Sequence record: MK524178.1
DNA length: 64,000 bases
Origin: Escherichia phage PHB12
Direction: 5' to 3' (one strand)
The notes beneath the pieces are model-generated. The model searched no databases. It was not told the origin of the DNA and saw only the letters and a list, made by a program, of their open reading frames with translations. Shown piece by piece: positions 1 through 64,000 of this stretch. The translations under genes were made by a program, and so were the position numbers. How positions within the stretch are numbered: the first letter of the stretch is position 1; each line of letters starts with the position of its first letter.

Positions 1-1
1 C

Positions 2-52
2 AGCCTTGGTAAGAACGCTTACTTCCGCCGTGTATATGTAAAAGGCATCTAA
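2..52 (+). CDS. 23: major capsid protein gp23, C-terminal fragment (partial, starts outside window)
   Basis: Translation ...SLGKNAYFRRVYVKGI* matches the T4 gp23 C-terminus; followed by a strong hairpin terminator. Confidence 0.85.
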   Translation, partial: SLGKNAYFRRVYVKGI

Positions 53-76
53 TCTTAATTGATTAAATCTTATTTT

Positions 77-100
77 GGGAGACTTCGGTCTCCCATTTTT
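77..100 (+). terminator. rho-independent terminator after gene 23
   Basis: GGGAGAC-TTCG-GTCTCCC hairpin followed by ATTTTT. Confidence 0.8.
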
Positions 101-104
101 GGTT

Positions 105-374
105 TTATTTCTGTGCAATTTCGATGTAAGTTTTCAAAATATTTTGCCAATTAGGCATACCTTCTTGGACGTATGCTGGGGAGCCGTCTTTGTTTTTGAA
201 TGATGCAAGTTTATCAGTGGCCCAATAACCTTTAGCTCGAGCTTCAGAATCAACTTTCATCCATACTTTGTTGAAGGCATTACCATTAACTTTTGCACCA
301 TATTTTTCTACTAACTTAACTGCTTCAGCTTCCAGAACTTTTAAAGTATCTCGTAAGAAACGGGCTTTAGTCAT
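105..374 (-). CDS. hypothetical early protein (89 aa) between genes 23 and 24
   Basis: Minus-strand ORF with its own upstream early promoter and SD (GGAG); no recognisable domain. Confidence 0.6.
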   Translation of the reverse strand: MTKARFLRDTLKVLEAEAVKLVEKYGAKVNGNAFNKVWMKVDSEARAKGYWATDKLASFKNKDGSPAYVQEGMPNWQNILKTYIEIAQK

Positions 375-404
375 TTTGTTTACTCCTCTGTAGTTGATAA
401 GTTT

Positions 405-434
405 ATAGTATCACATACCAAATACGTTGTAAAC
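405..434 (-). promoter_or_regulatory. T4-type early (sigma70) promoter for the 89-aa ORF
   Basis: On minus strand GTTTAC - 18 nt - TACTAT, about 30 nt upstream of the ATG. Confidence 0.6.
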
Positions 435-440
435 AATCTT

Positions 441-448
441 TATAAATA
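441..448 (+). promoter_or_regulatory. late promoter (TATAAATA) for gene 24
   Basis: Exact TATAAATA 28 nt upstream of the gene 24 ATG. Confidence 0.75.
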
Positions 449-475
449 ATCTATATCACATAAGGAAAAAATGCA

Positions 476-1756
476 ATGAGTAAAATCCAAAAATTATTGC
501 GTGAATCTACAACGTCTACTAGCAACTCAATTGGTCGCCCAAATCTCGTTGCTTTGACTCGCGCTACGACTAAATTAATATATTCTGACATTGTAGCAAC
601 ACAAAGAACTAATCAACCTGTTGCTGCTTTTTATGGTATCAAATATCTTAACCCAGATAACGAATTCACATTTAAAACTGGTGCTACTTATGCAGGCGAA
701 GTTGGATATGTAGACCGAGAAAAAATTACTGAGCTCACAGAAGAATCAAAAGCCACACTAAATAAAGGCGATTTTTTCAAATATAATAATATCGTCTATA
801 AAGTGTTAGAAGATACACCGTTTGCAGATATTCAAGAAAGTGATCTAGAATTAGCTCTTCAGATTGCAGTCGTTCATTTAAAGGTACGGTTATTTTCAGA
901 TGCAGCGGTAACAAGCAAATTTGAAAGCTCTGGTAGCGAAATTTCTGATGCAAGATTCCAGATTAATAAATGGCAAACTTCGGTCAAATCTCGTAAACTT
1001 AAAACTGGTCTTACGGTTGAATTAGCGCAAGATTTGGAAGCGAATGGATTTGATGCCCCTAACTTCTTAGAAGATTTGCTTGCTACTGAAATGGCCGATG
1101 AAATTAATAAAGATATTCTTCAGTCTTTAATTACTGTATCGAAACGTTATAAAGTTACTGGAATTACTGACACCGGATTTATTGACTTGAGCTATGCATC
1201 CGCTCCAGAAGCAGGTCGTTCATTATATCGAATGGTGTGTGAAATGGTATCACACATTCAAAAAGAGACAACTTATACTGCAACGTTTTGTGTAGCCTCA
1301 GCTCGTGCAGCTGCTATTCTTGCTGCTTCCGGTTGGTTAAAACATAAGCCAGAAGATGACAAGTATCTTTCACAAAATGCTTATGGATTCTTGGCAAATG
1401 GATTACCTCTTTACTGCGATACCAACAGCCCGTTAGATTATGTTATTGTGGGTGTTGTAGAAAATATCGGTGAAAAAGAAATTGTAGGGTCCATCTTTTA
1501 TGCTCCATACACTGAAGGAGTAGATTTAGATGACCCGGAACATGTTGGTGCATTTAAAGTTGTAGTTGATCCAGAAAGCTTGCAACCGTCTATCGGATTA
1601 TTGGTTAGATATGCTTTATCAGCAAATCCTTACACAGTAGCAAAAGATGAAAAAGAAGCGAGAATAATTGATGGTGGGGACATGGATAAAATGGCAGGAC
1701 GTTCAGACTTGTCTGTTTTACTCGGTGTTAAATTGCCTAAAATTATTATAGACTAA
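476..1756 (+). CDS. 24: capsid vertex protein gp24
   Basis: 426 aa; N-terminus and length match T4 gp24 (gp23 paralogue). Confidence 0.96.
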   Translation: MSKIQKLLRESTTSTSNSIGRPNLVALTRATTKLIYSDIVATQRTNQPVAAFYGIKYLNPDNEFTFKTGATYAGEVGYVDREKITELTEESKATLNKGDFFKYNNIVYKVLEDTPFADIQESDLELALQIAVVHLKVRLFSDAAVTSKFESSGSEISDARFQINKWQTSVKSRKLKTGLTVELAQDLEANGFDAPNFLEDLLATEMADEINKDILQSLITVSKRYKVTGITDTGFIDLSYASAPEAGRSLYRMVCEMVSHIQKETTYTATFCVASARAAAILAASGWLKHKPEDDKYLSQNAYGFLANGLPLYCDTNSPLDYVIVGVVENIGEKEIVGSIFYAPYTEGVDLDDPEHVGAFKVVVDPESLQPSIGLLVRYALSANPYTVAKDEKEARIIDGGDMDKMAGRSDLSVLLGVKLPKIIID

Positions 1757-1762
1757 TAAAAA

Positions 1763-1783
1763 GGGACCGTAAGGTCCCTTTTT
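1763..1783. terminator. bidirectional hairpin terminator between gene 24 and rnlB
   Basis: GGGACC-GTAA-GGTCCC flanked by A-run and T-run. Confidence 0.8.
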
Positions 1784-1785
1784 CG

Positions 1786-2784
1786 TTATGATACTAATTC
1801 AATCCATGCAGGACGCAGAACATCTTGCACCATTCGGACTAATTCTTTCTTAACAAGATTCGGATTATCAGATGACGTTAATACAATACCTTCACGAGAA
1901 GTTTCTTCCAGAATATCTTGAACAGTTAATCCCATCACTTTGCCAAAATCTTTTGGTGTTACAGTCCCAATCTTAGAAATCACGTTATTAACACGATTTA
2001 ATGTAACATAACAAGCTAGAACATCAAGCAAGTTTTTGTCAATTTCGGTTAATGGTACCTGAGTTTTAATAGGCTTATCAGACTTTTTCTTTTCACTGAA
2101 TTTAGAGTTCTTGCACTTAATAGCTACACGAGTACCGTTTGGCAGCCATTTAGGGAAACAAGGCTTCAGAACATAACCTTCTGCTGTATTATCGCCAATA
2201 ACATTAGCATCAAATACACAATTATTTGCTTCTACAAGGTCTTCTGACGCAGTAGCATTATAAGCGGCTAAGACTGAATCAAGGTCATTTGGAATCATGA
2301 TAAGAGAATCAAATGTTCCACGACCAAGCATTGGTGCCATTTTAAAACCGAATTCATTACAGAAATCTTGCATTTCGTAATCGGTCAAATACGTATTATC
2401 ACCACTTTCTGTATTGATAAGGATATCGAACACATAAAAATCTTTTTCACCGTAGTCAACACCTTTCTGGATTCCACCACCAGCGAATTCACCGAATACT
2501 TGATATGATACTGCTCGATCTGCGTGCATTAATTCCTGAACGGCTTTAATAGCTTTATCATACTTCTTGAGTACGATTTCATAGCCGTAAAAATCTTCTG
2601 CTGGAAGAATAGGGCCTGTGCGCTTGGCGCATGTGACGTTGTCACGTTCAATTATTAACGAGAAGTTGGTCCCATGGATTTTCTCACGTGCTACCCAAAC
2701 ACCAGTAGTCAAACCATTAGTGTAGAGTTTTTCAATAAACTTAGAGTTGTAGTGGTTTTCAAGACTGCTGTATTTCTTAAACAT
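1786..2784 (-). CDS. rnlB: RNA ligase 2 (RnlB)
   Basis: 332 aa; ligase motif [10 protein letters not shown] (KxHGxN-type) and C-terminus ...[11 protein letters not shown] match T4 Rnl2. Confidence 0.95.
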
Positions 2785-2872
2785 AAATCACCATTATAAA
2801 TAATATCAAAATAATTAGCAGAGACTCTATCTCTGGTCCAATGTTTAATTTGAATGGATAGAACCTAGATTC

Positions 2873-2898
2873 ATTATACCATCAAAAAATGTAAAGCA
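2873..2898 (-). promoter_or_regulatory. MotA-dependent middle promoter candidate for rnlB
   Basis: Minus strand aTGCTTTA (MotA box) - 13 nt - TATAAT. Confidence 0.5.
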
Positions 2899-2900
2899 TA

Positions 2901-3152
2901 CTAGAACTTGATTTCTATCCAGTGCCCATCACGCTGGTCGTGATTAATTTTGTACTGAAAGCCGTTATCACGGAACCACTGGCCGATTTGCTCGGTGATA
3001 GTTAAATCATTCTTTGACGGATAGTATGTAAATTGTGTCTGGCCTTTGTCAGCGGCTTTCTCTGCCATAACAGAGAAGTTAGTAATAAAATCTTTCAACA
3101 AATTGGCTTTAGTGGCCAGGGCCCTTTCTCTTAATTCCTGTGCAAAACTCAT
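2901..3152 (-). CDS. hypothetical protein (83 aa)
   Basis: ORF in rnlB-hoc interval, same strand as neighbours. Confidence 0.6.
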   Translation of the reverse strand: MSFAQELRERALATKANLLKDFITNFSVMAEKAADKGQTQFTYYPSKNDLTITEQIGQWFRDNGFQYKINHDQRDGHWIEIKF

Positions 3153-3349
3153 TTCTTCACCTTTTTGTTAATCAAACGTTTACGGTATACAACTTTTTCT
3201 TTTGCTTTAAACTTTGACCGAGCTGTCTCGGCTTTAGTCCATAGTAATCCAACTTCTTTAGGTTGTAAACCGATTTTTTGAGCAATTTCTACGAATGAAA
3301 ATCCCGCCTCATGTAATGTATAAACTTCAACTTCAGCTCTCATAATCAA
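3149..3349 (-). CDS. hypothetical protein (66 aa)
   Basis: ORF overlapping the downstream gene by 4 nt. Confidence 0.55.
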   Translation of the reverse strand: MIMRAEVEVYTLHEAGFSFVEIAQKIGLQPKEVGLLWTKAETARSKFKAKEKVVYRKRLINKKVKK

Positions 3350-3410
3350 TCCCGTATTATTTGGTTTGTGCCATTATATACATCAATCTCAAGACGTGTT
3401 TGTATGCTTT

Positions 3411-3437
3411 AAAAACGAAGAAAGGGGCCGAAGCCCC
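3411..3437 (-). terminator. hairpin terminator after hoc
   Basis: GGGGC-TTCG-GCCCC on minus strand followed by TTTCTTCGTTTTT. Confidence 0.7.
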
Positions 3438-3443
3438 TTACGA

Positions 3444-4574
3444 TTATGGATAGGTATAGATGATACCAGTTTCTAAAGCAGTTTTATGAATGATGTATCC
3501 ATTACGTGATTCTTGAACATCAACTTCTGGATAGTCTTTCATCATCTTCTGAAGGGTGTAACGATGCAGGTAATATTTACTATCTGGGTCGTCAGTTTTC
3601 CAATCTTTACCTTCTTCAGTCATTTTTTGGATTTCATCCATAACCCACCAACCGCACCAGATATAAGCTGAAGTACGATGTGGAAGAGGATGAACATAAG
3701 GTAATTCACCTTCTGATTCCGGAGCAACTTTATCAGTTACCTGAACTTGACCTGTTGTTTTAACTGTTTTGCTATCATAGTCAGTTGCTGTAACGACAGC
3801 AGTAACTTCAATAGTTTGACTTCCAACAGATGAGGTATCAATAGTATATACGTTAGTTGACCCTTCTACAGGAGAAGAATCTTTCTTCCACGAGTAAGTA
3901 ATTTGTGCTGCGTCAGGTGCGCCAGTAACATTAGCAGTAAATGTAGCCGAAGCATCTTGCTGAACGTTAATAGAAGGAGGAGTCAATGCAATCTGTGGAT
4001 TCATTGTCTTCTTATTAACCGTCAATGATACTTCATTAGAAGTAACGCTCAGTGCATCATAATCTGTCGCTGTTACTTGAGCTACACACTTGATTTTTTT
4101 AACTCCGCTTGTAGTAGGAGTGTAATTGAATGTAGCGCTAGTTGCTTCGCTCACAGGAGAACCATCTACATGCCACTGATACGTAGCAGATGCGCCTGGT
4201 GGTTGAGAAGCTAAGGCCGCAGTAAATTGAACTGGGGTTCCAATTACTCCAGCTGAAGGACTATCAGGAGTTACAGCTAAGGTAGTCGTCTGTGTCTTGT
4301 TTTGAACTGTGATAGTTGTAGTAGCTTCTGCTGTTTCAGCATCAGAATCAGGAATAGTATTTGTTGCAACTACCTTAATAGTCTTTTGACCGGCAGGTCC
4401 TTTTAATACATAATCAAAAGTTGCTTCAGCTCCATCTTGTGGAACATTATCTACAGTCCAAGCATATGTAATAGGTCCATCTCCAGTTTGACCACTGGGT
4501 GTAGCAGTAAACTGCTTGGTTTCATCAATAACTCCTGTTGGTGTTTTAGGAGTTATATCAACTGTAAAAGCCAT
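3444..4574 (-). CDS. hoc: Hoc, highly immunogenic outer capsid protein
   Basis: 376 aa; N- and C-termini match T4 Hoc (MxFTVDITPKTPTG ... ALETGIIYTYP); Ig-like repeats. Confidence 0.95.
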   Translation of the reverse strand: MAFTVDITPKTPTGVIDETKQFTATPSGQTGDGPITYAWTVDNVPQDGAEATFDYVLKGPAGQKTIKVVATNTIPDSDAETAEATTTITVQNKTQTTTLAVTPDSPSAGVIGTPVQFTAALASQPPGASATYQWHVDGSPVSEATSATFNYTPTTSGVKKIKCVAQVTATDYDALSVTSNEVSLTVNKKTMNPQIALTPPSINVQQDASATFTANVTGAPDAAQITYSWKKDSSPVEGSTNVYTIDTSSVGSQTIEVTAVVTATDYDSKTVKTTGQVQVTDKVAPESEGELPYVHPLPHRTSAYIWCGWWVMDEIQKMTEEGKDWKTDDPDSKYYLHRYTLQKMMKDYPEVDVQESRNGYIIHKTALETGIIYTYP

Positions 4575-4583
4575 AAGTTATCC

Positions 4584-5252
4584 TTATTTTAATGTTACGA
4601 AAGAAGAATTACGAGATTCACGAATTAGAACTGATCCATCGCGATTAATATAATAAATTAAGCTAAATAATGTTTGGTGAGCAGAAGCATGCACAAAACT
4701 AGTTGGGCGAGATTTCCAATCTGGGGTTTCGGCTATCCATTGATAAATCCACCAAGGAACAGTAACATATCCTGGGGCTTTGCCTAATTTAATGAGTGTA
4801 GGACTAAAATTTTCAGGCAGAACAAATTTTACTTCTTTATTTACCTCTGCCTCAGGCTCTTTTTCAGATTCAACAACCTGTGTAATTGCTTCTTCGAATT
4901 TATCATGGTCGAATTCTTTTTCTTGTTCGACAACTTCTAATACTTCAACTTGTTCTGTTGGAGAATCAAACAACAGAATAGCTTCTTCTTTAACTTCTTC
5001 GTTGGTGAAATTAACACCGTCTACATCATCTGCGGCAGTAATTAAATCGGTGATAGATAATCCATCAGTTTCAGGTAATGGTTCATCAGCCAGTGCGTTA
5101 AGAGCTTCTTCGATATCAATAACAATATTGTCGAATGATTTTGTTTTCTTAACACTAATGCCAAATTGTTCCGCATATTCAAACAGTTTAGCTTTGGCTT
5201 CCTTTTTATCAGAAAGAGCACGTAACTCTTCAATATAGTCTTTATCGATCAT
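4584..5252 (-). CDS. inh: Inh, inhibitor of prohead protease
   Basis: 222 aa; position and length match T4 Inh; acidic middle, conserved C-terminus. Confidence 0.85.
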   Translation of the reverse strand: MIDKDYIEELRALSDKKEAKAKLFEYAEQFGISVKKTKSFDNIVIDIEEALNALADEPLPETDGLSITDLITAADDVDGVNFTNEEVKEEAILLFDSPTEQVEVLEVVEQEKEFDHDKFEEAITQVVESEKEPEAEVNKEVKFVLPENFSPTLIKLGKAPGYVTVPWWIYQWIAETPDWKSRPTSFVHASAHQTLFSLIYYINRDGSVLIRESRNSSFVTLK

Positions 5253-5265
5253 GGTATTTCCTCAT

Positions 5266-5273
5266 TATAAATA
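5266..5273 (+). promoter_or_regulatory. late promoter (TATAAATA) for uvsW
   Basis: Exact TATAAATA 30 nt upstream of the uvsW ATG. Confidence 0.7.
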
Positions 5274-5302
5274 TAACTATATTTATTACATGGTAATTTG
5301 AC

Positions 5303-6817
5303 ATGACTGACATTAAAGTACATTTTTATGATTTTAGTCACGTGCGCATTGAATGCGACGAAAGTACGTTTTACGAACTTCGTGACTTTTTTAGTTTTGA
5401 AGCTGACGGGTATAAATTTAACCCAAAATATCGCTATGGGCAATGGGATGGTAGAATTCGACTTTTAGATTATAACCGTTTGTTACCATATGGACTTGTA
5501 GGACAAATAAAAAAGTTCTGTAACAATATGAGTTATTCTGTATGGATTGACCCTAAAATCTTTGAGACAGAAGACCTTACCAGGGAAGATTTTGACGCAT
5601 GGCTTTCTAAACAAGAAATTTATTCGGGCAATTCCAAAATCGAACCACATTGGTATCAAAAAGATGCAGTATACGAAGGACTAGTTAATCGTCGTCGAAT
5701 TTTAAACCTTCCGACATCAGCAGGTAAATCACTAATCCAAGCACTTTTAGCTCGATATTATCTAGAGAACTATGAAGGTAAAATTCTCATTATCGTCCCT
5801 ACAACAGCATTGACAACCCAGATGGCTAATGATTTTGTTGATTATCGCTTGTTTAGTCATTCGATGATTAAGAAAATTGGCGGTGGTGCTGATAAAGCAG
5901 ACAGAGATAAAAACGACGCTCCAATTATTGTTGGCACATGGCAAACAGTAGTTAAGCAGCCTAAAGAATGGTTCTCTCAGTTCGGTATGATGATGAATGA
6001 TGAATGCCACTTAGCAACAGGCAAAAGTATTTCTTCAATCATCTCAGGATTAAATAATTGCATGTTTAAATTCGGTTTATCTGGCTCATTAAGAGACGGA
6101 AAAGCCAATGTAATGCAGTACGTAGGTATGTTCGGCGAAATCTTCCGTCCTGTTAGCACGTCTAAATTAATGGAAGACGGACAGGTAACTGAGCTTAAGA
6201 TTAATAGTATTTTCCTTCGTTATCCGGACGAATTCACTGTTAAATTAAAAGGTAAAACATACCAAGAAGAAGTTAAAATTATTACCGGACTAAAACGACG
6301 TACAAAGTGGATTGCTCAACTTTCAGTCAAATTGGCTAAGAAAGACGAGAACGCCTTTGTAATGTTTAAACACGTTACACACGGTAAAGAAATATTTGAA
6401 GCTATTAAAGAGCTTGGATACGAAAAAGTTTATTACGTATCAGGTGAAGTTGATACTGAAACACGTAACGCGCTTAAAGTCATGGCAGAAAATGGTAAAG
6501 GCATTATTATTGTCGCATCATATGGAGTATTCTCTACTGGTATTTCAGTCAAGAATCTTCATCATGTTATTTTCGCCCATGGTGTTAAATCAAAAATTAT
6601 CGTACTTCAAACCGTAGGTCGCGTGCTTCGTAAGCATGGTTCTAAAGCTGTTGCTACAGTTTGGGATCTCATCGATGACGCAGGTGTAAAACCTAAATCA
6701 TTAAATACTAAAAAGAAGTATACTCATCTTAATTACTTGTTAAAACACGGTATTGATCGTATCCAACGTTACGCTGATGAGAAATTTAACTATGTAATGA
6801 AAACAATTAATTTATAA
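5303..6817 (+). CDS. uvsW: UvsW DNA/RNA helicase (SF2)
   Basis: 504 aa; Walker A LPTSAGKS, DECH box, helicase C-terminal motifs. Confidence 0.95.
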   Translation: MTDIKVHFYDFSHVRIECDESTFYELRDFFSFEADGYKFNPKYRYGQWDGRIRLLDYNRLLPYGLVGQIKKFCNNMSYSVWIDPKIFETEDLTREDFDAWLSKQEIYSGNSKIEPHWYQKDAVYEGLVNRRRILNLPTSAGKSLIQALLARYYLENYEGKILIIVPTTALTTQMANDFVDYRLFSHSMIKKIGGGADKADRDKNDAPIIVGTWQTVVKQPKEWFSQFGMMMNDECHLATGKSISSIISGLNNCMFKFGLSGSLRDGKANVMQYVGMFGEIFRPVSTSKLMEDGQVTELKINSIFLRYPDEFTVKLKGKTYQEEVKIITGLKRRTKWIAQLSVKLAKKDENAFVMFKHVTHGKEIFEAIKELGYEKVYYVSGEVDTETRNALKVMAENGKGIIIVASYGVFSTGISVKNLHHVIFAHGVKSKIIVLQTVGRVLRKHGSKAVATVWDLIDDAGVKPKSLNTKKKYTHLNYLLKHGIDRIQRYADEKFNYVMKTINL

Positions 6818-6842
6818 GGGCTTCGGCCCTTAGGAGATAAAA

Positions 6843-7076
6843 ATGGTACTTGAATTTAAACAATTTTTATACGAAGCATCTATTGACGAATTCATGGGTA
6901 AAATTGCTAGTTGTCATACCTTAGAAGGGCTTGAAGAATTGGAAGCTTATTATAAGAAACGTATAAAAGAAACGGAATTAAAAGATACAGATGATATTTC
7001 TGTCAGGGATGCCTTAGCAGGTAAGCGTGCCGAACTTGAAGGCGATGAGGATGAGGATGAGGAAGAAGACTTCTAA
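6843..7076 (+). CDS. uvsW.1: UvsW.1-like acidic protein
   Basis: 77 aa, acidic C-terminus, SD AGGAG upstream; position matches T4 UvsW.1. Confidence 0.8.
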   Translation: MVLEFKQFLYEASIDEFMGKIASCHTLEGLEELEAYYKKRIKETELKDTDDISVRDALAGKRAELEGDEDEDEEEDF

Positions 7077-7132
7077 TTAAAAAAGGCCCGACCTTTTTGG
7101 AAGGGCCAAAAACCATAGGCAAAAAGGTAACA

Positions 7133-7300
7133 CTATAGTAAAAGTTGGGTTTCGTTCAATTGCTCTTCTGAACTTTCTGAAACCGGCAATTGTTGGACAT
7201 AATTATAACAAGGACCAGGATGTGCTGGTCCTTTGTCTGTTTCAACAACCAATGCAGAATCGATTGGAGTTTTACAGACAACACAAATCTTATCTGACAT
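7133..7300 (-). CDS. small Cys-containing protein (55 aa), not in supplied ORF track
   Basis: ATG with strong SD (GGAGG); MSDKICVVCKTP...GPCYNY has CxxC plus a downstream Cys; late promoter upstream. Confidence 0.5.
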   Translation of the reverse strand: MSDKICVVCKTPIDSALVVETDKGPAHPGPCYNYVQQLPVSESSEEQLNETQLLL

Positions 7301-7329
7301 GATTGCCTCCTAAGTTGAAATTACATATC

Positions 7330-7337
7330 TATTTATA
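7330..7337 (-). promoter_or_regulatory. late promoter (TATAAATA on minus strand)
   Basis: Exact match overlapping the stop of the upstream ORF, 30 nt before the 55-aa ORF. Confidence 0.55.
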
Positions 7338-7557
7338 CAACTCGCATGCACATATCGATACCCATATCTTTTGTATAAAAATACTCATCGATGTACCCAG
7401 CAAACTTCCCTTTAATATAAAGGACGTCTTCGCCACAAGGGTGGTCTGCCAGAATACGAATATCCTGACGACGTAGACGATACTTTTCCATTAAGAATTT
7501 AATTTCAGTTTCAAATTCTTCATCATTATTAAAGGCATCTTCAATCGAATAACGCAT
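7333..7557 (-). CDS. hypothetical protein (74 aa) downstream of uvsY
   Basis: ORF whose start overlaps the uvsY stop. Confidence 0.6.
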   Translation of the reverse strand: MRYSIEDAFNNDEEFETEIKFLMEKYRLRRQDIRILADHPCGEDVLYIKGKFAGYIDEYFYTKDMGIDMCMRVV

Positions 7558-7970
7558 TATTGACCCGCTTCAAATTCTCGCATATCCTGGATATGTTTAA
7601 GTGCAAAACTACGAGACTTAACTGCGTCAAGTGCACCACTACAGAACTCAAGTAAAATTCCCCAGTATTGTAAAGTAGTCTCTATTTTAAGCACATCTTT
7701 ATCTGCAGCCAGGACAGTTTTCATTTCAGATTTCTCGTATCGGTCCATACTGAATTCATCACCGTCACCTCGTCCCGAGTAGTAGTCTAATCTTGCTTTT
7801 AGAGCAGTTTTCTTCTGAGTCTCTATACGCAACATTTCTTTACGAATAAATGAGTGCTTACGTAGCCATTTGCTGTATAACTTAACATTATTCGCCGTCT
7901 CATATTGCAACTTTGTCATATCAATAGCTAAGTCTGCGTCTAACTCTTCCTGTAAATCTTCCAGCTTCAT
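7557..7970 (-). CDS. uvsY: UvsY recombination mediator
   Basis: Start set at internal Met (MKLEDLQEEL..., 137 aa) matching T4 UvsY; the track start at 8051 is an in-frame extension. Confidence 0.92.
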   Translation of the reverse strand: MKLEDLQEELDADLAIDMTKLQYETANNVKLYSKWLRKHSFIRKEMLRIETQKKTALKARLDYYSGRGDGDEFSMDRYEKSEMKTVLAADKDVLKIETTLQYWGILLEFCSGALDAVKSRSFALKHIQDMREFEAGQ

Positions 7971-8025
7971 AATGTTCTCTCTTTTAACTAATAATCTCCC
8001 GGCTGTATCGGAAGGACCTAAAACC

Positions 8026-8050
8026 ATTATACACAGGTTGCCTTGAAGCA
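8026..8050 (-). promoter_or_regulatory. MotA-dependent middle promoter upstream of uvsY (position of T4 oriF)
   Basis: Minus strand aaTGCTTCA - 12 nt - TATAAT, inside the 3' end of gene 25. Confidence 0.65.
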
Positions 8051-8449
8051 TTACACTCTATTGCTTGACGCTAACTGAAGTTTAATTTGTTCAATATCGT
8101 CAGGGTTGTCTACGACCGAAAATCTAATCTCTACTATAACCGTATAGTCATCATATACTGGCGTTACACTTACAGAAAGTTTATCGATGCGTGGCTCATA
8201 GTTACGAACAGCTGCCTGTATATTACGCTCAATCGTATCGGCTGTAAGTGGTGTCATGTTCTCGAAAAGTTCGTCGACCAAATCGCATCCAAATTCAGGG
8301 TCGAAGGGGCGTGAGCCTTTTCTAGTTGTCACTATGCCAAGAAGACTATTTTTAATAGAACGAAGTCCTACAGAACGAGCAACGTCCTTGTTCCAATCCA
8401 TACGCATTTCTGGGTCGATATCTGAATAAAGTTTATTGATATTAGACAT
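8051..8449 (-). CDS. 25: baseplate wedge subunit gp25
   Basis: 132 aa; matches T4 gp25. Confidence 0.95.
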   Translation of the reverse strand: MSNINKLYSDIDPEMRMDWNKDVARSVGLRSIKNSLLGIVTTRKGSRPFDPEFGCDLVDELFENMTPLTADTIERNIQAAVRNYEPRIDKLSVSVTPVYDDYTVIVEIRFSVVDNPDDIEQIKLQLASSNRV

Positions 8450-9075
8450 TATAGTAACTCAAAGAATTCTTTGAGGCCTCGTATTGTGTGAACGTGTGAC
8501 GCCCCACATTTGGGACATTTAATAGGGGTTGCCAGATAAATTGATGGCGATACTAAAAGATTTTTAATATTGATCATGTCATCTTCTGTTATAAGGCCGT
8601 AAAGGCCGTTTATTTCTGCTTCAGTTAAATCTTCAACAGGGATGGACTCTCCATTGACAAAAACGGCCTCAATACATGAAGCAATCATTAATGCGATATT
8701 TTTATCGTCAAATAATTTAGGTTGACGGAACTTAATTTTAATACCGCTGAACGAATACCAGGGATCGGCCTGTTCATCTAATTGAGTGTGCAATAAATTC
8801 ATATAGACTTGAAATGAATGCCCACAGGAACAATTCCAGGTGTGTTCTTGATTCACTTCACCTAATGAATGTGCCCACAGATTTACCAGCAATAACTCGG
8901 CTTCTTGTTTAGTCAAGTTTTTAGCGTTAGAGCAATTAGTGATAATATTGTTCACTGCTGATTCAATAGTACCGGTAGCCCGCGCACCAATGAGTCCTAA
9001 ATATTCTTTTAAAGTAAAGGCTCTACAATTCACTTCTTTATCGCCTAAACGTACGGTAAACGTATATTTGTACAT
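8449..9075 (-). CDS. 26: baseplate hub subunit gp26
   Basis: 208 aa; length and position match T4 gp26. Confidence 0.93.
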   Translation of the reverse strand: MYKYTFTVRLGDKEVNCRAFTLKEYLGLIGARATGTIESAVNNIITNCSNAKNLTKQEAELLLVNLWAHSLGEVNQEHTWNCSCGHSFQVYMNLLHTQLDEQADPWYSFSGIKIKFRQPKLFDDKNIALMIASCIEAVFVNGESIPVEDLTEAEINGLYGLITEDDMINIKNLLVSPSIYLATPIKCPKCGASHVHTIRGLKEFFELL

Positions 9076-9093
9076 GTTAACTCCTTTATTGTG

Positions 9094-9101
9094 TATTTAT
9101 A
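9094..9101 (-). promoter_or_regulatory. late promoter (TATAAATA, minus strand) for gene 26/25
   Basis: Exact match; overlaps the divergent plus-strand late promoter. Confidence 0.7.
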
Positions 9102-9105
9102 AATA
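9098..9105 (+). promoter_or_regulatory. late promoter (TATAAATA) for gene 51
   Basis: Exact match 18 nt upstream of the gene 51 ATG. Confidence 0.7.
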
Positions 9106-9122
9106 ATAGAAAAGGAGTAATT

Positions 9123-9875
9123 ATGGCTAATATAATTCGTTGTAAATTACCGGATGGTGTTCATCGTTTTAAGCCGTTCACTGTGGCGGATTATAGAGAC
9201 TTTTTACTAGTTAGAAATGATATCGAACATCGTTCGCCGCAAGAACAAAAAGAAATAATTGCCGATCTGATTGATGATTATTTTGGCGAGTACCCTAAAA
9301 CATGGCAACCATTTATATTCCTGCAAGTTTTTGCAGGCTCTATAGGCAAAACAAAAGTTCCCGTTATTTTCACTTGCCCTAAATGCTCTAAAGAAAAAAC
9401 TGCACCATTTGAGATATATCAAAAAGAACTAGTCGAACCTGAACTTGATGTTGCTGGTATAAAAATACGTTTTTCTTTCCCAGAAAAGTTTTATGACAAT
9501 AAAGCATTAATGATAAGTGAAAACATAAAAGAAATATATTATAATGATGAATGGTACCCATGGAATGATTTGACTGAAGAGAACCAAATCCAAGTAATAG
9601 AAGCAATAGACATTGACTCACTCGAAAAGGTTATTGCTTCTATGAATCCTATTAATTTGACCCTTAGATTAGGTTGTTGTGAACGTCATGTTAAAACATA
9701 TACTGATATCTTAGAGGTTTTTAAATTGTTAGTTAACCCTGATGAGATTTTTACATTCTATCAGATAAACCATTCACTAGTAAAGAGTCAATACACATTG
9801 GATTCTATTATGCAAATGATTCCTGTTGAACGTGGTATTGCTTTAACATTAGTAGAAAAGGACCATAAAAAATGA
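9123..9875 (+). CDS. 51: baseplate hub assembly catalyst gp51
   Basis: 250 aa; position between 26 and 27. Confidence 0.92.
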
Positions 9876-11044
9876 CAGTATTCCAACGTCCAGGATATCC
9901 TAACTTAAGCGTTAAATTATATCAAGATTATTCGGCTTGGCAAGAAAATAGATATGTTGAACTCGCAGCAACAATAACAACTTTAACCATGCGAGATTCG
10001 CTATATGGAAGAAATGAAGGGATTCTTCAATTTTATGACACTAAAAACATCCACACTAAAATGGATGGTAGACAGATAGTCCAAATCTCTGTTTCAAATT
10101 CAAACACACCTCTTCAAGTTAGAACTCGAATTTATGGATGTAGACATTATTCTGTGTCTGTGGACTCAAAAGGTGACAATATTATTGCAATTGAGCTTGG
10201 AACAATTCATTCTATAGAGAACCTTAAATTTGGGCGACCATTCTTCTCAGACGCAGGAGAATCTATACGTGAAATGTTAGGTGTCATATATAAAGACCGT
10301 ACGTTAATTACTCCACCAATAAACACTATTAATGCTTATGTTCCTGATATTCCTTGGACAAGCACATTTGATGATTATTTGGCATATGTCAGAGAATTAG
10401 GACTTGCTACAGCGAGTGATAAGTTCGTATTCGTATGGCAAGATATTTTAGGCGTAAACATGATTGACTATGATACTCTTATTGGTCAGGAAGGCATTAA
10501 GATGATTGTAGGCGAGCCAAATACTGTAGGTCAGTATATTCAAGAGCTTGAGTATCCATTAGTATGGGATTTCACCTGGATGACTAAAGCTAACCAATTT
10601 ACAAGAGACCCTATTAAAAACGCCACGGTATTCGCTCATTCATTTTTAGATACATCTATTCCGGTTATTGTTACAGGCGATGGTGATAATGCTATTCTTG
10701 TGTCAAGATCAGGTGGATATTCCGAAATGACCTATCGTAATGGATTTGAAGAAGCAAGTCGTCTTCAGACAATGGCTCAATATGACGGATATGCTAAATG
10801 CACTACTACAGGTAATTTTAACATAACGCCTGCCACTAAAATTATATTTGTTGACCAAAAGAACCAATTCAAATCCGAATTTTACGTGGATGAAGTTATT
10901 CATGAGTTATCAAATAACAACTCACAAACTCATCTGTACATGTTTACCAACTCAATGGTGTTAGAACCTGTTAACCCAGTTAAGGTTAAAAATGAACTTA
11001 AATCTGATTCTACCTCTAAAGAAAATAATTCTACCACAGTCTAA
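9872..11044 (+). CDS. 27: baseplate hub subunit gp27
   Basis: 390 aa; ATGA overlap with gene 51. Confidence 0.95.
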
Positions 11045-11525
11045 TAAAAAGGTAATGATTCCCAAATTAGGGCTAAAACATTATAATCTTTTAAAGGATG
11101 TTAAAGGTCCTGACGAAAACATGAAAATCTTAGCTGATTCTATTTGTAAAAATATGAGTCCCGCGGATTTTGATTTTGCATGTCTACACATATTGGAATT
11201 TAATAACAAACTTAAGTCTGAAGTTGAAAAAGATGGATTCACTTATAAACTAGATGACGTCTACGTATGCCAACGAACAGAATTCCAATTTCAAGGTAAT
11301 ACTTTTTATTTTAGACCACCAGGCAAATTTGAACAATTCGCTACAATCAGTGAAATGCTATCAAATTGCTTAATAAAAGTTAATGACGAAGAGAAAGAAA
11401 TTTCTTTCCTTGAGATGCCTGCTTTTGTAATCAAATGGGCAGAAGACCTTTCGACAACTATTGCTATTCCAGGCCCTAATGGCCCTATTAAGGGTATAGC
11501 AGAAATTATTGGATTGCTTGAATGA
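10992..11525 (+). CDS. 28: baseplate hub distal subunit gp28
   Basis: 177 aa; overlaps 3' end of gene 27 as in T4. Confidence 0.9.
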
Positions 11526-13294
11526 AACCTGAAGAAATGAAATCCATGCGTAGAAATAAGGTCATTGCCGATAATAAACCACAAAAAGTAGCTGCAACAG
11601 CAGCTACTGATTCATTAGAAGCATTGAATAACATTTCATCAAAACTAGACGATGTCCAAGCCGCGTCTGAACTCACATCACAAAGTGTAGAAGATAAAGG
11701 CAATGGAATTATTGAATCAATTGGAGACTTAAAGAATTCGACAGATAATACTGCTGAAGGCACAGAGCTTATCGCAGAAGTTATTGAAAAACAAACTGAA
11801 GTCACTAAAAGTATAAACGAAGTTTCTAGTGCAATAAGCTCTAAGTTAGACCGATTAGCTACATTATTAGAGCAAAAATTACAAACATCTACCGCTATTC
11901 AAAATACAGGAGGCACCTCTCTTGAAGTAATTGAGAACGCAATACCTGTTAAAGTGGTTGAGAATGAAACTTCTGATGAGCTGTTTAAAGCATTACCTAC
12001 ACCTGAAAAGATTGATAATAAGCCAGACGAAGATTTCTTCCCGGCCCCGGTTCAAGAAAGTGCTAATTCTACTTCCGATTCTAAAGGTGGAATTAGCTTT
12101 AAATTGAGCGATAAAATTGCAATGCTCACCAAAACAGTTCAAACCGGGTTTAATAAATCAATATCAATTTCAGACAGAATTGCTGGAATGCTTTTCAAAT
12201 ACACTATAACGGCTGCTATTGAAGCAGCAAAAATGGCCGCACTTATTCTTGGTATTGTTATCGGTATTGATTTATTGATAGTCCATTTCAAATATTGGAC
12301 AGACAAGTTCACTTCTGCCTGGGATTTATTTGATGAAAACTTTACTAAATTTTCTGATGAAGCTAAAGAATGGGGTAAATTCTTAAGTGATATATTCACT
12401 TCTATTGACTCTATAAAACAATTGTGGGAAGCTGGAGACTGGGGTGGTTTAACCGTTGCTATTGTCAAAGGTGTAGGAACAGCATTAATGAACTTAGGTG
12501 AACTAATTCAATTAGGAATGGCTAAACTCTCCGCGTCTATATTGCGTGCTATAGGTTTTGGTGATACCGCAGACGAAATAGAAGGACGTGCTTTGGAAGG
12601 ATTCCAAGAAACTACCGGGAACAAATTAAAGAAAGAAGACCAAGAGAAAGTCGCTAAATATCAAATGAAGCGTGACGATGGGGAATTAGGAACCGTTTCC
12701 AAAGGTCTTGATATGTTACAACGCGGCAAAACATTCGTTACTAACTGGGTTCGTGGTAATGACAATAAAGAAGAGTTTAGTACAAGCGATGAGCGTGCTG
12801 CGGAATCGGCAAAATTAAAAGAGTTACCTGAAGAGGAACGTAAAGAGGCATATATAAAAGCTAATGAAACTCGTGCTGCACTGGTTAGATTTGAGGATTA
12901 TATCGATAAAATCGATATGACTAATCCGGAAAATGCTAAAAACGTCGAGAAGTCTTATGCCGATTTAAGTAAACTTATTAAAGACCCTGAACTTAATAAA
13001 ACTCCTGTTGTTAAAAAGGAATTAGATGCTAGATTTGAAAAGCTAAATAATAAAATGGCTGAAGCCAAAAAGGCTCAGACAACAGTTAAGCCTGAATCTT
13101 CGACTAAATCTCCTGAAGCAAAACAAGTTCAGTCAATAGAGAAAGGGCGTGCTTCTGAATCTAAACAACAGCAACCGGTAGCGGCGATTAGTAACACAAA
13201 TAATGTCGTCAAAAAGAATACCGTAGTCCAGAATATGACCCCTGTAACAAGTACAACGGCTCCTGGAATTTTCCATGCCACCGGTGTTAATTAA
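11522..13294 (+). CDS. 29: baseplate hub subunit / tail length determinator gp29
   Basis: 590 aa; matches T4 gp29 length and position. Confidence 0.93.
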   Translation: MKPEEMKSMRRNKVIADNKPQKVAATAATDSLEALNNISSKLDDVQAASELTSQSVEDKGNGIIESIGDLKNSTDNTAEGTELIAEVIEKQTEVTKSINEVSSAISSKLDRLATLLEQKLQTSTAIQNTGGTSLEVIENAIPVKVVENETSDELFKALPTPEKIDNKPDEDFFPAPVQESANSTSDSKGGISFKLSDKIAMLTKTVQTGFNKSISISDRIAGMLFKYTITAAIEAAKMAALILGIVIGIDLLIVHFKYWTDKFTSAWDLFDENFTKFSDEAKEWGKFLSDIFTSIDSIKQLWEAGDWGGLTVAIVKGVGTALMNLGELIQLGMAKLSASILRAIGFGDTADEIEGRALEGFQETTGNKLKKEDQEKVAKYQMKRDDGELGTVSKGLDMLQRGKTFVTNWVRGNDNKEEFSTSDERAAESAKLKELPEEERKEAYIKANETRAALVRFEDYIDKIDMTNPENAKNVEKSYADLSKLIKDPELNKTPVVKKELDARFEKLNNKMAEAKKAQTTVKPESSTKSPEAKQVQSIEKGRASESKQQQPVAAISNTNNVVKKNTVVQNMTPVTSTTAPGIFHATGVN

Positions 13295-13302
13295 GGATTA
13301 TT

Positions 13303-14412
13303 ATGATTAGTGTAAAAGAAATAGTAGTAGATGCAAAGGATTTAAATAAAGCAATCCCAGTCTCAGAAAGTGCCGGGCAAAGCACTAAAACCGAAACAAC
13401 TACTAAAACTTATGTTGCTCAATTTCCTACAGGAAGAGCAGCCGGAAATGACTCCACAGGAGACTTCCAGGTAACAGACCTTTATAAGAATGGATTATTA
13501 TTTACCGCGTACAATATGTCTGCACGCGATTCAGGATCCCTCAGGAATTTACGTCCGGCATACGCCGGCACTTCATCTAATGGTATCATATCAGATTTAA
13601 CTGATAATGTGAAAGATGCAGTGACTAAATTCTCTAATGGGTTGCTTCCTGCCGGAGCTAATAAACCTACTATAAATAAAACTCCTGTTGCTAATATACT
13701 TTTGCCACGTTCCAAATCTGACGTTGATACAACTTCACATCGTTTTAATGATATTGGTGATAGCCTTATTACTAAAGGTGGAGGTACTGCTACGGGTGTT
13801 TTAAGTAACATTGCTTCTACTGCAGTTTTTGGTGCATTAGATTCTATTACTCAAGGGCTTATGGCTGATAATAACGAACAGATTTATACGACTTCTCGTA
13901 GTATGTATGGCGGTGCTGAGAACCGTACTAAAGTCTTTACATGGGATTTAACCCCACGTTCAACTGAAGACCTTATGGCTATTATAAACATTTACCAGTA
14001 TTTTAACTATTTCTCATATGGTGAGACTGGTAAATCACAGTACGCCCAAGAGATTAAAAGTTATTTAGACGAATGGTACCGTTCAACGTTTATTGAGCCT
14101 ATGACGCCTGATGATGCAGTAAAAAATAAGACATTGTTTGAAAAGATTACTGCGTCATTAACAAATGTATTAGTTGTAAGCAACCCTACAATTTGGATGG
14201 TTAAAAACTTTGGTTATACGTCTAAATTTGATGGATTAACTGATGTATTTGGCCCATGCCAAATTCAAAGCGTACGTTTTGATAAAACTCCAAATGGACA
14301 ATTTAATGGTCTCGCTGTTGCTCCTAACTTACCGTCAACATTTACGTTAGAGATAACAATGCGAGAAATTATTACATTAAACCGTTCTTCACTTTATGCG
14401 GGGACTTTCTAA
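13303..14412 (+). CDS. 48: baseplate tail tube cap gp48
   Basis: 369 aa; position after gene 29. Confidence 0.92.
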   Translation: MISVKEIVVDAKDLNKAIPVSESAGQSTKTETTTKTYVAQFPTGRAAGNDSTGDFQVTDLYKNGLLFTAYNMSARDSGSLRNLRPAYAGTSSNGIISDLTDNVKDAVTKFSNGLLPAGANKPTINKTPVANILLPRSKSDVDTTSHRFNDIGDSLITKGGGTATGVLSNIASTAVFGALDSITQGLMADNNEQIYTTSRSMYGGAENRTKVFTWDLTPRSTEDLMAIINIYQYFNYFSYGETGKSQYAQEIKSYLDEWYRSTFIEPMTPDDAVKNKTLFEKITASLTNVLVVSNPTIWMVKNFGYTSKFDGLTDVFGPCQIQSVRFDKTPNGQFNGLAVAPNLPSTFTLEITMREIITLNRSSLYAGTF

Positions 14413-15374
14413 TGTACTCTTTAGAAGAATTTAATAACCAAGCTATAAATGCAGATTTCCAACGAAACAATATGTTTAGTTGTGTATTTGCTACTACACC
14501 ATCGACCAAATCGTCTTCACTAATTTCGTCAATTGGTAGTTTTGCTTATAATAACTTAGGGTTGGATTCCGATTGGCTAGGATTGACTCAAGGTGATATC
14601 AATCAGGGCGTAACAACCCTGATTACAGCAGGAACACAGAAATTAATTCGAAAATCAGGTGTAAGTAAATATCTGATTGGAGCAATGAGTCAACGTACGG
14701 TACAAAGCTTGTTAGGCGAGTTCACAGTAGGATCTTATCTGATAGACTTCTTCAATATGGCATATAATAATACAGGTTTAATGATTTATTCTGTAAAAAT
14801 GCCTGAGAACCGATTATCTTATGAAACGGATTTCAACTATAACTCCCCGAACATCCGAATTACCGGCCGTGAAATGGACCCGTTAGTAATAAGCTTTAGA
14901 ATGGATTCCGAAGCATCTAACTTTAGAGCAATGCAAGACTGGGTAAACTCAGTCCAAGACCCTGTAACAGGTCTTCGTGCTTTACCACAAGACGTCGAAG
15001 CAGATATTCAGGTTAATTTACATGCACGAAATGGTTTACCGCATACCGCTGTCATGTTCACTGGATGTATTCCTGTTAGTGTCTCTTCTCCTGAGTTAAC
15101 GTATGATGGTGATAATCAGATAACAGTTTTTGATGTAACATTTGCTTATCGCGTTATGCAATCAGGTGCTGTAAATAGACAGGCTGCTTTAGAATGGCTG
15201 GAATCAGGACTTATTAGTAGTGTTTCAGGAATGTTTGGAAATAACCAGAATGATTCTGGCCTAGGAAGTGCAGTATCAAGACTTTCTAGATTAGGTGGGA
15301 CCGCTGGAGGTGTGTCTAATATAAACACATTGACAGGTGTGGTGAATTCTGCGTCAAGAGTTTTAGGACTATAA
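14412..15374 (+). CDS. 54: baseplate tail tube initiator gp54
   Basis: 320 aa; ATGA-type overlap with gene 48. Confidence 0.92.
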   Translation: MYSLEEFNNQAINADFQRNNMFSCVFATTPSTKSSSLISSIGSFAYNNLGLDSDWLGLTQGDINQGVTTLITAGTQKLIRKSGVSKYLIGAMSQRTVQSLLGEFTVGSYLIDFFNMAYNNTGLMIYSVKMPENRLSYETDFNYNSPNIRITGREMDPLVISFRMDSEASNFRAMQDWVNSVQDPVTGLRALPQDVEADIQVNLHARNGLPHTAVMFTGCIPVSVSSPELTYDGDNQITVFDVTFAYRVMQSGAVNRQAALEWLESGLISSVSGMFGNNQNDSGLGSAVSRLSRLGGTAGGVSNINTLTGVVNSASRVLGL

Positions 15375-15380
15375 GAAAAA

Positions 15381-15400
15381 GGGAGACGTTGTCTCCCTTT
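15381..15400. terminator. bidirectional hairpin terminator after gene 54
   Basis: GGGAGAC-GTT-GTCTCCC flanked by A-run and T-run. Confidence 0.75.
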
Positions 15401-15406
15401 AGGGGT

Positions 15407-15700
15407 TTATTTACGGAATGAAAGGAATGCTGGTGCTCGGAATGGAGTATCATCTTTAGAGTATTTAACTAATACGACCATTGGTACCTCTGTTTCTAAA
15501 TGACCTGTCACTACACCGATAAAAATTTGATCAGTGTGTTCAGGGTCACGAAAGTTTTTAAGAGGTTCCATAGCAATATGGAATGCACCTGGGAATACTC
15601 GATTCAATTCGTCAATCACAGCTTCGTTAAAAGCATCATCCGCTGGGATAACATCTTCAACTACTAGTTCCTGACCATTAAAGCGAAGCATAGATTTCAT
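15407..15700 (-). CDS. hypothetical protein (97 aa) downstream of alt
   Basis: Start set at internal Met with SD GAGGA; the track start at 15772 overlaps alt. Confidence 0.55.
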   Translation of the reverse strand: MKSMLRFNGQELVVEDVIPADDAFNEAVIDELNRVFPGAFHIAMEPLKNFRDPEHTDQIFIGVVTGHLETEVPMVVLVKYSKDDTPFRAPAFLSFRK

Positions 15701-15758
15701 AACGTTTTCCTCATGTTGTTGATGGAATGATAGTATCACACATCCATGTGTTTGTAAA

Positions 15759-17846
15759 CTATCCTTGGACAAATTTAAACGGAACTGATTCTAAATCCAT
15801 TAAAGATGCTAACAATTTCAATCCTTTAGGAGCACTAGTTTTTTCTACAAATGAAGAGAACGATACCGGCTCATCCGATTCGATTTCACCCGTCATAGCA
15901 ACCACCTCGCCTGTTTCCATGAGAACATCACCATCGTAAATGACAGCTTCATCCAACTGGTCTGAGGACATGACTTCAGCTTGAATAAATTTAAGGTTGG
16001 ATTCTAAACCTGCACCAGTGTCAGATGACGCATCTGTAATTTTATTTATCTGCAAGAGAATGCCTCTAGGCAAAATAATTTCTTGCTCGTTAGGGTGATT
16101 ACTCAACTGTCCCGGATAAATCACGTTAACTTTATGAGCGCCATCAATAGCCCATCCAACGTTAACACGGATTTGTTCTGGTGCATGCATAGCTGTTCTT
16201 ACTTGACTAGGAGAAATAGTAACACCTTCGTCGTTATTATCAATGTTAAGCTCTTTGCGAACTTCTTCAGGAGCAAGTCCAAGGGCAACGTTCTCTTTAA
16301 ACCCACCGAAAATAATAGGAGCTAGTGAAGTGGAAACATAGTTTCTGAAGTAGAATACCTTATTTTTAACCATTGCTTCGTAAATAGGCATTCTGATAGA
16401 CTGAGCTCTATATAACGTTAGTCCTTCAGGTAAACGGTCTCCATTTAAAAACGCCGAATCAAGACCATCAATAGCGCGTTTAACTTCATCTTCATCTGCA
16501 ACATCGTAAAAATCTGGTTTATAACGACCTAACAACATATTATTGATATCGGTATACGCAGAAGAGGCATATTCACGAATAGCTCGTTTTTCAGCAACAG
16601 AGTATTGTTTAGGGTCCCGATTCATTGTTATATTAAAGGTGCCTCTAGCCGATTCTCGTGCATAAGTATACATCACATTAGACAAGAACGCTGATTTGCG
16701 TTGTTTCCAAGTTTTTTCAGATACTTCAGCTAAAACGTCGTCGGCCAGTTGGAAATTATCACGTCTAAAATCTTCAAACCATTCGTCTTTAATAGAGTCT
16801 GCAATTTCATTTGCAGCTTCAACAAAAGCAGCTAATGCTTTAACAGATGTTGTTTTTTCAGTTTTAATTTTCTTAGCAAACTTTTCTAAAGTTGGTTTAA
16901 TAACACCACCATAAGAAACTTCATCAGCAAATCTAAAGGATTCATCAATGCGATTATAAATCTTATTTTCGATATCAGCAACTAAAGTGCCTTTTGCTGT
17001 GGACGATGCTTGGGCTAGTACGATTTCATATGCTTCAGGAAGTAATTCAGCTGTAGCTGGGCCGCTAACTTCTTTAGCAGAATTTTCGTATTTCTGGAAT
17101 AACTCACCTTCTTGACGGTCAGCTTCTAAAGATTGACTTGCTGCAATAGCACGACGAGAAATTTTAGTACGAGCAATAACAGGCTTATCTTTACGTTTTT
17201 CTTCTACCGCAGCAATAGAACCAGCGATAGCCGTTTCTTTGGTGACCTTTTCGCCAGTCTTTTTACTCACATAAACTTCGCCAACATCAGAATCTACTTT
17301 CGTGTACAACTCTGTGTTAATGTTAGGGATGCCTTTAATATCTTCAATGTTAGCATTTTTACGAACCATCATCACATAGGTGTGTTTACCTGTGAATTGA
17401 TACATTGCCGACAATACTTTAAAACGGCCACCGGTTTTAGTAGAAACTAAACGAGCAAGAAGAGTTTGAAGTTGTTGTCCACGTCCTTTCAATTTCTTGG
17501 TAGGGAATCGGAACAGAACTGCATCCATACGAAGAGCTTTAACTTGTTCATATACTGTATTGAAAATGGTGTTGATTGCATCAATAGGAGCAGGACCAAG
17601 GCCATTTTTCAATTCAGCGAGATTACCCTTTTCAGACAGACTCATAATAACAACATGAGCGTATTTGTCGCCAAGTTTAACTTGTTTTACAGCATCGCCT
17701 TCAGAAAGGTAAGAGAATAAGCGAACTACGATGTTTGTATCAATATCACCAATCTTCCAGACTTGTGGAACTTTAGCTTTAGGGTTCAAATTGACGACAG
17801 GAAGACTGCCTTCAGATTCAAACACTTCATTTAATTGTTCAGACAT
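15759..17846 (-). CDS. alt: Alt ADP-ribosyltransferase (packaged)
   Basis: 695 aa; conserved ART core (LPEGLTLYRAQS, YEAMVKNKVFYFRNYVSTSL) and C-terminus as in T4 Alt. Confidence 0.93.
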   Translation of the reverse strand: MSEQLNEVFESEGSLPVVNLNPKAKVPQVWKIGDIDTNIVVRLFSYLSEGDAVKQVKLGDKYAHVVIMSLSEKGNLAELKNGLGPAPIDAINTIFNTVYEQVKALRMDAVLFRFPTKKLKGRGQQLQTLLARLVSTKTGGRFKVLSAMYQFTGKHTYVMMVRKNANIEDIKGIPNINTELYTKVDSDVGEVYVSKKTGEKVTKETAIAGSIAAVEEKRKDKPVIARTKISRRAIAASQSLEADRQEGELFQKYENSAKEVSGPATAELLPEAYEIVLAQASSTAKGTLVADIENKIYNRIDESFRFADEVSYGGVIKPTLEKFAKKIKTEKTTSVKALAAFVEAANEIADSIKDEWFEDFRRDNFQLADDVLAEVSEKTWKQRKSAFLSNVMYTYARESARGTFNITMNRDPKQYSVAEKRAIREYASSAYTDINNMLLGRYKPDFYDVADEDEVKRAIDGLDSAFLNGDRLPEGLTLYRAQSIRMPIYEAMVKNKVFYFRNYVSTSLAPIIFGGFKENVALGLAPEEVRKELNIDNNDEGVTISPSQVRTAMHAPEQIRVNVGWAIDGAHKVNVIYPGQLSNHPNEQEIILPRGILLQINKITDASSDTGAGLESNLKFIQAEVMSSDQLDEAVIYDGDVLMETGEVVAMTGEIESDEPVSFSSFVEKTSAPKGLKLLASLMDLESVPFKFVQG

Positions 17847-17882
17847 AGTGTTTTCCTTTTAGTAATAATTTATATTTATGCC

Positions 17883-17902
17883 AAAAAGAGCCCGAAGGCT
17901 CT
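17883..17902 (-). terminator. hairpin terminator
   Basis: AGAGCC-TTCG-GGCTCT on minus strand followed by TTTTT. Confidence 0.7.
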
Positions 17903-18090
17903 TAATCCACAATCGGGAGCAAAGTACGATAAACTTCAAAATTAGGGCCTTTTTCGTACATATCAAAATTGTCCATAAAAATATGATAGGAATCGTTATT
18001 AGGAAAATCTAATACAATTTGTGAACAAGAGGTGGAAACATCACTACCGTCTTTATTAGTGACAACTACTGTTTCTAAATAAGCTTTCAT
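17902..18090 (-). CDS. hypothetical protein (62 aa)
   Basis: Start set at internal ATG forming TAATG overlap with the gene 30 stop. Confidence 0.5.
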   Translation of the reverse strand: MKAYLETVVVTNKDGSDVSTSCSQIVLDFPNNDSYHIFMDNFDMYEKGPNFEVYRTLLPIVD

Positions 18091-19583
18091 TATAAACCTG
18101 TCTGGGACCACGGTCCAAATACGTCTTCAAATGAATCCGCTTCTGTTTTATCAAAACGGAACCCTTTAATAATTGGAAGGAAAATACCTACAGTGCCTTC
18201 ACGGCCTTTAGAATGAACCCAACCATTACATTCACAATCAGCGATACGTCCGATTAATTTACCTTCACGAGCTTCGGTCATTAATCGTTCACGGTCCAAA
18301 TCATGACGCTCGTCTAAAGGAATAAGAACCTTTACACCGTCAACTGTTTTATGAGTTGTATCTTTAAACCCTGAACCACAATCGGTTGTAATACGACGAC
18401 AACGTGATACGAGTTCGACACCACCTAATTTGTTAGGGTCTTTAGAGTGTTCATAGTATCCTACAACTTCTAAAGCGATATCAATAACTTCTTTAAATTT
18501 AATTAGGTTCTTAGAGCGTTTGTTTTCCCAATATGAATCACGGTTTTTAAGGATAATACCTTCAAGACCTTGGTCAACATATTTTTTATAAACCAATTTA
18601 GCTTCATCAAGATTACGAACTAACTGATTTTCAATTGGCTCAATTCGCTTAAAGCCTTCAGCCATATTTTCAAGAGCAGCAAAACGAACATCATATTTCT
18701 GACCTTTAATTTTGCCATCAGAATAGACTTCATCTAAAGGAACATAGTCCCAGGCTTGAAGAACCATACCTTCCGCTTCTTTAGGAGAAATAGTCCCTTG
18801 AAGAGATTTATTTGCTAAACCATTTGAAGTGCTACGGTCTGCAACTTGTACTTCTTCAGATTCTTCATTATCACCAAATAAGAACGACAGGTCATTTCCT
18901 GAGCTCACAGCCTTTTTAATATCAAATGAATGATAAACTAATTCACCGTCGATTAAAACCCCATTAGGGTGTCTTTCTCGAGCTTCTTTAGTCATTTCCA
19001 TTAGTTCATCCGCTAATAGAGTAAGACCATAGTATTCGTTACCGGCACGAGAAAAGAATTGAACACCGTCATCGCGAACTTCAGCGAAACAACGAGCACC
19101 ATCTGCTTTTAATTGGGCAAATGCGGGCCATTTAATATTTTTAGTAATCAATTTCTCATCATATGCAGATGCTAACATCTGTGGTTGCAATTGAATAAGT
19201 CCAGGCCACACCTTATTCGCGATAGACACTGAAGCACCTACTTCAAGGTCGCGCATCATTACACGACGAAGGACTTCTACATCATCAGGTTTACCGTCAG
19301 CGATATAACCCATGAGCTCTTTAATTGCGGCATTACCAGTTAGTTTACGAGTGGCTAATGTGAACTCAATAAAATCCAACATGTCATCTAATTCAAGAAG
19401 ACCATATGCTTGAGACCTTTCACCCGGTCCTGGCCATTTCTTAATATAATACTGGATACCACGTGCATATGTTAAACGATACACACGTTCAAGTAATTTG
19501 TTGTCCTTATTTTTCTTAAGGATTTCTTGTTTTGTTTTAGTAGAACCGATCGCAGCTATTTGGTTTAAAATATCTAAAATCAT
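18090..19583 (-). CDS. 30: ATP-dependent DNA ligase gp30
   Basis: 497 aa; ligase motif I (FAQLKADGARCF) and overall match to T4 DNA ligase. Confidence 0.96.
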   Translation of the reverse strand: MILDILNQIAAIGSTKTKQEILKKNKDNKLLERVYRLTYARGIQYYIKKWPGPGERSQAYGLLELDDMLDFIEFTLATRKLTGNAAIKELMGYIADGKPDDVEVLRRVMMRDLEVGASVSIANKVWPGLIQLQPQMLASAYDEKLITKNIKWPAFAQLKADGARCFAEVRDDGVQFFSRAGNEYYGLTLLADELMEMTKEARERHPNGVLIDGELVYHSFDIKKAVSSGNDLSFLFGDNEESEEVQVADRSTSNGLANKSLQGTISPKEAEGMVLQAWDYVPLDEVYSDGKIKGQKYDVRFAALENMAEGFKRIEPIENQLVRNLDEAKLVYKKYVDQGLEGIILKNRDSYWENKRSKNLIKFKEVIDIALEVVGYYEHSKDPNKLGGVELVSRCRRITTDCGSGFKDTTHKTVDGVKVLIPLDERHDLDRERLMTEAREGKLIGRIADCECNGWVHSKGREGTVGIFLPIIKGFRFDKTEADSFEDVFGPWSQTGL

Positions 19584-19849
19584 TTGATGTCCTCGATTTT
19601 GGTTACGGTTCTATTATAAGCCACTTCATCTAGAAGCGATTTCAGCGTTTTCTGATAAGTGGTAATCCATTTACCTAGACCTTCAACATAATATTCTGAA
19701 ATGTAGATGAACCCTTGTTCAACACACTCTTTAAATATTTCTGCATCTTTTACTGAACGAAACATTGGCCAGTCTCGAAAGAACATGTTAACGTGACCGT
19801 AGTCACGCGTTGTGTTTTTGCCATCTGTAATATCATGAACTACAAACAT
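19580..19849 (-). CDS. hypothetical protein (89 aa), 30.1 position
   Basis: ORF overlapping the gene 30 start by 4 nt. Confidence 0.6.
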   Translation of the reverse strand: MFVVHDITDGKNTTRDYGHVNMFFRDWPMFRSVKDAEIFKECVEQGFIYISEYYVEGLGKWITTYQKTLKSLLDEVAYNRTVTKIEDIK

Positions 19850-19858
19850 AATTAACCC

Positions 19859-20674
19859 TTAACAATTTGTAGACCAAGTCCATTTAGACGAATCTAAAGG
19901 AAAGTTTTGAATCGTCCACCATGGCTGCATATCGGTTGGTCCTGGGGTTCGCCAGGTATACGGATTCGACGGACCGCCAATTTGATTAGGCCATGCACCT
20001 GGACTTGTTGTACCAGATTCTTTAAGCAAATCCGCCAATCGTTTTAAAAGGTCTTCACGATCTGAATCTGAATTATGCTCGGGTGGAACCAAACGAGATT
20101 CAATATCATCCCACGTGTGTACACGTTGTGCAGTACGAGGAATGGCATCACGTTCACCACGAGCCAACCAATAAATCGGTACATTAAGAATTTCTGCTGC
20201 ATGGTCACAGTGATGAGCTAAATCGTCAACGTAACAAATCACGTTATATTTTGTTTTAGCTAGTTCGAATAATTGTTCCTTTGAAGAATCATGACCACAC
20301 ATCATTACTTCAGAAAAGGCACCTGGGAACAAAGCATTCAAATTAAATTGTCTATTCAATCGAGCATCAATTGAATCACCTAGCGCCGTCACGGCTACAA
20401 AATTATAGTCTTCTTTTAATTTATTGATAACTCGAAGAGCATCCGAATAAGGCGCTAAGTAACGAATAAAATCAGAGCGATTATATTTTTCTATTAATTG
20501 TTTACCGAGGTTATCGTCGGTATTGAATAGTTTACCAGGAGAAATAAATTTTTCGTCCTGAATCATTTTTAAAATATGTTCTAATGGAAGATTATATTTT
20601 TGGGCAAAATAAGGAAGTCCAGATTGCCAGCTTAAACATACACCATCAATATCAGTCAAAATAGTAGGTTTCAT
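19859..20674 (-). CDS. HAD-superfamily hydrolase-like protein (30.2 position)
   Basis: 271 aa; N-terminal HAD motif I ILTDIDGV and later VDDLAHH; Trp/Pro-rich C-terminal tail. Confidence 0.65.
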   Translation of the reverse strand: MKPTILTDIDGVCLSWQSGLPYFAQKYNLPLEHILKMIQDEKFISPGKLFNTDDNLGKQLIEKYNRSDFIRYLAPYSDALRVINKLKEDYNFVAVTALGDSIDARLNRQFNLNALFPGAFSEVMMCGHDSSKEQLFELAKTKYNVICYVDDLAHHCDHAAEILNVPIYWLARGERDAIPRTAQRVHTWDDIESRLVPPEHNSDSDREDLLKRLADLLKESGTTSPGAWPNQIGGPSNPYTWRTPGPTDMQPWWTIQNFPLDSSKWTWSTNC

Positions 20675-21129
20675 AAAGAGTCTCTTAATAGGTTTAACAC
20701 ATCAATAAATTCAGCTTCGGTTAGTATTGTATCATCTTTTGTTAGGTGGCTGGCCATGCTGTGCTTCAAAATTTTTCCTTTAGAGGCTTGTAAGGCATCA
20801 CGAAACCCCTTGTTTTGGATCGCGGCTTCAAAATATGCATTTGTGTATAATTCTTTCCACGCTTCAGAGTATCTTGAAAATGGAACTCCTAACCAGAAGA
20901 GAGTTCCACGGTCCTGAGCTCTTGCATAAGACCTTCCAGCTTGCTGTGCAGCCAATCCAGACATCCCAAATATGCGTCTTTGCTGTTCAACATTTTTCAC
21001 CTTACATCCTTGGAGAAATCCTTCAAGTCCTCCGAATTGAATACCATCCATAACGAAAGGCCATTGAGCAAAGTTACTTAATGCACATGACGGCCATTTG
21101 AAATTGCTTCTTATTTCTAATTCAGACAT
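20671..21129 (-). CDS. NADAR (YbiA-like) domain protein (30.3 position)
   Basis: 152 aa from ATG (the track start at 21138 is GTG); LSNFAQWPFVMDG...EGFLQGCKV aligns with the YbiA FSNFAAWP...HYFQAQKF motif. Confidence 0.6.
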   Translation of the reverse strand: MSELEIRSNFKWPSCALSNFAQWPFVMDGIQFGGLEGFLQGCKVKNVEQQRRIFGMSGLAAQQAGRSYARAQDRGTLFWLGVPFSRYSEAWKELYTNAYFEAAIQNKGFRDALQASKGKILKHSMASHLTKDDTILTEAEFIDVLNLLRDSL

Positions 21130-21340
21130 CTTTAACACTTATAATTTCAACATCAGCCCAATGGCCGTATCCAGGTATACGGTCTTCGATAGATAAATTT
21201 CCATCATTTTTAGGCATTTTAATTGACGTAACGTATGGTTCTAAACGGTTTTCTGCATAATATGGAAAAACGTCTGTTACACGATAAGTAACTTCGATCA
21301 TTTCCGTACCTAATAATTTCTGAATCAATTTCTTAAGCAT
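21122..21340 (-). CDS. hypothetical protein (72 aa)
   Basis: ATG with SD GAGGA. Confidence 0.55.
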   Translation of the reverse strand: MLKKLIQKLLGTEMIEVTYRVTDVFPYYAENRLEPYVTSIKMPKNDGNLSIEDRIPGYGHWADVEIISVKDV

Positions 21341-21341
21341 A

Positions 21342-21536
21342 TTATCCTCGCTTTAAACATTTGATTACAGACAGTTCACCACCCATGCGAACGTCTTCAG
21401 TTCCATCGACCCATAAGACGGTGTAGGCTTCTTTAATAATAACATTACCTAATTTAAAAGCAGGTAGAACCTTTGAAATCATTCCAGGAATACCTACACC
21501 TTTTAACTGGACTGTTTGTGATAAGAATAGTTGCAT
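21342..21536 (-). CDS. hypothetical protein (64 aa)
   Basis: TAATG-coupled to the upstream ORF. Confidence 0.5.
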   Translation of the reverse strand: MQLFLSQTVQLKGVGIPGMISKVLPAFKLGNVIIKEAYTVLWVDGTEDVRMGGELSVIKCLKRG

Positions 21537-21823
21537 TAGAACCTCATCTGAAAGCCATGGGATTTAACATTACCACCATAGATGTCAGAGGTATTGACTT
21601 CACGGGCGACACTTGGGTCGATATTGATGTCACGGTTGAGCTTAGTGATTGCTAGGGTATCACGTCCATTAACAGTACGGAATTCTACCGGGCATACAAC
21701 ATCAGCATAAGCCTTAATAGATTCACGAGTAGGTTGTTTGTCGGCAGGAACATCTTTACCAGCTTTAGAGAAAACAACTTCACAGAAATTTTTACGAGTA
21801 TCAAAATAAGTGGTCATAAACAT
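21536..21823 (-). CDS. hypothetical protein (95 aa)
   Basis: Start set at ATG with SD GAGGA, downstream of a terminator hairpin that the longer track ORF would cross. Confidence 0.55.
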   Translation of the reverse strand: MFMTTYFDTRKNFCEVVFSKAGKDVPADKQPTRESIKAYADVVCPVEFRTVNGRDTLAITKLNRDINIDPSVAREVNTSDIYGGNVKSHGFQMRF

Positions 21824-21838
21824 AATATTTTCCTCAAA

Positions 21839-21854
21839 GGAGGCCGAAGCCTCC
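21839..21854 (-). terminator. hairpin terminator
   Basis: GGAGGC-TTCG-GCCTCC followed by TTTGAGG. Confidence 0.6.
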
Positions 21855-21864
21855 ATTTTTAAGA

Positions 21865-22230
21865 TTAGATATCAAATTCGTTAAGAACTACATCAAAGAT
21901 TGCTTCGAGATGTTCAGGTTTAGCTCGATTGCTCAGGATGTGACGAATCCAAGTTTTTACCAGAAGCTTACGATTAACACCGTTCCAGCAAGGATGGGTA
22001 CCTAAATTACGTTGACGGAAATCGTCATCTAATGCAATTTTGAAGTTGGAACCTTCCATCGTGATTGAAACCGTGATGCCATTTTCAAATCGCATATAAA
22101 CGTAATTAGGAGTCATATACTGCTCAATTTCGCATACTGAACCGTTATTATGCTTCCATAAGCAAATTGTATCGATAGAACCAGCAATACCGTTAGAAAC
22201 ATATTTACGTTCGAAGTTGATGTAGTTCAT
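21865..22230 (-). CDS. hypothetical early protein (121 aa)
   Basis: Preceded by an early promoter and SD GGAGAATAAA. Confidence 0.6.
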   Translation of the reverse strand: MNYINFERKYVSNGIAGSIDTICLWKHNNGSVCEIEQYMTPNYVYMRFENGITVSITMEGSNFKIALDDDFRQRNLGTHPCWNGVNRKLLVKTWIRHILSNRAKPEHLEAIFDVVLNEFDI

Positions 22231-22304
22231 TTTATTCTCCAGATGTTTAAGTTGTTTGTTGGTACAGGTCTATAATAACAAAACCTGTACCAAAGTAAAC
22301 ATTT

Positions 22305-22676
22305 TTATTTGATTTTTGTCCACTTAGCTGAATCAATAACACCTTTTGCTTTAATCTTCTCGATTAATGTCTCTGCGCGATTTCTGGCATTTTCGTACCA
22401 TACAACATCTTCAGAGTAACCAGTTTCTTCATCTTCGTAAGTTTTAGAACGAATACAACCATAAACTGTAGAATTCAGACGGTAAATTTCACCAGTGAAA
22501 AAGTTTTCGATTTCGATATGATAACAAAAATCGTCTGAAGGGCCATCAGGAGTTGTACAATAAACTACATCACCTTGAACCGAACGAACCATCCACTGTA
22601 ACTCGTTAACAACTTGAGATTTATATCCATCATGGTCACGGCATTTAATTGTAGCATTTAAATTGATAGTGTTCAT
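22305..22676 (-). CDS. hypothetical early protein (123 aa)
   Basis: Preceded by a near-identical promoter/SD module. Confidence 0.6.
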   Translation of the reverse strand: MNTINLNATIKCRDHDGYKSQVVNELQWMVRSVQGDVVYCTTPDGPSDDFCYHIEIENFFTGEIYRLNSTVYGCIRSKTYEDEETGYSEDVVWYENARNRAETLIEKIKAKGVIDSAKWTKIK

Positions 22677-22774
22677 TTTATTCTCCGGTTGTTTTATTGA
22701 TTAGGTAGTACAAGTCTATAGTAACACATCCTACAGGAGAGTAAACATCTTTTTAAACTTTTTCTGCCCTAAAC

Positions 22775-22800
22775 GCACAAAAGGGAGACCGAAGTCTCCC
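22775..22800 (-). terminator. hairpin terminator
   Basis: GGGAGAC-TTCG-GTCTCCC followed by TTTTG. Confidence 0.75.
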
Positions 22801-22805
22801 TAAAA

Positions 22806-22985
22806 TTATGCAACAACCTTTCCAAAACGAGAAGCATCATCTCGAAGAACTGCACGTGCTCTGCGCATGATCTTCTCAACTGTTTGATTAATACGAGAGT
22901 TCGACCCACGCTTGTATCCAGCGCGTTTAGAGGTACCATCAACTTTCTTTTCAACTGCTTTCTTTGCTTTAGCTTGTTTTGCCAT
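22806..22985 (-). CDS. small basic protein (59 aa), not in supplied ORF track
   Basis: MAKQAKAKKAVEKK...; ends just before the terminator hairpin, unlike the overlapping 61-aa track ORF. Confidence 0.5.
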   Translation of the reverse strand: MAKQAKAKKAVEKKVDGTSKRAGYKRGSNSRINQTVEKIMRRARAVLRDDASRFGKVVA

Positions 22986-23249
22986 TATAAATTCTCTTTA
23001 AATGAAAATGCAGGACTTATTGACATTGCCTGCGCAAGCCCTCAAGGGGAACATAGGTTTCGGATATTTAACGACAGGATAACTATAAACCTCGTCATCA
23101 TACCGACCACGACTTAGACAGATAACCTTTTTCTGACGCGTGATAGTACAAAATACATTCAAGAGGTACACCGTAAAATTGTTGGGGTCTTAAAACTATA
23201 ATGATTCGCAAATCATTAATCAGACAATTCGACGGCTCCTCGATTTAAC

Positions 23250-23498
23250 TTACTTAAGGGTAATAACAAAATGACGAACTGCTTTACGTGCGGCAGAAGC
23301 CAGAGGCTTAGCATATTTCAATTCATCTTTAGCTTCCAGTTCAGCGGCCAAAGAAGCCTGAGCAGGATTCAGATGTTTGAAATAACGCAGGATTTCAAGA
23401 GCTTCGGCTTCAACATCAATGGATGCACCATAGTTTTCATGACCGTTATTCCATGCGTTGCGTTGCAGTTCAAGAGCGTGTTGTAATTGTTTAATCAT
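23250..23498 (-). CDS. rIII: rIII lysis-inhibition accessory protein (probable)
   Basis: 82 aa, immediately downstream of gene 31 as in T4; late promoter upstream. Confidence 0.75.
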   Translation of the reverse strand: MIKQLQHALELQRNAWNNGHENYGASIDVEAEALEILRYFKHLNPAQASLAAELEAKDELKYAKPLASAARKAVRHFVITLK

Positions 23499-23614
23499 TT
23501 TAAAGTCTCAATTCGAGATAATATTTAGTAGCCACGTTCGTCTGAATTTCACCTTCTTTCGACAAGTCTCTCAGTTGTAGGCTACCGCTTAGAAGAGTGT
23601 TCTCTTCATATAGT

Positions 23615-23622
23615 TATTTATA
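23615..23622 (-). promoter_or_regulatory. late promoter (TATAAATA, minus strand) upstream of rIII
   Basis: Exact match immediately after the gene 31 stop. Confidence 0.6.
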
Positions 23623-23955
23623 TCACTTATAAAGGCACGGAATAGCTTTATAGTGGCATGTTACGAATTTCTGTTTAATTTCTTTAGGTTGTTTAAGACC
23701 TAAAGCCACAAATGGATGCGGAACATTTCGAATTTGTCCAACTGGTAGTGGAGTCAAATCACCGACTTCAACAAAACCTTCAGGAACATCAGGACCTACA
23801 GAATGAACTACACATAGTTCAGGAACTTCACCTTGAACACGTTTACCAATCACAAGTCCTGATTCGGTAACTTCTTCATCACCTGCTTGAGCTGGTTCAG
23901 AAACCAGAATGACATATTCACCAACAGCACGAATTGGGAGTTGTACTTCAGACAT
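23623..23955 (-). CDS. 31: co-chaperonin gp31 (GroES-like)
   Basis: 110 aa; matches T4 gp31 length and position. Confidence 0.92.
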
Positions 23956-23985
23956 CTTATTTCCTTGTTGTTTGACGATAGATTA

Positions 23986-24010
23986 ATAATACCATACTAT
24001 TCGTAAAGCA
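23986..24010 (-). promoter_or_regulatory. MotA-dependent middle promoter for gene 31
   Basis: Minus strand tATGCTTTA - 12 nt - TATTAT. Confidence 0.6.
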
Positions 24011-24012
24011 TA

Positions 24013-24321
24013 TTACATAAGAAGCAAACGTTCTACCGGAGTACCATCAACTGAAATTACTTTATCAAGGCGGAAAGAACGCCACTGACCTAACTTGGTG
24101 TCGAATGCTCGAACTGATTCACGAGGTTCATAACGAACTTCTGTTGCCGGATTGTTATTTTCATATTTGACTTCAAGTTCATCGCGCGAAGCAAACATAG
24201 TGCGTACCTCGCCGTTAGCCTTTTCAAATACAACACAATGAACGCCTACAGACAGAATAGTTTTAATACGTTCACGAAGAACCATAGTTTCTTGTTCAGT
24301 TAAAATCATATTATTCACCAC
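24013..24321 (-). CDS. hypothetical protein (102 aa), 31.1 position
   Basis: ORF between cd and gene 31. Confidence 0.65.
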   Translation of the reverse strand: MVNNMILTEQETMVLRERIKTILSVGVHCVVFEKANGEVRTMFASRDELEVKYENNNPATEVRYEPRESVRAFDTKLGQWRSFRLDKVISVDGTPVERLLLM

Positions 24322-24892
24322 AAAAGTTTCGGATTTGTTCCCAATTCAGAGAACGAAGATTATTGCGAGAGTACTGAATTACTTCAATACCGGCTTGTTT
24401 TAGAATGTCTGCCCAATTTTCAGGAGATCGATCATATAATTCTGCGTATACAACCTTTTTAATACCTGACTGCGTAATAGCTTTAGTGCAATCAGGACAT
24501 GGAGAAAGTGTCGTATATAATGTAGCACCTTCAATAGAATTACCTTTACGAGCTGCAAACAAAATTGCATTCAATTCTGCATGGATTTCGTTATTAGCAG
24601 ACCATGCACTATGAGCCGCTCGATGTTCTTTAGCCAAAACAAAATTATCTGCCCGTCCAAATGCTGTAGTGCCTTCTTTATGGCCAGCAACGATGACCGG
24701 GCTTGGTTTATTCTTCAACCAACCATTTTCAGATGCATGTTCACAACAGTTAACGCCACCGGCCGGTGAACCATTATATCCAGTAGAGATAATGCGTCCA
24801 TCTTTTTCAATGACGGCACCAACTTTCCATGAACAACATTTTGATTCTTGAGAAATCAAATAAGCAATTTGAAGATATGTGCTAGCTTTCAT
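24311..24892 (-). CDS. cd: dCMP deaminase
   Basis: 193 aa; zinc-binding HAELNA and SPCPDC motifs; matches T4 Cd. Confidence 0.94.
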   Translation of the reverse strand: MKASTYLQIAYLISQESKCCSWKVGAVIEKDGRIISTGYNGSPAGGVNCCEHASENGWLKNKPSPVIVAGHKEGTTAFGRADNFVLAKEHRAAHSAWSANNEIHAELNAILFAARKGNSIEGATLYTTLSPCPDCTKAITQSGIKKVVYAELYDRSPENWADILKQAGIEVIQYSRNNLRSLNWEQIRNFCGE

Positions 24893-25884
24893 TATTGAAC
24901 CTTATTAATATAAGTTAACAGCTCTTTAGTTTGTTCCCAACTGATGCACGCATCGGTAATGGAAACGCCATAGGACATATTATCAGAAATTTTTTGATTT
25001 CCTTCATGTAGGAATGATTCTATCATAATTCCTTTGACCAAATCATTAGCTGCTAAATTTTTACCAATACCAATTTGATTGCTATAATACCCATCAGCGT
25101 TTGCATGGCTACAGTCAACCATTACATAATGATTCAGACCTAATGCACTTGCTTTGTTAGAAGCTTCTTGAATATCAGAAGAATGATAGTTCGGGCCGTT
25201 AGTCCCGCCACGCAATACGATATGCGTATTCTGATTACCTTCAGCTTCAACAATGCCTACAGTACCATCGACATCCATACCCATATACCGATGAGGCCAG
25301 GCGGCACTATACATCGCGTCTGTAGCTACTTTAATAGAACCATTGGTTGCGTTCTTGAAGCCTACGCACATCGGTAGACCTGAAGCAATTTCACGATGTG
25401 TCTGACTTTCAGTCGTACGGGCGCCAATAGCAACCCATGAGAAAATACCAGAAAGATACTTAATCGTGAATGGGTCTAATACTTCAGTTGCTAATGGAAG
25501 TCCCATACGTAGAAGTTTACGACACAATGTTCGTGCAACTATAAGACCGTGGTTCATATCAAAACTTCCGTCAAGATATGGATCATTTACAAGACCTTTC
25601 CAACCTACGGTAGTTCGAGGCTTTTCAAAATAAACGCGCATCACTAACAGAACATTAGGAAGACGAGTTTGAAGTTCAGCCAGACGTTTGCCGTATTCAA
25701 CAGCAGCAATAGGGTCATGAATTGAACAAGGACCTACAACAATAAGTTTGCGTGGGTCTTCACCGTTCATAATCGAATTAACTTGTTCGCGATGAGAAGC
25801 CACTTGTGATGCGTAAGCTTCTGACAAAGGAATAATCTCAGCCAGTTCTTTTGGAGAAATAAGTTTTCTGACGACAGGTAACAT
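24892..25884 (-). CDS. 3-deoxy-7-phosphoheptulonate (DAHP) synthase, class I (AroF/G/H-like)
   Basis: 330 aa; VVGPCSIHDP, MRVYFEKPRTTVGWKGL, AIGARTTESQTHRE; SD TAAGGA; stop overlaps the cd start. Confidence 0.88.
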   Translation of the reverse strand: MLPVVRKLISPKELAEIIPLSEAYASQVASHREQVNSIMNGEDPRKLIVVGPCSIHDPIAAVEYGKRLAELQTRLPNVLLVMRVYFEKPRTTVGWKGLVNDPYLDGSFDMNHGLIVARTLCRKLLRMGLPLATEVLDPFTIKYLSGIFSWVAIGARTTESQTHREIASGLPMCVGFKNATNGSIKVATDAMYSAAWPHRYMGMDVDGTVGIVEAEGNQNTHIVLRGGTNGPNYHSSDIQEASNKASALGLNHYVMVDCSHANADGYYSNQIGIGKNLAANDLVKGIMIESFLHEGNQKISDNMSYGVSITDACISWEQTKELLTYINKVQ

Positions 25885-26004
25885 AACAATCCTTAGGAGA
25901 TATAAAAAGATTCTGATTCAACAATACCTTTAACCGGATTAGACAGGCTAAGTTGGTAGTGCTCAGATTTATGACCATTCTCGATAGTAATGAGATAGCT
26001 CTCA

Positions 26005-26241
26005 TTATAGTGTTCCATATACTCGAGTTGCTTCAACAAGACCATCACTGCCTAATTTAAGATTAGTAATTTGGTCACCATCTTTAGGATTAACGATTAT
26101 GAGAAAAGAACGTGGAGATTCTTGAATAACTCGTAATGTTGCATCCTGGAAACGTTCAGACACTTTATTGATGAGTGCTTGAGCGAATTCTTTTACTTTA
26201 ATCTGAAATTCGTGTACTGTAATTGGATTTTCACTTAGCAT
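26005..26241 (-). CDS. hypothetical protein (78 aa)
   Basis: ORF preceded by an early promoter (GTTTAC...TACGAT) and SD GAGGA. Confidence 0.55.
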   Translation of the reverse strand: MLSENPITVHEFQIKVKEFAQALINKVSERFQDATLRVIQESPRSFLIIVNPKDGDQITNLKLGSDGLVEATRVYGTL

Positions 26242-26298
26242 TTCGATTTCCTCATTTTGGTTAGAGACATCGTATCACAACTCTACTGTGTTGTAAAC

Positions 26299-26574
26299 TT
26301 AAATTGCAAAACATTTAATTTCTTGTGAATCGAAATCAACTTCACATTGAATTACTAGATCAGCGTCAAGTCCAAACACAACAATCACATGAGCCGAGCT
26401 TGGCAACAGTGTAACAGACACAGAATCCACTTGGTCGGGCACCAGCGTATTCAAAACGTAGAGTAGTTCAGAGTGAATCTTAAGCTCGGTGGCCGTATCC
26501 GGCTTATCAAAGAAATGATTTGCGATAATCTGGCTAAAAACGACCTTTACAATTTCAGAATATTTAGGGAACAT
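26299..26574 (-). CDS. hypothetical protein (91 aa)
   Basis: ORF in cd-pseT interval. Confidence 0.55.
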   Translation of the reverse strand: MFPKYSEIVKVVFSQIIANHFFDKPDTATELKIHSELLYVLNTLVPDQVDSVSVTLLPSSAHVIVVFGLDADLVIQCEVDFDSQEIKCFAI

Positions 26575-26581
26575 AATTACC

Positions 26582-26806
26582 TCAGTGTACAGTATTTACT
26601 TTAACTCGAACAACAAATTGCTCGGTCGGTTCGCCTACAGGAACAAACTCTACATGATATTCGCCTTTGTAACGAGTATTCAAGTCGTTACGAATTTCAG
26701 TAAGCTTGTTGATTAATGTAGAACTCATATTAAGTCCCACTAGTTTACGAAGCATTTTGTATGCTTCATCTTCGATTTCATGATGTTTATCGTACATAGT
26801 TTTCAT
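26582..26806 (-). CDS. hypothetical protein (74 aa)
   Basis: ORF in cd-pseT interval. Confidence 0.5.
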   Translation of the reverse strand: MKTMYDKHHEIEDEAYKMLRKLVGLNMSSTLINKLTEIRNDLNTRYKGEYHVEFVPVGEPTEQFVVRVKVNTVH

Positions 26807-26977
26807 TTAACCATTCAATTGCCTGGTCGACGTTATCAAATATACTGCCGTCCAAACGTTCTTCATGCTCATAGTCCAGCACATCAATACCGAACTGTCC
26901 ATTTACTAAAGGCCAGGCTACAAACAAATATTCTTTATGCTGTTCGATGGCCTCAATCACTTCATATAATCGTTTCA

Positions 26978-26978
<1 letters not shown>
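26787..26978 (-). CDS. hypothetical protein (63 aa)
   Basis: ORF immediately downstream of pseT. Confidence 0.5.
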
Positions 26979-28064
<1,086 letters not shown>

Positions 28065-28065
<1 letters not shown>

Positions 28066-28364
28066 TATTTTATTCCTAAGAAAGTTTCAAGAATACGAAT
28101 GTTATGCTCGCGCCGGTCTTTATTAATTTCAGCAACGTTTTTATTAATTGACGTACTTCTAACGTTTGAAGAAATAAATTTAATCATATGACTTTTGAGT
28201 TGTTGCAAATCCAGCCCTTTTTCTTTAGCAGCTTTACGAAGAGCTTTACCTGCTTTATCTAGTGCCTTTGCTGCATCTTTGTCATAATTGACAAGTGACA
28301 TTCCGTGGCAGATATCAATATACTCATCAGATCGTTTGATGTAAGTCTCTAGTAATGTTTTCAT
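28065..28364 (-). CDS. hypothetical protein (99 aa)
   Basis: ORF with an early promoter upstream. Confidence 0.55.
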
Positions 28365-28392
28365 TTAGATTTCCTCAATTATCCATAGGAGC

Positions 28393-28422
28393 ATTATACT
28401 CTGCTCCCGAGAGTTTGTAAAC
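28393..28422 (-). promoter_or_regulatory. early promoter inside a stem-loop
   Basis: Minus strand GTTTAC - 18 nt - TATAAT; -10 flanked by inverted repeat GGAGCA/TGCTCC. Confidence 0.65.
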
Positions 28423-28646
28423 TATTTTACTAAAGATTCGATATACTCATGAAGAGCTTTAGTTGCTACTGCCCACTTATTCTGATATTCATTTTTCAGA
28501 TTAGCACGAGACTGAACTAACAAGCGGTCATTAGTCGGAGGCAAAGATTCTAATCGTTGAATCTGACGGCCATAAATCATAGCCGCCATTTCAGAGTCAT
28601 AGATAAGTCCTTTAAGGTATTCATGCTGTTCTTTAGTCATTGACAT
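28422..28646 (-). CDS. hypothetical protein (74 aa)
   Basis: ORF upstream of the spanin pair. Confidence 0.55.
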   Translation of the reverse strand: MSMTKEQHEYLKGLIYDSEMAAMIYGRQIQRLESLPPTNDRLLVQSRANLKNEYQNKWAVATKALHEYIESLVK

Positions 28647-28927
28647 TTTTCCTCTTTTAAACCACTACGATAATAACATATCATAGTCTTCTGGTCATGT
28701 ACATATCTTTTTACGTCGTTTAACCAGATACGAAATTCTTGAGAGTCTTCAAACGGCATTCCAACCCACGGATTACCATCAATAACCTTTACTTGCCATT
28801 TCTGGTTATATTCACCAATAGATTCAGGCCATGGCGGATGTAAAGTTTCTTTAGGGCTTAAGGGCACATCCTGGGCACATCCGGTTAAAATGCCAATAGA
28901 TAATACAACTGCGGTTAATTTAATCAT
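28637..28927 (-). CDS. o-spanin (outer-membrane lipoprotein, Rz1-like; PseT.2 position)
   Basis: 96 aa; signal peptide with lipobox ILTGC, Pro-rich mature part, C-terminal Cys. Confidence 0.7.
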   Translation of the reverse strand: MIKLTAVVLSIGILTGCAQDVPLSPKETLHPPWPESIGEYNQKWQVKVIDGNPWVGMPFEDSQEFRIWLNDVKRYVHDQKTMICYYRSGLKEEKCQ

Positions 28928-29280
28928 TCTGAGAGCTTCCTGAGGTCTTCTGCAAAGGAATCGAAGGACCTGTTGATTTGTTTTTCGACCAATCCTGGTT
29001 TACTTGCCACCACGTTCTTCTTCTTCGAATCCTTACGGAGCTTTTCATTTTCGGCCTTAAGTTGGTCAACTAAAACACGGTTCTTATAAGTCATTTCTTC
29101 GATTGACTGATATTGAACCTTGAAGTCGTCTAATACTTTAGCATTGTTTTTAGCGGTCTCTTTGACAGAAGCTAATTCAGTATTCAACGAATCAACTTTG
29201 TTGTTTAAGACAACTATTGTTACCGTAGAAACTAGAGCAAAAGCCGCTACTATAGCATAAATCGGATTTACTTTAAGCAT
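28924..29280 (-). CDS. i-spanin (inner-membrane, Rz-like; PseT.3 position)
   Basis: 118 aa; N-terminal TM helix then coiled-coil; 4-nt overlap with the o-spanin gene. Confidence 0.7.
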   Translation of the reverse strand: MLKVNPIYAIVAAFALVSTVTIVVLNNKVDSLNTELASVKETAKNNAKVLDDFKVQYQSIEEMTYKNRVLVDQLKAENEKLRKDSKKKNVVASKPGLVEKQINRSFDSFAEDLRKLSE

Positions 29281-29768
29281 GTTTTAATAATCTCAATGAT
29301 TTCATCTCGGGATAATCCATTGATAAGAACGGTTTTAGGACCATCACACTGGATTTTGTACGATTCAAACAATACACACAACTCTTCTGCTGTATGATAC
29401 GGACTTGAAATTCCGAGGCGGTTGAATTTGTCGGTAAGAGGGTCGCAAATAATGTAGAATTTTATACCTGCGATATGTACGTTTGGTTGACTAATATTAA
29501 TGAACACATTAGCGTCATATTTAGTCAAATTGTTTTGAAGAAATTCTACCATGGCATTAACTGCTTCTGGCATCGCTTCACGTTTCTCTTCAGCGTAACG
29601 TGTTGAATATTCCTTTTGCTTTAACTTCTTTTTAAGATTTTTGGCCAGTGTAACACGTAGGTCAGTAAGATAACCAACTGGACGTCCTTTCTTAAAGACT
29701 CGGATTCCATCTGTAGAATCACCAAATGCTGCCACAACCATATCGTTAGTAATCAATTGCATATTCAT
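29268..29768 (-). CDS. alc: Alc (transcription terminator on C-containing DNA), probable
   Basis: 166 aa from internal ATG with SD GAGGAG; position between rnlA and the spanins as in T4. Confidence 0.75.
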   Translation of the reverse strand: MNMQLITNDMVVAAFGDSTDGIRVFKKGRPVGYLTDLRVTLAKNLKKKLKQKEYSTRYAEEKREAMPEAVNAMVEFLQNNLTKYDANVFINISQPNVHIAGIKFYIICDPLTDKFNRLGISSPYHTAEELCVLFESYKIQCDGPKTVLINGLSRDEIIEIIKTCLK

Positions 29769-29798
29769 AATTTTCTCCTCGTGATGTTGATAAAAGCT

Positions 29799-29828
29799 AT
29801 AGTAACACCATCCTTGGTGTTTGTAAAC
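29799..29828 (-). promoter_or_regulatory. early promoter upstream of alc
   Basis: Minus strand GTTTAC - 18 nt - TACTAT. Confidence 0.55.
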
Positions 29829-29830
29829 CA

Positions 29831-30964
<1,134 letters not shown>

Positions 30965-30980
30965 TCAGTTAGTTTTTTAA

Positions 30981-31010
30981 ATTGTACCACAATCCTTGTG
31001 GCGTGTAAAC
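30981..31010 (-). promoter_or_regulatory. early promoter upstream of rnlA with palindromic spacer
   Basis: Minus strand GTTTAC - 18 nt - TACAAT; spacer contains CCACAAGGATTGTGG. Confidence 0.6.
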
Positions 31011-31420
31011 TACTTTTTCTTATGTTGGATATTCCAAGGCGGGTTGAACTTTTTGATAAAAAGCGGTTCTTCAAGGTCCATTGTTGCGATAGTCATTGAA
31101 CCAAGTTCGTTGGTGACTGAAAGGTCAAAACATTGGCGGGCCCAGAATTCAACCTTTTTGCCTTGCATTAAGGCATCCAAAATCATAAGTGATTTTCTTG
31201 AATCTGAAGTCTGGTCTTTTCGATTTATGGCTGTTCGATAATAGTTAATGCGTTTCTTTAAATTCTTGGTTTTACCAATATACACAAGCTCGTCATCTAT
31301 AGCAATAGCGTATATGACATTTTTCTTATTAGGGACATCAACTGTTTTAATTGTTGCATCTTCTAATAGCTCCAATTCTGTATATTTAATAAAGGAATAT
31401 TCGGCGGCAATATCTTTCAT
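31010..31420 (-). CDS. denA: endonuclease II (GIY-YIG family)
   Basis: 136 aa; near-identical to T4 DenA (VIYAIAI..ELVYIGKTKNL.KRINYYR ... NPPWNIQHKKK). Confidence 0.93.
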   Translation of the reverse strand: MKDIAAEYSFIKYTELELLEDATIKTVDVPNKKNVIYAIAIDDELVYIGKTKNLKKRINYYRTAINRKDQTSDSRKSLMILDALMQGKKVEFWARQCFDLSVTNELGSMTIATMDLEEPLFIKKFNPPWNIQHKKK

Positions 31421-31442
31421 AATAAAGTGGGACCGAAGTCCC
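31421..31442 (-). terminator. hairpin after nrdB (terminator or attenuator)
   Basis: GGGAC-TTCG-GTCCC followed by TTTATT, immediately before the denA ATG. Confidence 0.55.
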
Positions 31443-31446
31443 GTCC

Positions 31447-32622
31447 TTAGAAATATTTTTTGTATGAATTGATTACATTTTGGTCTACATCATTATCAAT
31501 TTGTGCGACAAGATAAGAACTGATTTCAACTTCCTGAGGAGCTGCTTGAACTAAATCAGAGTTCAGATATTCACGAATCCAAGGATACGGATGCTTGGTC
31601 GGAGCATCAGTGATTGGGCATGGCAAACCACACTGTTTCATACGAGACACAGTCAAGTAATCAACAAAAGCACACATACTCTGCGTATTGATACCTGGAC
31701 ATGTACCATCTTTAAAGAGGTGTGCAGCCCATTCCTTCTCTTGACTATTTACTTCCATAAAAATGTCAACTGCTTCTTGTTCACATTCTTTAGCAATTTG
31801 AACCCACTCATCACCATCAGTACCAGATTGAAGTTGACGGATAATGTACTGAGTACCCTTGAGGTGGAGTTGTTCGTCACGAGCAATGAACTTCATAATC
31901 TTTGCATTACCTTCCATAATTTCCATATTTTTATGGAAGTTGAAAGTACATGCAAATGATACGTAAAAACGAATAGCTTCTAAGGCGTTGATAACATGTA
32001 AACAGAGATAAAGAGACTTCATTAAATCACGCTTGGTGTTAAACATTATTTCTTCGTACATCTCAATATCATTCTGCTGGCATGAGCCTATTGAACACTC
32101 ATAATCTTCCTTAGCATTTTCCCAATGACGAGTCTTGACTAGAACATCATCGTAATATTTACCTATTGATTCAGCTCGTTTCATGATTGCTTCGTCTAAT
32201 ACAATCTCATCAAATACTTTGGATGGATCGGTATAAAGATTTCGCATAATATGAGTATACGAACGAGAGTGAATAGTTTCACTGAATGTCCATGTTGCAA
32301 CCCATGTATCTAATGAAGGGTCAGAAATCAGTGCCATAAGTACAGCAGATGGGGCCCTGCCTTGGATAGAATCCAATAATGATTGATACTTAAGATTGTT
32401 TGTAAAGATGTCCTGTTGGAACTGAGGAAGCTTATTGAACTGCGCAGAGTCCAACATCAAGTTTACCTCTTCAGGGCGCCAGAAAAATGACAAGGATTTT
32501 TCTATAAGTTCTTCAAAAACTTTATGACGCTGAATATCGTAACGTGCGAGACCAAGACCAGAACCAAAGAACATCGGTTCATTCAAAACATCGACTTGTT
32601 GTGTGTTAAAAACTGTACTCAT
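31447..32622 (-). CDS. nrdB: ribonucleotide reductase beta subunit (intron-less)
   Basis: 391 aa continuous ORF; di-iron RNR small-subunit motifs. Confidence 0.96.
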   Translation of the reverse strand: MSTVFNTQQVDVLNEPMFFGSGLGLARYDIQRHKVFEELIEKSLSFFWRPEEVNLMLDSAQFNKLPQFQQDIFTNNLKYQSLLDSIQGRAPSAVLMALISDPSLDTWVATWTFSETIHSRSYTHIMRNLYTDPSKVFDEIVLDEAIMKRAESIGKYYDDVLVKTRHWENAKEDYECSIGSCQQNDIEMYEEIMFNTKRDLMKSLYLCLHVINALEAIRFYVSFACTFNFHKNMEIMEGNAKIMKFIARDEQLHLKGTQYIIRQLQSGTDGDEWVQIAKECEQEAVDIFMEVNSQEKEWAAHLFKDGTCPGINTQSMCAFVDYLTVSRMKQCGLPCPITDAPTKHPYPWIREYLNSDLVQAAPQEVEISSYLVAQIDNDVDQNVINSYKKYF

Positions 32623-32675
32623 TATATTTTCTCACTTAGTTTAACTCATCCATGAGTAAATTATAATCAAAAGTC

Positions 32676-34931
32676 TTAAAGCTTACAAGCAGAACAATCT
32701 TCAGCTTTAGGTGTTTCTAATTCGTAGTCATCTGTACCTGACCCGTCGCGAGTGTTATGATAGTAGAGATTTTTTCCGCCAAAGTACCAGAAGTAAAGCA
32801 GATCGTCAAGCATTACTGACATTGGCACTTTACCTTTCTCAAATACTGCAGGGTCATAGTAAGTATTAGCAGAAGCAGATTGGCATACCCATTTCAACAT
32901 GATAGCAACTTGGGTCAAATAAGGTTTATTACCTTTCTTAGCAAGTTTCCACGCGTAGTCGTAAAGACCCATGTTATGTTCTATATTAGGAACAACCTGA
33001 CGGAAGTTGCCTTCTTTAGATTCTTTAATACTTACTGGGCCGCGTGGGGGCTCAATCCCGTTTGTAGAGTTTGATACTTGACTGCTTGACTCACAAGGCA
33101 TGAGTGCAGACAACGTTGAGTTACGAATTCCGTGTTCTTTGAGTTCAGCTCGAAGTTCTTCCCAGTCACAGACGTAGTTCGGGGCTGCAATTTGGTCAAT
33201 CTTTTTATTGTACCAGTCGATAGGTAATTCGCCTCTAGACCATTTAGTGTCTGAATAATACTCGCAACATCCTTTTTCTTTGGCGAGTTTGATTGAAGCT
33301 TTGATAAGGCCATATTGCAATCTCTCAAACAATTCATGAGTCAAATCGTTAGCGTCTTCATATGAAGCAAAGTTAGAAGCTAACCATGCAGCATAGTTCG
33401 TCACACCGACACCGAGATTTCGTCGCTTTTTAGCTTTTAAAGCTTCTGGAACCGGATAATCTTGATAGTCTAACAGGTTATCAAGTGCACGTACTTGTAC
33501 TTCAGCAAGTTCATTAATTTTATCTTGGTCTTGCCAATCAAATTTATCTAATACAAAAGCAGATAACGTGCATAAACCAATTTCAGCATCAGGACCATTC
33601 ACATCATTAGTTGGAATAGCGATTTCACAACATAAGTTACTCTGACGAATTGGAGCTTTTTCACGAATAAACGGAGTGTAGTTATTCGTGTTATCAACAA
33701 ACTGTGGATAAATTCGAGCAGTACCAGAACGTTCAGTCATGAACAATTCAAAGAGTTCTAGTGCTTTGATTCTTTTCTTTCTGATTGTTGGGTCTTTTTC
33801 AGCTTTCTCATAAAGCTCACGGAATTTATCTTGATCTTCAAAGAATGAGTAATATAGTTCGCCTGACATTTCGTGAGGGCTAAATAAAGTAATATAATCA
33901 TTTTTACCAAGGCGTTCCATCATAAGGTCATTAATCTGAATTCCGTAGTCCATATGTCGAATACGGTTTTCATCCACACCTTTGTTATTTTTCAGAACTA
34001 ATAGGTTCTCTACTTCTAAGTGCCACATCGGATAATACGCTGTAGCAGCACCACCACGAATACCGCCTTGAGAACAAGATTTTACTGCGGTTTGGAAATG
34101 TTTCCAGAATGGAATAACACCTGTATGTCGAACTTCACCCGTACCGATCTTAGAACCTTCTGCACGAAGCATACCAACGTTGATACCGATACCAGCTCGT
34201 TTAGAAATATATTCAATAATTGATGCTGAAGTTTTGTTAATAGATTTTAACGAATCACCGGCTTCAATAACTACACAACTAGAGAACTGGCGAGTTGGAG
34301 TACGAGCACCTGCCATAATTGGGGTTGGCAATGAAACTTGATGAGTAGAAACGGCATCATAAAAACGAATAATATGTTTCAAACGGTCATGAGTTTCGTC
34401 TTGGTGTAAGGCCATGCCAATAGCCATGATAGCAAACTGTGGAGTTTCATAAATCTTCCCAGTTGTTTTATCTTTAACTAGATATTTTTCTTTAAGCTGC
34501 ATAGCACCAGCATAAGTCAGGTCAAAGTCTCGTTCATGTTTAATCTGTGAATCTAGATAAATGATTTCTTCTGCCGAATATTGAGACAACAGCTCAGGGT
34601 CGTATTTGCCTTCATTAACACAGTAAGAAATATGGTCGATAAAAGCAGGCGGTTCAAACTGCCCATATACATCTTTACGAAGTGCAAACATTAGCCCTTT
34701 GGCAGCGACATACTGATAATCAGGTTCTTCGACAGAAATCAAGTTAGCTGCAACTTTAATACAAATCTTCTGAATATCTTTGGTGCTCATCCCGTCAACA
34801 AGATGGGTCTTAATTTCTTCGTACAATTCATATGGGTCAATTTGTGTTCCTTCACACTGCCAAGTTAAGACTTGAATAATTTTCTGTGCATCAAAATTTT
34901 GGGATACCCCACTGCTCTTAGTTACTTGCAT
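32676..34931 (-). CDS. nrdA: ribonucleotide reductase alpha subunit
   Basis: 751 aa; class Ia RNR large subunit; C-terminal CxxC tail. Confidence 0.96.
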   Translation of the reverse strand: MQVTKSSGVSQNFDAQKIIQVLTWQCEGTQIDPYELYEEIKTHLVDGMSTKDIQKICIKVAANLISVEEPDYQYVAAKGLMFALRKDVYGQFEPPAFIDHISYCVNEGKYDPELLSQYSAEEIIYLDSQIKHERDFDLTYAGAMQLKEKYLVKDKTTGKIYETPQFAIMAIGMALHQDETHDRLKHIIRFYDAVSTHQVSLPTPIMAGARTPTRQFSSCVVIEAGDSLKSINKTSASIIEYISKRAGIGINVGMLRAEGSKIGTGEVRHTGVIPFWKHFQTAVKSCSQGGIRGGAATAYYPMWHLEVENLLVLKNNKGVDENRIRHMDYGIQINDLMMERLGKNDYITLFSPHEMSGELYYSFFEDQDKFRELYEKAEKDPTIRKKRIKALELFELFMTERSGTARIYPQFVDNTNNYTPFIREKAPIRQSNLCCEIAIPTNDVNGPDAEIGLCTLSAFVLDKFDWQDQDKINELAEVQVRALDNLLDYQDYPVPEALKAKKRRNLGVGVTNYAAWLASNFASYEDANDLTHELFERLQYGLIKASIKLAKEKGCCEYYSDTKWSRGELPIDWYNKKIDQIAAPNYVCDWEELRAELKEHGIRNSTLSALMPCESSSQVSNSTNGIEPPRGPVSIKESKEGNFRQVVPNIEHNMGLYDYAWKLAKKGNKPYLTQVAIMLKWVCQSASANTYYDPAVFEKGKVPMSVMLDDLLYFWYFGGKNLYYHNTRDGSGTDDYELETPKAEDCSACKL

Positions 34932-35227
34932 ATGTCCTCTATATTAAATTCATCTTTAAAAAGTTTATTAACCACTAGAGCTATTATATCACCATGACAG
35001 GCTTTTGGTTTACATGTGCATCCTAATCGCATCCCACGTAAAGGTTCAAGATGAGCTTTTGTGATTTCTCCACTTCTAATTCTTTTAATAAAATCCTTTT
35101 TGAAAAGCTCAATAGCTTCTTCTCGAGAAGAGGCATCCTTGCCTACATAATTTCCCCAGAATGTGCCACGATGAATATTAACATCAAAATCTGATTTGTA
35201 TTTATTCACTACGCGGCATATTTTCAT
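34922..35227 (-). CDS. hypothetical protein (101 aa), nrdA.1 position
   Basis: ORF overlapping the nrdA start. Confidence 0.65.
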   Translation of the reverse strand: MKICRVVNKYKSDFDVNIHRGTFWGNYVGKDASSREEAIELFKKDFIKRIRSGEITKAHLEPLRGMRLGCTCKPKACHGDIIALVVNKLFKDEFNIEDICK

Positions 35228-35445
35228 GTTACGTCAACCTCAAACCAACAGTCATAAACATTATCCAAAAGATTATGCTTATTATATTCATACACCTTTG
35301 TAACAGAGAGAACTCTCTCTTCAAAGCCGTCAACATTAATTGTCTCAGTTTTAATAGGGAGCTCAAGAGGATTAGCATTATAAAGTTCAGCTAACACCTT
35401 TTTACTACCATGTCCTTTACGAACAATACGAATATTGATACCCAT
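35224..35445 (-). CDS. hypothetical protein (73 aa)
   Basis: ORF, 4-nt overlaps with neighbours. Confidence 0.5.
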   Translation of the reverse strand: MGINIRIVRKGHGSKKVLAELYNANPLELPIKTETINVDGFEERVLSVTKVYEYNKHNLLDNVYDCWFEVDVT

Positions 35446-35693
35446 TAGTTACGTTCCAATTCTTCGTATTCTTTAGGTGTCAAGACTGTGATATCGAAAT
35501 AAACCAACGGTTCTTTTTCTATACCGTAACCACCACAAAATTCACGATATTCATAAATTCGTTCATGTGAATAGCAAATGAATCGTTCACCTTTAACTGT
35601 GATTTCACTATTCGGTGAAGGGATATCCAGTTCGGTAGGATTTTTCATTTCAAAAATTGTGGTGCCATATGAATTAATAAAACGTAAAATCAT
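35445..35693 (-). CDS. hypothetical protein (82 aa)
   Basis: ORF immediately downstream of td. Confidence 0.5.
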   Translation of the reverse strand: MILRFINSYGTTIFEMKNPTELDIPSPNSEITVKGERFICYSHERIYEYREFCGGYGIEKEPLVYFDITVLTPKEYEELERN

Positions 35694-36554
35694 TTATACC
35701 GCCATTTTAGCTTTGATAGTTGGATGAGATTCGTAATTTTTAAGAACGAAATCAGAATGTGTCATCGTTCCAGTAACCCAGTCCATTTGGATTTTTGTAG
35801 GCCAATTCTCAAAATTACTAGGCCAATTAATTTCAAGAGAACATAACTCTTTAGGTTCACGACGAAGAACTTCTTTGCATTGCTCTACATGATTGCTGTA
35901 GATATGCGTATTGCCGCCTGAGAACACTAAATCACCTGGGATAAGGTTACACATCTTCGCTACAATATGCGTCAAGGCAGCGTACGAGGCGATGTTGAAC
36001 GGCAGGCCCAAGAAAACATCTACACTGCGTTGATACCATTGTAAATCAAGATGTCCATTACGCACATTAAATTGATAGAACATATGACAAGGAGGAAGAG
36101 CCATTTGGTCAATTTCGGCAGGGTTCCATGCAGAAACTATTTGTCGACGATCATTAGGAAGAGCTTTAATACGGTCGATAGTTTTGACCAATTGGTCTAC
36201 ACCACCAAAATCACGCCATTGCTTACCATAAATAGGACCAAGTTCGCCGCTATGATATCCAAGGTCTTTTGCCTGATTTTCGTAGTTATCGTCCCAAATA
36301 GTTTTACCTTGAATAAGACTACCATGAGTACGAATACGCAAATCATTAACATTGGTAGAACCAGACATGAACCATAATAGCTCTGCAATACAAGCTTTCC
36401 ATGCTAATTTCTTAGTTGTTACTGCAGGAAATCCTTTAGTAAGGTCCCATCGCAATTTAGTTCCGAATAGAGCAATAGTGCCGGTACCTGTACGGTCGTC
36501 TGTTTCGTAGCCATTTTCTAAGATATCTTTAATCAAATCTTGATATTGTTTCAT
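35694..36554 (-). CDS. td: thymidylate synthase (intron-less)
   Basis: 286 aa continuous ORF; active-site region ALPPCHMFYQF. Confidence 0.96.
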   Translation of the reverse strand: MKQYQDLIKDILENGYETDDRTGTGTIALFGTKLRWDLTKGFPAVTTKKLAWKACIAELLWFMSGSTNVNDLRIRTHGSLIQGKTIWDDNYENQAKDLGYHSGELGPIYGKQWRDFGGVDQLVKTIDRIKALPNDRRQIVSAWNPAEIDQMALPPCHMFYQFNVRNGHLDLQWYQRSVDVFLGLPFNIASYAALTHIVAKMCNLIPGDLVFSGGNTHIYSNHVEQCKEVLRREPKELCSLEINWPSNFENWPTKIQMDWVTGTMTHSDFVLKNYESHPTIKAKMAV

Positions 36555-36569
36555 TTAACACCTATATAA

Positions 36570-36917
36570 TCAATACGGTTTAGCATCAAATTTTCTTTCG
36601 ATTTCAGGCGTGAAATATAGTTCTTTACCACGCTTAGAAAAGCGACCGATAATATGATAATTATTTTCGTCGAATGTGATATTACCGAGGTCCATAGCTT
36701 TTAACCAATCATCAATACTTCTGTGCAGTTTTATATCAAAATTCCAGTATTGAGAACTATTACCACGGATACTACAAGCAGATTCGGTAAAACAACTACT
36801 ATAAATCTTGTCTTTAGGAACTACTAATTGATAGACGCCTTTAATAAACTGAGGACCTTGCCACTTTGGCTGTTTCGCATCTTCTTCTAATAGAATAGGG
36901 TAATAATTAAAATTCAT
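36570..36917 (-). CDS. hypothetical protein (115 aa) inserted between frd and td
   Basis: ORF filling the frd-td junction; ATG start 20 nt after the frd stop (the track start at 36929 is GTG); no recognisable motif. Confidence 0.55.
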   Translation of the reverse strand: MNFNYYPILLEEDAKQPKWQGPQFIKGVYQLVVPKDKIYSSCFTESACSIRGNSSQYWNFDIKLHRSIDDWLKAMDLGNITFDENNYHIIGRFSKRGKELYFTPEIERKFDAKPY

Positions 36918-36937
36918 ATTTTCCGCCACGTGTTATT

Positions 36938-37767
<830 letters not shown>

Positions 37768-37775
37768 ATTATCTC

Positions 37776-38111
37776 CTAATATAAAGGATCGGGAACATAT
37801 CCACTAGCTTTAATCATTTTAATTAACGTTAACATTCCTTTATTAACTGCTCGTGAGATTTCATCAAAAACTTCATCACTAAAAAGTTCTAACACACCCT
37901 TCTGAACTTTTAATTTACAACCAACAATTTCGTCATCGCCTATAGTAAATTCGTTTCCGCCAATTCCACCGAAAAACTTAATCACGCCAGTTAACTGTCT
38001 TCCACGAGAATATGGGTCGTGTGATAAAGTAATATGAGTCACCCCAGGTACAGTTTTAAATTGGCAGCGAATGTTTACTTGGGAAATTCCAGTTACATGA
38101 ATGACAGACAT
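37776..38111 (-). CDS. hypothetical protein (111 aa), frd.2 position
   Basis: ORF. Confidence 0.55.
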   Translation of the reverse strand: MSVIHVTGISQVNIRCQFKTVPGVTHITLSHDPYSRGRQLTGVIKFFGGIGGNEFTIGDDEIVGCKLKVQKGVLELFSDEVFDEISRAVNKGMLTLIKMIKASGYVPDPLY

Positions 38112-38121
38112 AATATTTTCC

Positions 38122-38379
38122 TCAAACAGACTTTTTCACAATTTTCCAATCAGCTTTAAACTGTTCAACATCAGAATGGTAAATCCAGAATCCTGCGCTT
38201 TCTCCATCCTCATAAAGAGGGCATCTATCACATTCATCTTCCCATCCCATATCACGTAAAGCTTCTTCAGCTTGTTCAAGGAGTTCAGCGTCTTTACCAA
38301 CGATGTTGAAGTACCATTTACCTCTAACTTCAGAATCTTTGATGCTCTGGCGTTGCAATCTCATTTTATTCTCCTTCAC
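38122..38379 (-). CDS. hypothetical protein (85 aa), frd.3 position
   Basis: ORF with an early promoter in a stem-loop upstream. Confidence 0.55.
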   Translation of the reverse strand: MKENKMRLQRQSIKDSEVRGKWYFNIVGKDAELLEQAEEALRDMGWEDECDRCPLYEDGESAGFWIYHSDVEQFKADWKIVKKSV

Positions 38380-38425
38380 TTTTATTTGATAGGGCTACTA
38401 TAACATAGCCCTATCTTGTTATAAA

Positions 38426-38818
38426 CTACTTTTTAAAAGTTTTTTGCAAAAGTTTGATGATTTCGTCGACGTTGGTTTCATCTACGATACAATGTATTTT
38501 TGTTACACCTAAAGCTATACCTTTGTTAGTAGGTTGAGACTTTACTAAATCTACCTCAGTAAAGTATTTGAACTCATCATAATAAATCTCAAAGTAAGTT
38601 TCAATTTCACCAGCGGCAGAACATACAGTACCGTCTTCCATAGTTACACTTACTACGTTTGGCGTATCGCTATCATAATCAGGTTCCATTCCGTTTACAA
38701 CAAAACTAGGCCCGTGGAGTTCAATCAATTTTAACATCTTAGCGTTATTGTGTGGTGCTTCTTGAACAAAGTCGTCTTTAAACAAAGGGTTAATGATATA
38801 AGATTTTCCGATTTCCAT
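38426..38818 (-). CDS. hypothetical protein (130 aa)
   Basis: ORF with early promoter (GTTTAC-17-TATTAT) and SD GAGGA. Confidence 0.55.
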   Translation of the reverse strand: MEIGKSYIINPLFKDDFVQEAPHNNAKMLKLIELHGPSFVVNGMEPDYDSDTPNVVSVTMEDGTVCSAAGEIETYFEIYYDEFKYFTEVDLVKSQPTNKGIALGVTKIHCIVDETNVDEIIKLLQKTFKK

Positions 38819-38902
38819 TTTGATTTCCTCATGTTGTTGATAGAACTATAATATCACATCTAGAGAAGAAGTAAACAACTTTTTTGGCAATTTACAGATA
38901 CT

Positions 38903-38925
38903 CAAAAGGGAGACCGAAGTCTCCC
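38903..38925 (-). terminator. hairpin terminator after gene 32
   Basis: GGGAGAC-TTCG-GTCTCCC followed by TTTTG. Confidence 0.8.
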
Positions 38926-38931
38926 AATTTA

Positions 38932-39831
38932 TTATAGACCAGCTAACAGGTCATCGAGGTCGCCATCGTCAGAAGACGAGGAACTCATGAAGTCATCTTC
39001 AGTTTTTGCAGAACTAAAGGCTTCCATGTCTTTATCAAAATCGTCAAGGTCAGAAGCAACTTTATCTGCAACAGAAGCTGCTGCGGCTGCTGCACCACCA
39101 AGAGCGGCAGTACCAAGAACTTGATTAAATTTAGTATTCAATTCTTCAAACGATTTGAACTTATCTTTAGAAGTCATTTCAGAAAGGTCAACCATTTGTT
39201 CGAACAATTCTTTCTGGAAAGATTCATCATCAATGTTTGGAATCGCAGATTGATTCAGGAATTTAGATTCGTCGTAGTTACTAAAACCAGAAACCTGTTT
39301 AACTTTCAGCACAAAGTTAGCACCTTCCCATGGGCAAGTTACATCAACGGGAGTTTCACCCATTTCAGTATCGACTGCAATCATTGCATTGATTTTGTCC
39401 CAAATCTTTTTACCAAAACGGTATTTGAATACTTTACCTTCATTATCTGGAGCTTGTGGGTCTTTAACAACCAGGATATTAGCCCAATAAGAAGTTTTAC
39501 GTTTCAGTTGAGAATATTCTGTTTTGTTTGTATTGTACAGATCATTTTTACTAATGTACTGACATACCGGACAAGAGTCATAATCGCCGTGTGTAGATGA
39601 ACAGGTTTCAATATACCATTTACCGTTTTTCTTGAACCCGTGGTTAACAAGAATTGCAAACGGAAGTGCGTCATCTGTTTTTGCCGGCAGGAAACGAATT
39701 ACCGCTTGACCATTACCGGATGCATCGAGTTTCAGCTTCCATTCACCTTTATCTTCTGAAGAGAAACCTTTGTTACCATTCAGTTTAGCCATCTGAGCTG
39801 CGAGGTCTGCGGTACTTTTACGTTTAAACAT
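38932..39831 (-). CDS. 32: single-stranded DNA-binding protein gp32
   Basis: 299 aa; zinc-binding region ([14 protein letters not shown]), acidic C-terminus; matches T4 gp32. Confidence 0.96.
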
Positions 39832-39859
39832 TTTATTTGCCTTTATTTAGATTATTAAT

Positions 39860-39905
39860 TAAATTTTACAGTTGGTTGCTACGACACTTATACCTCGTAG
39901 CTGGT
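39860..39905 (-). promoter_or_regulatory. gene 32 translational operator (leader hairpin/pseudoknot plus AU-rich tract)
   Basis: mRNA-sense GCTACGA-10 nt-TCGTAGC hairpin followed by an unstructured AU-rich leader before the ATG. Confidence 0.6.
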
Positions 39906-39911
39906 ATGTTT

Positions 39912-39919
39912 TATTTATA
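39912..39919 (-). promoter_or_regulatory. late promoter (TATAAATA, minus strand) for gene 32
   Basis: Exact match upstream of the leader hairpin. Confidence 0.6.
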
Positions 39920-39948
39920 AAGTAATTTTAACACACAAGAAATAAAGC

Positions 39949-40602
39949 TTAATACTTACATGATTTGATTGTTTCTATGAACAATTTCTTAGCAGCATTT
40001 CCATCGATTTGAAGTATTTTTCGATATGCCTTTAATTTGGTAGAATAATTTTGCCAGACTAAGTTATCGGTGAGTTCGTCGTGCTTATCTATAATATTCA
40101 AAAATGAGTCCAACAATAAGAAAGTCTCAAATGAAATTATATTGCTTTGTAGCAATTTGAATATGTAGCTCGACTGAACGTTGTTATTATAATCAAATAT
40201 CTCTTGAAGCGCACTAACTTCAACTTTCTTACTGAAATAGTAGATGTTACGTACGTCTTCAGCAAACGTCTCCTTGGCTTGTTTGAGACGTCCAATATAT
40301 TCCCTATAGAAAACTAATGCATCAGCGTCTGATATCTCACCAATCCATGCGTCTTGGTTAGCAACTAAGTTGCTTATGAATATCAAGGTGAGTTCCTTCA
40401 ATTTATATTTCTCTGCTAGTTTTTCAAAGAAATATTTATCTCGGCGTTTTTGATACGCATTATCCGAAACACGCATGCACCAGTTATATTTGATTACGTC
40501 ATACCGACCACCAAAGTGGTTTTTGCACATCAAGTATAGTTTATATACTGATTTACCGTTAATATAACGTTCTCCGTCAGGAGGCATGCGTATTTTAATC
40601 AT
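39949..40602 (-). CDS. 59: helicase loader gp59
   Basis: 217 aa; near-identical to T4 gp59 over its length. Confidence 0.95.
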   Translation of the reverse strand: MIKIRMPPDGERYINGKSVYKLYLMCKNHFGGRYDVIKYNWCMRVSDNAYQKRRDKYFFEKLAEKYKLKELTLIFISNLVANQDAWIGEISDADALVFYREYIGRLKQAKETFAEDVRNIYYFSKKVEVSALQEIFDYNNNVQSSYIFKLLQSNIISFETFLLLDSFLNIIDKHDELTDNLVWQNYSTKLKAYRKILQIDGNAAKKLFIETIKSCKY

Positions 40603-41278
40603 AGTTCCATCCAGGCCATTTTGAAGATTTAAGTCTATACGTAACTAGAGATGCAGAAATATTAAAAACATCCGAAACTTCTGTGCATGATGAGTATTTT
40701 ATACCATCAATAATTATAGGTTTTTGTTTTTTAATAGTTCTTTCTTTAGAATGCGGCTTTGAATTTGCTATTCTAAGAGCTTCTTTGGTTGAATCAGGCA
40801 TCGGCTTATTCGTTTTTCGCCCTTTTCGGACTTTACTCAAAGCTAATTTATGAGCTTCAGATAGTTTCTTACCCTTATTAGGGGATGGTATTTTTCTTTC
40901 TAATCTGGTTTTAGATACTTTAGCCTTAGTCTCTTCAGATCTAGGTTTACCTAATTTAGAAAGTGAAATAGCCCTTTTAGCTTCATCACTTTGTTTTTTA
41001 CCAGGGCCACCTTTACCACCGGGAACTAAGTTATAAGTATCAGTTCGCAAAACAAAATCTTCATTAACCAATTCTGCTTCTTTTTTATAGGCGTCCTTGT
41101 CATTATCATATTCATAAAGAATTTCGGTATAAAAATTTTTTAGTCCATATTTAGCTTTGGCCGCTAATATAGCGCGGCCTGATCCAATATACCAATCTTT
41201 CTCTTTATGTTTTTTGTGTACGCCTATATAAATTTTACCATTTATTTTATTGGTAGTTTTATACACAACGTATTTCAT
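40595..41278 (-). CDS. GIY-YIG homing endonuclease (Seg/I-TevI-like), free-standing
   Basis: 227 aa; GIY-YIG module (VYKTTNKINGKIYIGV...YIGSG), NUMOD3-like repeats, I-TevI-like C-terminal DNA-binding end (ISASLVTYRLKSSKW). Confidence 0.85.
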   Translation of the reverse strand: MKYVVYKTTNKINGKIYIGVHKKHKEKDWYIGSGRAILAAKAKYGLKNFYTEILYEYDNDKDAYKKEAELVNEDFVLRTDTYNLVPGGKGGPGKKQSDEAKRAISLSKLGKPRSEETKAKVSKTRLERKIPSPNKGKKLSEAHKLALSKVRKGRKTNKPMPDSTKEALRIANSKPHSKERTIKKQKPIIIDGIKYSSCTEVSDVFNISASLVTYRLKSSKWPGWNYD

Positions 41279-41613
41279 AATAAGAAATCTAACGTATTAG
41301 TTTTTTCACCACGAGCAACTGATGGGCGAAGCATGTTTTCGTCAATTGCTTCGCTTGTAATTTTTTCAACAATTCCTGTAGGAATAAATTTAGCAAATTG
41401 TGTTTCTGGAATAGAATTTTCTTCCAAGAAAGCAGTTGTTGCTTCTAAATAAGACATACCAAATTGTTCAACCATGGATTCGATAATGAATCCATTTTCT
41501 TGTCGGTCAAGCAATTTAGCGATATCATCTTTATCGTGTTTTACTGCTAATTCTTGTTCAGATAAACCGGCCTCATCAACCGGTTTAATATCACTTAGTG
41601 AAAACTGTGTCAT
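41275..41613 (-). CDS. 33: late transcription accessory protein gp33
   Basis: 112 aa; matches T4 gp33. Confidence 0.93.
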   Translation of the reverse strand: MTQFSLSDIKPVDEAGLSEQELAVKHDKDDIAKLLDRQENGFIIESMVEQFGMSYLEATTAFLEENSIPETQFAKFIPTGIVEKITSEAIDENMLRPSVARGEKTNTLDFLL

Positions 41614-41860
41614 AAAGCTCGACTACCTCTTCGTTTTCAGCTTCAAATTGGTCACGAGCGTCTTTATGATAAAGAGCTAACAAACGATTAAACATTTTTC
41701 CATCGACGCCAAGCTCTTCTTTAGCACGAGTACGAATGTCTTTAATCAGTTCATTATAACCAGAAATTTTAAGTTTGTTATCGGAAGCTTCCTTGACTAG
41801 TTTAGCCAGTTCTTCACCATGCACATCTTGATTAAATTCAACTGCTTCTTTCTTAGCCAT
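41591..41860 (-). CDS. dsbA: double-stranded DNA-binding protein DsbA
   Basis: 89 aa from internal ATG with SD GAGGT; the track start is an upstream extension. Confidence 0.85.
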   Translation of the reverse strand: MAKKEAVEFNQDVHGEELAKLVKEASDNKLKISGYNELIKDIRTRAKEELGVDGKMFNRLLALYHKDARDQFEAENEEVVELYDTVFTK

Positions 41861-41867
41861 GTTTACC

Positions 41868-42785
41868 TCAGAATTCATTAATTACACTTGTTAATTTAGA
41901 AAGACCAGATTTTACAAAGTATGAATAAATCTTGCCTTTAGGTTGTGGTTGATATGAGTTATAATACTCTATAATGGTTGAAGCAATATTATCAGGGATA
42001 TAATCAAAATCAATGAGAACCAAATTTTCTTGATACCGTTTATATTCTTCTGCACTTAATAATACTTCAGCTTGAGAACGGTCATTGGCAATTGCTTCAA
42101 TAATCGTTGTTTTCATGCTTGGAGTTCGTTCGCCTTCAACTCGAGTAAACCAGAAATCACCACGAACTCGAACAGACGCAACACCGTCTTTACGGTCGCC
42201 TTTAAGAATTTTAGTCATGCAATCAATTTCGGCAGAACCATTCTTAATTTTAACCCATTTTTTCTGTGGTGGCGACCACTGTTTAACGTTAGGATATTTG
42301 TGTAATTGTGTAAAGTCACCATCTGATGCAACAATACACACCTTATGACCAGCTAATGACAAATATTTAGTTAATACACCGATATGGTCATCCGCTTCGT
42401 ACTTGTCAATATCCATTACAACGTATGGCATGTATTTCTTAATCTCATCAACAACTTGACGGAGTGCAGTAAAATATCCTTCCCAATCCCACTTTGAAGC
42501 TTCACGATCAGTTTTACGATTTTTCTTGTAATAGTAAGCAAAGTCACGACGCCAATAACCTGAAGTAGCATTATCCATACACAATACAAATTTTGTATAG
42601 CCTTGCTTACGGAACATCACTACGTTTTTACGAATTGAATTCAAGATTACATGGCGAACCATCGGAACGGTAATTTTATCACCATCTTCAAAGTTGTTTA
42701 ATGCAGCTGCCAATGCAATGTTACTAAAGTCAGCAAGCGCAATACCTTCTTTGTAATCTTCATCCAACATCATTTCTAAATCCAT
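41868..42785 (-). CDS. rnh: RNase H / 5'-3' exonuclease
   Basis: 305 aa; FEN-family motifs; matches T4 RNase H. Confidence 0.95.
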   Translation of the reverse strand: MDLEMMLDEDYKEGIALADFSNIALAAALNNFEDGDKITVPMVRHVILNSIRKNVVMFRKQGYTKFVLCMDNATSGYWRRDFAYYYKKNRKTDREASKWDWEGYFTALRQVVDEIKKYMPYVVMDIDKYEADDHIGVLTKYLSLAGHKVCIVASDGDFTQLHKYPNVKQWSPPQKKWVKIKNGSAEIDCMTKILKGDRKDGVASVRVRGDFWFTRVEGERTPSMKTTIIEAIANDRSQAEVLLSAEEYKRYQENLVLIDFDYIPDNIASTIIEYYNSYQPQPKGKIYSYFVKSGLSKLTSVINEF

Positions 42786-42863
42786 ATGAACCTCTTGTTC
42801 AGTTAGTCAACTTAGACCATAGTAACATACTAGTTCGAAAGCGTAAATAGTCTTTTACTCATT

Positions 42864-42871
42864 TATAAATA
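42864..42871 (+). promoter_or_regulatory. late promoter (TATAAATA) for gene 34
   Basis: Exact match 35 nt upstream of the gene 34 ATG. Confidence 0.7.
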
Positions 42872-42905
42872 GTAAAATAGAACACATAATGATAAGAGGA
42901 CTACC

Positions 42906-45900
42906 ATGGTTGACATCAAACGTAAGTTCAGGGCCGAAGATGGTCTTGACGCAGGCGGTGATAAGATAGTTAACGTTGCGCTTGCTGACCGCACAGTTGG
43001 CACCGATGGCGTGAACGTTGACTTTTTGGTGCAAGAAAACACCGTACAGAATTATGACGAGACGCGCGCGTATACAAAAGATTTTATTGTTCTTTATGAT
43101 AATCGTTTTTATCAAGCTTTAAGCGATATTCCAGCTCCGGCAGGCCCTTTCTCTTTGGCTAAATGGAAGGCAACTCGTACAGATGCAGAATGGATTACAG
43201 TTCAAGGCGGAGATTTCCAATTATCAGTAGGTAACTCTATTGCGGTTGATACTTCAGCTGGCACTGATATTAATTTCACTTTGCCTCAAAATCCTTTAGA
43301 TGGCGATACAGTTATTTTGTCTGATATTGGCGGTAGAGTAGGCTATGTAAAAGTTCAAATTACTGCAGCGGCTCAAAGTATTGTAAACTTTAGAGGACAA
43401 CAGGTTCGTTCAGTTTTAATGACGCACCCAAAATCTAAAATGGTCTTCATTTTTAGCAACCGCCTATGGCAAATGTATGTTTCTGATTACGAACGTAATG
43501 CAGTCACAGTAACTCCTGCTGCGCCATATCAAGCGCAACCTAATGATTTTATCATTCGACGTTTTACATCAGCCGCTCCTATTAATATTACATTGCCTCG
43601 TAATGCTAATAATGGCGATATTATTAATTTAGTGGATTTGGACAAATTAAACCCATTATATCACACAATTGTCAAAACTTACGATGATACAACTTCTATA
43701 CGAGAAGCTGGTGTTCATGTAGCAGAAGGACGTAATACTGCGGAAGCATTCTTTGTTTATGATTCTGCCAATAGTTTATGGCGTGTTTGGGAAGGTGACC
43801 AGAAATCTCGTTTACGTATAGTTCGTAATGATACTGATTTACGCCCTAATGAAGAAGTTCTTGTTTTTGGAACTAATAATGATACAATCTCGACGGTAAA
43901 TCTTACTTTGCCTACAGATATTTTGTCTGGCGATACTGTTAAAATATCGTTGAATTATATGCGTAAAGGGCAAACTGTAAAAATTAAAGCTGCTGAAGGC
44001 GATACAATTGCTAGCAGTATTTCTTTATTACAGTTCCCAAAACGTTCGGAGTATCCACCTGATGCACAATGGGTTTCTGTTAGTGAGCTAGAATTTAATG
44101 GTGATACTTCGTATGTACCTGTACTTGAGTTAGCTTATATAGAAGATTATTCATCTGAAACAAAATATTGGGTAGTTCAACAAAACACCGTAACCGTCGA
44201 ACGAGTCGATGCATCGAGCAATACCACTCGAGCTCGTTTAGGTGTTATTGCTCTTGCTTCTCAAGCGCAAGCAAATGTCGATTTAGAAAATGCTCCTGGT
44301 AAAGAACTGGCTATTACTCCGGAAACATTAGCAAATCGTACAGCAACTGAAACTCGTCGTGGTATTGCTCGTATTGCAACAACTGCACAAGTTAACCAGA
44401 ATACCGATTTTGCATTCCAAGACGACTTGATTATTTCTCCTAAGAAATTGAACGAACGTACAGCAACTGAAACCCGTAGAGGTGTTGCTGAAGTTGCAAC
44501 TCAGGCTGAAACTAATGCTGGAACAGATGACACCACTATTATTACTCCTAAGAAATTGGATGGCCGTCAAGGTTCTGAAGTTTTATCTGGTATTGTAAAA
44601 TACACATCTACGACTGGTACTACAGCGGCTACTGTTCGTGGTAATGCTGGGACTAACGTTTATAACAAAGCCGTAGATAATTTAACTATTTCTCCAAAGG
44701 CTCTTGACCAGTATAAAGCTACCCCTACTCAGCAGGGTGCAGTAATTCTTGCTATTGAAAGTGAAGTTATCGCTGGCGAATCACAAGCTGGTTGGGCTAA
44801 TGCTGTAGTGACCCCTGAAACTCTGCATAAGAAAACTTCTACTGATGGACGTATTGGTTTAATTGAAATTGCTACGCAAGCAGAAACTAACACTGGAACT
44901 GATTATACTAGAGCAGTAACGCCTAAGACGTTAAATGATAGGAAAGCTACGGAAGGATTATCTGGCATAGCCGAAATTGCTACGCAAGTTGAATTTGATA
45001 CTGGAACTGATGATACTCGTATCTCGACTCCACTGAAAATTAAAACTCATTTTGATTCTTCTGACCGTACCAGTGTTAATTCTGATTCCGGACTTATTGA
45101 AGAAGGAACCTTGTGGAACCATTATACTCTTGATATTTCTAAAGCAAATGAAACACAACGTGGTACACTTCGCGTAGCTACTCAGGCAGAATCTAATGCC
45201 GGAACTTTAGATGATGTTCTTATTACTCCTAAAAAACTTTTAGGGACTAAGTCCACTGAAACGTCTGAAGGCGTGATTAAGGTTGCTACTCAGGCTGAAA
45301 CTGTAACAGGAACTTCTGCTAATACTGCTGTATCACCTAAGAATTTAAAATGGATTGTCCAGAATGAACCAACATGGGCTGCTACTACGGCAATTCGTGG
45401 ATTCGTTAAAACTTCATCTGGTTCTATTACATTCGTTGGTGACGATACTCAAGGTAGTACCCAGGACCTGAATCTTTACGAGAAAAATAGTTATGCTATT
45501 TCTCCATATGAATTAAACCGTGTACTTGCTAACTATTTGCCATTGAAAGCTAAAGCCGTAGATAGTAATCTGTTAGATGGTCTAGATTCTCTTCAGTTCA
45601 TCCGTAGAGACATCGACCAGACGGTTAATGGTTCTTTAAGTCTTACTAAACAGACCAACCTGAGTGCTCCTTTAGTATCTACAAGCACTGCTTCTTTTGG
45701 TTCCGAAGCATCTGTTACTCGTAGATTAACTCTTAATGACTCTAGTGGTTCCGAAATAGTTTTCACTAAAGGAACTCAATCTCTTAGTAATAAAGAGAAT
45801 TTCGTTGTTAGAGCATGGGGTAATAGCGCTACAGATGGTGCCCGTGATACAGTATTTGAAGCGGGTGACGAAACCGGATACCATTTCTATTCTCAGCGCG

Positions 45901-46739
45901 CTTCTGATAATAAAGTATCATTTAATATTAATGGAACACTTTATTCAACAGGCATTGTTTCTACAAATGGATTAAACGTTACAGGTTTTTCTACCTTTAC
46001 CGGGCCTATTAGTGCTACAGGCGAAATTGTTTCTAGTTCTCCTATTGCATTCAGAGCTATTAACGGTAACTATGGTGTTATGCTTTATAACGCTGGTAAC
46101 AGTTCTTATATTGCATTAACTAACTCAGGTGACCAGACCGGGACGTTTAATAACTTACGCCCGATCACGATTAACAACGCCACAGGCTTAGTTCGTCTTG
46201 ACAATGGTGTTCAAATCACAAGTGGTGCAACAATAACTACCGGTGGGTTAACTGTAAATAACAGGATTATTTCTAACGGCGTTAAAACTGCCACGGTTTA
46301 TACCGATAAACCAACAGCTTCTACTGTAGGTTTTTGGTCTATTGACATTAACGATTCTGCCGTATATAGCCAATTCCCTGGATACTGGACGCGTGATAAC
46401 AAAGGTAACCGTGACCAAGAAATTAAATATCCTGGTACTTTGACTCAATTCGGTAATAGCTTAGATTCGCTTTATCAGGATTGGATTTGTTATCCTACAG
46501 GTGCAAATGGCGGTAGTATTCGTTATACTCGTACCTGGCAGAAAAATAAAGATGCTTGGACTTCATTTGCAATGGTATTTGATAGTGGCAACCCACCTTC
46601 ACCTAGCGATGTCGGTGCTATCCCGTCTGATAATGCTGTTATTGGAAACCTTACTATTCGAGACTTCTTACAATTAGGAAATGTGAGAATTGTTCCGGAC
46701 CCGGTTAACAAAACAGTTAAATTTATATGGGTTGAATAA
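42906..46739 (+). CDS. 34: long tail fibre proximal subunit gp34
   Basis: 1277 aa; N- and C-terminal regions match T4 gp34. Confidence 0.96.
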   Translation: MVDIKRKFRAEDGLDAGGDKIVNVALADRTVGTDGVNVDFLVQENTVQNYDETRAYTKDFIVLYDNRFYQALSDIPAPAGPFSLAKWKATRTDAEWITVQGGDFQLSVGNSIAVDTSAGTDINFTLPQNPLDGDTVILSDIGGRVGYVKVQITAAAQSIVNFRGQQVRSVLMTHPKSKMVFIFSNRLWQMYVSDYERNAVTVTPAAPYQAQPNDFIIRRFTSAAPINITLPRNANNGDIINLVDLDKLNPLYHTIVKTYDDTTSIREAGVHVAEGRNTAEAFFVYDSANSLWRVWEGDQKSRLRIVRNDTDLRPNEEVLVFGTNNDTISTVNLTLPTDILSGDTVKISLNYMRKGQTVKIKAAEGDTIASSISLLQFPKRSEYPPDAQWVSVSELEFNGDTSYVPVLELAYIEDYSSETKYWVVQQNTVTVERVDASSNTTRARLGVIALASQAQANVDLENAPGKELAITPETLANRTATETRRGIARIATTAQVNQNTDFAFQDDLIISPKKLNERTATETRRGVAEVATQAETNAGTDDTTIITPKKLDGRQGSEVLSGIVKYTSTTGTTAATVRGNAGTNVYNKAVDNLTISPKALDQYKATPTQQGAVILAIESEVIAGESQAGWANAVVTPETLHKKTSTDGRIGLIEIATQAETNTGTDYTRAVTPKTLNDRKATEGLSGIAEIATQVEFDTGTDDTRISTPLKIKTHFDSSDRTSVNSDSGLIEEGTLWNHYTLDISKANETQRGTLRVATQAESNAGTLDDVLITPKKLLGTKSTETSEGVIKVATQAETVTGTSANTAVSPKNLKWIVQNEPTWAATTAIRGFVKTSSGSITFVGDDTQGSTQDLNLYEKNSYAISPYELNRVLANYLPLKAKAVDSNLLDGLDSLQFIRRDIDQTVNGSLSLTKQTNLSAPLVSTSTASFGSEASVTRRLTLNDSSGSEIVFTKGTQSLSNKENFVVRAWGNSATDGARDTVFEAGDETGYHFYSQRASDNKVSFNINGTLYSTGIVSTNGLNVTGFSTFTGPISATGEIVSSSPIAFRAINGNYGVMLYNAGNSSYIALTNSGDQTGTFNNLRPITINNATGLVRLDNGVQITSGATITTGGLTVNNRIISNGVKTATVYTDKPTASTVGFWSIDINDSAVYSQFPGYWTRDNKGNRDQEIKYPGTLTQFGNSLDSLYQDWICYPTGANGGSIRYTRTWQKNKDAWTSFAMVFDSGNPPSPSDVGAIPSDNAVIGNLTIRDFLQLGNVRIVPDPVNKTVKFIWVE

Positions 46740-46747
46740 GAGGTTAT

Positions 46748-47872
46748 ATGGAAAAATTTATGGCAAGGTTTGGACAGGGATACGTCCAAACGCCGTTTTT
46801 ATCGGAAAGCAATTCAGTTAGATTTAAGCTAAGTATAGCGGGTTCATGCCCGCTTTCAACAACTAATCCGTATATTTTGTTCCAAAACGAGCCTTTAGGG
46901 TTGCAGTCTTTTGGTATTGGGCTAAATGTTAGGGTGATAAATCCGGAAAATGGAACTATAGTTGATAGTAAATTATACAATTTTGCGCCTACAAATAATG
47001 CGACTTCAGCTGCATTTATTTCGTTTGTTAATACATACGCGGATAATTTCATTTTCGCATTTATTTCTAATAACAAATTTAATTTGCCGCCAGAAATAAT
47101 TGAATGGTTTAAAGCTGCTGGGAGTTCAGTTATACCGTCAATTGAAGTTGCTAGTCTTGTTGATATTTCATATTCAGCGTTTTATGTTTCAGGTAAAAAT
47201 ACTATTGCATTAGAACACATAAAATACAGTAATAAGAAAACAATTTCTGATTACGCAACTCCATTAGATATTGTATATGACTCTATTGCTGATATAGGTG
47301 CTACCGGCTATCCTAGACGTACATATGAAGCTCTAGAAACGTTTTTATCTCCTGTTGGAAGAACTAACAATGAAATAAAAAGGATGCCTACATCATCCCT
47401 TGTTACTCCTATCGCAAACTATGGATTAAAGCCTACTGATTTTCTTTATTTGAAATTTCAATTAATGGCTGATGAAGAATTATTAGAGGAAGGAACCACA
47501 AGACTTTCAATTCGTTTCTTTAAGTCTCCATCTAGCTCTCCTATATCATCTAAAGATATAAACTTTGATGGAACTGCCGGGGAGTGGAAGCTATATGAAG
47601 AATACGTTGAAATACCAGCTGAAGCTGATGGCTTTACAGTATATTGTTACCGTACGGCCCCAGTCGGTCAAGGTGGACTAAGAAATGTTATTTTCACTGA
47701 AGTATCATGTAACGGAAGTATAGCAAAACCCGCCGAGTTTGGTATAAACGGTATTCGTGTTAATTACATTGATGAATCATTAACAGGTAATGATATAATG
47801 GACTTGCCTACTCAGTTATCTAACGACACAGGTAAGGTATTTGGGCAGGAATTTAAAGAGTACACAGAATAA
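46748..47872 (+). CDS. 35: long tail fibre hinge connector gp35
   Basis: 374 aa; position and length. Confidence 0.9.
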   Translation: MEKFMARFGQGYVQTPFLSESNSVRFKLSIAGSCPLSTTNPYILFQNEPLGLQSFGIGLNVRVINPENGTIVDSKLYNFAPTNNATSAAFISFVNTYADNFIFAFISNNKFNLPPEIIEWFKAAGSSVIPSIEVASLVDISYSAFYVSGKNTIALEHIKYSNKKTISDYATPLDIVYDSIADIGATGYPRRTYEALETFLSPVGRTNNEIKRMPTSSLVTPIANYGLKPTDFLYLKFQLMADEELLEEGTTRLSIRFFKSPSSSPISSKDINFDGTAGEWKLYEEYVEIPAEADGFTVYCYRTAPVGQGGLRNVIFTEVSCNGSIAKPAEFGINGIRVNYIDESLTGNDIMDLPTQLSNDTGKVFGQEFKEYTE

Positions 47873-47873
47873 A

Positions 47874-47893
47874 GGAGACTTCGGTCTCCTTTT
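47874..47893 (+). terminator. hairpin terminator after gene 35
   Basis: GGAGAC-TTCG-GTCTCC followed by TTTTC. Confidence 0.75.
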
Positions 47894-47897
47894 CGCG

Positions 47898-47905
47898 TAT
47901 AAATA
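47898..47905 (+). promoter_or_regulatory. late promoter (TATAAATA) for gene 36
   Basis: Exact match 26 nt upstream of the gene 36 ATG, SD AAGGAG. Confidence 0.75.
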
Positions 47906-47931
47906 CTTTAATATTAATAAGGAGACACGAA

Positions 47932-48588
47932 ATGGCCGATTTAAAAGCCGGAAGTACAGTTGGTGGTTCCGTCATATGGCATCAAGGCAATTTTCCTTTA
48001 ATGCCAGCTGGCGATGACATCCTATATAAAACATTTAAATTATACACCGAATATAACAAGCCAAAAGCGGCTGATAACGATTTCGTATCTAAAGCAAATG
48101 GTGGGACATATCTCAAAAAGGTAATCTTTAACGAAGGTGTTGCAGTCAAAACAGCAGATGACCAAACGAATGGTATTTTTTCTGGTGGTGGTGACGCCGC
48201 GACATTCGACCAAACAAACATGGATATTGTTTCGTGGTATGGTATTGGGTTTAAATCATCTCAAGGTACAGGTGAAAGAACTGTTGTAATTGATACTCGC
48301 ACCGGTAATATAAGTTCTAAAGGCGTTATTGAAGCATCTCAATTCAGAGCCACAACGTTAGCACCTTTAAATAATTACGACCTTACTCGCAAAGATTATG
48401 TTGATAGTCAAATAAATACAGTTAATGCTAATGCAAACAGTCGTGTACTCCGTTCAGGAGATACGATGACCGGTGCGCTAACCGCCCCAAACTTTTTCTC
48501 ACAGAATCCTGCATCTCAACCCTCGCATGTTCCACGATTTGACCAAATTGTTATTAAGGATTCTGTTCAAGATTTCGGCTATTATTAA
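47932..48588 (+). CDS. 36: long tail fibre distal connector gp36
   Basis: 218 aa; position and length. Confidence 0.9.
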   Translation: MADLKAGSTVGGSVIWHQGNFPLMPAGDDILYKTFKLYTEYNKPKAADNDFVSKANGGTYLKKVIFNEGVAVKTADDQTNGIFSGGGDAATFDQTNMDIVSWYGIGFKSSQGTGERTVVIDTRTGNISSKGVIEASQFRATTLAPLNNYDLTRKDYVDSQINTVNANANSRVLRSGDTMTGALTAPNFFSQNPASQPSHVPRFDQIVIKDSVQDFGYY

Positions 48589-48596
48589 GAGGACTT

Positions 48597-51500
48597 ATGG
48601 CTACTTTAAAACAAATACAATTTAAAAGAAGCAAAACTGCAGGAGCACGTCCTGCCGCTTCAGTATTAGCCGAAGGTGAATTGGCTATAAATTTAAAAGA
48701 CCGCGTACTTTTTACTAAAGATGACCAAGGAAATATCATTGATCTGGGTTTTGCTAAAGGCGGTAGCATTGACGGGAATGTTATTCATATAGGAAATTAT
48801 AATCAAACTGGTGATTATACTTTAAATGGCACTTTCACTCAGACAGGTAATTTTAATTTAACTGGTATTGCTCGAGTAACTCGTGATATTATTGCCGCCG
48901 GGCAGATTATGACTGAAGGCGGTGAACTTATTACAAAAAGTTCAGGTACAGCACATGTTCGTTTTTTCGATGGCAATAGCCGCGAACGTGGCATTATCTT
49001 TTCGCCAAATAATGCTGGAGCGACCACTCAGGTAGTTAATATTCGCGTACAAGATTATGCCGCTGATAGCGAAAGCATTTATGCGTTTTCAGGCAACGGT
49101 GTATTTTCTTCACCTGAAGTATCGGCACGGAAATCTATTTCGTCTCCACAAATTCTGACCGATAAAGTTATTACAGATGGGAAGAAGACGGGCGATTATG
49201 ATATATCTTCATTATCAAATAACACTCCATTGGCAGAAAGCGAAACGGCTATTAACCACCTCCGTGTTATGCGAAATGCTGTAGGAGCAGGTATTTTCCA
49301 CGAAGTTAATGTTAATGACGGAATAACCTGGTATTCCGGAGATGGACTTGACACTTATCTTTGGTCGTTTAACTGGGCCGGTGGATTGAAAGCCGGTCAT
49401 TCTATTTCTGTAGGTCTTCCAGGCGGCCCTAAAGGATATTCTGAGTTAGGAACGGCCTCAATTGCTCTTGGTGATAATGATACCGGATTAAAATGGTATC
49501 AAGATGGTTATTTCTATGTAGTAAACAATGGTACGAGAACTTTCCTTTATAGTCCTGAATCAACCGTAAGCCTTAGAAAAATGGTTATGGGTTATTCTGT
49601 AAATGGCAATGATTTGACTACTCCTCCGACTGAAAACTATGCTTTGGCTACTGTTGTTACTTACCATGATAATAATGCGTATGGTGACGGTCAGACTCTT
49701 TTAGGATATTACCAAGGCGGTAATTATCATCACTATTTCCGTGGTAAAGGTACTACAAATATTAATACTCACGGCGGTTTATTAGTCACTCCTGGTAATA
49801 TTGACGTTATTGGTGGTTCTGTTAATATTGATGGTCGTAATAATGCTTCTACGCTGATGTTTAGAGGTAACACAACTGGTAGCAGTTCAGTTGATAATAT
49901 GACTATCAACGTTTGGGGTAACACCTTTAGTACAGTAGATGGTTTTCGTAAAAACGTGATGGAAATATCTGATGCTATTGGTTGGATGCATTATATTCAG
50001 CGCAATAAAGATAATACCATTGAGGCTGTATTAAATGGACAACAAACTATTAACGAAAATCTTGTTGTTAAAAAAGATATTTTGGTTGATAGAGCGGTCC
50101 ATACCGCAGGCGAAATTACTACAAGTGCTGTTAACGGGCTCCGCATCTGGAACAACGATTATGGCGCCATTTTTAGACGTTCGGAAGGAAGTCTTCATAT
50201 TATTCCTACTGCATTCGGTGAAGGCATGTCCGGTGATATTGGCCCACTTCGCCCGTTTAGTTTGGCTTTAGATACTGGTAAAGTTACTATTCCAGATTTA
50301 CAATCAAGTTACAATACGTTTGCTGCTAACGGTTATATTAAATTTGTTGGTCATGGAGCGGGTGCCGGTGGATATGATATTCAATATGCCCAAGCGGCTC
50401 CTATTTTCCAGGAAATTGATGATGATGCTATAAGCAAATATTATCCTATTGTTAAACAGAAGTTTTTAAACGGTAAATCCGTTTGGTCTTTAGGTACTGA
50501 AATTAATTCGGGTACATTTGTTTTACACCATATCAAAGAAGATGGATCACAAGGACATACATCTCGTTTTAATCAAGACGGTACTGTTAACTTCCCGGAT
50601 AACGTTCTGGTCGGCGGTGGCGAAGCTGCTATTGCTCGTAATGGTAATATTTTCTCGGATATCTGGAAAACGTTTACTTCAGCAGGAGACATTACAAATA
50701 TTCGCGATGCAATAGCTACTCGTGTTGCTAAAGAAGGCGATACGATGACCGGCACTCTTTGGATTAATAAAGATGCTGCTGGAATAGTTCTTAATCCTCC
50801 TTTGTCTAGTGATTCATCATTTATTCGTTCTGATACGGCCGGGGCCAATAATTGGTATATTGGTAAAGGCGGTGCCGACAATGGTCTAGGTTTTTACAGT
50901 TACATTACACAAGGCGGTGTATACATAACAAATACCGGTGAAATATCGCTTTCTCCTCAAGGACAAGGAACATTTAATTTTAATAGAGACCGCCTTTATA
51001 TAAATGCTAGTCAATGGGTTGCACATAAATCTGGCGCTTGGGGCGACCAATGGGGCTTAGAAGCTCCTATATTTGTGGATTTTGGTGGTGTCGGTAATGA
51101 TAGTTATTATCCGATTATCAAAGGAAAATCTGGTATTACCAATGAAGGATATATATCGGGTGTAGATTTCGGTATGCGTCGTATTACTAATACATGGGCC
51201 CAAGCTATTATCCGTGTTGGTAACCAGGAAAGCGAGTCGAACCCGCAAGCTATCTATGAATTCCACTCTAATGGCACTTTTTATGCTCCGAGCTTACTTA
51301 AGAGTAACAGAGTATCGGCTGGTGGTGGTGACCCAGCATGGGGCAGTCCTTGTATTGTATTAGGTGACAATGATACCGGATTTCTTTGGGAAGCAGATGG
51401 TATTTTCAACGCATATGCAAACGGCCAAGGCGTATTCAGTTTTAGAGCTGGTCTCGCACAAACGTTCGGTAACGTTAACTTCCACTGTAACGCCGGTATG

Positions 51501-51863
51501 TATGTTCGTGATAACATTGATGTTAACGATGTTTATATCCGTTCTGATATTCGTTGTAAGTCAGAAATTAAGCTTATTAAGAACGCTCAAGAGAAATCTA
51601 AACTCTTAGGCGGCTATACTTATCTGCTTAAAAACCCTGTTACAGACGAAGTTAAACCGTCTGCAGGTTTAATTGCTCAGGAAGTTCAAGAAATATTGCC
51701 TGAACTTGTTTCTGAAGATAAAGAGACCGGCTTACTTCGTTTAAACTATAACGGTATTATCGGTTTAAATACTGCTACTATCAACGAGCATACTGACGAA
51801 ATCAAGGAATTGAAATCTGAAATTGCTGAATTGAAAGCATTAATTAAATCATTGATAAAATAA
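48597..51863 (+). CDS. 37: long tail fibre distal subunit gp37 (T2-type, with C-terminal chaperone domain)
   Basis: 1088 aa; conserved N-terminus MATLKQIQFKRSKTAGARP; C-terminal 106 aa carry the self-cleaving chaperone signature. Confidence 0.93.
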   Translation: MATLKQIQFKRSKTAGARPAASVLAEGELAINLKDRVLFTKDDQGNIIDLGFAKGGSIDGNVIHIGNYNQTGDYTLNGTFTQTGNFNLTGIARVTRDIIAAGQIMTEGGELITKSSGTAHVRFFDGNSRERGIIFSPNNAGATTQVVNIRVQDYAADSESIYAFSGNGVFSSPEVSARKSISSPQILTDKVITDGKKTGDYDISSLSNNTPLAESETAINHLRVMRNAVGAGIFHEVNVNDGITWYSGDGLDTYLWSFNWAGGLKAGHSISVGLPGGPKGYSELGTASIALGDNDTGLKWYQDGYFYVVNNGTRTFLYSPESTVSLRKMVMGYSVNGNDLTTPPTENYALATVVTYHDNNAYGDGQTLLGYYQGGNYHHYFRGKGTTNINTHGGLLVTPGNIDVIGGSVNIDGRNNASTLMFRGNTTGSSSVDNMTINVWGNTFSTVDGFRKNVMEISDAIGWMHYIQRNKDNTIEAVLNGQQTINENLVVKKDILVDRAVHTAGEITTSAVNGLRIWNNDYGAIFRRSEGSLHIIPTAFGEGMSGDIGPLRPFSLALDTGKVTIPDLQSSYNTFAANGYIKFVGHGAGAGGYDIQYAQAAPIFQEIDDDAISKYYPIVKQKFLNGKSVWSLGTEINSGTFVLHHIKEDGSQGHTSRFNQDGTVNFPDNVLVGGGEAAIARNGNIFSDIWKTFTSAGDITNIRDAIATRVAKEGDTMTGTLWINKDAAGIVLNPPLSSDSSFIRSDTAGANNWYIGKGGADNGLGFYSYITQGGVYITNTGEISLSPQGQGTFNFNRDRLYINASQWVAHKSGAWGDQWGLEAPIFVDFGGVGNDSYYPIIKGKSGITNEGYISGVDFGMRRITNTWAQAIIRVGNQESESNPQAIYEFHSNGTFYAPSLLKSNRVSAGGGDPAWGSPCIVLGDNDTGFLWEADGIFNAYANGQGVFSFRAGLAQTFGNVNFHCNAGMYVRDNIDVNDVYIRSDIRCKSEIKLIKNAQEKSKLLGGYTYLLKNPVTDEVKPSAGLIAQEVQEILPELVSEDKETGLLRLNYNGIIGLNTATINEHTDEIKELKSEIAELKALIKSLIK
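51543..51860 (+). other. C-terminal intramolecular chaperone / autoproteolytic domain of gp37 (peptidase S74-like)
   Basis: SDIRCKSEI...GLIAQEVQEILPELV...coiled-coil tail, typical of endosialidase/T5 fibre chaperone domains. Confidence 0.75.
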
Positions 51864-51868
51864 TAAAA

Positions 51869-51882
51869 GGGCCTTCGGGCCC
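51869..51882 (+). other. stem-loop after gene 37 (no T-run)
   Basis: GGGCC-TTCG-GGCCC, followed directly by the gene 38 SD. Confidence 0.5.
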
Positions 51883-51893
51883 TGGAGGTTTAT

Positions 51894-52673
51894 ATGGCAG
51901 TAGTAGGAATCCCTGGTTGGATTGGGACCTCAGCCGTTGCTGAAACGGGTCAAAGATGGATGACGGCTGCTTCAAGGGAACTTCGTTTAGGAAACCCTTC
52001 ATGGATGTCCCAATTCGCGGGCCGTTCAAGAGAAATAATTCATACACTTGGTGCAGACCATAACTTTAACGGACAATGGTTCCGTGACCGTTGCTTTGAA
52101 GCTGGCGGCGCTCCTATAGTGTTTAATATCACCGGAAATTTGGTATCATATAGTAAAGATGTTCCATTATTCTTTATGTATGGCGATACACCAAATGAAT
52201 ATGTTACTTTGAATATTCATGGTGGAGTTCATATGTGGGGACGAGGTGGTAACGGTACTGTAAACGGAAACCCAGGCACAAATGGCGGCGATGTAATCCA
52301 AAATGATATCGGCGGAAGACTTCGTATTTGGAACTATGGCGTTATTGCATCAGGCGGTGGCGGTGGTGGTGCAGTGTCATTACAGAATAGCTGGGCGCCA
52401 AATGCTACAGCAGGTGGCGGTGGTGGTAGACCATTTGGCATCGGCGGAGGTGGCGTTAATTGGCCAGGTGGTAATGCTAGTTATGACGCCCCGGGCGGTG
52501 CCGGTTACACTTCCCAATTCGGCGGAGGCAATGGCGGTGATGCTGGCGCTTGGGGCGGAGATGGATGGGGTAATCACTTATCTAGATCTGGCGGTGGTGC
52601 TCCTGGCAGAGCAGTATTCGGAAGTTCACCGTCATGGGGTGCTACAGGCACAATCTACGGCTCCTGGATTTAA
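51894..52673 (+). CDS. 38: receptor-recognising adhesin gp38 (T2/T6 type)
   Basis: 259 aa; conserved N-terminus [11 protein letters not shown] and C-terminal glycine-rich motifs separated by variable segments. Confidence 0.88.
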
Positions 52674-52691
52674 ACGATAATACCTCTCAAT

Positions 52692-52699
52692 TATAAATA
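52692..52699 (+). promoter_or_regulatory. late promoter (TATAAATA) for holin t
   Basis: Exact match 19 nt upstream of the ATG, SD GGGAGG. Confidence 0.7.
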
Positions 52700-52718
52700 T
52701 TGATAAATGGGAGGTAAT

Positions 52719-53378
52719 ATGGCAGCACCAAAAGTATCATTTTCGCCTAGTGATATTTTATTTGGGTTGCTAGACCGCATTTTCAAAGATAACGCCTCTG
52801 GAAATATTCTTATTTCAAGAGTTGCTGTTGTAGTTCTTTTGTTCCTAATGGCACTAATATGGTACAAAGGGAATATTTTTATGGATTATTACGTGAGGTC
52901 GAAATATGATACTTACACAGAAGTAATTCAAAAAGAAAGAAATACACGATTTGAATCTGCGGCTTTAGAACAACTACAAATAGTCCACGTCACATCAAGG
53001 GCGGATTTTAGTTCGGTGTATTCTTTCAGACCTAAAAATCTAAATTATTTCGTCGACCTTATTGCGTATGAAGGTAAGTTACCTAGCACAGTAACTGAAA
53101 AATCTATGGGAGGATTTCCTGTTGATAAAACGACAGCAGAATATTCGGTCCATTTAAGTGGACTTCACTTTACTTCTAAAACAGATTTTGCTTTCTTACC
53201 TACCAAATCAAAAACTCCGGAACTGGCGTATATGTATAGTTGTCCTTACTTCAATTTGGATAACATATATGCTGGAACTGTTTCTATGTATTGGTATAAG
53301 GGGTCGGATGTGTTAAATGAAGAACGCTTGGCTGCAATATGCAACCAAGCAGCAAGGATATTAGGGCGGGCTAAATAA
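52719..53378 (+). CDS. t: holin T
   Basis: 219 aa from internal ATG (MAAPKVSFSPSDILFG...), one TM helix, large periplasmic domain; matches T4 T. Confidence 0.93.
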   Translation: MAAPKVSFSPSDILFGLLDRIFKDNASGNILISRVAVVVLLFLMALIWYKGNIFMDYYVRSKYDTYTEVIQKERNTRFESAALEQLQIVHVTSRADFSSVYSFRPKNLNYFVDLIAYEGKLPSTVTEKSMGGFPVDKTTAEYSVHLSGLHFTSKTDFAFLPTKSKTPELAYMYSCPYFNLDNIYAGTVSMYWYKGSDVLNEERLAAICNQAARILGRAK

Positions 53379-53651
53379 TTAGTTGTTAGAATACATCGTC
53401 AAATGGCGATAAATATTTTCAAAACCTTCATTGAATTCACTAATCAGTGTTTTCTTTTCTTCGGCAGTTAAATTTGTAATTAGTTTTCTGAACGAATTCT
53501 GATTTAGCTGCCGACCATCTTTTTTAATTCCAATCTCATTCAAGAATCCGATGAAATTTGCTCGGTCTTCAACAATATCTTCCCTCGAGAATTTAATCAA
53601 AATAGAAGCAACAGTAATAATTTCACGTACAATTTCAATATCTTTATTCAT
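53379..53651 (-). CDS. asiA: anti-sigma70 protein AsiA
   Basis: 90 aa; near-identical to T4 AsiA (MNKxIxxVREIITVASILIKFSREDIVE). Confidence 0.95.
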   Translation of the reverse strand: MNKDIEIVREIITVASILIKFSREDIVEDRANFIGFLNEIGIKKDGRQLNQNSFRKLITNLTAEEKKTLISEFNEGFENIYRHLTMYSNN

Positions 53652-53685
53652 ACCGTTTTATTCATTCCATTTGGTTGATACGAGT

Positions 53686-53715
53686 ATAGTACCATTAACA
53701 ATGTTGATTGTAAAC
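53686..53715 (-). promoter_or_regulatory. early promoter for asiA
   Basis: Minus strand GTTTAC - 18 nt - TACTAT. Confidence 0.6.
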
Positions 53716-53859
53716 AGCTTTTTCTACACTTTTAACGTAATCAGTGTAGTCTTCCTGTTCATACGAGTGTAAGGCTAAGAACGTGGCTAATAGTTCATTA
53801 TAGACTAAAGCCTCACGCTCACGTTCGGCCTCTACTACGTTCTGAAGATTATGACTCAT
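53695..53859 (-). CDS. hypothetical protein (54 aa)
   Basis: Internal ATG with SD AAGGA; the track start at 53913 overlaps the upstream ORF. Confidence 0.4.
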   Translation of the reverse strand: MSHNLQNVVEAEREREALVYNELLATFLALHSYEQEDYTDYVKSVEKAVYNQHC

Positions 53860-54148
53860 ATTGTTCCTTATAACTATCAATGTAGTCCTGTATGTCAAAG
53901 AACGACATTTCATATTCTAGGACATTAAGAGCCCGTTCTTCAGTATAGTCAGAACCAAAGACGATAGTGATTTCACCAGGCTTCATATGATTGAAATCGA
54001 CACTAAAAGGAATACGAGAACATACTTCGTCTGCCATATCTACGATAACACTACGACACACTTCTCGGTTAACCTGATAAAGCTCTGCAAGTTCTTCGCA
54101 ACGAATAACAAGTTCAGTGGCAGGATTTTCTTTGATTTTAGTAAACAT
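53849..54148 (-). CDS. acidic protein (99 aa), Arn-like candidate
   Basis: Strongly acidic ORF next to asiA at the position of T4 arn; no motif-level confirmation. Confidence 0.45.
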   Translation of the reverse strand: MFTKIKENPATELVIRCEELAELYQVNREVCRSVIVDMADEVCSRIPFSVDFNHMKPGEITIVFGSDYTEERALNVLEYEMSFFDIQDYIDSYKEQYES

Positions 54149-54222
54149 AGTCTTTACCCTTATGTTTTTGTTTGCGTTTAGATTGAAGTTCTGATTTCTT
54201 CTTGTCCTTATGAACAGAAGCC

Positions 54223-54450
54223 TTATTGAAATCGTGTTTTGCTACAAGATTGTTCATAATGATTTATAACCTCACTTAAACATTTATCGGTAAAAGAAAA
54301 CTTTTTAGCCACAGAACATTCGATAATGTGTTCTTTCAAATCTTTAGAGTCAGTATAACCCATCTCAGTAATAAAGTGGCGAATTAAAGCTTTATTCTTA
54401 TCATTAACAGAATTAAAATAATCTGCTTTAGAATCAATTATTCTCATCAT
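54223..54450 (-). CDS. hypothetical protein (75 aa)
   Basis: ORF. Confidence 0.5.
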   Translation of the reverse strand: MMRIIDSKADYFNSVNDKNKALIRHFITEMGYTDSKDLKEHIIECSVAKKFSFTDKCLSEVINHYEQSCSKTRFQ

Positions 54451-54715
54451 CTAATTTCCTTAATTGATATTGCAACGAGCTAATAATTTCTTCGTTCATT
54501 TTAATATACATGTCACGCAAGAAAGGTTTTAACCCATCACGAATAATTGCTAACGTATCACCTTTACATAAATTAACCAAATAAGGATGGTCTAAAGCAT
54601 CCCAACCAGGCTGATTAGCATACATACCATAGTTTTCTTCCATCATATGATTAAGGCGTTTGATATCTTGGATACGTGATTCAATAGCATCTTTCTGGAG
54701 TTGTTTAATATTCAT
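54434..54715 (-). CDS. hypothetical protein (93 aa)
   Basis: ORF. Confidence 0.5.
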   Translation of the reverse strand: MNIKQLQKDAIESRIQDIKRLNHMMEENYGMYANQPGWDALDHPYLVNLCKGDTLAIIRDGLKPFLRDMYIKMNEEIISSLQYQLRKLDDENN

Positions 54716-55176
54716 TAATAAAGGTCCTCTGAATAAAGTTCTTTCTCACTTCCGCCACGTTCAATACGTACCTGACCAGCATACGTTGCAATAACCATTG
54801 CTTCTTCACGTGTCCAGTAATTAGAGTATTGGTCAATAAAGCCTTGGTCGTCGCCACAAACTTGTTGCGAGACTAATTGAGGACCAACTATGTCAAGTAC
54901 TTCAGCCATATCTTTAGAGTAATGACGAACTCCAGGAATAACCAGAGTTCCACCACTCTTCAATTTAAACCTATTAGCTGCACATACTATAACACGTTGA
55001 ACTTTTTGGTCATTATTCCAATAGCACGTTTGCCAACAGATTTCAGGAACTTCATTCATTATATCATCAGCAGAATAATTATAACCGTAGGACTGGAATT
55101 TTTCTGCTAGACTTTCAGGAGTCTCACGAGACAAGGCCAAATCTAATAGCTCTAAACGTTCTTTAAATGATTTCAT
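54715..55176 (-). CDS. hypothetical protein (153 aa)
   Basis: ORF; possible Rossmann-like core (VIVCAAN...GDDQGF), family undetermined. Confidence 0.55.
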
Positions 55177-55502
55177 TTAAACCATTCCTTAATACGTTGC
55201 CAAATAGATTTTTGTGCTTGTTTATTTACACCAATCGAACGAATAACCGGTTGTGACTGCTGATATTCTTTATAATCTTCTTTATAGATTTCGTAAGCTG
55301 CATCAACAAATGAACTGATCGCTGCCATGTAGTTTTTACGAAGGCCGAATGGTGCGTCATTATTTTCACGAATAATCATATATTGGCCTGCTTTAATCTT
55401 TACAATTGTCCCTAAATAAGCCCCGTGGTACCAAATATCCCATCCTTCCTGAGTAGGTTCTGCACATTTACGAAGTTCGTTAATAACATTCAGCTTATTC
55501 AT
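55173..55502 (-). CDS. hypothetical protein (109 aa)
   Basis: ORF immediately downstream of motA. Confidence 0.55.
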
Positions 55503-55512
55503 TATGTATTCC

Positions 55513-56145
55513 TCACAGTACGTTAGTTACAAGGGTAATGATTTCTTTGGACACATTAGGGAAGTCAATGTAAGTATATTTACCACCGATCTTAATCTTA
55601 ACATCATTTTCAAGAGAAGTAAACAGCTTTGATTCAGTTTCTGACATGTTGTATGCAAAGATTCTAAGAGAACCATTTCGACGAATTTCGATCTGACGAA
55701 TACCTAGAACTCGTTTTGCAAATCGAACTTCCAAGTTACTACGGTTTTCACCAATTTCTTTAACTTCAACTTTATCTTTAATATTTTCAAAAACAAAGTT
55801 TGCTAGTTCATGCATTTCAGGAGTAACTCCACGTGCTTTTCTGGTGTTACGTTTCTGAAGAAGTTCTGGAGCATTTTCTTGGGCAAAGAGGTCTGCAGCT
55901 TTTTGGATAATATCCATTGCTTCGCCTGTTGCTATAAGTCCATCACCAGATTTTTCGACTAAACCTTTCTTAATCAATACACCAATGTTAGAGTTAACAA
56001 CCGATGCATTGTATTCCGCTTCCAGAGCTTCCCGGACATTGGCAGCAGTGGTGAAGTTGTTCTTAATGATATAAACCATTATTGCAGCAGTTTTTTCATT
56101 CAGAGCGTTTTCGGAAGCTTTGATGATGTAAGTAACTTTAGACAT
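55513..56145 (-). CDS. motA: MotA, activator of middle transcription
   Basis: 210 aa; matches T4 MotA. Confidence 0.93.
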   Translation of the reverse strand: MSKVTYIIKASENALNEKTAAIMVYIIKNNFTTAANVREALEAEYNASVVNSNIGVLIKKGLVEKSGDGLIATGEAMDIIQKAADLFAQENAPELLQKRNTRKARGVTPEMHELANFVFENIKDKVEVKEIGENRSNLEVRFAKRVLGIRQIEIRRNGSLRIFAYNMSETESKLFTSLENDVKIKIGGKYTYIDFPNVSKEIITLVTNVL

Positions 56146-56204
56146 TTTATTTCTCCAATTTGGTTGTTTTGTTTTGATAGGTCTATAATATCATGTTTGA
56201 AGCA
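56137..56204. repeat. 68-bp direct repeat, copy 1 (promoter/5'UTR/start cassette of motA)
   Basis: Identical to 56458..56525; similarity extends about 9 nt further with 2 mismatches. Confidence 0.9.
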
Positions 56205-56213
56205 AAAGTAAAC
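56185..56213 (-). promoter_or_regulatory. early promoter for motA
   Basis: Minus strand GTTTAC - 17 nt - TATTAT, inside the repeat. Confidence 0.6.
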
Positions 56214-56250
56214 TTTATTTTGGGCTCTTTTTCAAAAGCCCTGGTAAAAT

Positions 56251-56466
56251 TTACAAACTCATTTCTTTAATAAGGCTAATAAGTTTTGCCTTTTTAGAAC
56301 GAAGCTTTTCTAAATGATGTCCATTTGAACCGCGAACCACTAAAGAATTGATTTCAACTTCTAAGAAATTTAATTCTTCAACAAGTGCTTTACGTGGAGC
56401 ATTCATACCAGGTTTAACTTTACCGAAACGAGTAGTTGTGTTTTGGGTTAATTTCATTTTAGACAT
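56251..56466 (-). CDS. hypothetical basic protein (71 aa)
   Basis: ORF starting MSK from the duplicated cassette. Confidence 0.55.
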   Translation of the reverse strand: MSKMKLTQNTTTRFGKVKPGMNAPRKALVEELNFLEVEINSLVVRGSNGHHLEKLRSKKAKLISLIKEMSL

Positions 56467-56525
56467 TTTATTTCTCCAATTTGGTTGTTTTGTTTTGATA
56501 GGTCTATAATATCATGTTTGAAGCA
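56458..56525. repeat. 68-bp direct repeat, copy 2
   Basis: Identical to 56137..56204. Confidence 0.9.
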
Positions 56526-56534
56526 CATGTAAAC
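56506..56534 (-). promoter_or_regulatory. early promoter for the 71-aa ORF
   Basis: Minus strand GTTTAC - 17 nt - TATTAT. Confidence 0.6.
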
Positions 56535-56553
56535 TGTTTTGTGAGAAAAATGC

Positions 56554-56575
56554 ACAAAAGGGAGCCGAAGCTCCC
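56554..56575 (-). terminator. hairpin terminator after gene 52
   Basis: GGGAGC-TTCG-GCTCCC followed by TTTTG. Confidence 0.75.
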
Positions 56576-56651
56576 TAATCATGTTTGTCCAACCAATACA
56601 GCCAAATCACTAGTGCAGCTATTGCACCGAGAAATCCTAAGGCTAGGGCAC

Positions 56652-57977
56652 TCAAAGTGCCTCCAAGTCTTTAGTGTACTCTGTCACAACATCAGTAGAC
56701 TTCCAATACTCATTTTCTTCTTTCTTAGCTTTAGCTTCTTCTGCTAGTTTACGTGCTTCGTCGGAAGTGATATGGAAGATGTTAAGGCCTACCAGTTTAT
56801 CGACATGTTCTTTATACATTTCGATTTGTGCTAGCTCTTCAGTCAAAGCTTTACGAGTCTTGCCCTGAATCACAATTTCACCTGTAATAACTTTTTTGAT
56901 GAAGTGTGCCTTAGCAAAAGCCAGTTTAAATGCTTTTTCAGATTCAAGGATTTTGTTGTCAATACGTTTCTGAACGTAAGTCTTACGGACTTCAACAAAA
57001 TCTTTGATTAAGTCCACTACGTTATCGTAGACAGCTAATTTACCCTTTTCATTAATCACTGTGATGTTTTGTGAACGACGTTCGATGAGACTAAAATCTT
57101 TCATGATTTTTTCATGACGTAGCTCTTCATCATCAGGAAGCGAGTACTCTTTACGGAACTTCACCTTAAACCCAAAGCCGTGTTCACCACAATCATCTTC
57201 CCATGAGATTAGACCTTTGTCTTCCAGCGGGTCAAGAACCTTACTCACATACGTTTCACGGTCAAATTTATATGGGATTTCAGTTATCTGCATTTGAGTG
57301 CGAGATGTGAACTTATATGTTCCGTGAATCTCATAACGCCCATCAACTTCATGTACTTCACCACGGAATTCCGGGAATTCAACTTTTGGCTTAGTGACAT
57401 TTTTACCTTGAAGAGCTTGTAATACAGCCTTTTTGACTGATTTAAAACTATGAGGCAGAATATTTGTTGCGTAACCGGTTGCAATACCGGAGACACCATT
57501 CAAAAGAACTGTTGGAATAATAGGAAGATAGAATTTTGGTGGAATGTGTTCTTTATCTTCATGAGCTGGAGCATATTCAGTATCTTTATATACGTTATAG
57601 AAATTTTTACTTACACGAGCAAAAATATAACGAGACGCTGCAGCTTTTTGGACTGTTCGAGAACCAAAGTTGCCTTGGCCATCTAACAGTGGATAGTTGT
57701 TGTTCCATGTGTTAGCCATCAATGCACCTGCATCTTGTGCAGAAGATTCGCCATGGTGATAACCTAAATCTGCAACACCACCTGCAATTGACGCAAGTTT
57801 ATGAAATTTTTCTTTATTACCACGAGCCAAATCTAACGCACGATGAACCACAAAACGTTGAACCGGCTTAAATCCATCAATCATGTTTGGGATTGCACGG
57901 TTTTCAACGGTGTACATCGCATATGCTAAGGCTTCGTTATCAATAATACTTTTTAGATTACGAGAATTCAATTGCAT
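56652..57977 (-). CDS. 52: DNA topoisomerase II medium subunit gp52
   Basis: 441 aa; matches T4 gp52 throughout. Confidence 0.96.
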   Translation of the reverse strand: MQLNSRNLKSIIDNEALAYAMYTVENRAIPNMIDGFKPVQRFVVHRALDLARGNKEKFHKLASIAGGVADLGYHHGESSAQDAGALMANTWNNNYPLLDGQGNFGSRTVQKAAASRYIFARVSKNFYNVYKDTEYAPAHEDKEHIPPKFYLPIIPTVLLNGVSGIATGYATNILPHSFKSVKKAVLQALQGKNVTKPKVEFPEFRGEVHEVDGRYEIHGTYKFTSRTQMQITEIPYKFDRETYVSKVLDPLEDKGLISWEDDCGEHGFGFKVKFRKEYSLPDDEELRHEKIMKDFSLIERRSQNITVINEKGKLAVYDNVVDLIKDFVEVRKTYVQKRIDNKILESEKAFKLAFAKAHFIKKVITGEIVIQGKTRKALTEELAQIEMYKEHVDKLVGLNIFHITSDEARKLAEEAKAKKEENEYWKSTDVVTEYTKDLEAL

Positions 57978-57981
57978 ATTT

Positions 57982-58122
57982 TCACCATATTAATGAACGA
58001 ATAGCCATTATAACATCTGAAATGAAAAGCACTACTTGGATTAGTCCAAACATCACACCATAGTACAGAACCGTAAGCAACAACAAGAGCCCGAAGGCTC
58101 CTGCTAAGATTTTCTTAATCAT
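57982..58122 (-). CDS. small membrane protein (46 aa), not in supplied ORF track
   Basis: MIKKILAGAFGLLLLLTVLYYGVMFGLIQVVLFIS... two hydrophobic segments; TAATG-coupled to the upstream small ORF. Confidence 0.5.
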   Translation of the reverse strand: MIKKILAGAFGLLLLLTVLYYGVMFGLIQVVLFISDVIMAIRSLIW

Positions 58123-58268
58123 TACTCGCCTTTTAATACGTTAAGAAGAGCTAAGACCGCTAATGTACCTTGTGACACCGCCTGTTGAAATACTGTTGTT
58201 TCGCCTGTAACTAAAGTATTAATGAATAAAAACGACCAACACAATAATGCAATAATCCATGTTACCAT
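58122..58268 (-). CDS. small membrane protein (48 aa), not in supplied ORF track
   Basis: MVTWIIALLCWSFLFINTLV...LAVLALLNVL; SD GAGGT; at the position of T4 ac/stp between ndd and 52. Confidence 0.5.
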   Translation of the reverse strand: MVTWIIALLCWSFLFINTLVTGETTVFQQAVSQGTLAVLALLNVLKGE

Positions 58269-58289
58269 TTTAATTACCTCAAAAATAAA

Positions 58290-58316
58290 TTAAAGGCCTA
58301 TTAAGCTAGGCCTATA
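58290..58316 (-). terminator. hairpin terminator after ndd
   Basis: AGGCCTA-6 nt-TAGGCCT followed by a T-rich tract on minus strand. Confidence 0.55.
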
Positions 58317-58320
58317 TAAA

Positions 58321-58767
58321 TTAATAACTCTGCAGAATGAATTTGAAATTATCTGCCAGAAGACGGTTCATTTCAGTGAGTGTTTGATATTCTGATGTAT
58401 GGTTGCGAGTGAATGCCAGAGCCAATTGACCTTTACCATAACCGGTGGTCAGTGGTTTCATGTTCTTAGCTGCAACAAAGATTACATCATATTCGATATT
58501 GTTAGTGCCCATTGTACGGGCTAGTTGCGAACGGCCTTGACGAATGTGAGAAAGAATTGCATCCAACCCTTGTTTAGAACGTTGGCGTCCTACAAAGAAT
58601 CGTGCTGCCACTTGACGCCAATCAGACGAACCTTTAACAAAGAAGTAAAAACCTTCACGAGAACGAAACTCTTTAGAAACTTCAGAACCGTATTCGCCAT
58701 TACGAACTACTGCAACAACTTCACCGCCAACTGCCAGAAGGTCTTTACGAGTTAAATATTTGGACAT
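58321..58767 (-). CDS. ndd: nucleoid disruption protein Ndd
   Basis: 148 aa; conserved core FYVGxQRSKQG...LSHIRQxRSQLART...[22 protein letters not shown] as in T4 Ndd. Confidence 0.9.
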
Positions 58768-58811
58768 GCTAATTTCCTCAATTGATTAATGTTTTTGTAA
58801 TCCATGAGAGC

Positions 58812-58840
58812 ATTATACTCTGCTCTCAAGAGTTTGTACA
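58812..58840 (-). promoter_or_regulatory. early promoter for ndd inside a stem-loop
   Basis: Minus strand TTGTACA - 17 nt - TATAAT; -10 flanked by GAGAGCA/TGCTCTC. Confidence 0.6.
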
Positions 58841-58843
58841 ATT

Positions 58844-59044
58844 TTATTCGGTTATATCAGAACGTTCAAAAAGCTCTTCAACAGTTAAACATTCGGTGTC
58901 ATCCTCAATAAAGAATCGGGTCCAACACGTTGGGGCGATGCAGTTATGAGTTTGTCCGGCTATAGAAGCTACACGAATAAGCTGCTGGCCATTATTCAGG
59001 ACAAATTTTTCACCAATTTCAACATCTTTAAAAAGCTTAGCCAT
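58844..59044 (-). CDS. hypothetical protein (66 aa)
   Basis: ORF with an early promoter upstream. Confidence 0.5.
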   Translation of the reverse strand: MAKLFKDVEIGEKFVLNNGQQLIRVASIAGQTHNCIAPTCWTRFFIEDDTECLTVEELFERSDITE

Positions 59045-59104
59045 TTTGTGTTCCTCTTGTTTTGATAGGACTACTATACCATAATCCTACTGTGTTGTAA
59101 ACAA

Positions 59105-59212
59105 TTAAATTACATTAAAATATGTTAAAGCCAACCATGTTCCAGTGAACGAACATGCGATGTAAAAACCTGTATCGCAAATTGTTCTTAGTACAATAAG
59201 TGCATTTTTCAT
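59105..59212 (-). CDS. possible small protein (35 aa), not in supplied ORF track
   Basis: ATGA-coupled to the upstream micro-ORF; SD GAGGT. Confidence 0.3.
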   Translation of the reverse strand: MKNALIVLRTICDTGFYIACSFTGTWLALTYFNVI

Positions 59213-59295
59213 AAGTACCTCAATACAATTGAAAATATTATACAAATCATAGGGATACTAAGCAACCATATTCCGATCCACATTTTAGAGCTCAT
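59209..59295 (-). CDS. possible small hydrophobic peptide (28 aa), not in supplied ORF track
   Basis: MSSKMWIGIWLLSIPMICIIFSIVLRYL; ATGA-coupled on both sides. Confidence 0.3.
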   Translation of the reverse strand: MSSKMWIGIWLLSIPMICIIFSIVLRYL

Positions 59296-59555
59296 ATCTC
59301 AACTTCCGCGAGTTCCATATATCCTTTGTTGATAACCTCTTTAAGGTCTTTAGAAAGAATAACACCAAAATGGTCGTTCATATGCCCATTAACCAGACGA
59401 GTTATTTCGGCTTCAGATGACATATAAGGCACGTCTGAGTCCCAATGAGATAGGCCTAAATGGGTATAAATCATCCCTTCATCATCTGCGGTGTTGTACA
59501 TTGAAACAAATTCGCCTGTTACTTTATGTTTTGCGTAGAAAAATTTAAATTTCAT
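59292..59555 (-). CDS. hypothetical protein (87 aa)
   Basis: Start set at internal ATG with SD AGAGGA; the track start lies inside the promoter -10 region. Confidence 0.5.
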   Translation of the reverse strand: MKFKFFYAKHKVTGEFVSMYNTADDEGMIYTHLGLSHWDSDVPYMSSEAEITRLVNGHMNDHFGVILSKDLKEVINKGYMELAEVEI

Positions 59556-59623
59556 GATGCTATCCTCTTTTAGATAGGACCACTGTATCATAGTCCTACT
59601 TAGTTGTAAACACTTTTATGAAA

Positions 59624-60181
59624 TTAAAGATGAAGATACCACCCGTTGTAGTTGCTCTTGCGGACGATTTTCTTTAGGTCTTCATGGTCTCCCACGAACT
59701 TTATAGAATAAGAGAAGACGTCAGGTGAGGTTTCTTTGACATCCAATATAATAATGCAATCTGCGACTCGATGGTTCAAGAAGGGCCCTATATTGATTCC
59801 ATTACCACCCGGATAATCACCGCTGTATCCTGTGGTAACCGAAATCCATTTAGAATCTATCTGGTGTGTCTTGACTTCTACACGAATTCCGCAATACTTG
59901 GGATGGGCTAACACGTCCCATGCATACGTGTATGGGTCTTCTACGTCTTCAATACCTTTATTAACGTATCCGTCTAGCCAATTTGCTACTACATACTCTG
60001 CAAAGACCGCAACCTTACAACGTCGAACTACATCTTCTTTGTTTTGGCCAGGATTTTGGCTCAGGGAATACCGAGCAGTGTCAGCAATCTTCACCTTCAT
60101 TTCACTAGTCAAAAACTCATTCGACAGGATAAATGTCGGAAGATTCTTCAGTCTCAACAGCCCCAAGTTCGTCTTTACCAT
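59624..60181 (-). CDS. denB: endonuclease IV (DenB), probable
   Basis: 185 aa from internal ATG; position between ndd block and rIIB as in T4. Confidence 0.7.
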   Translation of the reverse strand: MVKTNLGLLRLKNLPTFILSNEFLTSEMKVKIADTARYSLSQNPGQNKEDVVRRCKVAVFAEYVVANWLDGYVNKGIEDVEDPYTYAWDVLAHPKYCGIRVEVKTHQIDSKWISVTTGYSGDYPGGNGINIGPFLNHRVADCIIILDVKETSPDVFSYSIKFVGDHEDLKKIVRKSNYNGWYLHL

Positions 60182-60404
60182 AGATACCTCTGATGTGTAG
60201 TTCACCAAAATAAATGCGGTCACCTTCTTCAAGATATTCTGCATCTACAGGCGGAATTTCAATAACAACTTCGTCGCATTCTAACCAGCCGTAGTGTGCA
60301 TCACCAGGATGTTTTACCAATTTAGCACAATAAACTGATTTACACTTATGATGACCACGAAGATTAGCAATTTTGGATTCTGATACGTCAAATGGATGAA
60401 TCAT
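60117..60404 (-). CDS. hypothetical protein (95 aa)
   Basis: Start set at ATG with SD AGGGG directly after the rIIB terminator (the track start is TTG upstream of the hairpin). Confidence 0.5.
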   Translation of the reverse strand: MIHPFDVSESKIANLRGHHKCKSVYCAKLVKHPGDAHYGWLECDEVVIEIPPVDAEYLEEGDRIYFGELHIRGIYGKDELGAVETEESSDIYPVE

Positions 60405-60414
60405 AATTACCCCT

Positions 60415-60439
60415 AAAGAAAAAGGGGACCGAAGTCCCC
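60415..60439 (-). terminator. hairpin terminator after rIIB
   Basis: GGGGAC-TTCG-GTCCCC followed by TTTTTCTTT. Confidence 0.75.
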
Positions 60440-60444
60440 AATTA

Positions 60445-61380
60445 TTATTCTGCAAATAATTCAGTAACGTCTGAAATTACTTCATAACGACAAGTACGCA
60501 TCTTAGCATCACCATAGTCAACTGGGATAGATACAACATCACGTGGATGAACTTTAACCTTAACAACTTTATCTGAGCTAGAACCAAAGTAACGAATATA
60601 TGATTTAGCACAAACATGTAGACCACGGGAACAAGTTTGTGTATCATCATCGTTAACACGAGTACGAGGCATTGAAACAACTTTACCAGGCGAGTTATCA
60701 AATGTGCCACTATAACAATCTAAATAGTCTTTACGAACTACTTTCCACGCATAGAAATGCCCATCTTCAGTGATTTCAATATCGTTTGCAACCAAGAAGT
60801 CGAATAAACGTTGTACAGCTTTTTCGCTTGGGTTTTCTAACAGGTTTTCAAGGAACGGCAGATAGAATTTAAAGTCTTCGCCTTTTTCCATGGAATCAAT
60901 AATACGATTAACCAGTCCTGAACGAATTTCTATACCTTGATAAAATAAACTACCACCTTCAATAGTAACATTACCATCAACAAACTTAGTAATAGCTTTC
61001 TTGATGTTAATAAGTTCGACAGCTTTACTAAGGTTTCCTGCGACCAAATTAGCTTTAATTTCTTCAAAATTTGCATGACTCGATGGGGTCGCATTGTATG
61101 CTACGCGTCCTTCAATGATTGAAATAAATTTAGATGACGCGTTCCATACGATTTCTGGACGATGACCTGTAATAATAGGTTCATTATTTTCTGGGACCTG
61201 TTCTTCGTCTTCAAATTTAGCTGCTTTCTCTTCAGCTTTAAAATTCTTAACAATCTTACGAAGAGTATCTGTTGAAATGTCGAAGTAATTGGCAATTTCT
61301 TTACGGGTCCATTTGCCTGATTTGACCAGGTTGTAAGCTTCTAACTGTTCTTCTTGGGACAAGCATTTGATATTGTACAT
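60445..61380 (-). CDS. rIIB: rIIB
   Basis: 311 aa; matches T4 rIIB (MYNIKCL..., conserved C-terminal half). Confidence 0.93.
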   Translation of the reverse strand: MYNIKCLSQEEQLEAYNLVKSGKWTRKEIANYFDISTDTLRKIVKNFKAEEKAAKFEDEEQVPENNEPIITGHRPEIVWNASSKFISIIEGRVAYNATPSSHANFEEIKANLVAGNLSKAVELINIKKAITKFVDGNVTIEGGSLFYQGIEIRSGLVNRIIDSMEKGEDFKFYLPFLENLLENPSEKAVQRLFDFLVANDIEITEDGHFYAWKVVRKDYLDCYSGTFDNSPGKVVSMPRTRVNDDDTQTCSRGLHVCAKSYIRYFGSSSDKVVKVKVHPRDVVSIPVDYGDAKMRTCRYEVISDVTELFAE

Positions 61381-61389
61381 AATGTTTCC

Positions 61390-63603
61390 TTATTTGGCCG
61401 CTTCCACGGCCTTCATGAATTTAACGATTTGAGCGACCTGTTCTTTAGAAAGAGTACCACGTCGTCCCATGTATTCTGACACAATATGATAATTGGTTTC
61501 AAATTCAATAACCATTTTATCATCATTATCGTAAGCATTATCTTTAAGCTTATCGAAAATTTTAGCACACAATTCTAACTTCCTGTTCAGGTCTCTGTTA
61601 TCAGCACCTGCGAATCGATTCCATCCCCAACGATTATTTACTGTTGAAAGTTTTGCAAAATCTTTACTGATTTCTTTGTTCTTAGAGCTAAAATACTTAC
61701 TGAGGAAGTTAAGCTCTTCATTACGAGTAATATGATTCAAATAAGGCTGTGCTCTACGACTTGGTGATACATACTCATCATAATCCACTTTATCAATTAG
61801 CGTAATATAGTCATTAATTGATTTTTCGAACAAGCATTCTACTTCACCAAGTTTACGAACTTTCTTAGCAATCTGTGGACGGACTACAGTGAACTCTTTA
61901 ATACCTGACAAATCAGCAATACGGGTCAAGAAATTAGAATCATAGTTCAACCAACCTTTATCCGCGTCAAGACATTCAGCGTTAGAACGATTACGAATTA
62001 CAACATAACCTTGGATTTCATCAGCTTTACCGGCCGGAATAAAGAGATCTTCTGATACCCAAACATCGTTTTCATTCTTAAAGAACCGATGAGCACTTGG
62101 GGATTTAGGACGAGGCTGCGATGAACGTTCTTTAACTTCAATCCACGGTTTAACTAATGCAAGAATTTCAGAGGTCTTATAAAATTTAAGGCTATCACCA
62201 GCGAAAATAACCTTTAATCGTTCTAGAAGTTTCATTGCAACTTCATCTTCCGGATTAACGAATAATACGCTACTACCCCATCCGGAAGGAACCTTATCAA
62301 CGAGTGTTGATGCATCGGTGGAAGTCAAAGCATCGTTCAGAGCACGCATCATTGGTACACGGCCTTTCACATCGTCAATAACAATATCAATATGCTTACG
62401 ACTAATACCTAGCAGGCTATTAATTGAAATAGTTGAAGACGAGCTTCCGCTTTCACGAATACGACGAAGTCGTGGGTCTGAAACGATATCATATACAACG
62501 CCAAGGTTGCACCATTCAGGTCCCATTTTAAAACGTTTGTACAACTCAGAATAAGTTAGCTGTTCTTTAGAATATTTCAGTGATTCAATATTAGAACCAG
62601 CTTTTTCCATGTATTTACGAGCAGAGTAACCAAGAGAATCGATTTCACGGAATACATGACGTGGATATTCACAATCAATCCATTTCTTAGAATCTTCAGC
62701 AAATAATTTTGCATCGATTTCTGCAACACGTTTATGGATATTTGCTACTGTACGTTTATCAAATGACAATGCTTCACGAGACGGGGCTACATCTAGTTCA
62801 CCCATAGGGAATTTAATATAAGCTGTAGTGCATCGCGTCATCATCCATGTTTGTTCTTTAATAACACTTCCGATTGGATATACAATACCACCATAAACAG
62901 CCATGATATTACCACGTTCACCCCATGGAGCTTCCTTGGCCAAATATACATCATCGAATTCCTGGAAGTATTTGATATCTTTAACACCACGAACTTCTGC
63001 AATATCGCCGAGAGGACGCATAACATAAGCAATTTCGGATGCGAACTTTTCAAAATCTTCCGGGTTAACAGGCACAACTACTTCAACGCCGGTCCGGTCA
63101 TCAGGACCCATCTTATCTACAAAGGTTGGCTTAATCTGTGGACCTGTGTCATCTTGATAAATTACATAACCACGAACTTCACCGTTGTGATAAGACGTAA
63201 GGTTAAACGTATCGGTATATGCTAGTGGAGCTTTAGAACCGAGTCCGAATCCACCAATGAAATCGTTACTCGATGTTTTAGTTGAAGCAAAATATGAGTT
63301 ATAGATTCCTGGCTCTTCATCATTACCTCGAATGGTGAAATCACTCATACCAGGACCAAAGTCTCGAACTACAAAACGTGGGTCTAAACGACCTGGAGCC
63401 TGAACAATAAACTTATCAGTGCAACCATTAAGAATTTGTCCATCGATACAGTTTGTGATTAATTCACGTACACAAGCCAATTCTTTGTTTGTATAAAGGT
63501 CATTAGACAAAATCTTATAAACTTTGCTATTGCCTTGAATAGTAAATGCTGTGCTCTTACCGCCTGAACCAATAATCGTTTCTTTAGCCGTTTCAATAAT
63601 CAT
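61390..63603 (-). CDS. rIIA: rIIA
   Basis: 737 aa; N-terminal GHKL-type ATPase-like region; matches T4 rIIA. Confidence 0.95.
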   Translation of the reverse strand: MIIETAKETIIGSGGKSTAFTIQGNSKVYKILSNDLYTNKELACVRELITNCIDGQILNGCTDKFIVQAPGRLDPRFVVRDFGPGMSDFTIRGNDEEPGIYNSYFASTKTSSNDFIGGFGLGSKAPLAYTDTFNLTSYHNGEVRGYVIYQDDTGPQIKPTFVDKMGPDDRTGVEVVVPVNPEDFEKFASEIAYVMRPLGDIAEVRGVKDIKYFQEFDDVYLAKEAPWGERGNIMAVYGGIVYPIGSVIKEQTWMMTRCTTAYIKFPMGELDVAPSREALSFDKRTVANIHKRVAEIDAKLFAEDSKKWIDCEYPRHVFREIDSLGYSARKYMEKAGSNIESLKYSKEQLTYSELYKRFKMGPEWCNLGVVYDIVSDPRLRRIRESGSSSSTISINSLLGISRKHIDIVIDDVKGRVPMMRALNDALTSTDASTLVDKVPSGWGSSVLFVNPEDEVAMKLLERLKVIFAGDSLKFYKTSEILALVKPWIEVKERSSQPRPKSPSAHRFFKNENDVWVSEDLFIPAGKADEIQGYVVIRNRSNAECLDADKGWLNYDSNFLTRIADLSGIKEFTVVRPQIAKKVRKLGEVECLFEKSINDYITLIDKVDYDEYVSPSRRAQPYLNHITRNEELNFLSKYFSSKNKEISKDFAKLSTVNNRWGWNRFAGADNRDLNRKLELCAKIFDKLKDNAYDNDDKMVIEFETNYHIVSEYMGRRGTLSKEQVAQIVKFMKAVEAAK

Positions 63604-63615
63604 ATTTTTCTCTCA

Positions 63616-63816
63616 TCACAAGTTACGTTTAAAAATTTCTGCTACTTCAAGAAGTTCTTCTTTAGTAGCTGTATCGGTTTGTATTTTATATCGAATTTCC
63701 TTAAAGCGTTCTTTAAAGGCTTCAGCTGACTCGATATCAAAAAATCTTTGGATAAGCCGGAATTCCCGGAGCACCGCTTTATCAAAAAGGTCCAAGTCCA
63801 CGTTATATGTTCTCAT
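63616..63816 (-). CDS. hypothetical protein (66 aa), rIIA.1 position
   Basis: ORF immediately upstream of rIIA. Confidence 0.6.
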   Translation of the reverse strand: MRTYNVDLDLFDKAVLREFRLIQRFFDIESAEAFKERFKEIRYKIQTDTATKEELLEVAEIFKRNL

Positions 63817-63841
63817 AATATTCTCTTCAGTAGATTCCTAG

Positions 63842-63892
63842 GGCACTATTACTAAAGACCATATAATCTATCATCTTATGTGTAATAGTGCC
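63842..63892. repeat. 11-bp perfect inverted repeat with 29-nt spacer
   Basis: GGCACTATTAC ... GTAATAGTGCC; spacer contains TATAAT (plus) / TTATAT (minus). Confidence 0.85.
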
Positions 63893-63908
63893 TCAGGCGA
63901 TTCAGGAT

Positions 63909-64000
63909 TTACGCTGTGAAGATTTTATCCCACATCGCAACAACTGCATCTCGGTTATACTTCTTCCATACTGCTTCAGCACGTTTAACTCGAGCTTCGT
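63909..64000 (-). CDS. 3' end of upstream gene, probably topoisomerase II large subunit (gene 60/39), partial
   Basis: In-frame coding ...EARVKRAEAVWKKYNRDAVVAMWDKIFTA* running off the window edge; identity inferred from synteny only. Confidence 0.4.
   Translation of the reverse strand, partial: EARVKRAEAVWKKYNRDAVVAMWDKIFTA

Follow-up and report, generated by a model that had tools for sequence, protein, structure and literature searches.

A very probable orthologue of the T4 anti-DarT factor AdfN in an RB69-like Escherichia phage

The open reading frame (ORF) at positions 20671..21129 (minus strand) of the window, the whole 64,000-nucleotide stretch of Escherichia phage PHB12 DNA that was analysed, is with a probability of about 0.93 the orthologue of T4 gene 30.3, which encodes AdfN (anti-DarT factor NADAR), carried by an RB69-like (Mosigvirus) phage and specifying a protein that reverses the guanine ADP-ribosylation carried out by DarT1. 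The identity of the gene, the fold of its product, the conservation of the catalytic residues, the intactness of the allele and the purifying selection on it are established in the present analysis. The AdfN gene family, fold, chemistry and anti-DarTG1 role are already published, and the window gene is of this known kind. The published function is still absent from most database annotation; the value of the assignment lies in annotation and in phenotype prediction.

Gene 30.3 (adfN) and its protein family

The adfN gene reads from an ATG at 21129 to a TGA stop at 20671-20673 on the minus strand and encodes 152 residues plus the stop (MSELEIRSNF...VLNLLRDSL), annotated here as a phage NADAR-family DNA ADP-ribosylglycohydrolase; the original prediction had these limits and this length exactly. 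A mechanical ORF listing starts the gene at a GTG (21138) three codons upstream, which gives 155 residues. The ATG is preferred because it is the start of T4 gp30.3 in the annotation of NC_000866 and in the published cloning primers. The window gene departs from T4 30.3 at 51 nucleotides, of which 40 are third codon positions, and shows no indels; the codon changes are 36 synonymous and 6 non-synonymous. adfN is a real coding gene under purifying selection.

The start of adfN overlaps the stop of an upstream 72-aa gene, the 30.4 orthologue, within ATGTCTGA (21122..21129, minus strand), and the ATGA at 20671..20674 (minus strand) is shared between its stop and the start of gene 30.2, the HAD-like gene that follows. 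Thus, adfN lies in a tightly packed early-gene string that is probably translationally coupled. A promoter/terminator scan of 19500-24000 found 12 promoter-like sites versus 14.0 +/- 4.4 expected, none of them assignable, and sigma-70-like sites upstream of adfN are no commoner than in shuffled sequence. T4 also has an annotated out-of-frame gene, 30.3' (75 aa), within 30.3. In the window, this frame (20766-20993, minus strand) is interrupted and leaves two short ORFs (34 aa and 24 aa), which suggests that 30.3' is not a conserved gene.

The window AdfN matches the Pfam family PF08010 (Phage_30_3, 'Bacteriophage protein GP30.3') with E=1.3e-69 and 232.7 bits (cutoff 36) over profile positions 1-138 of 138; its PHROG match is phrog_652 (E=6e-52), a group of unknown function. 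The alignment with T4 gp30.3 is gap-free and full length, with 146/152 residues identical (96%). The six substitutions (K11R, M56L, E89P, I120V, M125I and H128G) are conservative or of surface type, arise in a genome that is RB69-like, and fall outside every one of the 17 columns that are invariant in the family (P13, A16, L17, S18, N19, F20, F25, E36, G37, F38, Q40, K43, Q50, A61, H123, L136 and T137). Similarly to T4 gp30.3, the window protein is 152 aa long, has E36, K43, H123 and a C-terminal helix, and is encoded between 30.4 and 30.2, its start and stop codons overlapping these neighbours.

By tblastn, adfN is present in 1,510 of 50,697 phage records, including Escherichia, Klebsiella, Shigella, Aeromonas, Acinetobacter and Vibrio phages, and nearly all of the 1,510 label it 'hypothetical protein'. 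Two other labels are probably mis-annotations: 'homing endonuclease' for the homologue of Rhizobium phage P9VFCI, and 'anti-CBASS protein acb1' for the feature under the adfN match of Klebsiella phage Roth21. The databases also contain N-terminal fragments of AdfN with additional Pfam matches to PF11097 or to PF06919/PF06019; the latter pair is also matched by the gp30.7 and gp30.8 orthologues of the window. These fragments imply that certain T4-like phages have putative natural deletions spanning 30.3-30.8 and, thus, such phages should be DarTG1-sensitive.

NADAR fold and active site

As a single sequence, the window AdfN has no match to PF08719 (NADAR) at E<=1 in an hmmscan of Pfam, nothing at E<=10 in a phmmer search of PDB sequences and nothing at E<=1 in a search of NCBIfam. 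Three independent lines of evidence (profile, transitive and structural) nevertheless place it in the NADAR superfamily. A family alignment was made of 92-93 AdfN homologues, with identity down to 35%. The resulting HMMER profile finds E. coli YbiA (PDB sequence 2b3w) at E=0.0042, pairing LSNFa...mEGFLqslKf of the family with FSNFAAWPIKVDGKTWPTSEHYFQAQKF of YbiA. The alignment reproduces the motif pairing on which the original prediction had called the ORF NADAR (LSNFAQWPFVMDG...EGFLQGCKV versus YbiA FSNFAAWPIKVDG...EHYFQAQKF). When each family member is scanned singly, PF08010 is found in 92/92 and PF08719 in 36/92 (best E=1.5e-7); an HMM search against PF08719, which had been suggested as a check, is thus negative for the single sequence and positive for these relatives. 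Applied word for word, the refuting condition of the original prediction (no significant match to NADAR profiles) would have counted against this sequence by itself.

The structural evidence points the same way. An AlphaFold2 model of AdfN, built on the family alignment without the T4 row, has a mean pLDDT of 93.1 and a pTM of 0.88. The top three structures found with this model by Foldseek in the PDB are YbiA (2b3w), PnNADAR-ADPr (8bau, a Phytophthora NADAR-ADP-ribose complex) and a DarG1-type NADAR (8bat, the DarT-associated NADAR of Geobacter lovleyi), with probabilities of 0.97-1.00; the YbiA match has E=1.5e-4 and a TM of 0.68, and every further match has a probability <=0.07. By this predicted structure, the window AdfN has the NADAR fold and belongs to the NADAR superfamily.

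The putative active site is conserved. Glu36 (GAA codon, 21022..21024, minus strand), the predicted catalytic glutamate contacting ADP-ribose, is invariant in 93 members and aligns with the Glu of 'SEHYFQAQKF' in YbiA. Lys43 (AAG, 21001..21003, minus strand), the predicted phosphate-coordinating catalytic lysine, is family-invariant and aligns with the YbiA Lys. His123 (CAC, 20761..20763, minus strand), the signature residue of the phage NADARs, is likewise family-invariant and in the model ends the last beta-strand (residues 120-123). A C-terminal alpha-helix is modelled for residues 138-151 (20677..20718, minus strand); it is intact in the window protein and lost in the frameshifted RB69 allele. 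In T4 AdfN, E36A and K43A each impair the enzyme with partial activity kept, and C-terminal truncation reduces activity, the helix being required for full activity (PMC11825919). Structure prediction and active-site comparison, both proposed with the original prediction, thus lead to NADAR structures and to three invariant residues.

The residue of the last strand splits the NADARs into families: YbiA and its kin have Glu, DarT-associated members (BC4488/DarG1) have Asp and phage gp30.3 has His (PMC11125620, PMC11543638). His123 occurs in every member of the AdfN family and replaces the Glu that defines YbiA, with which the window protein shares 19-20% identity. Of the description 'NADAR (YbiA-like)', then, the NADAR part is upheld by the profile, transitive and Foldseek matches, and 'YbiA-like' fails in the strict sense, the last-strand His placing the protein in the phage-NADAR family. 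The activities differ as well: YbiA removes ADP-ribose from cytidine (cytidine-ADPr) and the T4 phage NADAR does not (Toxins 2026, PMC12945103). The same residue bears on the proposal that AdfN is a metabolic N-glycosidase like YbiA/COG3236, which acts on reactive intermediates of the riboflavin pathway and not on DNA adducts. The fold that the model shares with YbiA and the riboflavin-synthesis roles of some NADARs, cited in PMC12945103 and in the AdfN work, are in line with such a function; however, AdfN has His123 in place of the YbiA-defining Glu, no riboflavin genes flank adfN, and both the DNA de-ADP-ribosylation and the DarTG1 phenotype of the T4 orthologue are directly demonstrated (PMC11825919), leaving a metabolic role next to no probability.

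The DarG1 antitoxins are closer relatives: the AdfN paper places the phage-NADAR (gp30.3) family nearest to them (PMC11825919). By contrast with DarG1 (e.g., Geobacter lovleyi 8bat and the E. coli C7 NADAR), AdfN is without the N-terminal extension (152 aa compared to 189-219 aa for solved NADARs), has a last-strand His instead of Asp and has no DarT1 or other ADP-ribosyltransferase gene adjacent to it. In uninfected cells, T4 AdfN is no substitute for DarG1 (PMC11125620, PMC11825919). By analogy, AdfN would work like DarG1 but as an orphan.

Published function of AdfN and the proposed mechanism

The function of gp30.3 was worked out in a series of studies. Schuller et al. (Mol Cell 2023, PMC11543638) showed that NADARs reverse the guanine ADP-ribosylation carried out by DarT1 and noted the histidine variant in phage NADARs. 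T4 gp30.3 was found to hydrolyse guanosine-ADPr and not thymidine-ADPr, and to give uninfected cells no protection from DarT1 (Toxins 2024, PMC11125620). Phage crosses then identified 30.3, renamed adfN, as the gene by which T-even phages resist DarTG1 (Johannesman et al., bioRxiv 2024, PMC11257639; Nat Commun 2025, PMC11825919). The latter study reports that deletion of adfN makes T4 and T2 ~10^4-fold more sensitive to DarTG1, that the escape of T-even phages from DarTG1 requires AdfN, which is also sufficient for it, that ectopic AdfN rescues RB69 from DarTG1, that purified T4 AdfN strips ADP-ribose from DarT1-modified DNA, and that T4 AdfN does not bind DarT1 (PMC11825919).

In the proposed mechanism, the DarT1 toxin of an infected DarTG1 host would attach ADP-ribose to guanine of the phage DNA and so block replication. 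AdfN, as a minimal NADAR-fold glycohydrolase, would bind the ADP-ribose through Glu36, Lys43 and His123 and cleave the ribose-guanine bond, and the unmodified DNA restored in this way would allow replication to proceed. AdfN may thus be viewed as an 'orphan antitoxin' whose target is the modification, not the toxin. Given the 96% identity to T4 AdfN, we infer that the window protein has the same activity, removing guanine ADP-ribose from DNA and conferring resistance to DarTG1 like the T4 protein. An anti-DarT role by ADP-ribose removal had been guessed from the DNA; the guess was correct, being borne out by fold matches to NADARs only, by the conserved Glu36 and Lys43 and by the near identity to an experimentally characterised protein, and the function itself was published in 2023-2025. 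The structure comparison, the plating on DarTG hosts and the in vitro assay that had been proposed are, by the T4 AdfN publications, already done on a 96%-identical protein.

The published picture has further elements. T4 AdfN rescues phages outside the T-even group weakly and is fully active solely during T-even infection, and the authors suspect that a further T-even protein is involved (PMC11825919). DNA hydroxymethylation/glucosylation is not behind the T-even dependence because the unmodified T4-GT7 still requires AdfN. The failure to neutralise DarT1 in uninfected cells, the weak rescue of phages outside the T-even group and the partial activity of the mutants indicate that a single enzyme at work on DNA alone is not the full account.

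The range of AdfN may also be wider than DarT1-modified DNA, including or mainly comprising guanine-ADPr of RNA (tRNA, mRNA) or the products of other guanine-directed toxins (pierisin/ScARP-like), which would add to the main explanation. All NADAR families also remove guanine-ADPr from RNA according to the introduction of a 2026 paper; the 1,510 phage records span many host genera, probably more widely than DarTG1 occurs; and a tRNA gene cluster encloses the homologue in two distant lineages of phages. In Klebsiella phage Shark_ER15 (L004 4001-4450) and Enterobacter phage vB_VIPECLUMC02 (L005 4001-4450), an AdfN homologue of about 42-44% identity has tRNA genes on both sides. The tRNA clusters of T4-like phages are, however, general hotspots for accessory genes and, therefore, this location may be a hotspot effect and mean nothing, and DarTG1 is the sole system tied to an AdfN phenotype. 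A wider range is considered unlikely, if the least unlikely of the additions and alternatives weighed here.

Gene neighbourhood and comparison with T4 and RB69

The gene downstream of adfN, the 30.2 orthologue (19859-20674, minus strand, 271 aa), opens with MKPTILTDIDGV, an HAD-phosphatase motif I, and has a Pro/Trp-rich C-terminal tail. Its HAD matches are weak in Pfam (E=0.019, below threshold) and in NCBIfam, and it matches phrog_420 (function unknown). Resembling HAD-type phosphatases, with its DxDGV motif intact and its start codon overlapping the adfN stop, 30.2 is a candidate for the additional T-even protein suspected from the T4 work, and the two genes could form a 30.3-30.2 module for DNA de-ADP-ribosylation. 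A relative of 30.2 lies within 4 kb on either side of the AdfN homologue in 0/4 distant phages and, as the two genes are not co-conserved there, the partnership is rated highly unlikely.

Alt, the other ADP-ribose enzyme of the neighbourhood, is encoded at 15759-17846 (minus strand, 695 aa; PF03496, E=6.3e-28), 2.8 kb from adfN, in keeping with the 'few kb' of the original prediction, with alt.1, DNA ligase, 30.1 and 30.2 between the two. The T4 record annotates Alt as a mono-ADP-ribosyltransferase of RNA polymerase. The proximity had suggested that the same genome writes and may erase ADP-ribose marks and, in its stronger form, the idea is that AdfN erases the phage's own marks (arginine ADP-ribosylation or RNAylation by Alt, ModA or ModB), alt and 30.3 being a writer-eraser pair. 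Alt is on the same strand as adfN, and to our knowledge there is no known eraser of Alt marks, which counts for a writer-eraser pair. Arginine-ADPr activity of NADARs is not addressed in the portions of the AdfN/NADAR literature drawn on here, and, by whole-word search, the names Alt, ModA and ModB do not occur in the AdfN paper.

Against such a pair, the T4 NADAR is specific for guanine-ADPr and leaves thymidine-ADPr and cytidine-ADPr uncleaved (PMC11125620, PMC12945103), and DarTG1 alone fully explains the adfN deletion phenotype (PMC11825919). The order alt, alt.1, 30, 30.1, 30.2, 30.3 is common to T4 and RB69 and is plain T-even synteny. Within 4 kb on either side of the distant AdfN homologues in Vibrio, Rhizobium, Klebsiella and Enterobacter phages, there are no relatives of Alt, 30.1, 30.2 or 30.4-30.8. 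A writer-eraser pair is accordingly very improbable, a shade more so than the 30.2 module. Alt is a phage attack on host proteins and AdfN a repair of the host attack on phage DNA, and the marks differ. The genome does both write and erase ADP-ribose, as had been proposed; a functional pairing with Alt does not follow, given the different marks and a mere T-even gene order. A functional partnership of AdfN with either 30.2 or Alt is rejected as unsupported, as the AdfN gene travels alone in the distant phages and the neighbourhood is unconserved around all four homologues.

Conservation across the region (15759-22676) is strongly mosaic. The flanking Alt, ligase, 30.1, 30.2, 30.4 and 30.8 products are 39-70% identical to T4 and 90-99% identical to RB69: Alt has 41% identity to T4 and 92.6% to RB69, DNA ligase 63% and 98.8%, gp30.1 58% and 96.6%, gp30.2 70% and 98.5%, and gp30.8 39% and 99.2%. 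AdfN and gp30.7 are ~96% identical to both T4 and RB69 and are, thus, far better conserved across genera than their neighbours. Judged from these sequences, the window phage is RB69-like (genus Mosigvirus), not T4. A 64-aa orthologue of 30.5 (21342-21536) is present in the window and in T4, and RB69 is without a match.

The RB69 allele of 30.3 shares this genus-level background and differs at its end. It is 96% identical to the window AdfN over residues 1-137, and its annotated product has 137 aa. When the two DNA sequences are aligned, ctaacTtgaagctga of RB69 stands opposite ctaac-cgaagctga of the window; the one extra T brings a stop after residue 137, the last helix is gone, and the sequences past the insertion are otherwise identical through the ATGA overlap with 30.2. 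Of the T-even phages tested, RB69 alone is sensitive to DarTG1, and the one-T insertion shortens its 30.3 product by 15 residues (PMC11825919). The window allele is intact and lacks this frameshift and, therefore, the phage is predicted to be resistant to DarTG1. More generally, an intact as opposed to an RB69-type truncated adfN predicts the growth of T4-like therapeutic or laboratory phages on DarTG1 hosts.

The closest record to the window is Escherichia phage SF (Mosigvirus sf), with 98.8% DNA identity. In its CDS table, a 450-bp gap lies between the 30.2 and 30.4 orthologues where adfN sits; the DNA there (NC_055749.1, 1372-1830) carries an intact, unannotated adfN of equal length that differs from the window gene product by one residue.

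Follow-up and report, generated by a model that had tools for sequence, protein, structure and literature searches.

Why should a T4-like phage keep a gene for the first enzyme of the shikimate pathway in the midst of its nucleotide-metabolism genes? The question is raised by a 330-codon open reading frame (ORF) with an ATG start which, by ORF listing and translation, occupies exactly positions 24892..25884 of the window, i.e. of the whole 64,000-nucleotide stretch of Escherichia phage PHB12 (MK524178.1) analysed here. The frame lies on the minus strand, a point that a preliminary description of the locus had left unstated.

Family and active site of the 330-residue product

What kind of enzyme does the frame encode? 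The preliminary description had called it a class-I DAHP synthase (DAHPS) of AroG type, collinear with its relatives over the full length, and had proposed a profile search and an alignment as checks. All four motifs on which it relied are present in the translation (VVGPCSIHDP, MRVYFEKPRTTVGWKGL, AIGARTTESQTHRE and IMIESFLHEGNQ), and the profile search returned Pfam PF00793 (DAHP_synth_1; E=1.7e-74, 250.6 bits against a cut-off of 25.5, profile positions 8-269 of 270) and no other TIM-barrel family. The NCBIfam model TIGR00034 (aroFGH) scores 426.2 bits (cut-off 173.2) and PRK12755 scores 454.2 bits (cut-off 343); PHROG 5045 aligns its positions 8-337 of 341 with residues 1-330 (E=8.6e-182). 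Two models are not reached, the AroG equivalog NF006723 (362 bits against 568) and the AroH subfamily NF009396 (385 bits against 463), and the best sequence match of solved structure is E. coli AroF (6agm, E=1.5e-104). The AF2 model (pLDDT 86.1, pTM 0.88) is superimposed by Foldseek on E. coli AroG and N. meningitidis DAH7PS with TM values of 0.91-0.93 and an rmsd of 2.2-2.4 A, and its predicted strands 198-203 and 209-214 form the beta6a/beta6b hairpin of the (beta/alpha)8 barrel. With profiles, predicted structure and alignment in agreement, the ORF is confirmed as a full-length DAHP synthase of type I-alpha (AroF/G/H type), belonging to the AroF lineage and to the phage clade of PHROG 5045; of the earlier label, the family and the collinearity stand, but the closest relative is AroF and not AroG.

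The active site is intact. The metal ligands Cys53, His260, Glu289 and Asp311 (AroG C61, H268, E302 and D326) are invariant across the phage clade, and so are the PEP/E4P residues Arg83, Lys88, Arg90, Gly154-Ala155-Arg156, Lys177 and Arg225 (in AroG, Arg92, Lys97 and Arg99 of the KPRT(T) motif, Gly163-Ala164-Arg165, Lys186 and Arg234), so that the alignment shows all PEP- and metal-binding residues to be kept. Such a protein would be a catalytically competent, metal-dependent enzyme condensing PEP and erythrose-4-phosphate (E4P) to DAHP. Could it instead accept another substrate within the DAHPS/KDO8PS superfamily, joining PEP to arabinose-5-phosphate or a different aldose to make a phage-specific sugar acid? 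The genome paper of phage phiC120 makes a loose connection between the domain and both lipopolysaccharide and aromatic biosynthesis (PMC8022965), and the preliminary description had proposed a test with arabinose-5-phosphate. However, the aroFGH equivalog cut-off is far exceeded, no KdsA model is among the NCBIfam matches, the KPRTT motif and every E4P/PEP contact are identical to those of AroF/G/H, and none of the five clade-specific substitutions described below falls in the active site, all of which makes a different substrate very improbable. Membership of the KdsA family, or of any other TIM-barrel family, is rejected outright on the first two of these grounds together with the presence of KPRTT.

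The locus and its history in T4-like phages

Directly 3' of the DAHPS gene lies cd, encoding dCMP deaminase (24311..24892, minus strand; Pfam dCMP_cyt_deam_1, E=1.5e-26; 72.5% identity to T4 cd). The DAHPS stop codon TAA (24894-24892) and the cd ATG (24892-24890) share base 24892 in the sequence TAATG (24890..24894, minus strand), an arrangement that couples the two genes translationally and recurs in the annotation of phage SF. The preliminary description had rightly reported this overlap, but had worded it as a gene fused into the operon; the gene does adjoin cd, as a separate cistron with a one-base overlap and not as a protein fusion. The Shine-Dalgarno sequence of its own, also reported earlier, is AAGGA (25890..25894, minus strand), which stands 5 nt before the DAHPS ATG and reaches into the stop codon of the 41-aa ORF directly 5' (25893..26018, minus strand; PHROG 15876, E=1.5e-31). 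This small ORF weakly matches the C-terminal half of the cd.2 family, is annotated in phages SF and PECP20, and is absent from RB69 together with the DAHPS gene. Next comes the cd.2 homolog (26005..26241, minus strand; 65% identity to T4 cd.2; Pfam DUF7320, E=1.5e-35), the first gene of the predicted early unit.

Between the cd.3 and cd.2 homologs falls a T4-early-type promoter-like site (26269..26298, minus strand) composed of GTTTACA, a 17-nt spacer and TG-a-TACGAT, i.e. a 9/12 match with a TG extension, and at this cd.3/cd.2 junction the T4 record, too, has an annotated early promoter, Pe133295. The promoter scan overall was not enriched over shuffles (20 sites found against 18.8 expected), so the site is assigned by position and homology only. 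A scan of the minus strand from this site to cd found no terminator-like site. The DAHPS gene is probably transcribed early, within a unit running cd.2 - 41-aa ORF - DAHPS - cd. The T4 pseT-cd interval reads cd.5-cd.4-cd.3-cd.2-cd.1 and contains no DAHPS gene, much as the preliminary description had stated in placing small cd.x ORFs there, and the phage enzyme occupies the place of T4 cd.1. Kinship with T4 Cd.1 itself was rejected, blastp against the T4-locus proteins giving no DAHPS match at E<=0.01.

How widely is the gene shared, and for how long has it been there? It is found in 212 GenBank phage records, 139 of them at least 95% identical, and the annotated protein of Escherichia phage SF (YP_010096495.1, RefSeq) is 100% identical. 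The same pseT-cd interval houses it in six genera (Mosigvirus, Kanagawavirus, Marfavirus, Winklervirus, Bragavirus and Gualtarvirus), where its divergence parallels that of its neighbours cd and pseT. A dN/dS of 0.05-0.18 in informative pairs indicates purifying selection, 99%-identical pairs being uninformative because they hold too few differences. Composition is phage-like (GC 40.5%, GC3 28%), and every clade member retains an unbroken reading frame and an intact active site. The clade is monophyletic (98/100) and stands beside the AroF-type bacterial group; the nearest non-phage sequences, bacterial or metagenomic, are 50-55% identical among the best 120 of 8000 matches, and these 120 include no bacterial donor above ~55% identity. 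The gene would derive from an AroF-like (Tyr-type) ancestor that was acquired, long ago, by the stock from which several T4-like genera arose.

Is it nevertheless conceivable that the gene was acquired recently from the host, or that it is an assembly contaminant or a decaying, functionless passenger? T4 and RB69 do without it, and one database cluster bears the label 'Escherichia coli', though its sole contig measures 170,875 bp and is thus the size of a phage genome. Such a history is barely credible, given an identity of 51% to host AroF with no close bacterial relative among the best 120 of 8000 matches, the shared locus with co-diverging neighbours in six genera, the low dN/dS, the phage-like composition, and a frame and active site preserved in every member. 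Contamination and recent host capture are rejected on the AroF identity, composition, deep synteny and dN/dS; the preliminary description, which had argued for a resident phage gene free of contamination, is borne out by the six-genus synteny, co-divergence, GC/GC3 and dN/dS values. In RB69 the gene is missing through a clean 1.1-kb indel, and the edges of the missing segment are marked in the window by a direct repeat whose copies are 13/15 identical, CTATAATGAGAGCTA upstream (25996..26010, minus strand) and CAATAATGAAAGCTA downstream (24883..24897, minus strand). Because T4 and RB69 lack the gene, it is dispensable in the laboratory, and since both grow well, any benefit it confers must be conditional.

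The gene itself is already known: annotators routinely record it in Mosigvirus and in no fewer than five further T4-like genera, and PHROG 5045 is filed under 'moron, auxiliary metabolic gene and host takeover'. A presence/absence survey had been proposed earlier for what was then described as an unusual auxiliary metabolic gene; it leaves the function standing and takes away the novelty, since annotated copies are common in the phage group (212 records, PHROG 5045, SF). The literature on phage DAHPS yielded passing mentions only, in the phiC120 paper and in a 2025 paper on Klebsiella phage KLB31 that proposes a role in aromatic amino-acid synthesis (PMC8022965; PMC11845039), and the gene goes unmentioned in the Petrov 2010 review of T4 genomes, the F48 paper and a Shigella-phage paper. 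As neither enzymology nor phage genetics was found in that literature, the DAHPS activity and inhibitor insensitivity discussed here are what we infer. New, and seemingly unaddressed in print, are five clade-specific substitutions in the regulatory site.

The remodelled feedback site

These substitutions emerged from a differential-conservation scan of 21 phage-clade against 163 other DAHPS sequences over 330 columns. Only five of the 330 columns are conserved in both groups with a differing residue (in AroG numbering Q151K, D155G, S180P, F209Y and T223A); the phage residue occurs at these columns in 0 of the 163 other sequences, and all five sit in the feedback site or its hairpin, none in the active site. 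In addition, the position of AroG P150 is occupied by Ile, so that feedback-site residues P150, Q151, D155, S180 and F209 read Ile, Lys, Gly, Pro and Tyr throughout the phage clade and in none of the 163 others. The remodelled codons span 25243..25464 on the minus strand and correspond to I141-K142 (AroG P150-Q151; 25464-25459), G146 (D155; 25449-25447), P171 (S180; 25374-25372), Y200 (F209; 25287-25285) and A214 (T223; 25245-25243), as delimited by the residue table, the scan and the roles reported for these positions (PMC9529685). According to the same source, Q151/Q152 and S180/S181 hold the inhibitor main chain in AroG/AroF, D155 provides a stabilising salt bridge, and P150L, S180F, F209A/S and V221A are feedback-resistant mutants of AroG (PMC9529685).

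The N-terminus is altered as well. The preliminary description had put the start some 8 residues later than that of AroG, and the alignment agrees: Leu2 pairs with AroG Ile10, AroF Ile11 and AroH Thr9, so that at this end the phage protein falls short of AroG by 8 residues and of AroF by 9. AroG residues 1-9 have no counterpart, and these include Asp6 and Asp7, which make contacts at the inhibitor site in PDB 1KFL. Might the missing segment be restored from an upstream start? The ORF listing contains no in-frame start 5' of the DAHPS ATG, because it gives the first start after a stop, and in the alignment the short N-terminus is common to the whole phage clade; a rescuing start is rejected on both counts. 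That N-terminal truncation desensitises DAHP synthases is suggested by the AroG-Phe structure and by AroF N-terminal mutants, and a literature search gave no usable direct evidence of such an effect in type I-alpha enzymes. Altogether, the canonical AroF/G/H inhibitor-site residue set (the AroG Asp6/Asp7 segment, Pro150, Gln151, Asp155, Ser180 and Phe209) is not what the phage protein carries.

What do these changes imply for regulation? Tyr, Phe and Trp probably do not inhibit the phage enzyme. The preliminary description had raised possible feedback insensitivity from the truncation, and the suggestion now gains much strength from replacements found throughout the clade, namely of the Gln and Ser that contact the inhibitor and of three more regulatory residues. 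At the same time, the replaced residues are invariant or nearly so across a phage clade spanning 57-98% identity, and conservation peaks in residues 136-180, at 0.94-1.00 where the protein averages 0.72. A merely switched-off site would be expected to drift, and near-invariance therefore fits better with a new constraint or a new ligand. Perhaps, then, the active enzyme is still allosteric, with a new, infection-related effector lodged in a rebuilt Tyr pocket made of Lys142, Pro171, Tyr200, Gly146, Ala214 and the short N-terminus; candidates are chorismate or prephenate, a nucleotide (dCTP, hm-dCTP), or a phage or host protein. The near-invariance of residues 136-180 and of the substituted positions speaks of constraint that is shifted rather than relaxed, the change from Gln to Lys adds a positive charge, which would suit an anionic ligand, and the T4 record has the neighbouring cd enzyme activated by HM-dCTP and dCTP. 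However, the sequence by itself points to no ligand, residues 136-180 include the catalytic GARTTES loop and dimer-interface helices whose conservation may be structural, and Pro at S180 together with the lost N-terminal segment resembles the closing of a pocket more than its reshaping. A new effector is on balance unlikely. It is rather unlikely, too, that the T4-like phage enzymes form a distinct regulatory subclass in which the Tyr pocket, turned into a site for another effector or partner of importance in infection and not just inactivated, couples entry into the shikimate/chorismate pathway, and hence into folate synthesis, to phage nucleotide metabolism.

Proposed role and known relatives

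Taken as a whole, the observations are in our judgement likely to reflect a competent, deregulated DAHP synthase that would sustain chorismate supply during infection. Its gene would be transcribed early from the cd.3/cd.2 promoter and its translation coupled to that of cd, and the enzyme, its feedback site rebuilt and its catalytic site untouched, would ignore Tyr, Phe and Trp. The annotation of the complete close relative PECP20 lists no additional shikimate, aromatic or folate-synthesis gene, an absence that carries little weight because most ORFs there are 'hypothetical'. With no further annotated shikimate gene in the phage, its DAHP must enter the host steps and would feed AroB to AroC. 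Carbon flow to chorismate could thereby be kept up after host expression stops, with the host isoenzymes still inhibited, for the benefit of aromatic amino acids and possibly of pABA/folate and quinones.

Must the product matter at all? An unregulated DAHP synthase might act as a sink for E4P, PEP or both instead of a source of DAHP, pulling transketolase (F6P + G3P -> E4P + Xu5P) toward pentose phosphates for nucleotides, or otherwise rewiring central carbon metabolism. This would parallel the pentose-phosphate auxiliary metabolic genes of cyanophages. It would also suit a gene located within a nucleotide-metabolism region, coupled to cd and ~10 kb from td, frd and nrdAB, and a sister DAHPS gene on an unrelated 262-kb viral contig adjoins genes for thymidylate kinase and a NUDIX protein. 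Yet one PEP would be wasted for every E4P removed, nothing separates a sink from a simple supply role, and the neighbours say little about DAHPS function in a region pieced together from small, unrelated ORFs. Fusions of DAHPS with prephenate dehydratase in giant viruses moreover favour aromatic amino-acid use, and a carbon sink is accordingly held to be improbable.

If the enzyme is indeed insensitive to Tyr, Phe and Trp, it would be a clear case of a lytic enterobacterial phage overriding host feedback at the committed step of the pathway, and would offer a ready-made deregulated DAHPS scaffold for the bioproduction of aromatic compounds. RB69, a natural null, and its DAHPS-carrying Mosigvirus relatives make a convenient test system.

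How does the phage protein compare with known systems? With E. coli AroF, the Tyr-sensitive isoenzyme (6AGM/6AGL), it aligns end to end at 50.8% identity; it keeps every catalytic, PEP and E4P residue of AroF and shares with it Pro at position AroG-147 and Gly at AroG-211. It differs from AroF in lacking counterparts of residues 2-10, in two short deletions near the C-terminus and in the replacement of P151-Q152 by I-K, D156 by G, S181 by P, F210 by Y and T224 by A. Like the laboratory feedback-resistant mutants (AroG P150L, S180F, F209A/S, V221A and D146N, and their AroF equivalents), the phage clade is replaced at P150, S180 and F209, and beyond them at the inhibitor-contacting Q151 and the salt-bridge D155. 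However, its residues are I, P, Y, K and G rather than L, F or A, and they come combined with an N-terminal truncation and fixed by evolution, not singly selected. From the annotated T4-like orthologs of SF, HX01, PhAPEC2, phiC120, CIP9, F48 and phiP4-3, among which it belongs, it does not differ. The type I-alpha DAHP synthases of giant-virus MAG and jumbo-phage-sized contigs in IMG/VR are 40-48% identical and conserve the catalytic residues, but form separate lineages that keep the canonical P150, Q151, D155, S180 and F209. Many of those on giant-virus MAG contigs are fused to a prephenate dehydratase (PDT) domain, which shows DAHPS serving aromatic amino-acid synthesis in viruses. One viral DAHPS alone (L017/L018), sister to the T4-like clade, has both S180P and F209Y.

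A type I-alpha DAHP synthase beside the phage cd gene

The ATG-initiated minus-strand ORF at 24892..25884, which the preliminary description had taken for a class-I DAHP synthase (DAHPS) of 330 aa, has exactly those boundaries and all four motifs quoted for it, and its product is confirmed by sequence and fold as a type I-alpha DAHP synthase. It matches Pfam DAHP_synth_1 (E=1.7e-74, profile positions 8-269 of 270) and passes the curated cut-offs of the NCBIfam aroFGH equivalog TIGR00034 (426 vs 173 bits) and of PRK12755 (454 vs 343 bits), while falling below those of the AroG-specific (362 vs 568 bits) and AroH-specific (385 vs 463 bits) models; no KdsA model among the NCBIfam profiles was matched. 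Among solved structures the best sequence match is the Tyr-sensitive AroF of E. coli (6agm, E=1.5e-104), ahead of N. meningitidis DAH7PS and then E. coli AroG; the protein is 50.8% identical to AroF, 47.6% to AroG and 43.9% to AroH. An AlphaFold2 model based on 17 clade sequences (pLDDT 86, pTM 0.88) agrees at TM 0.91-0.93 with the solved chains of AroG and of N. meningitidis DAH7PS. Alignment with AroF, AroG and AroH located the metal ligands Cys53, His260, Glu289 and Asp311 (AroG C61, H268, E302, D326) and the substrate residues Arg83, Lys88, Arg90, Gly154-Ala155-Arg156, Lys177 and Arg225 (AroG R92, K97 and R99 of KPRTT, G163-A164-R165, K186, R234), all kept and invariant in the phage clade. 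Both the profile search and the residue alignment proposed earlier thus bear out the assignment, and every defining feature of the type that was tested is present; a changed aldose specificity is very improbable.

The DAHPS stop TAA (24894-24892) shares one base with the next ATG (24892-24890) in a TAATG junction, and a Shine-Dalgarno AAGGA lies at 25894-25890 (minus), 5 nt 5' of the DAHPS ATG, both as previously claimed; no in-frame start codon was found between the preceding stop and that ATG. The gene directly downstream is cd, the dCMP deaminase (72.5% identity with T4 cd). Whereas T4 has the order pseT - cd.5 - cd.4 - cd.3 - cd.2 - cd.1 - cd - 31.2 - 31.1 - 31 - rIII, the minus strand of the window reads pseT (26978-27877), cd.4 homolog (26787-26978), a 74-aa ORF between the cd.4 and cd.3 homologs, cd.3 homolog (26299-26574), cd.2 homolog (26005-26241), a 41-aa ORF (25893-26018) directly upstream of DAHPS, then DAHPS, cd, 31.1 homolog, gene 31 and rIII. 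DAHPS therefore occupies the position of T4 cd.1, the gene order of T4 lacking it as the preliminary description stated; a relationship with cd.1 was considered and rejected, the two being unrelated. The 41-aa ORF falls in PHROG 15876 (E=1.5e-31), a family conserved among phages; its weak match to the C-terminal half of the cd.2 family (DUF7320, E=2e-5; PHROG 1504, E=6e-5) may reflect partial duplication of adjacent cd.2. Identity to T4 is far higher for gp31 (96%) and rIII (94%) in 23250-23955 (minus) than for their neighbours (24311-27877, minus, plus 31.1: cd 72.5%, pseT 74%, 31.1 44%), reflecting either a mosaic patch or unusual conservation. The 31.1 homolog (24013-24321, minus) is a WYL_2 / SH3 beta-barrel protein (PHROG 1086); the name 'tail fiber(s) protein', given to it across many related GenBank entries, is probably an error spread by annotation transfer.

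A promoter-like site (GTTTACA, 17 nt, TG-a-TACGAT; 26298-26269, minus) separates the cd.3 homolog from the cd.2 homolog, and the T4 record annotates an early promoter at the homologous junction; a scan found no terminator-like sites on the minus strand from there to cd. The promoter scan as a whole was no richer than shuffled sequence, and it is from position and homology that we infer an early transcript cd.2 - 41-aa ORF - DAHPS - cd, on which DAHPS and cd would be coupled in translation. The strongest sigma-70-like site of the region (TTTACA, 17 nt, TATAAT; 11/12; 28393-28421, minus), upstream of a 99-aa ORF (28065-28364), is probably a further early promoter.

A DAHP synthase beside cd in T4-like phages is already known and annotated. 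The protein occurs in 212 phage records (tblastn), 139 of them with at least 95% identity and Escherichia phage SF with 100%, and its 4.5-kb neighbourhood shares 97-98% identity with many Mosigvirus genomes. The family is catalogued as PHROG 5045 (category 'moron, auxiliary metabolic gene and host takeover'); its domain is named in the genome description of phiC120 (PMC8022965), and the DAHP synthetase of Kanagawavirus phage KLB31 was called in 2025 an AMG that may aid aromatic amino acid synthesis (PMC11845039); neither enzymology nor phage genetics on this protein came up in full-text searches. The presence/absence survey suggested earlier gave a common annotated gene, present at the cd locus in six genera according to record taxonomy (Mosigvirus, Kanagawavirus, Marfavirus, Winklervirus, Bragavirus, Gualtarvirus). 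The remaining interest lies in a putative regulatory remodelling throughout the phage clade, of which we have seen no prior report.

The feedback site

Throughout the clade the start lies 8-11 residues further in than those of AroF, AroG and AroH; L2 of the window protein pairs with AroG Ile10 and with AroF Ile11, in keeping with the start about 8 residues later than AroG noted before. The clade consequently lacks N-terminal residues including AroG Asp6 and Asp7, which in PDB 1KFL extend into the inhibitor pocket of the adjacent subunit. Only five of 330 columns were at least 90% conserved in 21 clade representatives and at least 80% conserved in 163 other type I-alpha DAHPS with differing residues: AroG Q151 (phage K142), D155 (G146), S180 (P171), F209 (Y200) and T223 (A214), the phage residue occurring in none of the 163. 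AroG P150 is Ile in all clade members but one. In the AroG sequence T223 stands two residues after V221, and we take both to lie in strand beta6b. Phe inhibition of AroG is abolished by P150L, S180F, F209A/S and V221A, Q151 (AroF Q152) and S180 (AroF S181) contact the inhibitor main chain, and D155 forms a stabilising salt bridge (PMC9529685). All clade-specific fixed changes thus fall in the feedback site and none in the active site.

The tested features of a feedback-regulated AroF, AroG or AroH isoenzyme are absent from the window protein, and the natural reading is that inhibition by Tyr, Phe and Trp would have been lost; the possible feedback insensitivity raised in the preliminary description gains support from the clade-wide short N-terminus and the five substitutions. 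At AroG positions 147 and 211 the protein has the Pro and the Gly of AroF, which is consistent with a Tyr-type ancestor; the latter position is that of the S213G specificity-switch variants of N. meningitidis in the PDB. Why, then, has the site not drifted, as an abandoned one should? The replacement residues do not vary either, and conservation peaks at residues 136-180 of the protein (0.94-1.00 vs a mean of 0.72), so that a site remodelled for an effector, or a constraint from structure, is possible; a new effector site is nevertheless rather unlikely in our estimate, loss of feedback being preferred.

Descent and the RB69 indel

In every T4-like lineage having it, down to 58% identity, DAHPS lies in the pseT-cd interval (IMG/VR and GenBank), its divergence parallels that of cd (62-99%) and pseT (44-98%), Nei-Gojobori dN/dS is 0.05-0.18 in all informative pairs, and its GC (40.5%; GC3 28%) is close to that of adjoining phage genes. 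This synteny with co-divergence, the low dN/dS and the phage-like composition, together with the intact active site, effectively refute a recent host capture, a contaminant or a passenger without function, to which we give almost no credence. In a neighbour-joining tree of 74 sequences the T4-like clade was recovered in 98/100 bootstraps, with the DAHPS of a 262-kb viral contig, L017, as sister (82/100) and the pair branching next to the AroF-type bacterial group; the closest non-phage (bacterial or metagenomic) proteins are just 50-55% identical (best 120 of 8000 matches). We read this as a single ancient acquisition, inherited vertically since then and lost in places. The L017 gene (3971-5020; IMG/VR, the same gene as in L018) carries S180P and F209Y as in the T4-like clade, lacks the Asp6/Asp7 segment too and has Q151N and D155H; with thymidylate kinase, NUDIX hydrolase and type IB topoisomerase as neighbours, it likewise sits among nucleotide/DNA genes.

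RB69, the type Mosigvirus, is 96% identical to the window up to 24895 and 92% from 25990 on; it lacks precisely the 41-aa ORF and DAHPS, cd.2 reading TAATG into cd (locus L085, ~8237-8255). In the window, 15-nt direct repeats (13/15 identical; 26010-25996 and 24897-24883, minus) flank the ~1.1-kb segment; they take in the cd start (ATAATGA[A/G]AGCTA) and point to short-homology recombination as the route by which the segment was deleted or inserted. Since RB69 does without it, DAHPS is dispensable in laboratory culture. The RB69 cd record (L085:7743-8252), annotated with 169 aa and a divergent tail ...ILKPSWY* vs 193 aa in the window and T4, looks like a frameshift or truncation.

Proposed role and comparison with known enzymes

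As judged from sequence, the gene probably specifies an early, catalytically standard DAHP synthase that would escape aromatic amino-acid feedback and drive PEP and E4P into the host shikimate pathway once host gene expression is shut off. In one complete close relative, most of whose ORFs are labelled 'hypothetical', annotation shows no further gene for shikimate, aromatic or folate synthesis, so the host's AroB to AroC would have to finish the route. The chorismate could go to aromatic amino acids, or else to pABA and folate in support of the chemistry of phage td, frd and hydroxymethylase; td and frd lie ~10 kb away. That the enzyme acts instead as an E4P or PEP sink favouring pentose phosphates seems improbable.

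Other viral DAHPS occur in giant-virus MAG contigs (IMG/VR) as ORFs of 630-680 aa. In L047:3980-6016 and L073:3980-5938 a domain scan found N-terminal DAHP_synth_1 and C-terminal prephenate dehydratase (PDT) ~150 aa apart, joining step one of the shikimate pathway and a Phe-branch enzyme in a single protein; in L056, L059, L066, L068, L070, L074, L075, L077, L080 and L081 fusion was judged from ORF length. Unlike the T4-like clade, these fusion ORFs retain the canonical feedback residues P150, Q151 and S180. The window protein resembles AroF at its active site and engineered feedback-resistant mutants at its regulatory site.

Follow-up and report, generated by a model that had tools for sequence, protein, structure and literature searches.

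A candidate Seg-type homing endonuclease at the junction of genes 33 and 59 in Escherichia phage PHB12 and a linked patch of variation in gene 59

In phage T4, genes 33 and 59 overlap directly by an ATGA with nothing between them, and SegG lies one junction on, at 59/32. The corresponding junction of Escherichia phage PHB12 (record MK524178.1, of which a stretch of 64,000 nucleotides, hereafter "the window," was analyzed) holds an additional open reading frame on the minus strand (positions 40595..41278; ATG start; 227 amino acids), here referred to as seg. What does this gene encode, how long has it resided there, and on what does it act? Our favored answer, to which we assign a probability of roughly 0.65, is that seg encodes a free-standing Seg homing endonuclease that acts on the 5' part of gene 59.

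The window represents a Mosigvirus (RB69-like) genome, and a 1.8-kb stretch at the locus was 99.4% identical to Shigella phage phi25-307. The downstream neighbor of seg is gene 59, which encodes the helicase loader and is the presumed target (39949..40602, minus strand; Pfam T4_Gp59_N/C, E 1e-49 and 1e-44); the upstream neighbor is gene 33, which encodes the late-transcription co-activator (41275..41613, minus strand; Pfam Trans_coact, E 3.5e-26). Both were intact in the window according to Pfam, by which gp32 (38932-39831), DsbA, and RNase H were also identified beyond them on the two sides. On the coding strand, gene 33 ends with ...GAT TTC TTA TTA TGA, and the start codon of seg is the ATG within the resulting ATGA, a 4-nt overlap of start with stop (41275..41278, minus strand). 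At the opposite end, seg closes with ...TGG AAC TAT GAT TAA, inside which gene 59 begins (ATG ATT AAA). This second overlap is the 8-nt ATGATTAA (40595..40602, minus strand), spanning the last seg codon and the stop, with the stop codon itself coming from codons 2-3 of gene 59. A first-pass annotation, made from the letters alone, had proposed both this ORF and overlaps of 8 and 4 nt with the gene 59 start and the gene 33 stop, and all of these were confirmed against the ORF list and the sequence. Because no Shine-Dalgarno sequence was evident by eye at the seg start, we infer translational coupling that runs from gene 33 through seg to gene 59, with translation of seg probably coupled to that of gene 33.

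Other ways in which such a gene might be expressed or housed were considered. The late promoter TATAAATA was absent from either strand of 39920-42863, hence from seg and the region just upstream of it, and a late promoter belonging to seg was rejected on these grounds. Sigma-70-like matches in the region (21, versus ~12.8 in shuffled sequences) lent no specific support to a promoter. A hairpin in the RNA that would hide the seg start codon was likewise rejected, its energy being no better than that of shuffles (z = -0.7); the predicted stem, in which the 3' end of gene 33 pairs with the seg AUG, was the same in carriers and non-carriers of the gene. An intron-encoded endonuclease was ruled out by the lack of any match to Rfam families in 39800-42000, and hence of a group I intron, together with the intact flanking genes. 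The gene is thus free-standing, placed between genes and outside any intron or intein. With T4 SegD, SegE, SegG, I-TevI, MobE, and I-TevIII as queries, the window yielded no further genes of the GIY-YIG or HNH type.

The seg product was identical over its 227 amino acids (100%) to a phi25-307 protein annotated as a homing endonuclease, and it matched both PHROG 314 "homing endonuclease" (E 1e-55) and NCBIfam TIGR01453 "group I intron endonuclease" (75 bits, cut-off 56.05; amino acids 4-224 of 227). TIGR01453 is an I-TevI-like GIY-YIG family. Three parts could be distinguished. Amino acids 1-92 (41003..41278, minus strand) form an N-terminal GIY-YIG catalytic domain of the SegE-type variant, recognized by its similarity to T4 SegE, its invariant residues, and its fold; on the single sequence, the Pfam GIY-YIG models all fell below cut-off (SegE_GIY-YIG at 22 bits, cut-off 25). 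The signature elements of the domain were all found, namely, Y6 (VVY), Y17-I-G19, the metal-binding glutamate E67, and Y82-N83, and these residues were, along with H21, Y30, G32, G34, K43, G45, and a GG motif, invariant across 31 homologues. Amino acids 93-182 (40733..41002, minus strand) make up a basic, helical linker in which Pfam NUMOD3 and the structure model point to about four NUMOD3-like repeats. Amino acids 183-226 (40601..40732, minus strand) form an I-TevI-type DNA-binding domain (Pfam PF20987, I-TevI_DNA-bd; 42.6 bits, cut-off 27; E 5.7e-11), which matched PDB 1I3J by sequence and by Foldseek (probability 1.00).

An AlphaFold2 model (mean pLDDT 86, with the catalytic domain at ~90-95) was in agreement with this division. 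It placed a beta-beta-alpha-beta-alpha-alpha layout in the catalytic domain, helices at residues 98-108, 115-128, 141-151, and 162-173 in the linker, and a beta-hairpin followed by a helix-turn-helix at the C-terminal end, with residues 91-93 at low confidence. The two top PDB matches of the model were 1MK0 (I-TevI catalytic domain) and 1I3J (I-TevI DNA-binding domain); the former was the best fold match for the catalytic domain (probability 1.00, target TM 0.68), and hhalign to I-TevI across both domains gave a probability of 97%. One expected catalytic residue, the arginine at I-TevI position 27, had no aligned counterpart in the seg protein, and profile alignments treated the R27 helix segment as an insertion. 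Since T4 SegE, listed as active in the Edgell review (PMC2988022), likewise aligned without an R27 equivalent, this gap appears to be a trait of the subfamily as opposed to an inactivating lesion in this copy. By sequence, the ORF product is therefore best described as a GIY-YIG homing endonuclease of the Seg/I-TevI group, with predicted nuclease activity. The first-pass annotation had suggested a GIY-YIG module, NUMOD3-like basic repeats, and an I-TevI-like DNA-binding end, and it had pointed to the catalytic residues as the place where a defect might be sought. The two terminal domains were borne out by the family match and the fold, and no defects were found in catalytic residues relative to active T4 SegE. 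The repeats were less clear-cut: Pfam NUMOD3 (PF07460) lay right at threshold over amino acids 93-122 (20.8 bits against 20.4), with no single stretch passing alone. Many homologues carry precomputed PF07460 matches, and shorter orthologues were found to be without one of the linker repeats.

Comparisons with named systems, for which the T4 proteins were taken from the T4 record, placed the seg protein near several of these without equating it with any. T4 SegE was 45% identical over catalytic amino acids 1-91 and had in common with the seg protein the variant motif set VY...YIG-H, D-Y-GSG, KYG, E, YN, and GG. It too is free-standing, adjoins uvsW, has a demonstrated activity, and is classed among the Seg enzymes (PMC2988022), but its locus and target gene are different and its C-terminal region had no match to the I-TevI-type DNA-binding domain. 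The best full-length T4 match among the proteins compared was SegD (35.5% over ~220 amino acids, E 1e-38), which has the same domain order but lies between genes 23 and 24 and is only about one-third identical; its activity has not been determined (PMC2988022). The orthologue in phage CHI14 is annotated "segD." I-TevI, from T4 td, has the same three-part architecture and both folds, and homology is clear in the helix-turn-helix at its C-terminal end (ISASLVTYRLKSSKW versus ISSGLVTYRVKSDKW); it differs in lying inside a group I intron, whereas seg is free-standing with no intron RNA, and in an overall identity of 27%, a zinc-finger segment that the seg protein does not have, and the R27 helix insertion. 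SegH of RB3-type phages, near nrdG, was ~34% identical over 98% of the length (tblastn, match to the phage F2 gene annotated SegH), at another locus and with an identity too low for orthology. The record of phage Shf125875 labels its seg gene "SegH-like."

The position of T4 SegG, at the 59/32 junction of the same gene cluster, raised the possibility that seg is a SegG orthologue displaced by one gene. This was ruled out because the two had no sequence similarity detectable by BLASTP. The 59-32 spacer of PHB12 itself had no ORF of the SegG type and no tblastn match, and Dhakaviruses such as IME540 have both SegG and the 33/59 seg at once. SegG and seg are nevertheless alike in their promoter-less cassette logic, and SegG acts at a distance, with cleavage of gene 32 and co-conversion, forced co-conversion being the model that we propose for seg, albeit at a different junction and with a different presumed target gene. 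The seg gene is the orthologue of no named T4 Seg.

How seg sits in its junction became apparent from phages that do not carry it. A 676-bp segment (40599..41274, minus strand) was absent from insert-free Mosigviruses, as seen by comparison with NRG-P0074, and such records aligned in two pieces totaling 1125 bp against 1801 bp in the window. The insert-free junction reads ...TTATTATGATTAAAATACGC..., in which an ATGA is common to genes 33 and 59. TATGA lies at both sides of the insert, and its placement is accordingly ambiguous by up to 5 nt. In the Dhakavirus insert the repeat is ATGATTAA, and the Seg protein there starts MIK-, as does gp59. The same arrangement of the 3' overlap was found in Dhakavirus and in three metagenomic T4-like contigs (L041, L043, L044), Winklervirus having a 26-nt overlap instead. 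Because the 33/59 ATGA overlap already exists in phages without the insert, the overlaps of seg are no mark of recency; each end of the insert carries a copy of the coupling signal that is native to the 33/59 junction, and neither copy is the scar of a recent event. The first-pass annotation had taken the overlaps to be the hallmark of recent insertion, a reading that this comparison overturns. Its statement that T4 has no homing endonuclease at the 59-33 junction was right according to the T4 record, and the comparison with insert-free relatives that it suggested showed the exact empty site.

The distribution of seg was also at odds with the recent insertion that had been proposed. Among public phage records, 28 from Mosigvirus had seg and ~126 did not, with flanks 98-99% identical, so that presence and absence alternate among close relatives. 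Dhakavirus carriers comprised three phages (IME540, AnYang, and LQ5; four records) versus ~45 without seg, and half of the eight Winklervirus phages had the gene (LC53, CHI14, CBH8, and Kc304, but not Gravdalen, Vettismorki, X20, or Virsaitis27). The empty site was exact in these two genera as well. Thus, seg is a minority allele in Mosigvirus (28 of ~154) and Dhakavirus. Orthologues at the 33|59 junction also occurred in the three metagenomic contigs. Between genera, the Seg proteins were 51-61% identical at the amino acid level, which is about equal to the values for rnh, dsbA, and gp33 of the same loci, and nothing points to a recent transfer between genera. Mosigvirus seg alleles differed by a dS of 0.07-0.24 with a dN/dS of 0.05-0.11, and the ORF was intact in 9 of 9 aligned carriers. 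In another carrier, AV116, a 1-nt insertion at seg nt 307 breaks the frame at codon 103. The divergence of both alleles and orthologues, together with a GC content (32.6%) that matches that of the neighboring genes (34%), ruled out a recent insertion; seg is an old element that purifying selection has maintained, with copies that occasionally decay or are lost. We envisage it as a long-term resident of the 33/59 junction in several T4-like genera, with loss, and probably re-invasion, within each genus.

If the encoded enzyme homes, the flanking genes might be expected to bear traces of it, and the first-pass annotation had suggested co-conversion of nearby alleles of genes 32, 59, and 33. Only the gene 59 part of this suggestion held. 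In an alignment of ~7.8 kb from 9 carriers and 8 non-carriers, no seg-linked variation was found in gene 33, dsbA, rnh, or gene 32, and no fixed differences were observed on the gene 33 side, where the last 500 nt had 0-4 differences between carriers and their closest non-carriers, or in gene 32. Gene 32 falls into two deep allele classes that are not linked to seg. Within gene 59, a divergent patch linked to seg was found at nt 27-105 (40498..40576, minus strand), in what may be a tract of forced co-conversion. Its core, codons 28-31 (40511..40521, minus strand), reads AAC CAY TTT GGT (N-H-F-G) in carriers and CAA CAT TTT AAT (Q-H-F-N) in most non-carriers; T4 has Q-H-M-N, with residues 28 and 31 as in most non-carriers. 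When the common non-carrier patch was joined to the 3' end of seg as a chimeric query, all 28 carrier records matched at only 93.8-95.6%. At least 99% identity to the non-carrier patch was found in 88 non-carrier records, and none of the 28 carriers had the non-carrier version. RB69 (NC_004928) and NBG1 are seg-less phages with the common patch. Some non-carriers, in at least about 16 records and including G53 and NRG-P0074, had the carrier-type patch, and the linkage is to be read as an association in sequenced isolates. Sites closer to the junction (nt 27, 48, and 54) vary among carriers while the core is invariant among them, which points to the core itself as what may matter.

A similarly bounded block, within gene 59 nt ~15-105, recurred in all three genera, as determined from comparisons spanning 1154 nt each. 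The window and NBG1 (Mosigvirus) had 11 differences, 9 of which fell in gene 59 nt 27-92. The LC53-like sequence and Gravdalen (Winklervirus) differed at 23 positions, 22 of them in nt 28-78, and IME540 and LHE83 (Dhakavirus) at 29 positions, 14 of them in nt 15-93, the Winklervirus and Dhakavirus comparisons each drawing on only two carriers and two non-carriers. Under random placement, 0 of 20000 trials reached the observed clustering in each of the three comparisons. The serine (AGT/TCT) and leucine (TTA/CTG) codon switches within the Winklervirus block suggest that diverged sequence was brought in from elsewhere and that the block did not arise by new point mutations. The positions that changed differ among the three genera, and a single donor sequence for the patch across genera was rejected, the carrier patches being dissimilar.

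Taken together, these patterns would fit the following scheme, modeled by analogy on SegE, SegF, and SegG. A promoter-less cassette located exactly in the 33/59 ATGA overlap would ride on the rnh-dsbA-33-59 transcript, probably be translated by coupling to gene 33, and pass that coupling on to gene 59. During a mixed infection, the enzyme would cut gene 59 of the genome that has no seg, in the 5' part of the gene and putatively at about nt 80-110 (window ~40495-40525), so that the patch would contain, or end at, the cleavage site. Repair of the break from the carrier genome would copy seg along with the whole interval from the cut to the insertion point, and the carrier's own version of the block would be a variant that resists cutting. 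Because repair must copy the stretch from cut to seg, a sharply bounded block from the insertion point to about nt 80-105 would be expected. Non-carriers with the carrier-type patch would represent loss of seg via the short direct repeats, or recombinants. In the Edgell review (PMC2988022), Seg cassettes without promoters are described for segC, segF, and segG, and endonucleases of the free-standing kind are stated to cleave away from the genes that encode them, with co-conversion of the flanks. Known Seg cleavage sites lie hundreds of base pairs from the gene (PMC2988022), further than is proposed for seg, and the gene 59 patch could, instead of being the target, belong to a haplotype that hitch-hikes with seg.

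That last thought leads to an alternative in which seg is ancestral and its patchy distribution reflects mostly repeated, precise loss via its short terminal repeats (TATGA in Mosigvirus, ATGATTAA in Dhakavirus) with no ongoing homing, the patch simply marking two old haplotype lineages. Direct repeats do flank the insert, the divergence of seg between genera tracks that of rnh, dsbA, and gp33 and speaks against recent transfer, and one carrier (AV116) already has a frameshifted copy; carrier-type patches in some seg-less genomes are also what loss should leave behind. Loss alone is insufficient, however, to explain haplotypes that are near-identical except for a block of ~80 nt from the insertion point in three genera, or why the common non-carrier patch is in no carrier, and purifying selection on the protein implies a maintained function. 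We consider this account unlikely, while retaining loss as one component of the favored homing scheme.

Selection might, alternatively, act on something other than homing. Were the nuclease inactive or irrelevant, the ORF could be kept as a link in the 33 -> seg -> 59 coupling chain, most deletions being harmful to the expression of essential gene 59. The promoter-less layout with its ATGA overlap upstream and ATGATTAA overlap downstream, the absence of a late promoter, and the location of the gene 59 start and its upstream ribosome-binding context, now inside seg, are all in keeping with such a role. Yet selection extends over the whole protein, catalytic invariants included, and not over the 3' end alone, clean loss is viable given the exact insert-free junctions in ~126 genomes, and AV116 was still isolated as a phage, so that translation of full-length Seg is evidently dispensable for gene 59 expression; we regard this as the most improbable of the readings considered. 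Scarcely more probable is co-option for the benefit of the phage beyond selfish homing, whether by excluding competitor phages or satellites or by regulating expression, as I-TevI does in autorepression. The long persistence of seg in several genera under purifying selection is compatible with it, and marker exclusion by Seg enzymes offers a general precedent (PMC2988022), but a gene of general benefit would hardly be expected to be the minority allele that it is in Mosigvirus and Dhakavirus, or to be present in just 4 of 8 Winklervirus phages.

Under the favored reading, seg is one more uncharacterized Seg-type endonuclease, of a known kind and located where T4 has no gene, and it changes no general picture. 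It does yield a testable prediction, namely, that the site of action is at nt ~80-110 of gene 59, and the natural carrier/non-carrier pairs in three genera lend themselves well to the study of intronless homing and of the length of co-conversion tracts. A bolder version, which we hold to be rather doubtful, is that the Seg lineage is an ancient, locus-faithful endonuclease that targets the start of gene 59 and has long been in an arms race with that gene; its place in the translational chain between genes 33 and 59 might also let it determine how much gp59 is made. Each genus would then have its own sharply bounded, recoded gene 59 block, with amino acid changes at codons 10-31, that moves with seg. 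In that case, a core replication protein would be under the influence of a selfish gene in its sequence as well as in its expression.

Public records mostly already annotate seg as a homing endonuclease or Seg-like. Our literature search found no paper testing or naming an enzyme of the 33/59 junction, only a remark in the LC53 paper that LC53 and Kc304 have gp244 and Virsaitis27 does not (PMC10132071). The locus bears as well on the local mosaic blocks made by homing endonucleases in therapeutic T4-like phages. One of the seg carriers is Bas45 PaulHMueller, which, judging from its bas45 locus tags and its origin in Basel, seems to come from the BASEL phage collection.

Not all orthologues of the free-standing GIY-YIG homing endonuclease Seg, encoded between genes 33 and 59, carried the same C terminus. 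The proteins encoded at L041:2501-3196 and L043:2501-3100 (and likewise at L042:2501-3094), all from the compared phage or metagenomic sequences, were 88% identical over aligned residues, yet their C-terminal DNA-binding ends were of two kinds: an I-TevI-like end, '...ISNGLVTHRLKS', and a second ending in '...TTTVRDRIKS'. Short forms of Seg (197 to 204 amino acids) had one NUMOD3-like repeat fewer. Two alternative ends and a missing repeat among orthologues this similar suggest, from sequence comparison, module swapping, with DNA-binding modules exchanged inside a single locus-specific Seg lineage. One copy carries an interruption in its recorded sequence: in Escherichia phage AV116 (L051:796-1480), a single C inserted at seg nucleotide 307 leaves the catalytic domain split off from the DNA-binding portion. 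Apart from this base, the gene was identical to the AV109 allele, and the insertion represents either genuine gene decay or a sequencing error.

With the T4 query set (SegD, SegE, SegG, I-TevI, MobE, and I-TevIII), no endonuclease besides the 33|59 Seg was found in the 64-kb window. Long unbroken open reading frames (ORFs) of 391, 751, and 286 amino acids, presumed to be nrdB, nrdA, and td, occupy the place of the T4 nrdB-nrdA-td cluster (31447-36554), and no homologues of I-TevI, I-TevIII, or MobE were detected in this region with the T4 proteins as queries. In Dhakaviruses, a SegG-like ORF lies between genes 59 and 32, the same position as T4 segG: IME540 (L004:3845-4462, whose 205-amino-acid product could be aligned along T4 SegG), AnYang (L050:2146-2501), and LHE83 (L048:1449-1822). 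Both IME540 and AnYang also encode the 33|59 Seg and thus have homing endonuclease genes on both sides of gene 59.

Other allele blocks near the locus were not linked to seg. Gene 32 (39120-39865) exists among Mosigviruses as two deeply diverged allele classes (dS of ~0.45 to 0.48; ~30 amino acid differences) that segregate independently of seg; it is a separate mosaic block with a boundary near the 59-32 spacer. Another two-allele block covers the rnh-gene 34 spacer and the start of gene 34 (42816-43000), where one dense haplotype was common to the window, Shf125875, and phage SF, and the alternative was present in all other genomes aligned; no linkage to seg was seen among these genomes.

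Two records call for comment. In IMGVR_UViG_2700989062 (L019:4001-4100), gene 59 has an apparent frameshift at about nucleotides 55 to 60, within the 5' region that varies with seg, and similarity to gp59 returns only from residue 28 onward; this may be an assembly error. The record of Escherichia phage PaulHMueller (Bas45; MZ501098.1) gives its taxonomy as Tequatrovirus, although at the 33|59 locus the phage shares 98.5% identity with Mosigvirus genomes; judging from this sequence, the discrepancy probably stems from how the record was labelled.

Follow-up and report, generated by a model that had tools for sequence, protein, structure and literature searches.

A very probable T2/S16-type long tail fibre tip in the Mosigvirus phapec2-like coliphage PHB12

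The mechanism by which T2-type long tail fibres acquire their tip is already known. In T2 and T6, gp37 is cleaved and gp38 then caps the fibre, as described in 1986 (Drexler 1986, as cited in PMC3157838). The layout of gp38 as glycine-rich motifs and hypervariable segments was set out by Trojet 2011 (PMC3157838), and the structure of the S16 tip dates from 2018 (Dunne 2018, as cited in PMC7917993). According to the account given there, the last 113 aa of S16 gp37 form a chaperone domain that autocleaves at DLNVS^SDRRIKK after trimerisation, exposing a docking face for gp38, and tryptophans of gp38 reach like prongs into the tip of gp37 (PMC7917993). T4 differs in that the receptor-binding needle is part of gp37 itself, gp38 being a chaperone unrelated to the adhesins (PMC3157838).

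Here we describe the corresponding locus in Escherichia phage PHB12 (MK524178.1), of which a stretch of 64,000 nucleotides, referred to below as the window, was analysed. On nucleotide similarity the window is that of a Mosigvirus phapec2-like coliphage, with ~95% identity over a 24-kb stretch to OLB35, Shf125875, AlbertHofmann (Bas47) and PhAPEC2; AlbertHofmann is classified as Mosigvirus phapec2. Thirteen deposited phages match the 1.4 kb surrounding the tip locus at 93.7-96.9% identity, and GenBank already contains near-identical genes, seven of its records encoding a gp38 that is at least 99% identical. We read the locus with high confidence as a T2/S16-type long tail fibre tip working by the mechanism proposed below.

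The fibre locus lies in a late-gene block on the + strand, in the order 34-35-36-37-38-t-asiA and with late promoters, as follows.

42864: T4-type late promoter TATAAATA, before g34
42906-46739, + strand: gp34-like protein of 1277 aa, resembling a T4-family fibre protein
46748-47872, + strand: gp35-like protein, resembling a T4-family fibre protein
47898..47905, + strand: T4-type late promoter TATAAATA, before g36
47932-48588, + strand: gp36 (Pfam Phage_T4_gp36)
48597-51863, + strand: g37, encoding the precursor of the distal subunit of the long tail fibre, with 1088 aa and 117.5 kDa (open reading frame; annotation of relatives)
51894-52673, + strand: g38, T2-type fibre-tip adhesin, 259 aa, 26.3 kDa (Pfam, PDB and PHROG matches)
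52692..52699, + strand: late promoter TATAAATA, before holin gene t, where the fibre operon ends on its 3' side
Start at 52707 or 52719, + strand: holin t (Pfam Phage_holin_T, E 5.6e-89)
3' of holin t, minus strand: asiA-like gene and early genes

Between these three promoters (42864, 47898 and 52692) no further TATAAATA was found, the + strand from 47905 to 52692 included, and g36, g37 and g38 therefore look co-transcribed; by analogy with T4, the promoter at 47898 probably drives all three as a single late transcript. A late promoter is annotated in the fPS-2 record at the position matching that at 52692. Gene g38 lies directly 3' of a chaperone-bearing g37 and 5' of holin t, and the same arrangement was seen in T2, T6, PP01, S16, fPS-2 and Bas47. 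Three open reading frames inside g38 (52303-52680 on the + strand, 52380-52577 and 51844-52047 on the minus strand) were taken to be artefacts that arise from its many GGN codons.

An earlier sequence-only reading had placed a self-cleaving chaperone domain in the last 106 residues of gp37 and a 259-aa adhesin directly after it, and its coordinates, lengths and motifs proved exact: nucleotide 51543 is the first base of gp37 codon 983, a serine, and gp38 runs for 259 aa to 52673. The elements of the gp37 C-terminus are these.

51528..51542, + strand: DVYIR, aa 978-982, predicted to be the final strand of mature gp37 and the face on which gp38 docks
51543..51860, + strand: intramolecular chaperone domain, aa 983-1088, 11.8 kDa (PF13884, 6F45_A, profile and PHROG matches)
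51543-51710, + strand: S74 core of the chaperone domain (Pfam Peptidase_S74)
51543-51545, + strand: predicted nucleophile, Ser983
51558-51560, + strand: predicted general base, Lys988
51774..51860, + strand: heptad-repeat (coiled-coil) tail of the chaperone domain, ~aa 1060-1088, with I/L at a/d positions

The last 106 residues open with SDIRCKSEI and run SDIRCKSEIKLIKNAQEK...GLIAQEVQEILPELV...EIKELKSEIAELKALIKSLIK, with GLIAQEVQEILPELV at aa 1024-1038. Residues 983-1038 matched PF13884 (Peptidase_S74, 'Chaperone of endosialidase') at E 1.9e-11 over profile positions 1-57 of 58, scoring 44.5 bits against a curated cut-off of 22 bits, which bears out the chaperone signature that had been proposed. 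The last 206 aa of gp37 aligned with the S16 gp37 fragment 6F45_A (E 2.4e-31), the segment S^SDRRIKK included. The coiled coil was likewise recovered as a sequence pattern: the last ~35 residues fall into an a/d heptad register in which 8 of the 10 a/d positions are hydrophobic (a = IIIII, d = NHLLL), and this putative helical tail aligns with the C-terminal helix regions of 6F45_A and 7DC3.

When the chaperone domains of seven T-even phages were combined in a profile and run against the PDB, three solved structures were matched, namely the self-cleaving domain of MYRF (7DC3, 1.9e-9), a phage tail fibre (8JOV, 2.8e-7) and the chaperone domain of the GA-1 neck appendage (3GUD, 7e-4), all three alignments starting at an S/A-D-x-R-x-K motif. 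SD.R.K was present 97-117 aa from the C-terminus in 28/28 related gp37 proteins from GenBank and IMG/VR, and in 7-way alignments its Ser, Asp, Arg and Lys were invariant, corresponding to S983-D-I-R-C-K988 in the window. Used alone, the 106-aa module matched 31 PHROG tail-fibre families, always at the last ~100 profile positions, which is how a portable C-terminal chaperone module behaves. The kinship with the chaperones of endosialidases and T5 fibres held in part. It is the Pfam model and the literature that point to it, but the chains of endosialidase (3GW6) and T5 pb1 were not recovered at E<=1 in PDB sequence or profile searches. The gp37 C-terminal module is a Peptidase_S74 intramolecular chaperone for which cleavage is predicted, the expected products being a mature subunit of 105.7 kDa and a released domain of 11.8 kDa. 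In the fPS phages, DVYIR^SD is the cut predicted when their gp37 is aligned with the S16 site, which has been mapped (PMC7917993), and gp37 of the window has exactly DVYIR^SDIRCK.

The adhesin gene encodes the following domain and segments, the latter defined by column conservation among 23 distinct gp38 sequences.

51894..52019, + strand: N-terminal attachment domain of gp38, aa 1-42 (Gp38_N), with invariant W9, W22 and W37
52263..52274, + strand: variable segment 1, aa 124-127, NGNP
52377..52406, + strand: variable segment 2, aa 162-171
52455..52466, + strand: variable segment 3, aa 188-191, VNWP
52506..52523, + strand: variable segment 4, aa 205-210, YTSQFG
52566..52586, + strand: variable segment 5, aa 225-231, WGNHLSR

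The conserved N-terminus expected for a T2-type adhesin is present, with a match to Gp38_N (PF21721) over aa 1-42 (E 8e-21), and W9, W22 and W37 are invariant across the window, Bas47, fPS-2, T2, T6, PP01 and S16. The remainder, aa 47-259, matched the whole profile of GP38 (PF05268) at E 7e-83, and gp38 also matched phrog_2056 (E 3.8e-109). Over its full length it matched the S16 adhesin 6F45_D (E 1e-48, aa 8-259 on chain residues 6-249), and it also matched 9V85_A, a GFP-gp38 fusion (E 7.5e-73). By eye, against the PP01 row of the gp38 alignment, the 9V85 fusion looks PP01-like. The crystal structure 6F45 contains three gp37 chains and one gp38 chain, a count consistent with a single adhesin per trimeric tip.

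The glycine-rich motifs that had been noticed from the letters are indeed of the T2 type. Glycine makes up 25% of gp38 overall and 35% over aa 110-259, with G3-G6 runs at 154-159, 174-178, 184-187, 210-212 and 233-235, and the conserved glycine blocks, GGGAPGRAV included, alternate with the five variable segments. Alignment thus mapped the segments between the glycine motifs, as the sequence-only reading had anticipated. The five segments of the window fit the scheme of glycine-rich motifs and hypervariable segments of Trojet 2011 (PMC3157838) and likewise the S16 pattern of five distal loops (PMC7917993).

The identity of the domains, the catalytic motif, the architecture, the gene order and the close similarity to adhesins already characterised were all observed, and the matches of the chaperone and gp38 domains are far beyond chance. 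The mechanism that we propose, of which we infer the cleavage, the 3:1 stoichiometry and the receptor, would run as follows. In gp37, synthesised as a 1088-aa precursor, trimerisation and the folding of the distal fibre would be nucleated by the 106-aa C-terminal Peptidase_S74 chaperone, which would then cut itself off between Arg982 and Ser983 through a Ser983/Lys988 dyad. The cut would uncover a flat hydrophobic tip made of three DVYIR strands. There a single gp38 would attach through aa 1-42, its N-terminal domain, in which Trp 9, 22 and 37 would serve as prongs. Some five variable loops, displayed by the polyglycine sandwich in the C-terminal part of gp38, would bind the outer-membrane receptor, most probably OmpF.

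Two other readings bear on the architecture itself. One is that the tip is of the T4 type, the gp37 C-terminus binding the receptor and gp38 serving as an assembly chaperone absent from the virion. Homologues are annotated as 'assembly catalyst' or 'assembly chaperone' in several GenBank records; these labels are misnomers that go back to T4 nomenclature. Against a T4-type tip, gp38 matches PF05268, PF21721 and the full-length S16 adhesin structure, and gp37 ends in a module predicted to remove itself. HxH motifs coordinate iron in the T4 gp37 needle. None was found in gp37 of the window, and a PDB search with full-length gp37 returned 6F45_A as its sole match and no T4 gp37 needle, in agreement with the original assignment to T2 rather than T4. 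A gp38 acting solely as a chaperone was ruled out on this domain and PDB evidence, and we give that reading almost no credence. The other is that the chaperone domain is present but stays uncleaved, or is cut elsewhere, so that the mature tip would be unlike the S16 model. The cysteine between Arg and Lys (SDIRCK) speaks for it, as relatives have L, V, I or A there, but position 5 of the motif varies among active relatives, the Ser/Asp/Arg/Lys motif is invariant, and SDIRCK is also found in the viable isolates AlbertHofmann, NHEP10 and L008. Docking of gp38, moreover, depends on a face that lies beneath the chaperone domain (PMC7917993). We consider failure to cleave at this site very improbable, and prefer cleavage between Arg982 and Ser983.

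The remaining alternative concerns the receptor. OmpF is our best guess and a probable one, because gp38 is near-identical to that of the OmpF-dependent Bas47 and to that of the OmpF-using fPS-2. From AlbertHofmann (Bas47) gp38 of the window differs at three positions only (A54T, I183L and A219G; 99% identity), which suggests that it is a virion component and sets the receptor; variable segments 1-5 are the same in both, and NHEP10 differs by 2 substitutions. In the BASEL study Bas47 was shown by experiment, with complementation, to depend on ompF, and it depended on the LPS core as well (PMC8594841). Yersinia phage fPS-2, with OmpF and LPS core as its receptor (PMC7917993), has 5 differences from the window in aa 37-259 and 11 in aa 6-36. 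The architecture could nevertheless be as proposed and the primary receptor not be OmpF, recognition being through another porin or dependent on LPS. One or two substitutions in a hypervariable segment can alter receptor use, as in SV76 versus T2 (Trojet 2011, PMC3157838), and this makes the assignment to OmpF risky. A219G (against Bas47) and W220R (against fPS-2) sit just before variable segment 5, so the former adjoins a variable loop, and the LPS core is needed by both Bas47 and fPS-2. Set against the 99% identity to Bas47, the shared segments and the two substitutions from NHEP10, a receptor other than OmpF seems to us unlikely, and we retain OmpF. The 'host range' that the sequence-only reading had assigned to gp38 is strictly its primary-receptor specificity, as short tail fibres, LPS and host defences likewise affect host range (PMC8594841).

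Comparison with fPS-2 along the locus gave a stepped profile of nucleotide identity.

51300-51893: tip of gp37 plus chaperone, 23-65% when read in steps of 60 nt, mostly 38-62%
51894-52031: N-terminal domain of g38, 68%
52032-52130: linker region of g38, 83%
52131..52673, + strand: specificity cassette of polyglycine motifs and variable loops, 96.9%
52674-52740: past the g38 stop codon, 55%

Since the cassette is 96.9% identical between flanks of 55-68% and fPS-2 is a Tequatrovirus, an OmpF-type cassette has evidently moved between the genera Mosigvirus and Tequatrovirus, one breakpoint falling within g38, at ~52030-52130. Such an exchange fits the published modular picture and is not new. Identity of the gp38 N-domain and of the chaperone domain were correlated with a Spearman rho of only 0.24; the association between the two is categorical, in that they travel together and every subtype of the chaperone domain is accompanied by a particular subtype of the N-domain. 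This association may reflect physical linkage rather than co-adaptation, and because plain linkage may explain it we did not count the pairing of subtypes as evidence for docking.

The 30-nt spacer between g37 and g38 contains two elements.

51869..51882, + strand: GC hairpin GGGCC-UUCG-GGCCC, directly 5' of the SD sequence
51884-51888, + strand: SD sequence GGAGG, after the hairpin and before g38

A comparable hairpin, with differing stem sequences, was found in 19/20 related spacers when each sequence was folded separately; this procedure was used as RNAalifold on a MAFFT alignment of the spacers had the stems out of register. Compared with shuffled sequences, the hairpin of the window taken alone is not exceptional (z -1.2). 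That it is a functional RNA element and not a passive leftover is possible but, in our view, rather unlikely. As such an element it could protect the 3' end of a transcript, terminate transcription in part or hold translation down, and it could then help to set a 3:1 gp37:gp38 stoichiometry. It might also be a fixed junction for the exchange of modules.

The tip locus adds no new biology, and its value is that of practical annotation. Primary receptor specificity can be placed in gp38, with OmpF as the probable receptor, and the gp38 loops (aa ~122-231) or the cassette at 52131-52673 offer a target for host-range engineering.

Of the systems described, S16 (6F45) has the same two-gene architecture, SDxRxK site, Trp prongs, polyglycine motifs and g38-t synteny as the window, at identities of 50% for gp38 and 41% for the C-terminal 206 aa of gp37. 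The residues before the cut are DVYIR in the window and DLNVS in S16, the chaperone domain is 106 aa long as against 112-113 aa, and the gp38 loops differ. The receptor of S16 is OmpC. AlbertHofmann (Bas47) is far closer, with 96% identity in the chaperone domain and 88% over the 120 tip residues of gp37 that precede the cut. The chaperones of K1F endosialidase, T5 pb1, GA-1 and MYRF share with gp37 a common PF13884 model, a Ser/Lys motif at the start and a C-terminal helical tail; in the window, however, loss of the domain is predicted to make a docking site for a separate adhesin and not to lay bare a receptor-binding site on the same chain. T4 has its fibre genes 34-37 and the position of the locus in common with the window. 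In T2 and T6, which share the motifs and the synteny, a gp38 of ~260 aa with glycine-rich motifs and hypervariable segments caps gp37 once it has been processed, and the receptors are FadL/OmpF for T2 and Tsx for T6 (PMC3157838). Their gp38 is 52% (T2) and 67% (T6) identical to that of the window, and their chaperone domains, which belong to other subtypes, are only 34% identical to that of PHB12.

The specificity cassette of g38, the gene of the T2-type fibre-tip adhesin, is nearly the same in the Mosigvirus-like window and in a Tequatrovirus, Yersinia phage fPS-2 (LR215722.1). Across 52131-52673 the two share 96.9% nucleotide identity, and the flanks of the cassette only 55-68%. The 5' breakpoint lies within g38, at about 52030-52130, and the 3' breakpoint falls at the g38 stop codon.

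The N-terminal domain of gp38 was also found joined to other C-terminal parts. In four IMG/VR contigs from phages of about 176-180 kb (L024-L027), the gp38-like proteins are 174 aa long and retain this domain (69-71% identity to the window gp38), followed by a shorter, unrelated C-terminal part (24-33% identity). Their genes lie 3' of a gp37 with a chaperone domain and the site DVYIR^SDIRLK, and the proteins are of the phrog_1121 type, 'tail fiber adhesin'. In four further IMG/VR contigs (L030-L033) the match, at 2501-2614, falls in proteins of about 190 aa that have only the N-terminal attachment segment in common with gp38 (aa 8-45, 58-61% identity). A scripted scan of the 150 nt upstream of the gp38-like gene in these contigs detected no gp37-like ORF end. 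These proteins may form a separate adhesin class which has reused the gp38 docking domain.

In many GenBank records the homologs of the gp38 adhesin are called 'distal long tail fiber assembly catalyst/chaperone'. This label comes from T4 and is incorrect for a gp38 of the T2 type. In one T2 record in GenBank, asiA is annotated as 'DNA polymerase'.

Two domain matches were seen in neighboring fiber proteins. Residues 451-554 of gp37 (48597-51863) match Gp34_trimer (PF21446) barely over threshold (28.3 bits, cut-off 27), suggesting a gp34-type trimerization module within the gp37 shaft. The gp35-like hinge protein (46748-47872) matches Pfam ILEI (PF15711, 'Interleukin-like EMT inducer') at aa 58-131 (E 6.4e-7, 30.2 bits, cut-off 27), an unexpected family for a fiber hinge protein; the match may reflect a common small beta-rich or lectin-like fold, or else be marginal.

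Downstream of g38, the start of holin t was assigned mechanically:

52707-53378: holin t ORF, starting at ATG 52707 (MGGNMAAPK...)

The true start is probably 52719 instead. GGGAGG at 52709-52714 precedes an ATG at 52719, from which a 660-nt gene (MAAPK...) would be read, as annotated in the relatives NHEP10 and AlbertHofmann.

The spacer between g37 and g38 (51864-51893) holds a GC hairpin, placed between the end of one gene and the ribosome-binding site of the next:

51861-51866, + strand: double stop codon TAATAA of g37, 5' of the hairpin
51869-51882: hairpin GGGCC-UUCG-GGCCC, -12.3 kcal/mol
51884-51888, + strand: Shine-Dalgarno sequence GGAGG of g38, 3' of the hairpin

A GC hairpin of 5-8 bp occupies the same position in 19/20 related loci, including those of T2, PP01, S16 and fPS-2, with stems that vary (GGGGC/GCCCC, GAGCC/GGCUC, GAGGGC/GCCCUC) and energies of -9.2 to -14.5 kcal/mol. 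The window hairpin is similar to the C(UUCG)G intercistronic hairpins known from T4 mRNAs.

Follow-up and report, generated by a model that had tools for sequence, protein, structure and literature searches.

The perfect 68-bp direct repeat that lies directly before motA in the window (the whole stretch of DNA analysed here, 64,000 nt) very probably forms the core of two tandem cassettes of the PeSL type, which bracket a 71-codon gene and have a role both in regulation and in recombination. PeSLs (promoter-early stem-loops) of T4-like phages combine a stem-loop with an A/T-rich stretch and an early promoter, plus the SD and start codon of the gene that follows. They flank small genes of unknown function; recombination between adjacent copies has been proposed to bring about excision, insertion, and exchange, and this has been shown in part (Arbiol et al. 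2010, PMC2839356; Comeau et al. 2014, PMC4122927). The initial annotation, made from the letters of the window, had described a perfect repeat with a -10, leader, SD, and first three codons (MSK) in each copy, together with a shared -35, ahead of motA and of the gene upstream of it. Self-comparison of the window shows that the repeat is real and that its two copies start 321 bp apart (Table 1), and all of these elements, as well as the identity of motA, were correctly assigned. An extended repeat (56137-56222 and 56458-56543) covers 86 nt at 94% identity. A search of the 64-kb window for further copies of the 68-mer, with up to 3 mismatches allowed, recovered the two copies already known and no others, and none of 100 dinucleotide-preserving shuffles of the window contained a match.

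Table 1. Features of the region from gene 52 to motA, with positions given in the coordinates of the window.
Feature	Position	Strand	Description
Gene 52, DNA topoisomerase II medium subunit	56652..57977	-	ORF; conserved left neighbour of the slot
26-codon hydrophobic ORF	56575..56655	-	MSALALGFLGAIAALVIWLYWLDKHD; TTG start overlapping the gene 52 stop
Upstream-cassette stem-loop	56559..56576	-	AGGGAGC-UUCG-GCUCCCU, then UUUGUGCAUUUUU (U-run); terminator-like
Early promoter, upstream cassette	56506..56534	-	GTTTAC 56534-56529, 17-nt spacer with TG, TATTAT 56511-56506
Upstream 68-nt copy	56458..56525	-	Promoter spacer, -10, leader, GGAG 56477-56474, ATG 56466-56464, TCT AAA
Cargo gene, 71 aa	56251..56466	-	phrog_6200; between gene 52 and motA
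motA-side stem-loop	56222..56241	-	GGGCUUUU-GAAA-AAGAGCCC, without U-run
Early promoter, motA-side cassette	56185..56213	-	GTTTAC 56213-56208, 17-nt spacer with TG, TATTAT 56190-56185
motA-side 68-nt copy	56137..56204	-	Leader is the version normally preceding the small ORF; GGAG 56156-56153
motA, activator of middle-mode transcription	55513..56145	-	Pfam MotA_activ 1e-39, MotCF; phrog_1345 4e-90

All genes in the region lie on the minus strand of an RB69-like genome of the genus Mosigvirus, and the best match to the window is phage NHEP10 (99.2%). Gene 52 is annotated as such in RB69, SA79RD, JS98, and T4. The 26-codon ORF that overlaps its stop is the counterpart of T4 motA.1 in position; its frame is intact in all 21 related loci compared, with an ATG start in LF82-33, ESCO47, and JS98. 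In the window, GGAGG lies directly upstream of the TTG start of this ORF, which is missing from the annotation of every Mosigvirus record compared. The 71-aa cargo gene takes its first three codons (MSK) from the repeat, and its fourth codon is an in-frame ATG. Its product matches the uncharacterised family phrog_6200 (E 3e-40), and a Pfam search assigned it to no family. A database search returned 8 matches, all of them close relatives, and a profile search of solved structures returned insignificant matches only (ribosomal protein L23, E 0.08). The cargo was found only in Mosigvirus, Dhakavirus, and close relatives, among which it has the invariant core LEVEINSLVVRGSNG. Hypothetical proteins have been annotated across the cassette promoter and leader in NHEP10 (locus positions 869-997) and NRG-P0074 (locus positions 894-1031); their equivalent in the window is a 42-aa ORF (56454-56582), and these are probably spurious gene calls.

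Both copies carry the promoter GTTTAC-N17-TATTAT, with TG before the -10 and 9-10 of 12 hexamer positions matching. T4 early promoters contain UP and -35 elements together with TGn and the -10, and their conservation reaches beyond the two hexamers. The promoter of the upstream cassette is orthologous to the T4 region 5' of motA (CACAAAACGGTTTAC...). An A-rich leader of about 33 nt follows in each copy, then TTGGAGAAATAAAATG, then TCT AAA, such that the SD and start at the 3' end of both copies read GGAGAAATAAAATG. From this arrangement, each cassette would be predicted to drive immediate-early expression of its own gene. Identical early regulation of the two genes, as claimed in the initial annotation, can be upheld from about -30 to codon 3 but not upstream of the -35 or at the stem-loops, which differ. 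The possibility of a structured leader was rejected, as the leaders fold no better than their shuffles (z +0.4 to +1.0). A reading of TGCTTCA in the promoter spacer as a MotA box was likewise rejected, given that the motif ends just 7 nt before TATTAT; a MotA box (TGCTTtA) has its centre near -30 and lies about 12 nt upstream of the -10. The annotation of the SA79RD record gives a middle-promoter pattern of GCTT(N13-15)TATAAT.

The two stem-loops differ in sequence and both lie outside the perfect repeat, just upstream of the promoters, which is also their place in the PeSLs of T-even phages. That of the upstream cassette (fold -12.9 to -16.5 kcal/mol, z -3.5) is labelled a terminator in the SA79RD and NRG-P0074 records and, by analogy, would terminate transcription of the unit formed by gene 52 and the 26-codon ORF. 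That of the motA side (fold -12.3 kcal/mol, z -3.0) is also labelled a terminator in SA79RD, a role that is doubtful because it has no U-run. For the same reason it is conceivable, if speculative, that motA in two-cassette phages is also reached by read-through transcripts from the upstream promoter. The upstream hairpin itself varies in what looks like a recurrent inversion of the loop: it reads TTCG in the window and most genomes (GGGAGC-TTCG-GCTCCC) and CGAA in RB69, JS09, LF82-33, and S143_2 (GGGAGC-CGAA-GCTCCC), genomes that are otherwise near-identical. In moskry, the stem of this hairpin is lengthened.

The distribution of the two cassettes among related phages was examined in GenBank phage records, which form the comparison set (a scan of IMG/VR with MotA gave 2 loci). 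A 901-nt query, bounded by the end of gene 52 and the motA start, matched about 155 Mosigvirus records at 95% identity or higher. The full 901 nt, and with it the two-cassette state, was covered in 75 of these, while about 80, RB69 included, span 580-584 nt and have a single cassette and one 321-bp period fewer. The spacer between gene 52 and motA is correspondingly 185 nt in RB69 versus 506 nt here, a difference of exactly 321. Both states occur within one ICTV species, where APCEc01 has two cassettes and moskry and mar007P3 have one. For closer comparison, the cassettes of 22 related loci and T4 were aligned, with 11 two-copy and 12 single-cassette Mosigvirus loci sampled. A neighbour-joining tree of 22 tips, based on 1.5 kb of the flanks, shows genomes with one copy and genomes with two fully intermingled (9 Fitch changes versus a permuted mean of 7.6); this tree is shallow and its tips were chosen from a ranked list of hits, not by random draw, so no number of events is claimed. 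Its nearest neighbours, F2 and the Mosigvirus ST0, are separated by only 9 differences in 1512 flank positions and yet are unlike in cassette state. The scatter of states appears to fit repeated events or frequent recombination at the site, although ordinary recombination of the flanks, spreading a few old events rather than generating many new ones, could also produce it. Phage F2 (NC_054913.1) carries the classification Tequatrovirus, yet at the motA locus it shares 98% identity with Mosigvirus genomes, which suggests either that the record is misclassified or that the genome is mosaic.

The junctions of the single cassettes can be traced through the leaders, of which there are two types. 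The small ORF is always preceded by AAAACAAAACAACCAAATTGGAG, and motA is preceded by AAAACAAATACTAATTTGGAG in 9 of the 11 two-copy genomes. In JS98, the motA leader and initiation region resemble those of T4, and the leader of the small ORF resembles that of the Mosigvirus small ORF. These likenesses suggest that the two leader types are old and gene-specific. In 11 of the 12 sampled single-cassette Mosigvirus loci, the leader of the small ORF is fused to motA, a combination that can be derived solely from a two-cassette arrangement. Such a fusion requires a crossover in the final 22 nt (TTGGAGAAATAAAATGTCTAAA) or inside an extended perfect repeat of the kind present in the window. The single cassette of mar007P3 retains the -10 variant GATAGTATAAACC, which is specific to the upstream copy of the conspecific APCEc01. 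RB69 differs from the leader-fusion loci in that its upstream flank is joined to motA's own leader, and there are therefore at least two junction classes. The RB69 junction has one of two histories, a crossover within the promoter core or a slot that has always been empty; the sequence does not fix the direction of individual events, and RB69 could represent the never-filled rather than the deleted state.

The cargo is also subject to replacement. In the Dhakavirus EcWhh-1, the same two cassettes surround an unrelated gene of 75 aa, for which BLASTP against the 71-aa cargo gave no alignment. Between EcWhh-1 and JS98, homology is near-perfect as far as CTATCAAA, just past the -10, is then lost, and resumes exactly at the downstream stem-loop. 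The 75-aa cargo was found in 168 phage records, many of them Tequatrovirus, with 97-99% protein identity. One of these, the Tequatrovirus G4498, has flanks with about 96% identity to T4 but only 60-78% to EcWhh-1, whereas about 365 nt of the locus (850-1215), comprising the leader, cargo, stem-loop, and a Dhakavirus-type promoter, are 96-100% identical to EcWhh-1. The junctions of this segment lie just downstream of the -10 and in the SD-ATG block. These comparisons indicate that a unit of the EcWhh-1 type has moved into T4-like phages across genera, and since the Dhakavirus-type promoter came with the transferred unit, motA of G4498 now lies under a foreign promoter. In Klebsiella phage Marfa, the slot is occupied by yet other small ORFs with a similar promoter ahead of each, and the slot of T4 holds a single cassette and motA.1 only. 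The initial annotation had taken the repeat as ready material for homologous recombination or for the modular shuffling of genes and had pointed to the region upstream of motA across T-even phages; deletion, replacement, and transfer are all found at the cassettes there, and the missing periods, chimeric junctions, and exchanged cargo bear out that view.

It is proposed that the two cassettes serve as portable homology for phage recombination, such that the DNA between them could be excised, re-inserted, exchanged, or copied over with motA left undamaged. Wherever a crossover fell between the promoter spacer and codon 3, the product would be one intact chimeric cassette in frame with motA. Because the cassette enters the first three codons of the gene, every such crossover would keep motA both expressed and in frame. 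For the PeSLs of RB49 and phi1, mapping placed crossovers between the -10 and the ATG, mini-circles were detected, and T4-type recombination is reported to need just short homology (PMC2839356). By analogy, exchange at the motA slot would proceed through the general phage recombination system, with short homology sufficing and possibly with a mini-circle as intermediate; promoter activity and termination at the upstream hairpin would likewise be expected, and sensitivity to RegB is possible. A bolder and tentative extension, which may well prove wrong, is that the motA slot is a conserved landing site across genera, with frequent insertion, swapping, and loss of small early genes via circles, and that the perfect-repeat allele is hyper-recombinogenic. 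In that case, the homology arms would be the core of the motA promoter and the SD-ATG-MSK block, the latter near-invariant across T-even genera, and the present phage would shed or regain its cargo at a measurable rate within one stock.

The portable-homology model also bears on the age of the repeat and the identity of its copies. The Dhakavirus JS98 keeps the order of gene 52, ORF, and motA, with its own 49-nt repeat, and at the protein level this ORF shares about 75% identity with the 71-aa cargo. Three JS98 substitutions (TTCTGC, GCTTTAAAC, and GATACTAT) occur in both JS98 copies and in neither Mosigvirus copy; similarly, the SD and start read GGAGAAATAAAATG in both Mosigvirus copies, whereas motA has GGAGATTAAAATG in JS98 and GGAGATTAGAAAATG in T4. 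Copying has occurred in both directions. A site beside the -35 (ATG or TTT) was copied from the motA side to the upstream cassette in SA79RD and APCEc01, and the leader was copied the opposite way, from the upstream to the motA-side cassette, in the window and NHEP10. These patterns argue that the duplication is ancient and common to Mosigvirus and Dhakavirus, and that its copies evolve in concert. Its perfect form is restricted: with a 147-nt probe across the motA-side cassette, the motA-side state of the window was found in about 5 of the 75 two-copy records (NHEP10, NHEP11, UGJNEcP1, UGJNEcP2, and EP02SG). In the closest relatives the copies differ, with 1 mismatch in NHEP10 and 5 differences, including a 2-nt indel, in most others. 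Because so few two-copy records share it, the perfect 68-nt identity is best read as a recent, rare, derived state of an old duplication. Replacement of motA's leader by that of the small gene merged two shorter identical blocks into 68 bases, and the overwriting could have come about either by intragenomic conversion or by a cross with a one-cassette phage.

Functional selection alone, maintaining the same promoter strength, leader, and translation start in both copies with no recombination, is a very unlikely explanation of this identity. It draws on the conservation of T4 early promoters past the two hexamers and on the 22-nt SD-ATG-MSK block, which is identical in both copies of all 11 two-copy Mosigvirus genomes sampled. 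It also draws on the GGAG and A-rich tract, which resembles a RegB/S1 target and may act as one; T4 motA RNA has been described as a good RegB substrate. The unstructured leader site GGAGAAAUAAA agrees with the RegB/S1 consensus GGAGRAYARAA in 9 of its 11 positions, with 7 and 8 as the exceptions, and RegB cleavage there is accordingly to be treated as a possibility. Yet the spacers and leaders of the window's other early promoters are unrelated to these, and no further instance of the 22-nt block exists in the window. Since most two-copy genomes have two different leaders, identity of the copies is not required. Moreover, the shared lineage-specific substitutions, the mosaic copies (the TTT/ATG site and the leader swaps), and the exact one-period deletions call for exchange of sequence. 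Selection on translation or RNA processing could nonetheless hold part of the identity, especially from the SD to the ATG.

A dedicated site-specific system of the integron kind, in which a recombinase recognises the stem-loops or the cassette, is very unlikely. Breakpoints do recur in the same places (just past the -10 region, the downstream stem-loop, and the SD-ATG), as such a system would give, and the authors of the PeSL work raised a site-specific mechanism and likened the cassettes to integrons (PMC2839356). The crossover positions nevertheless vary within the shared homology (promoter core or 22-nt block), as homology-driven exchange predicts, and no recombinase gene is evident beside the slot. 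Furthermore, the two stem-loops are unlike in sequence, the upstream loop flips among genomes, and short homology is reported to suffice for T4-type recombination (PMC2839356); a dedicated enzyme is not needed. A recent tandem duplication in the present phage or an assembly artefact, which the perfect identity of 68 nt taken alone would suggest, is scarcely credible given the presence of the layout and gene in 75 Mosigvirus records and in JS98-type Dhakavirus, the conserved protein-coding gene between the copies, the differences between copies in the closest relatives (NHEP10 1 mismatch, most others 5), and a repeat length below that of a sequencing read; the artefact, named in the initial annotation as what would overturn it, is ruled out because 75 independent phage records share the two-cassette arrangement.

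The cassettes upstream of motA are of the PeSL type already published; they constitute an unusually well-sampled instance and no new principle. Both copies have a stem-loop, an A/T-rich stretch, T4-type promoter spacing, and an SD with start codon, and they bracket a small gene of unknown function that differs by gain, loss, and replacement among close relatives. The published cases share with the motA slot the same composite elements in two copies around a small gene of unknown function, a close relative with a single chimeric cassette, crossovers between the -10 and the ATG, and exchange of cargo. Several features set the present slot apart. First, it lies directly before motA, a central regulator, whereas the published PeSLs lie inside clusters of orphan genes. 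Second, its shared block enters both reading frames by three codons. Third, the published cases are pairs of phages, in contrast to the roughly 155 genomes here, with presence and absence near 50:50, two-way conversion, and transfer between genera. Mini-circles were detected in published work; at the present locus, sequence comparison shows the anatomy, the presence, absence, and replacement states, the junction haplotypes, the concerted evolution, and the transfer. The T-even PeSL consensus was published on the PST/T4 pair. Neither motA nor RB69 is mentioned in the two PeSL papers (PMC2839356; PMC4122927), and none of the papers searched treats PeSL together with RB69.

Likenesses extend to other systems. 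The region 5' of T4 motA is an orthologous single cassette with a hairpin and T-run, CACAAAACGGTTTAC, a leader, GGAG, and ATG TCT AAA; it differs in being present in one copy, with no gene between motA.1 and motA, and in the sequence of its spacer and leader. With morons and integron cassettes, the unit shares its small, self-contained form (promoter, gene, and terminator-like hairpin), its fixed slot between conserved genes, and its alternative cargos. It differs from them in that the slot has no integrase or attC-like site, the unit is co-oriented with its neighbours, and its mobility appears to be based on homology of regulatory sequence.

One slot sampled in more than 150 genomes thus displays an empty state, two unrelated cargos, two-way conversion, and transfer between genera, with junctions placed to the base, and as such offers a well-sampled natural example for the PeSL model. 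It illustrates how a phage can tolerate a recombination hotspot directly before a key regulator. For work that engineers or resequences RB69-like phages, the repeat marks a site where instability can be foreseen, and host-specific early functions are candidate roles for the 71-aa and 75-aa cargos.

Other repeats in the window were also noted. A second cassette-like pair lies on the minus strand at 22214-22324 and 22660-22770 (111 nt, 72% identical, 446 bp apart) and flanks a 123-aa ORF (22305-22676). Both of its copies carry GTTTAC-N17-TA(T/C)TAT and GGAGAATAAAATGAAC, which agrees at every position with the T4 RegB consensus GGAGAAUAAAA, and a GGGAGACTTCGGTCTCCC hairpin precedes the upstream copy. 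Two sets of short repeats (28381-28426, 58800-58845, and 59061-59106; 405-437, 15730-15762, and 29799-29831) end in TTTGTAAAC on the plus strand, that is, GTTTACAAA on the minus strand, and probably represent further early promoters of this general kind. One of them lies just upstream of an ndd-like gene (58321-58767). Finally, three diverged, in-frame-looking repeats of 108-120 nt, 69-76% identical, occur at 44310-44579, probably inside a structural gene.
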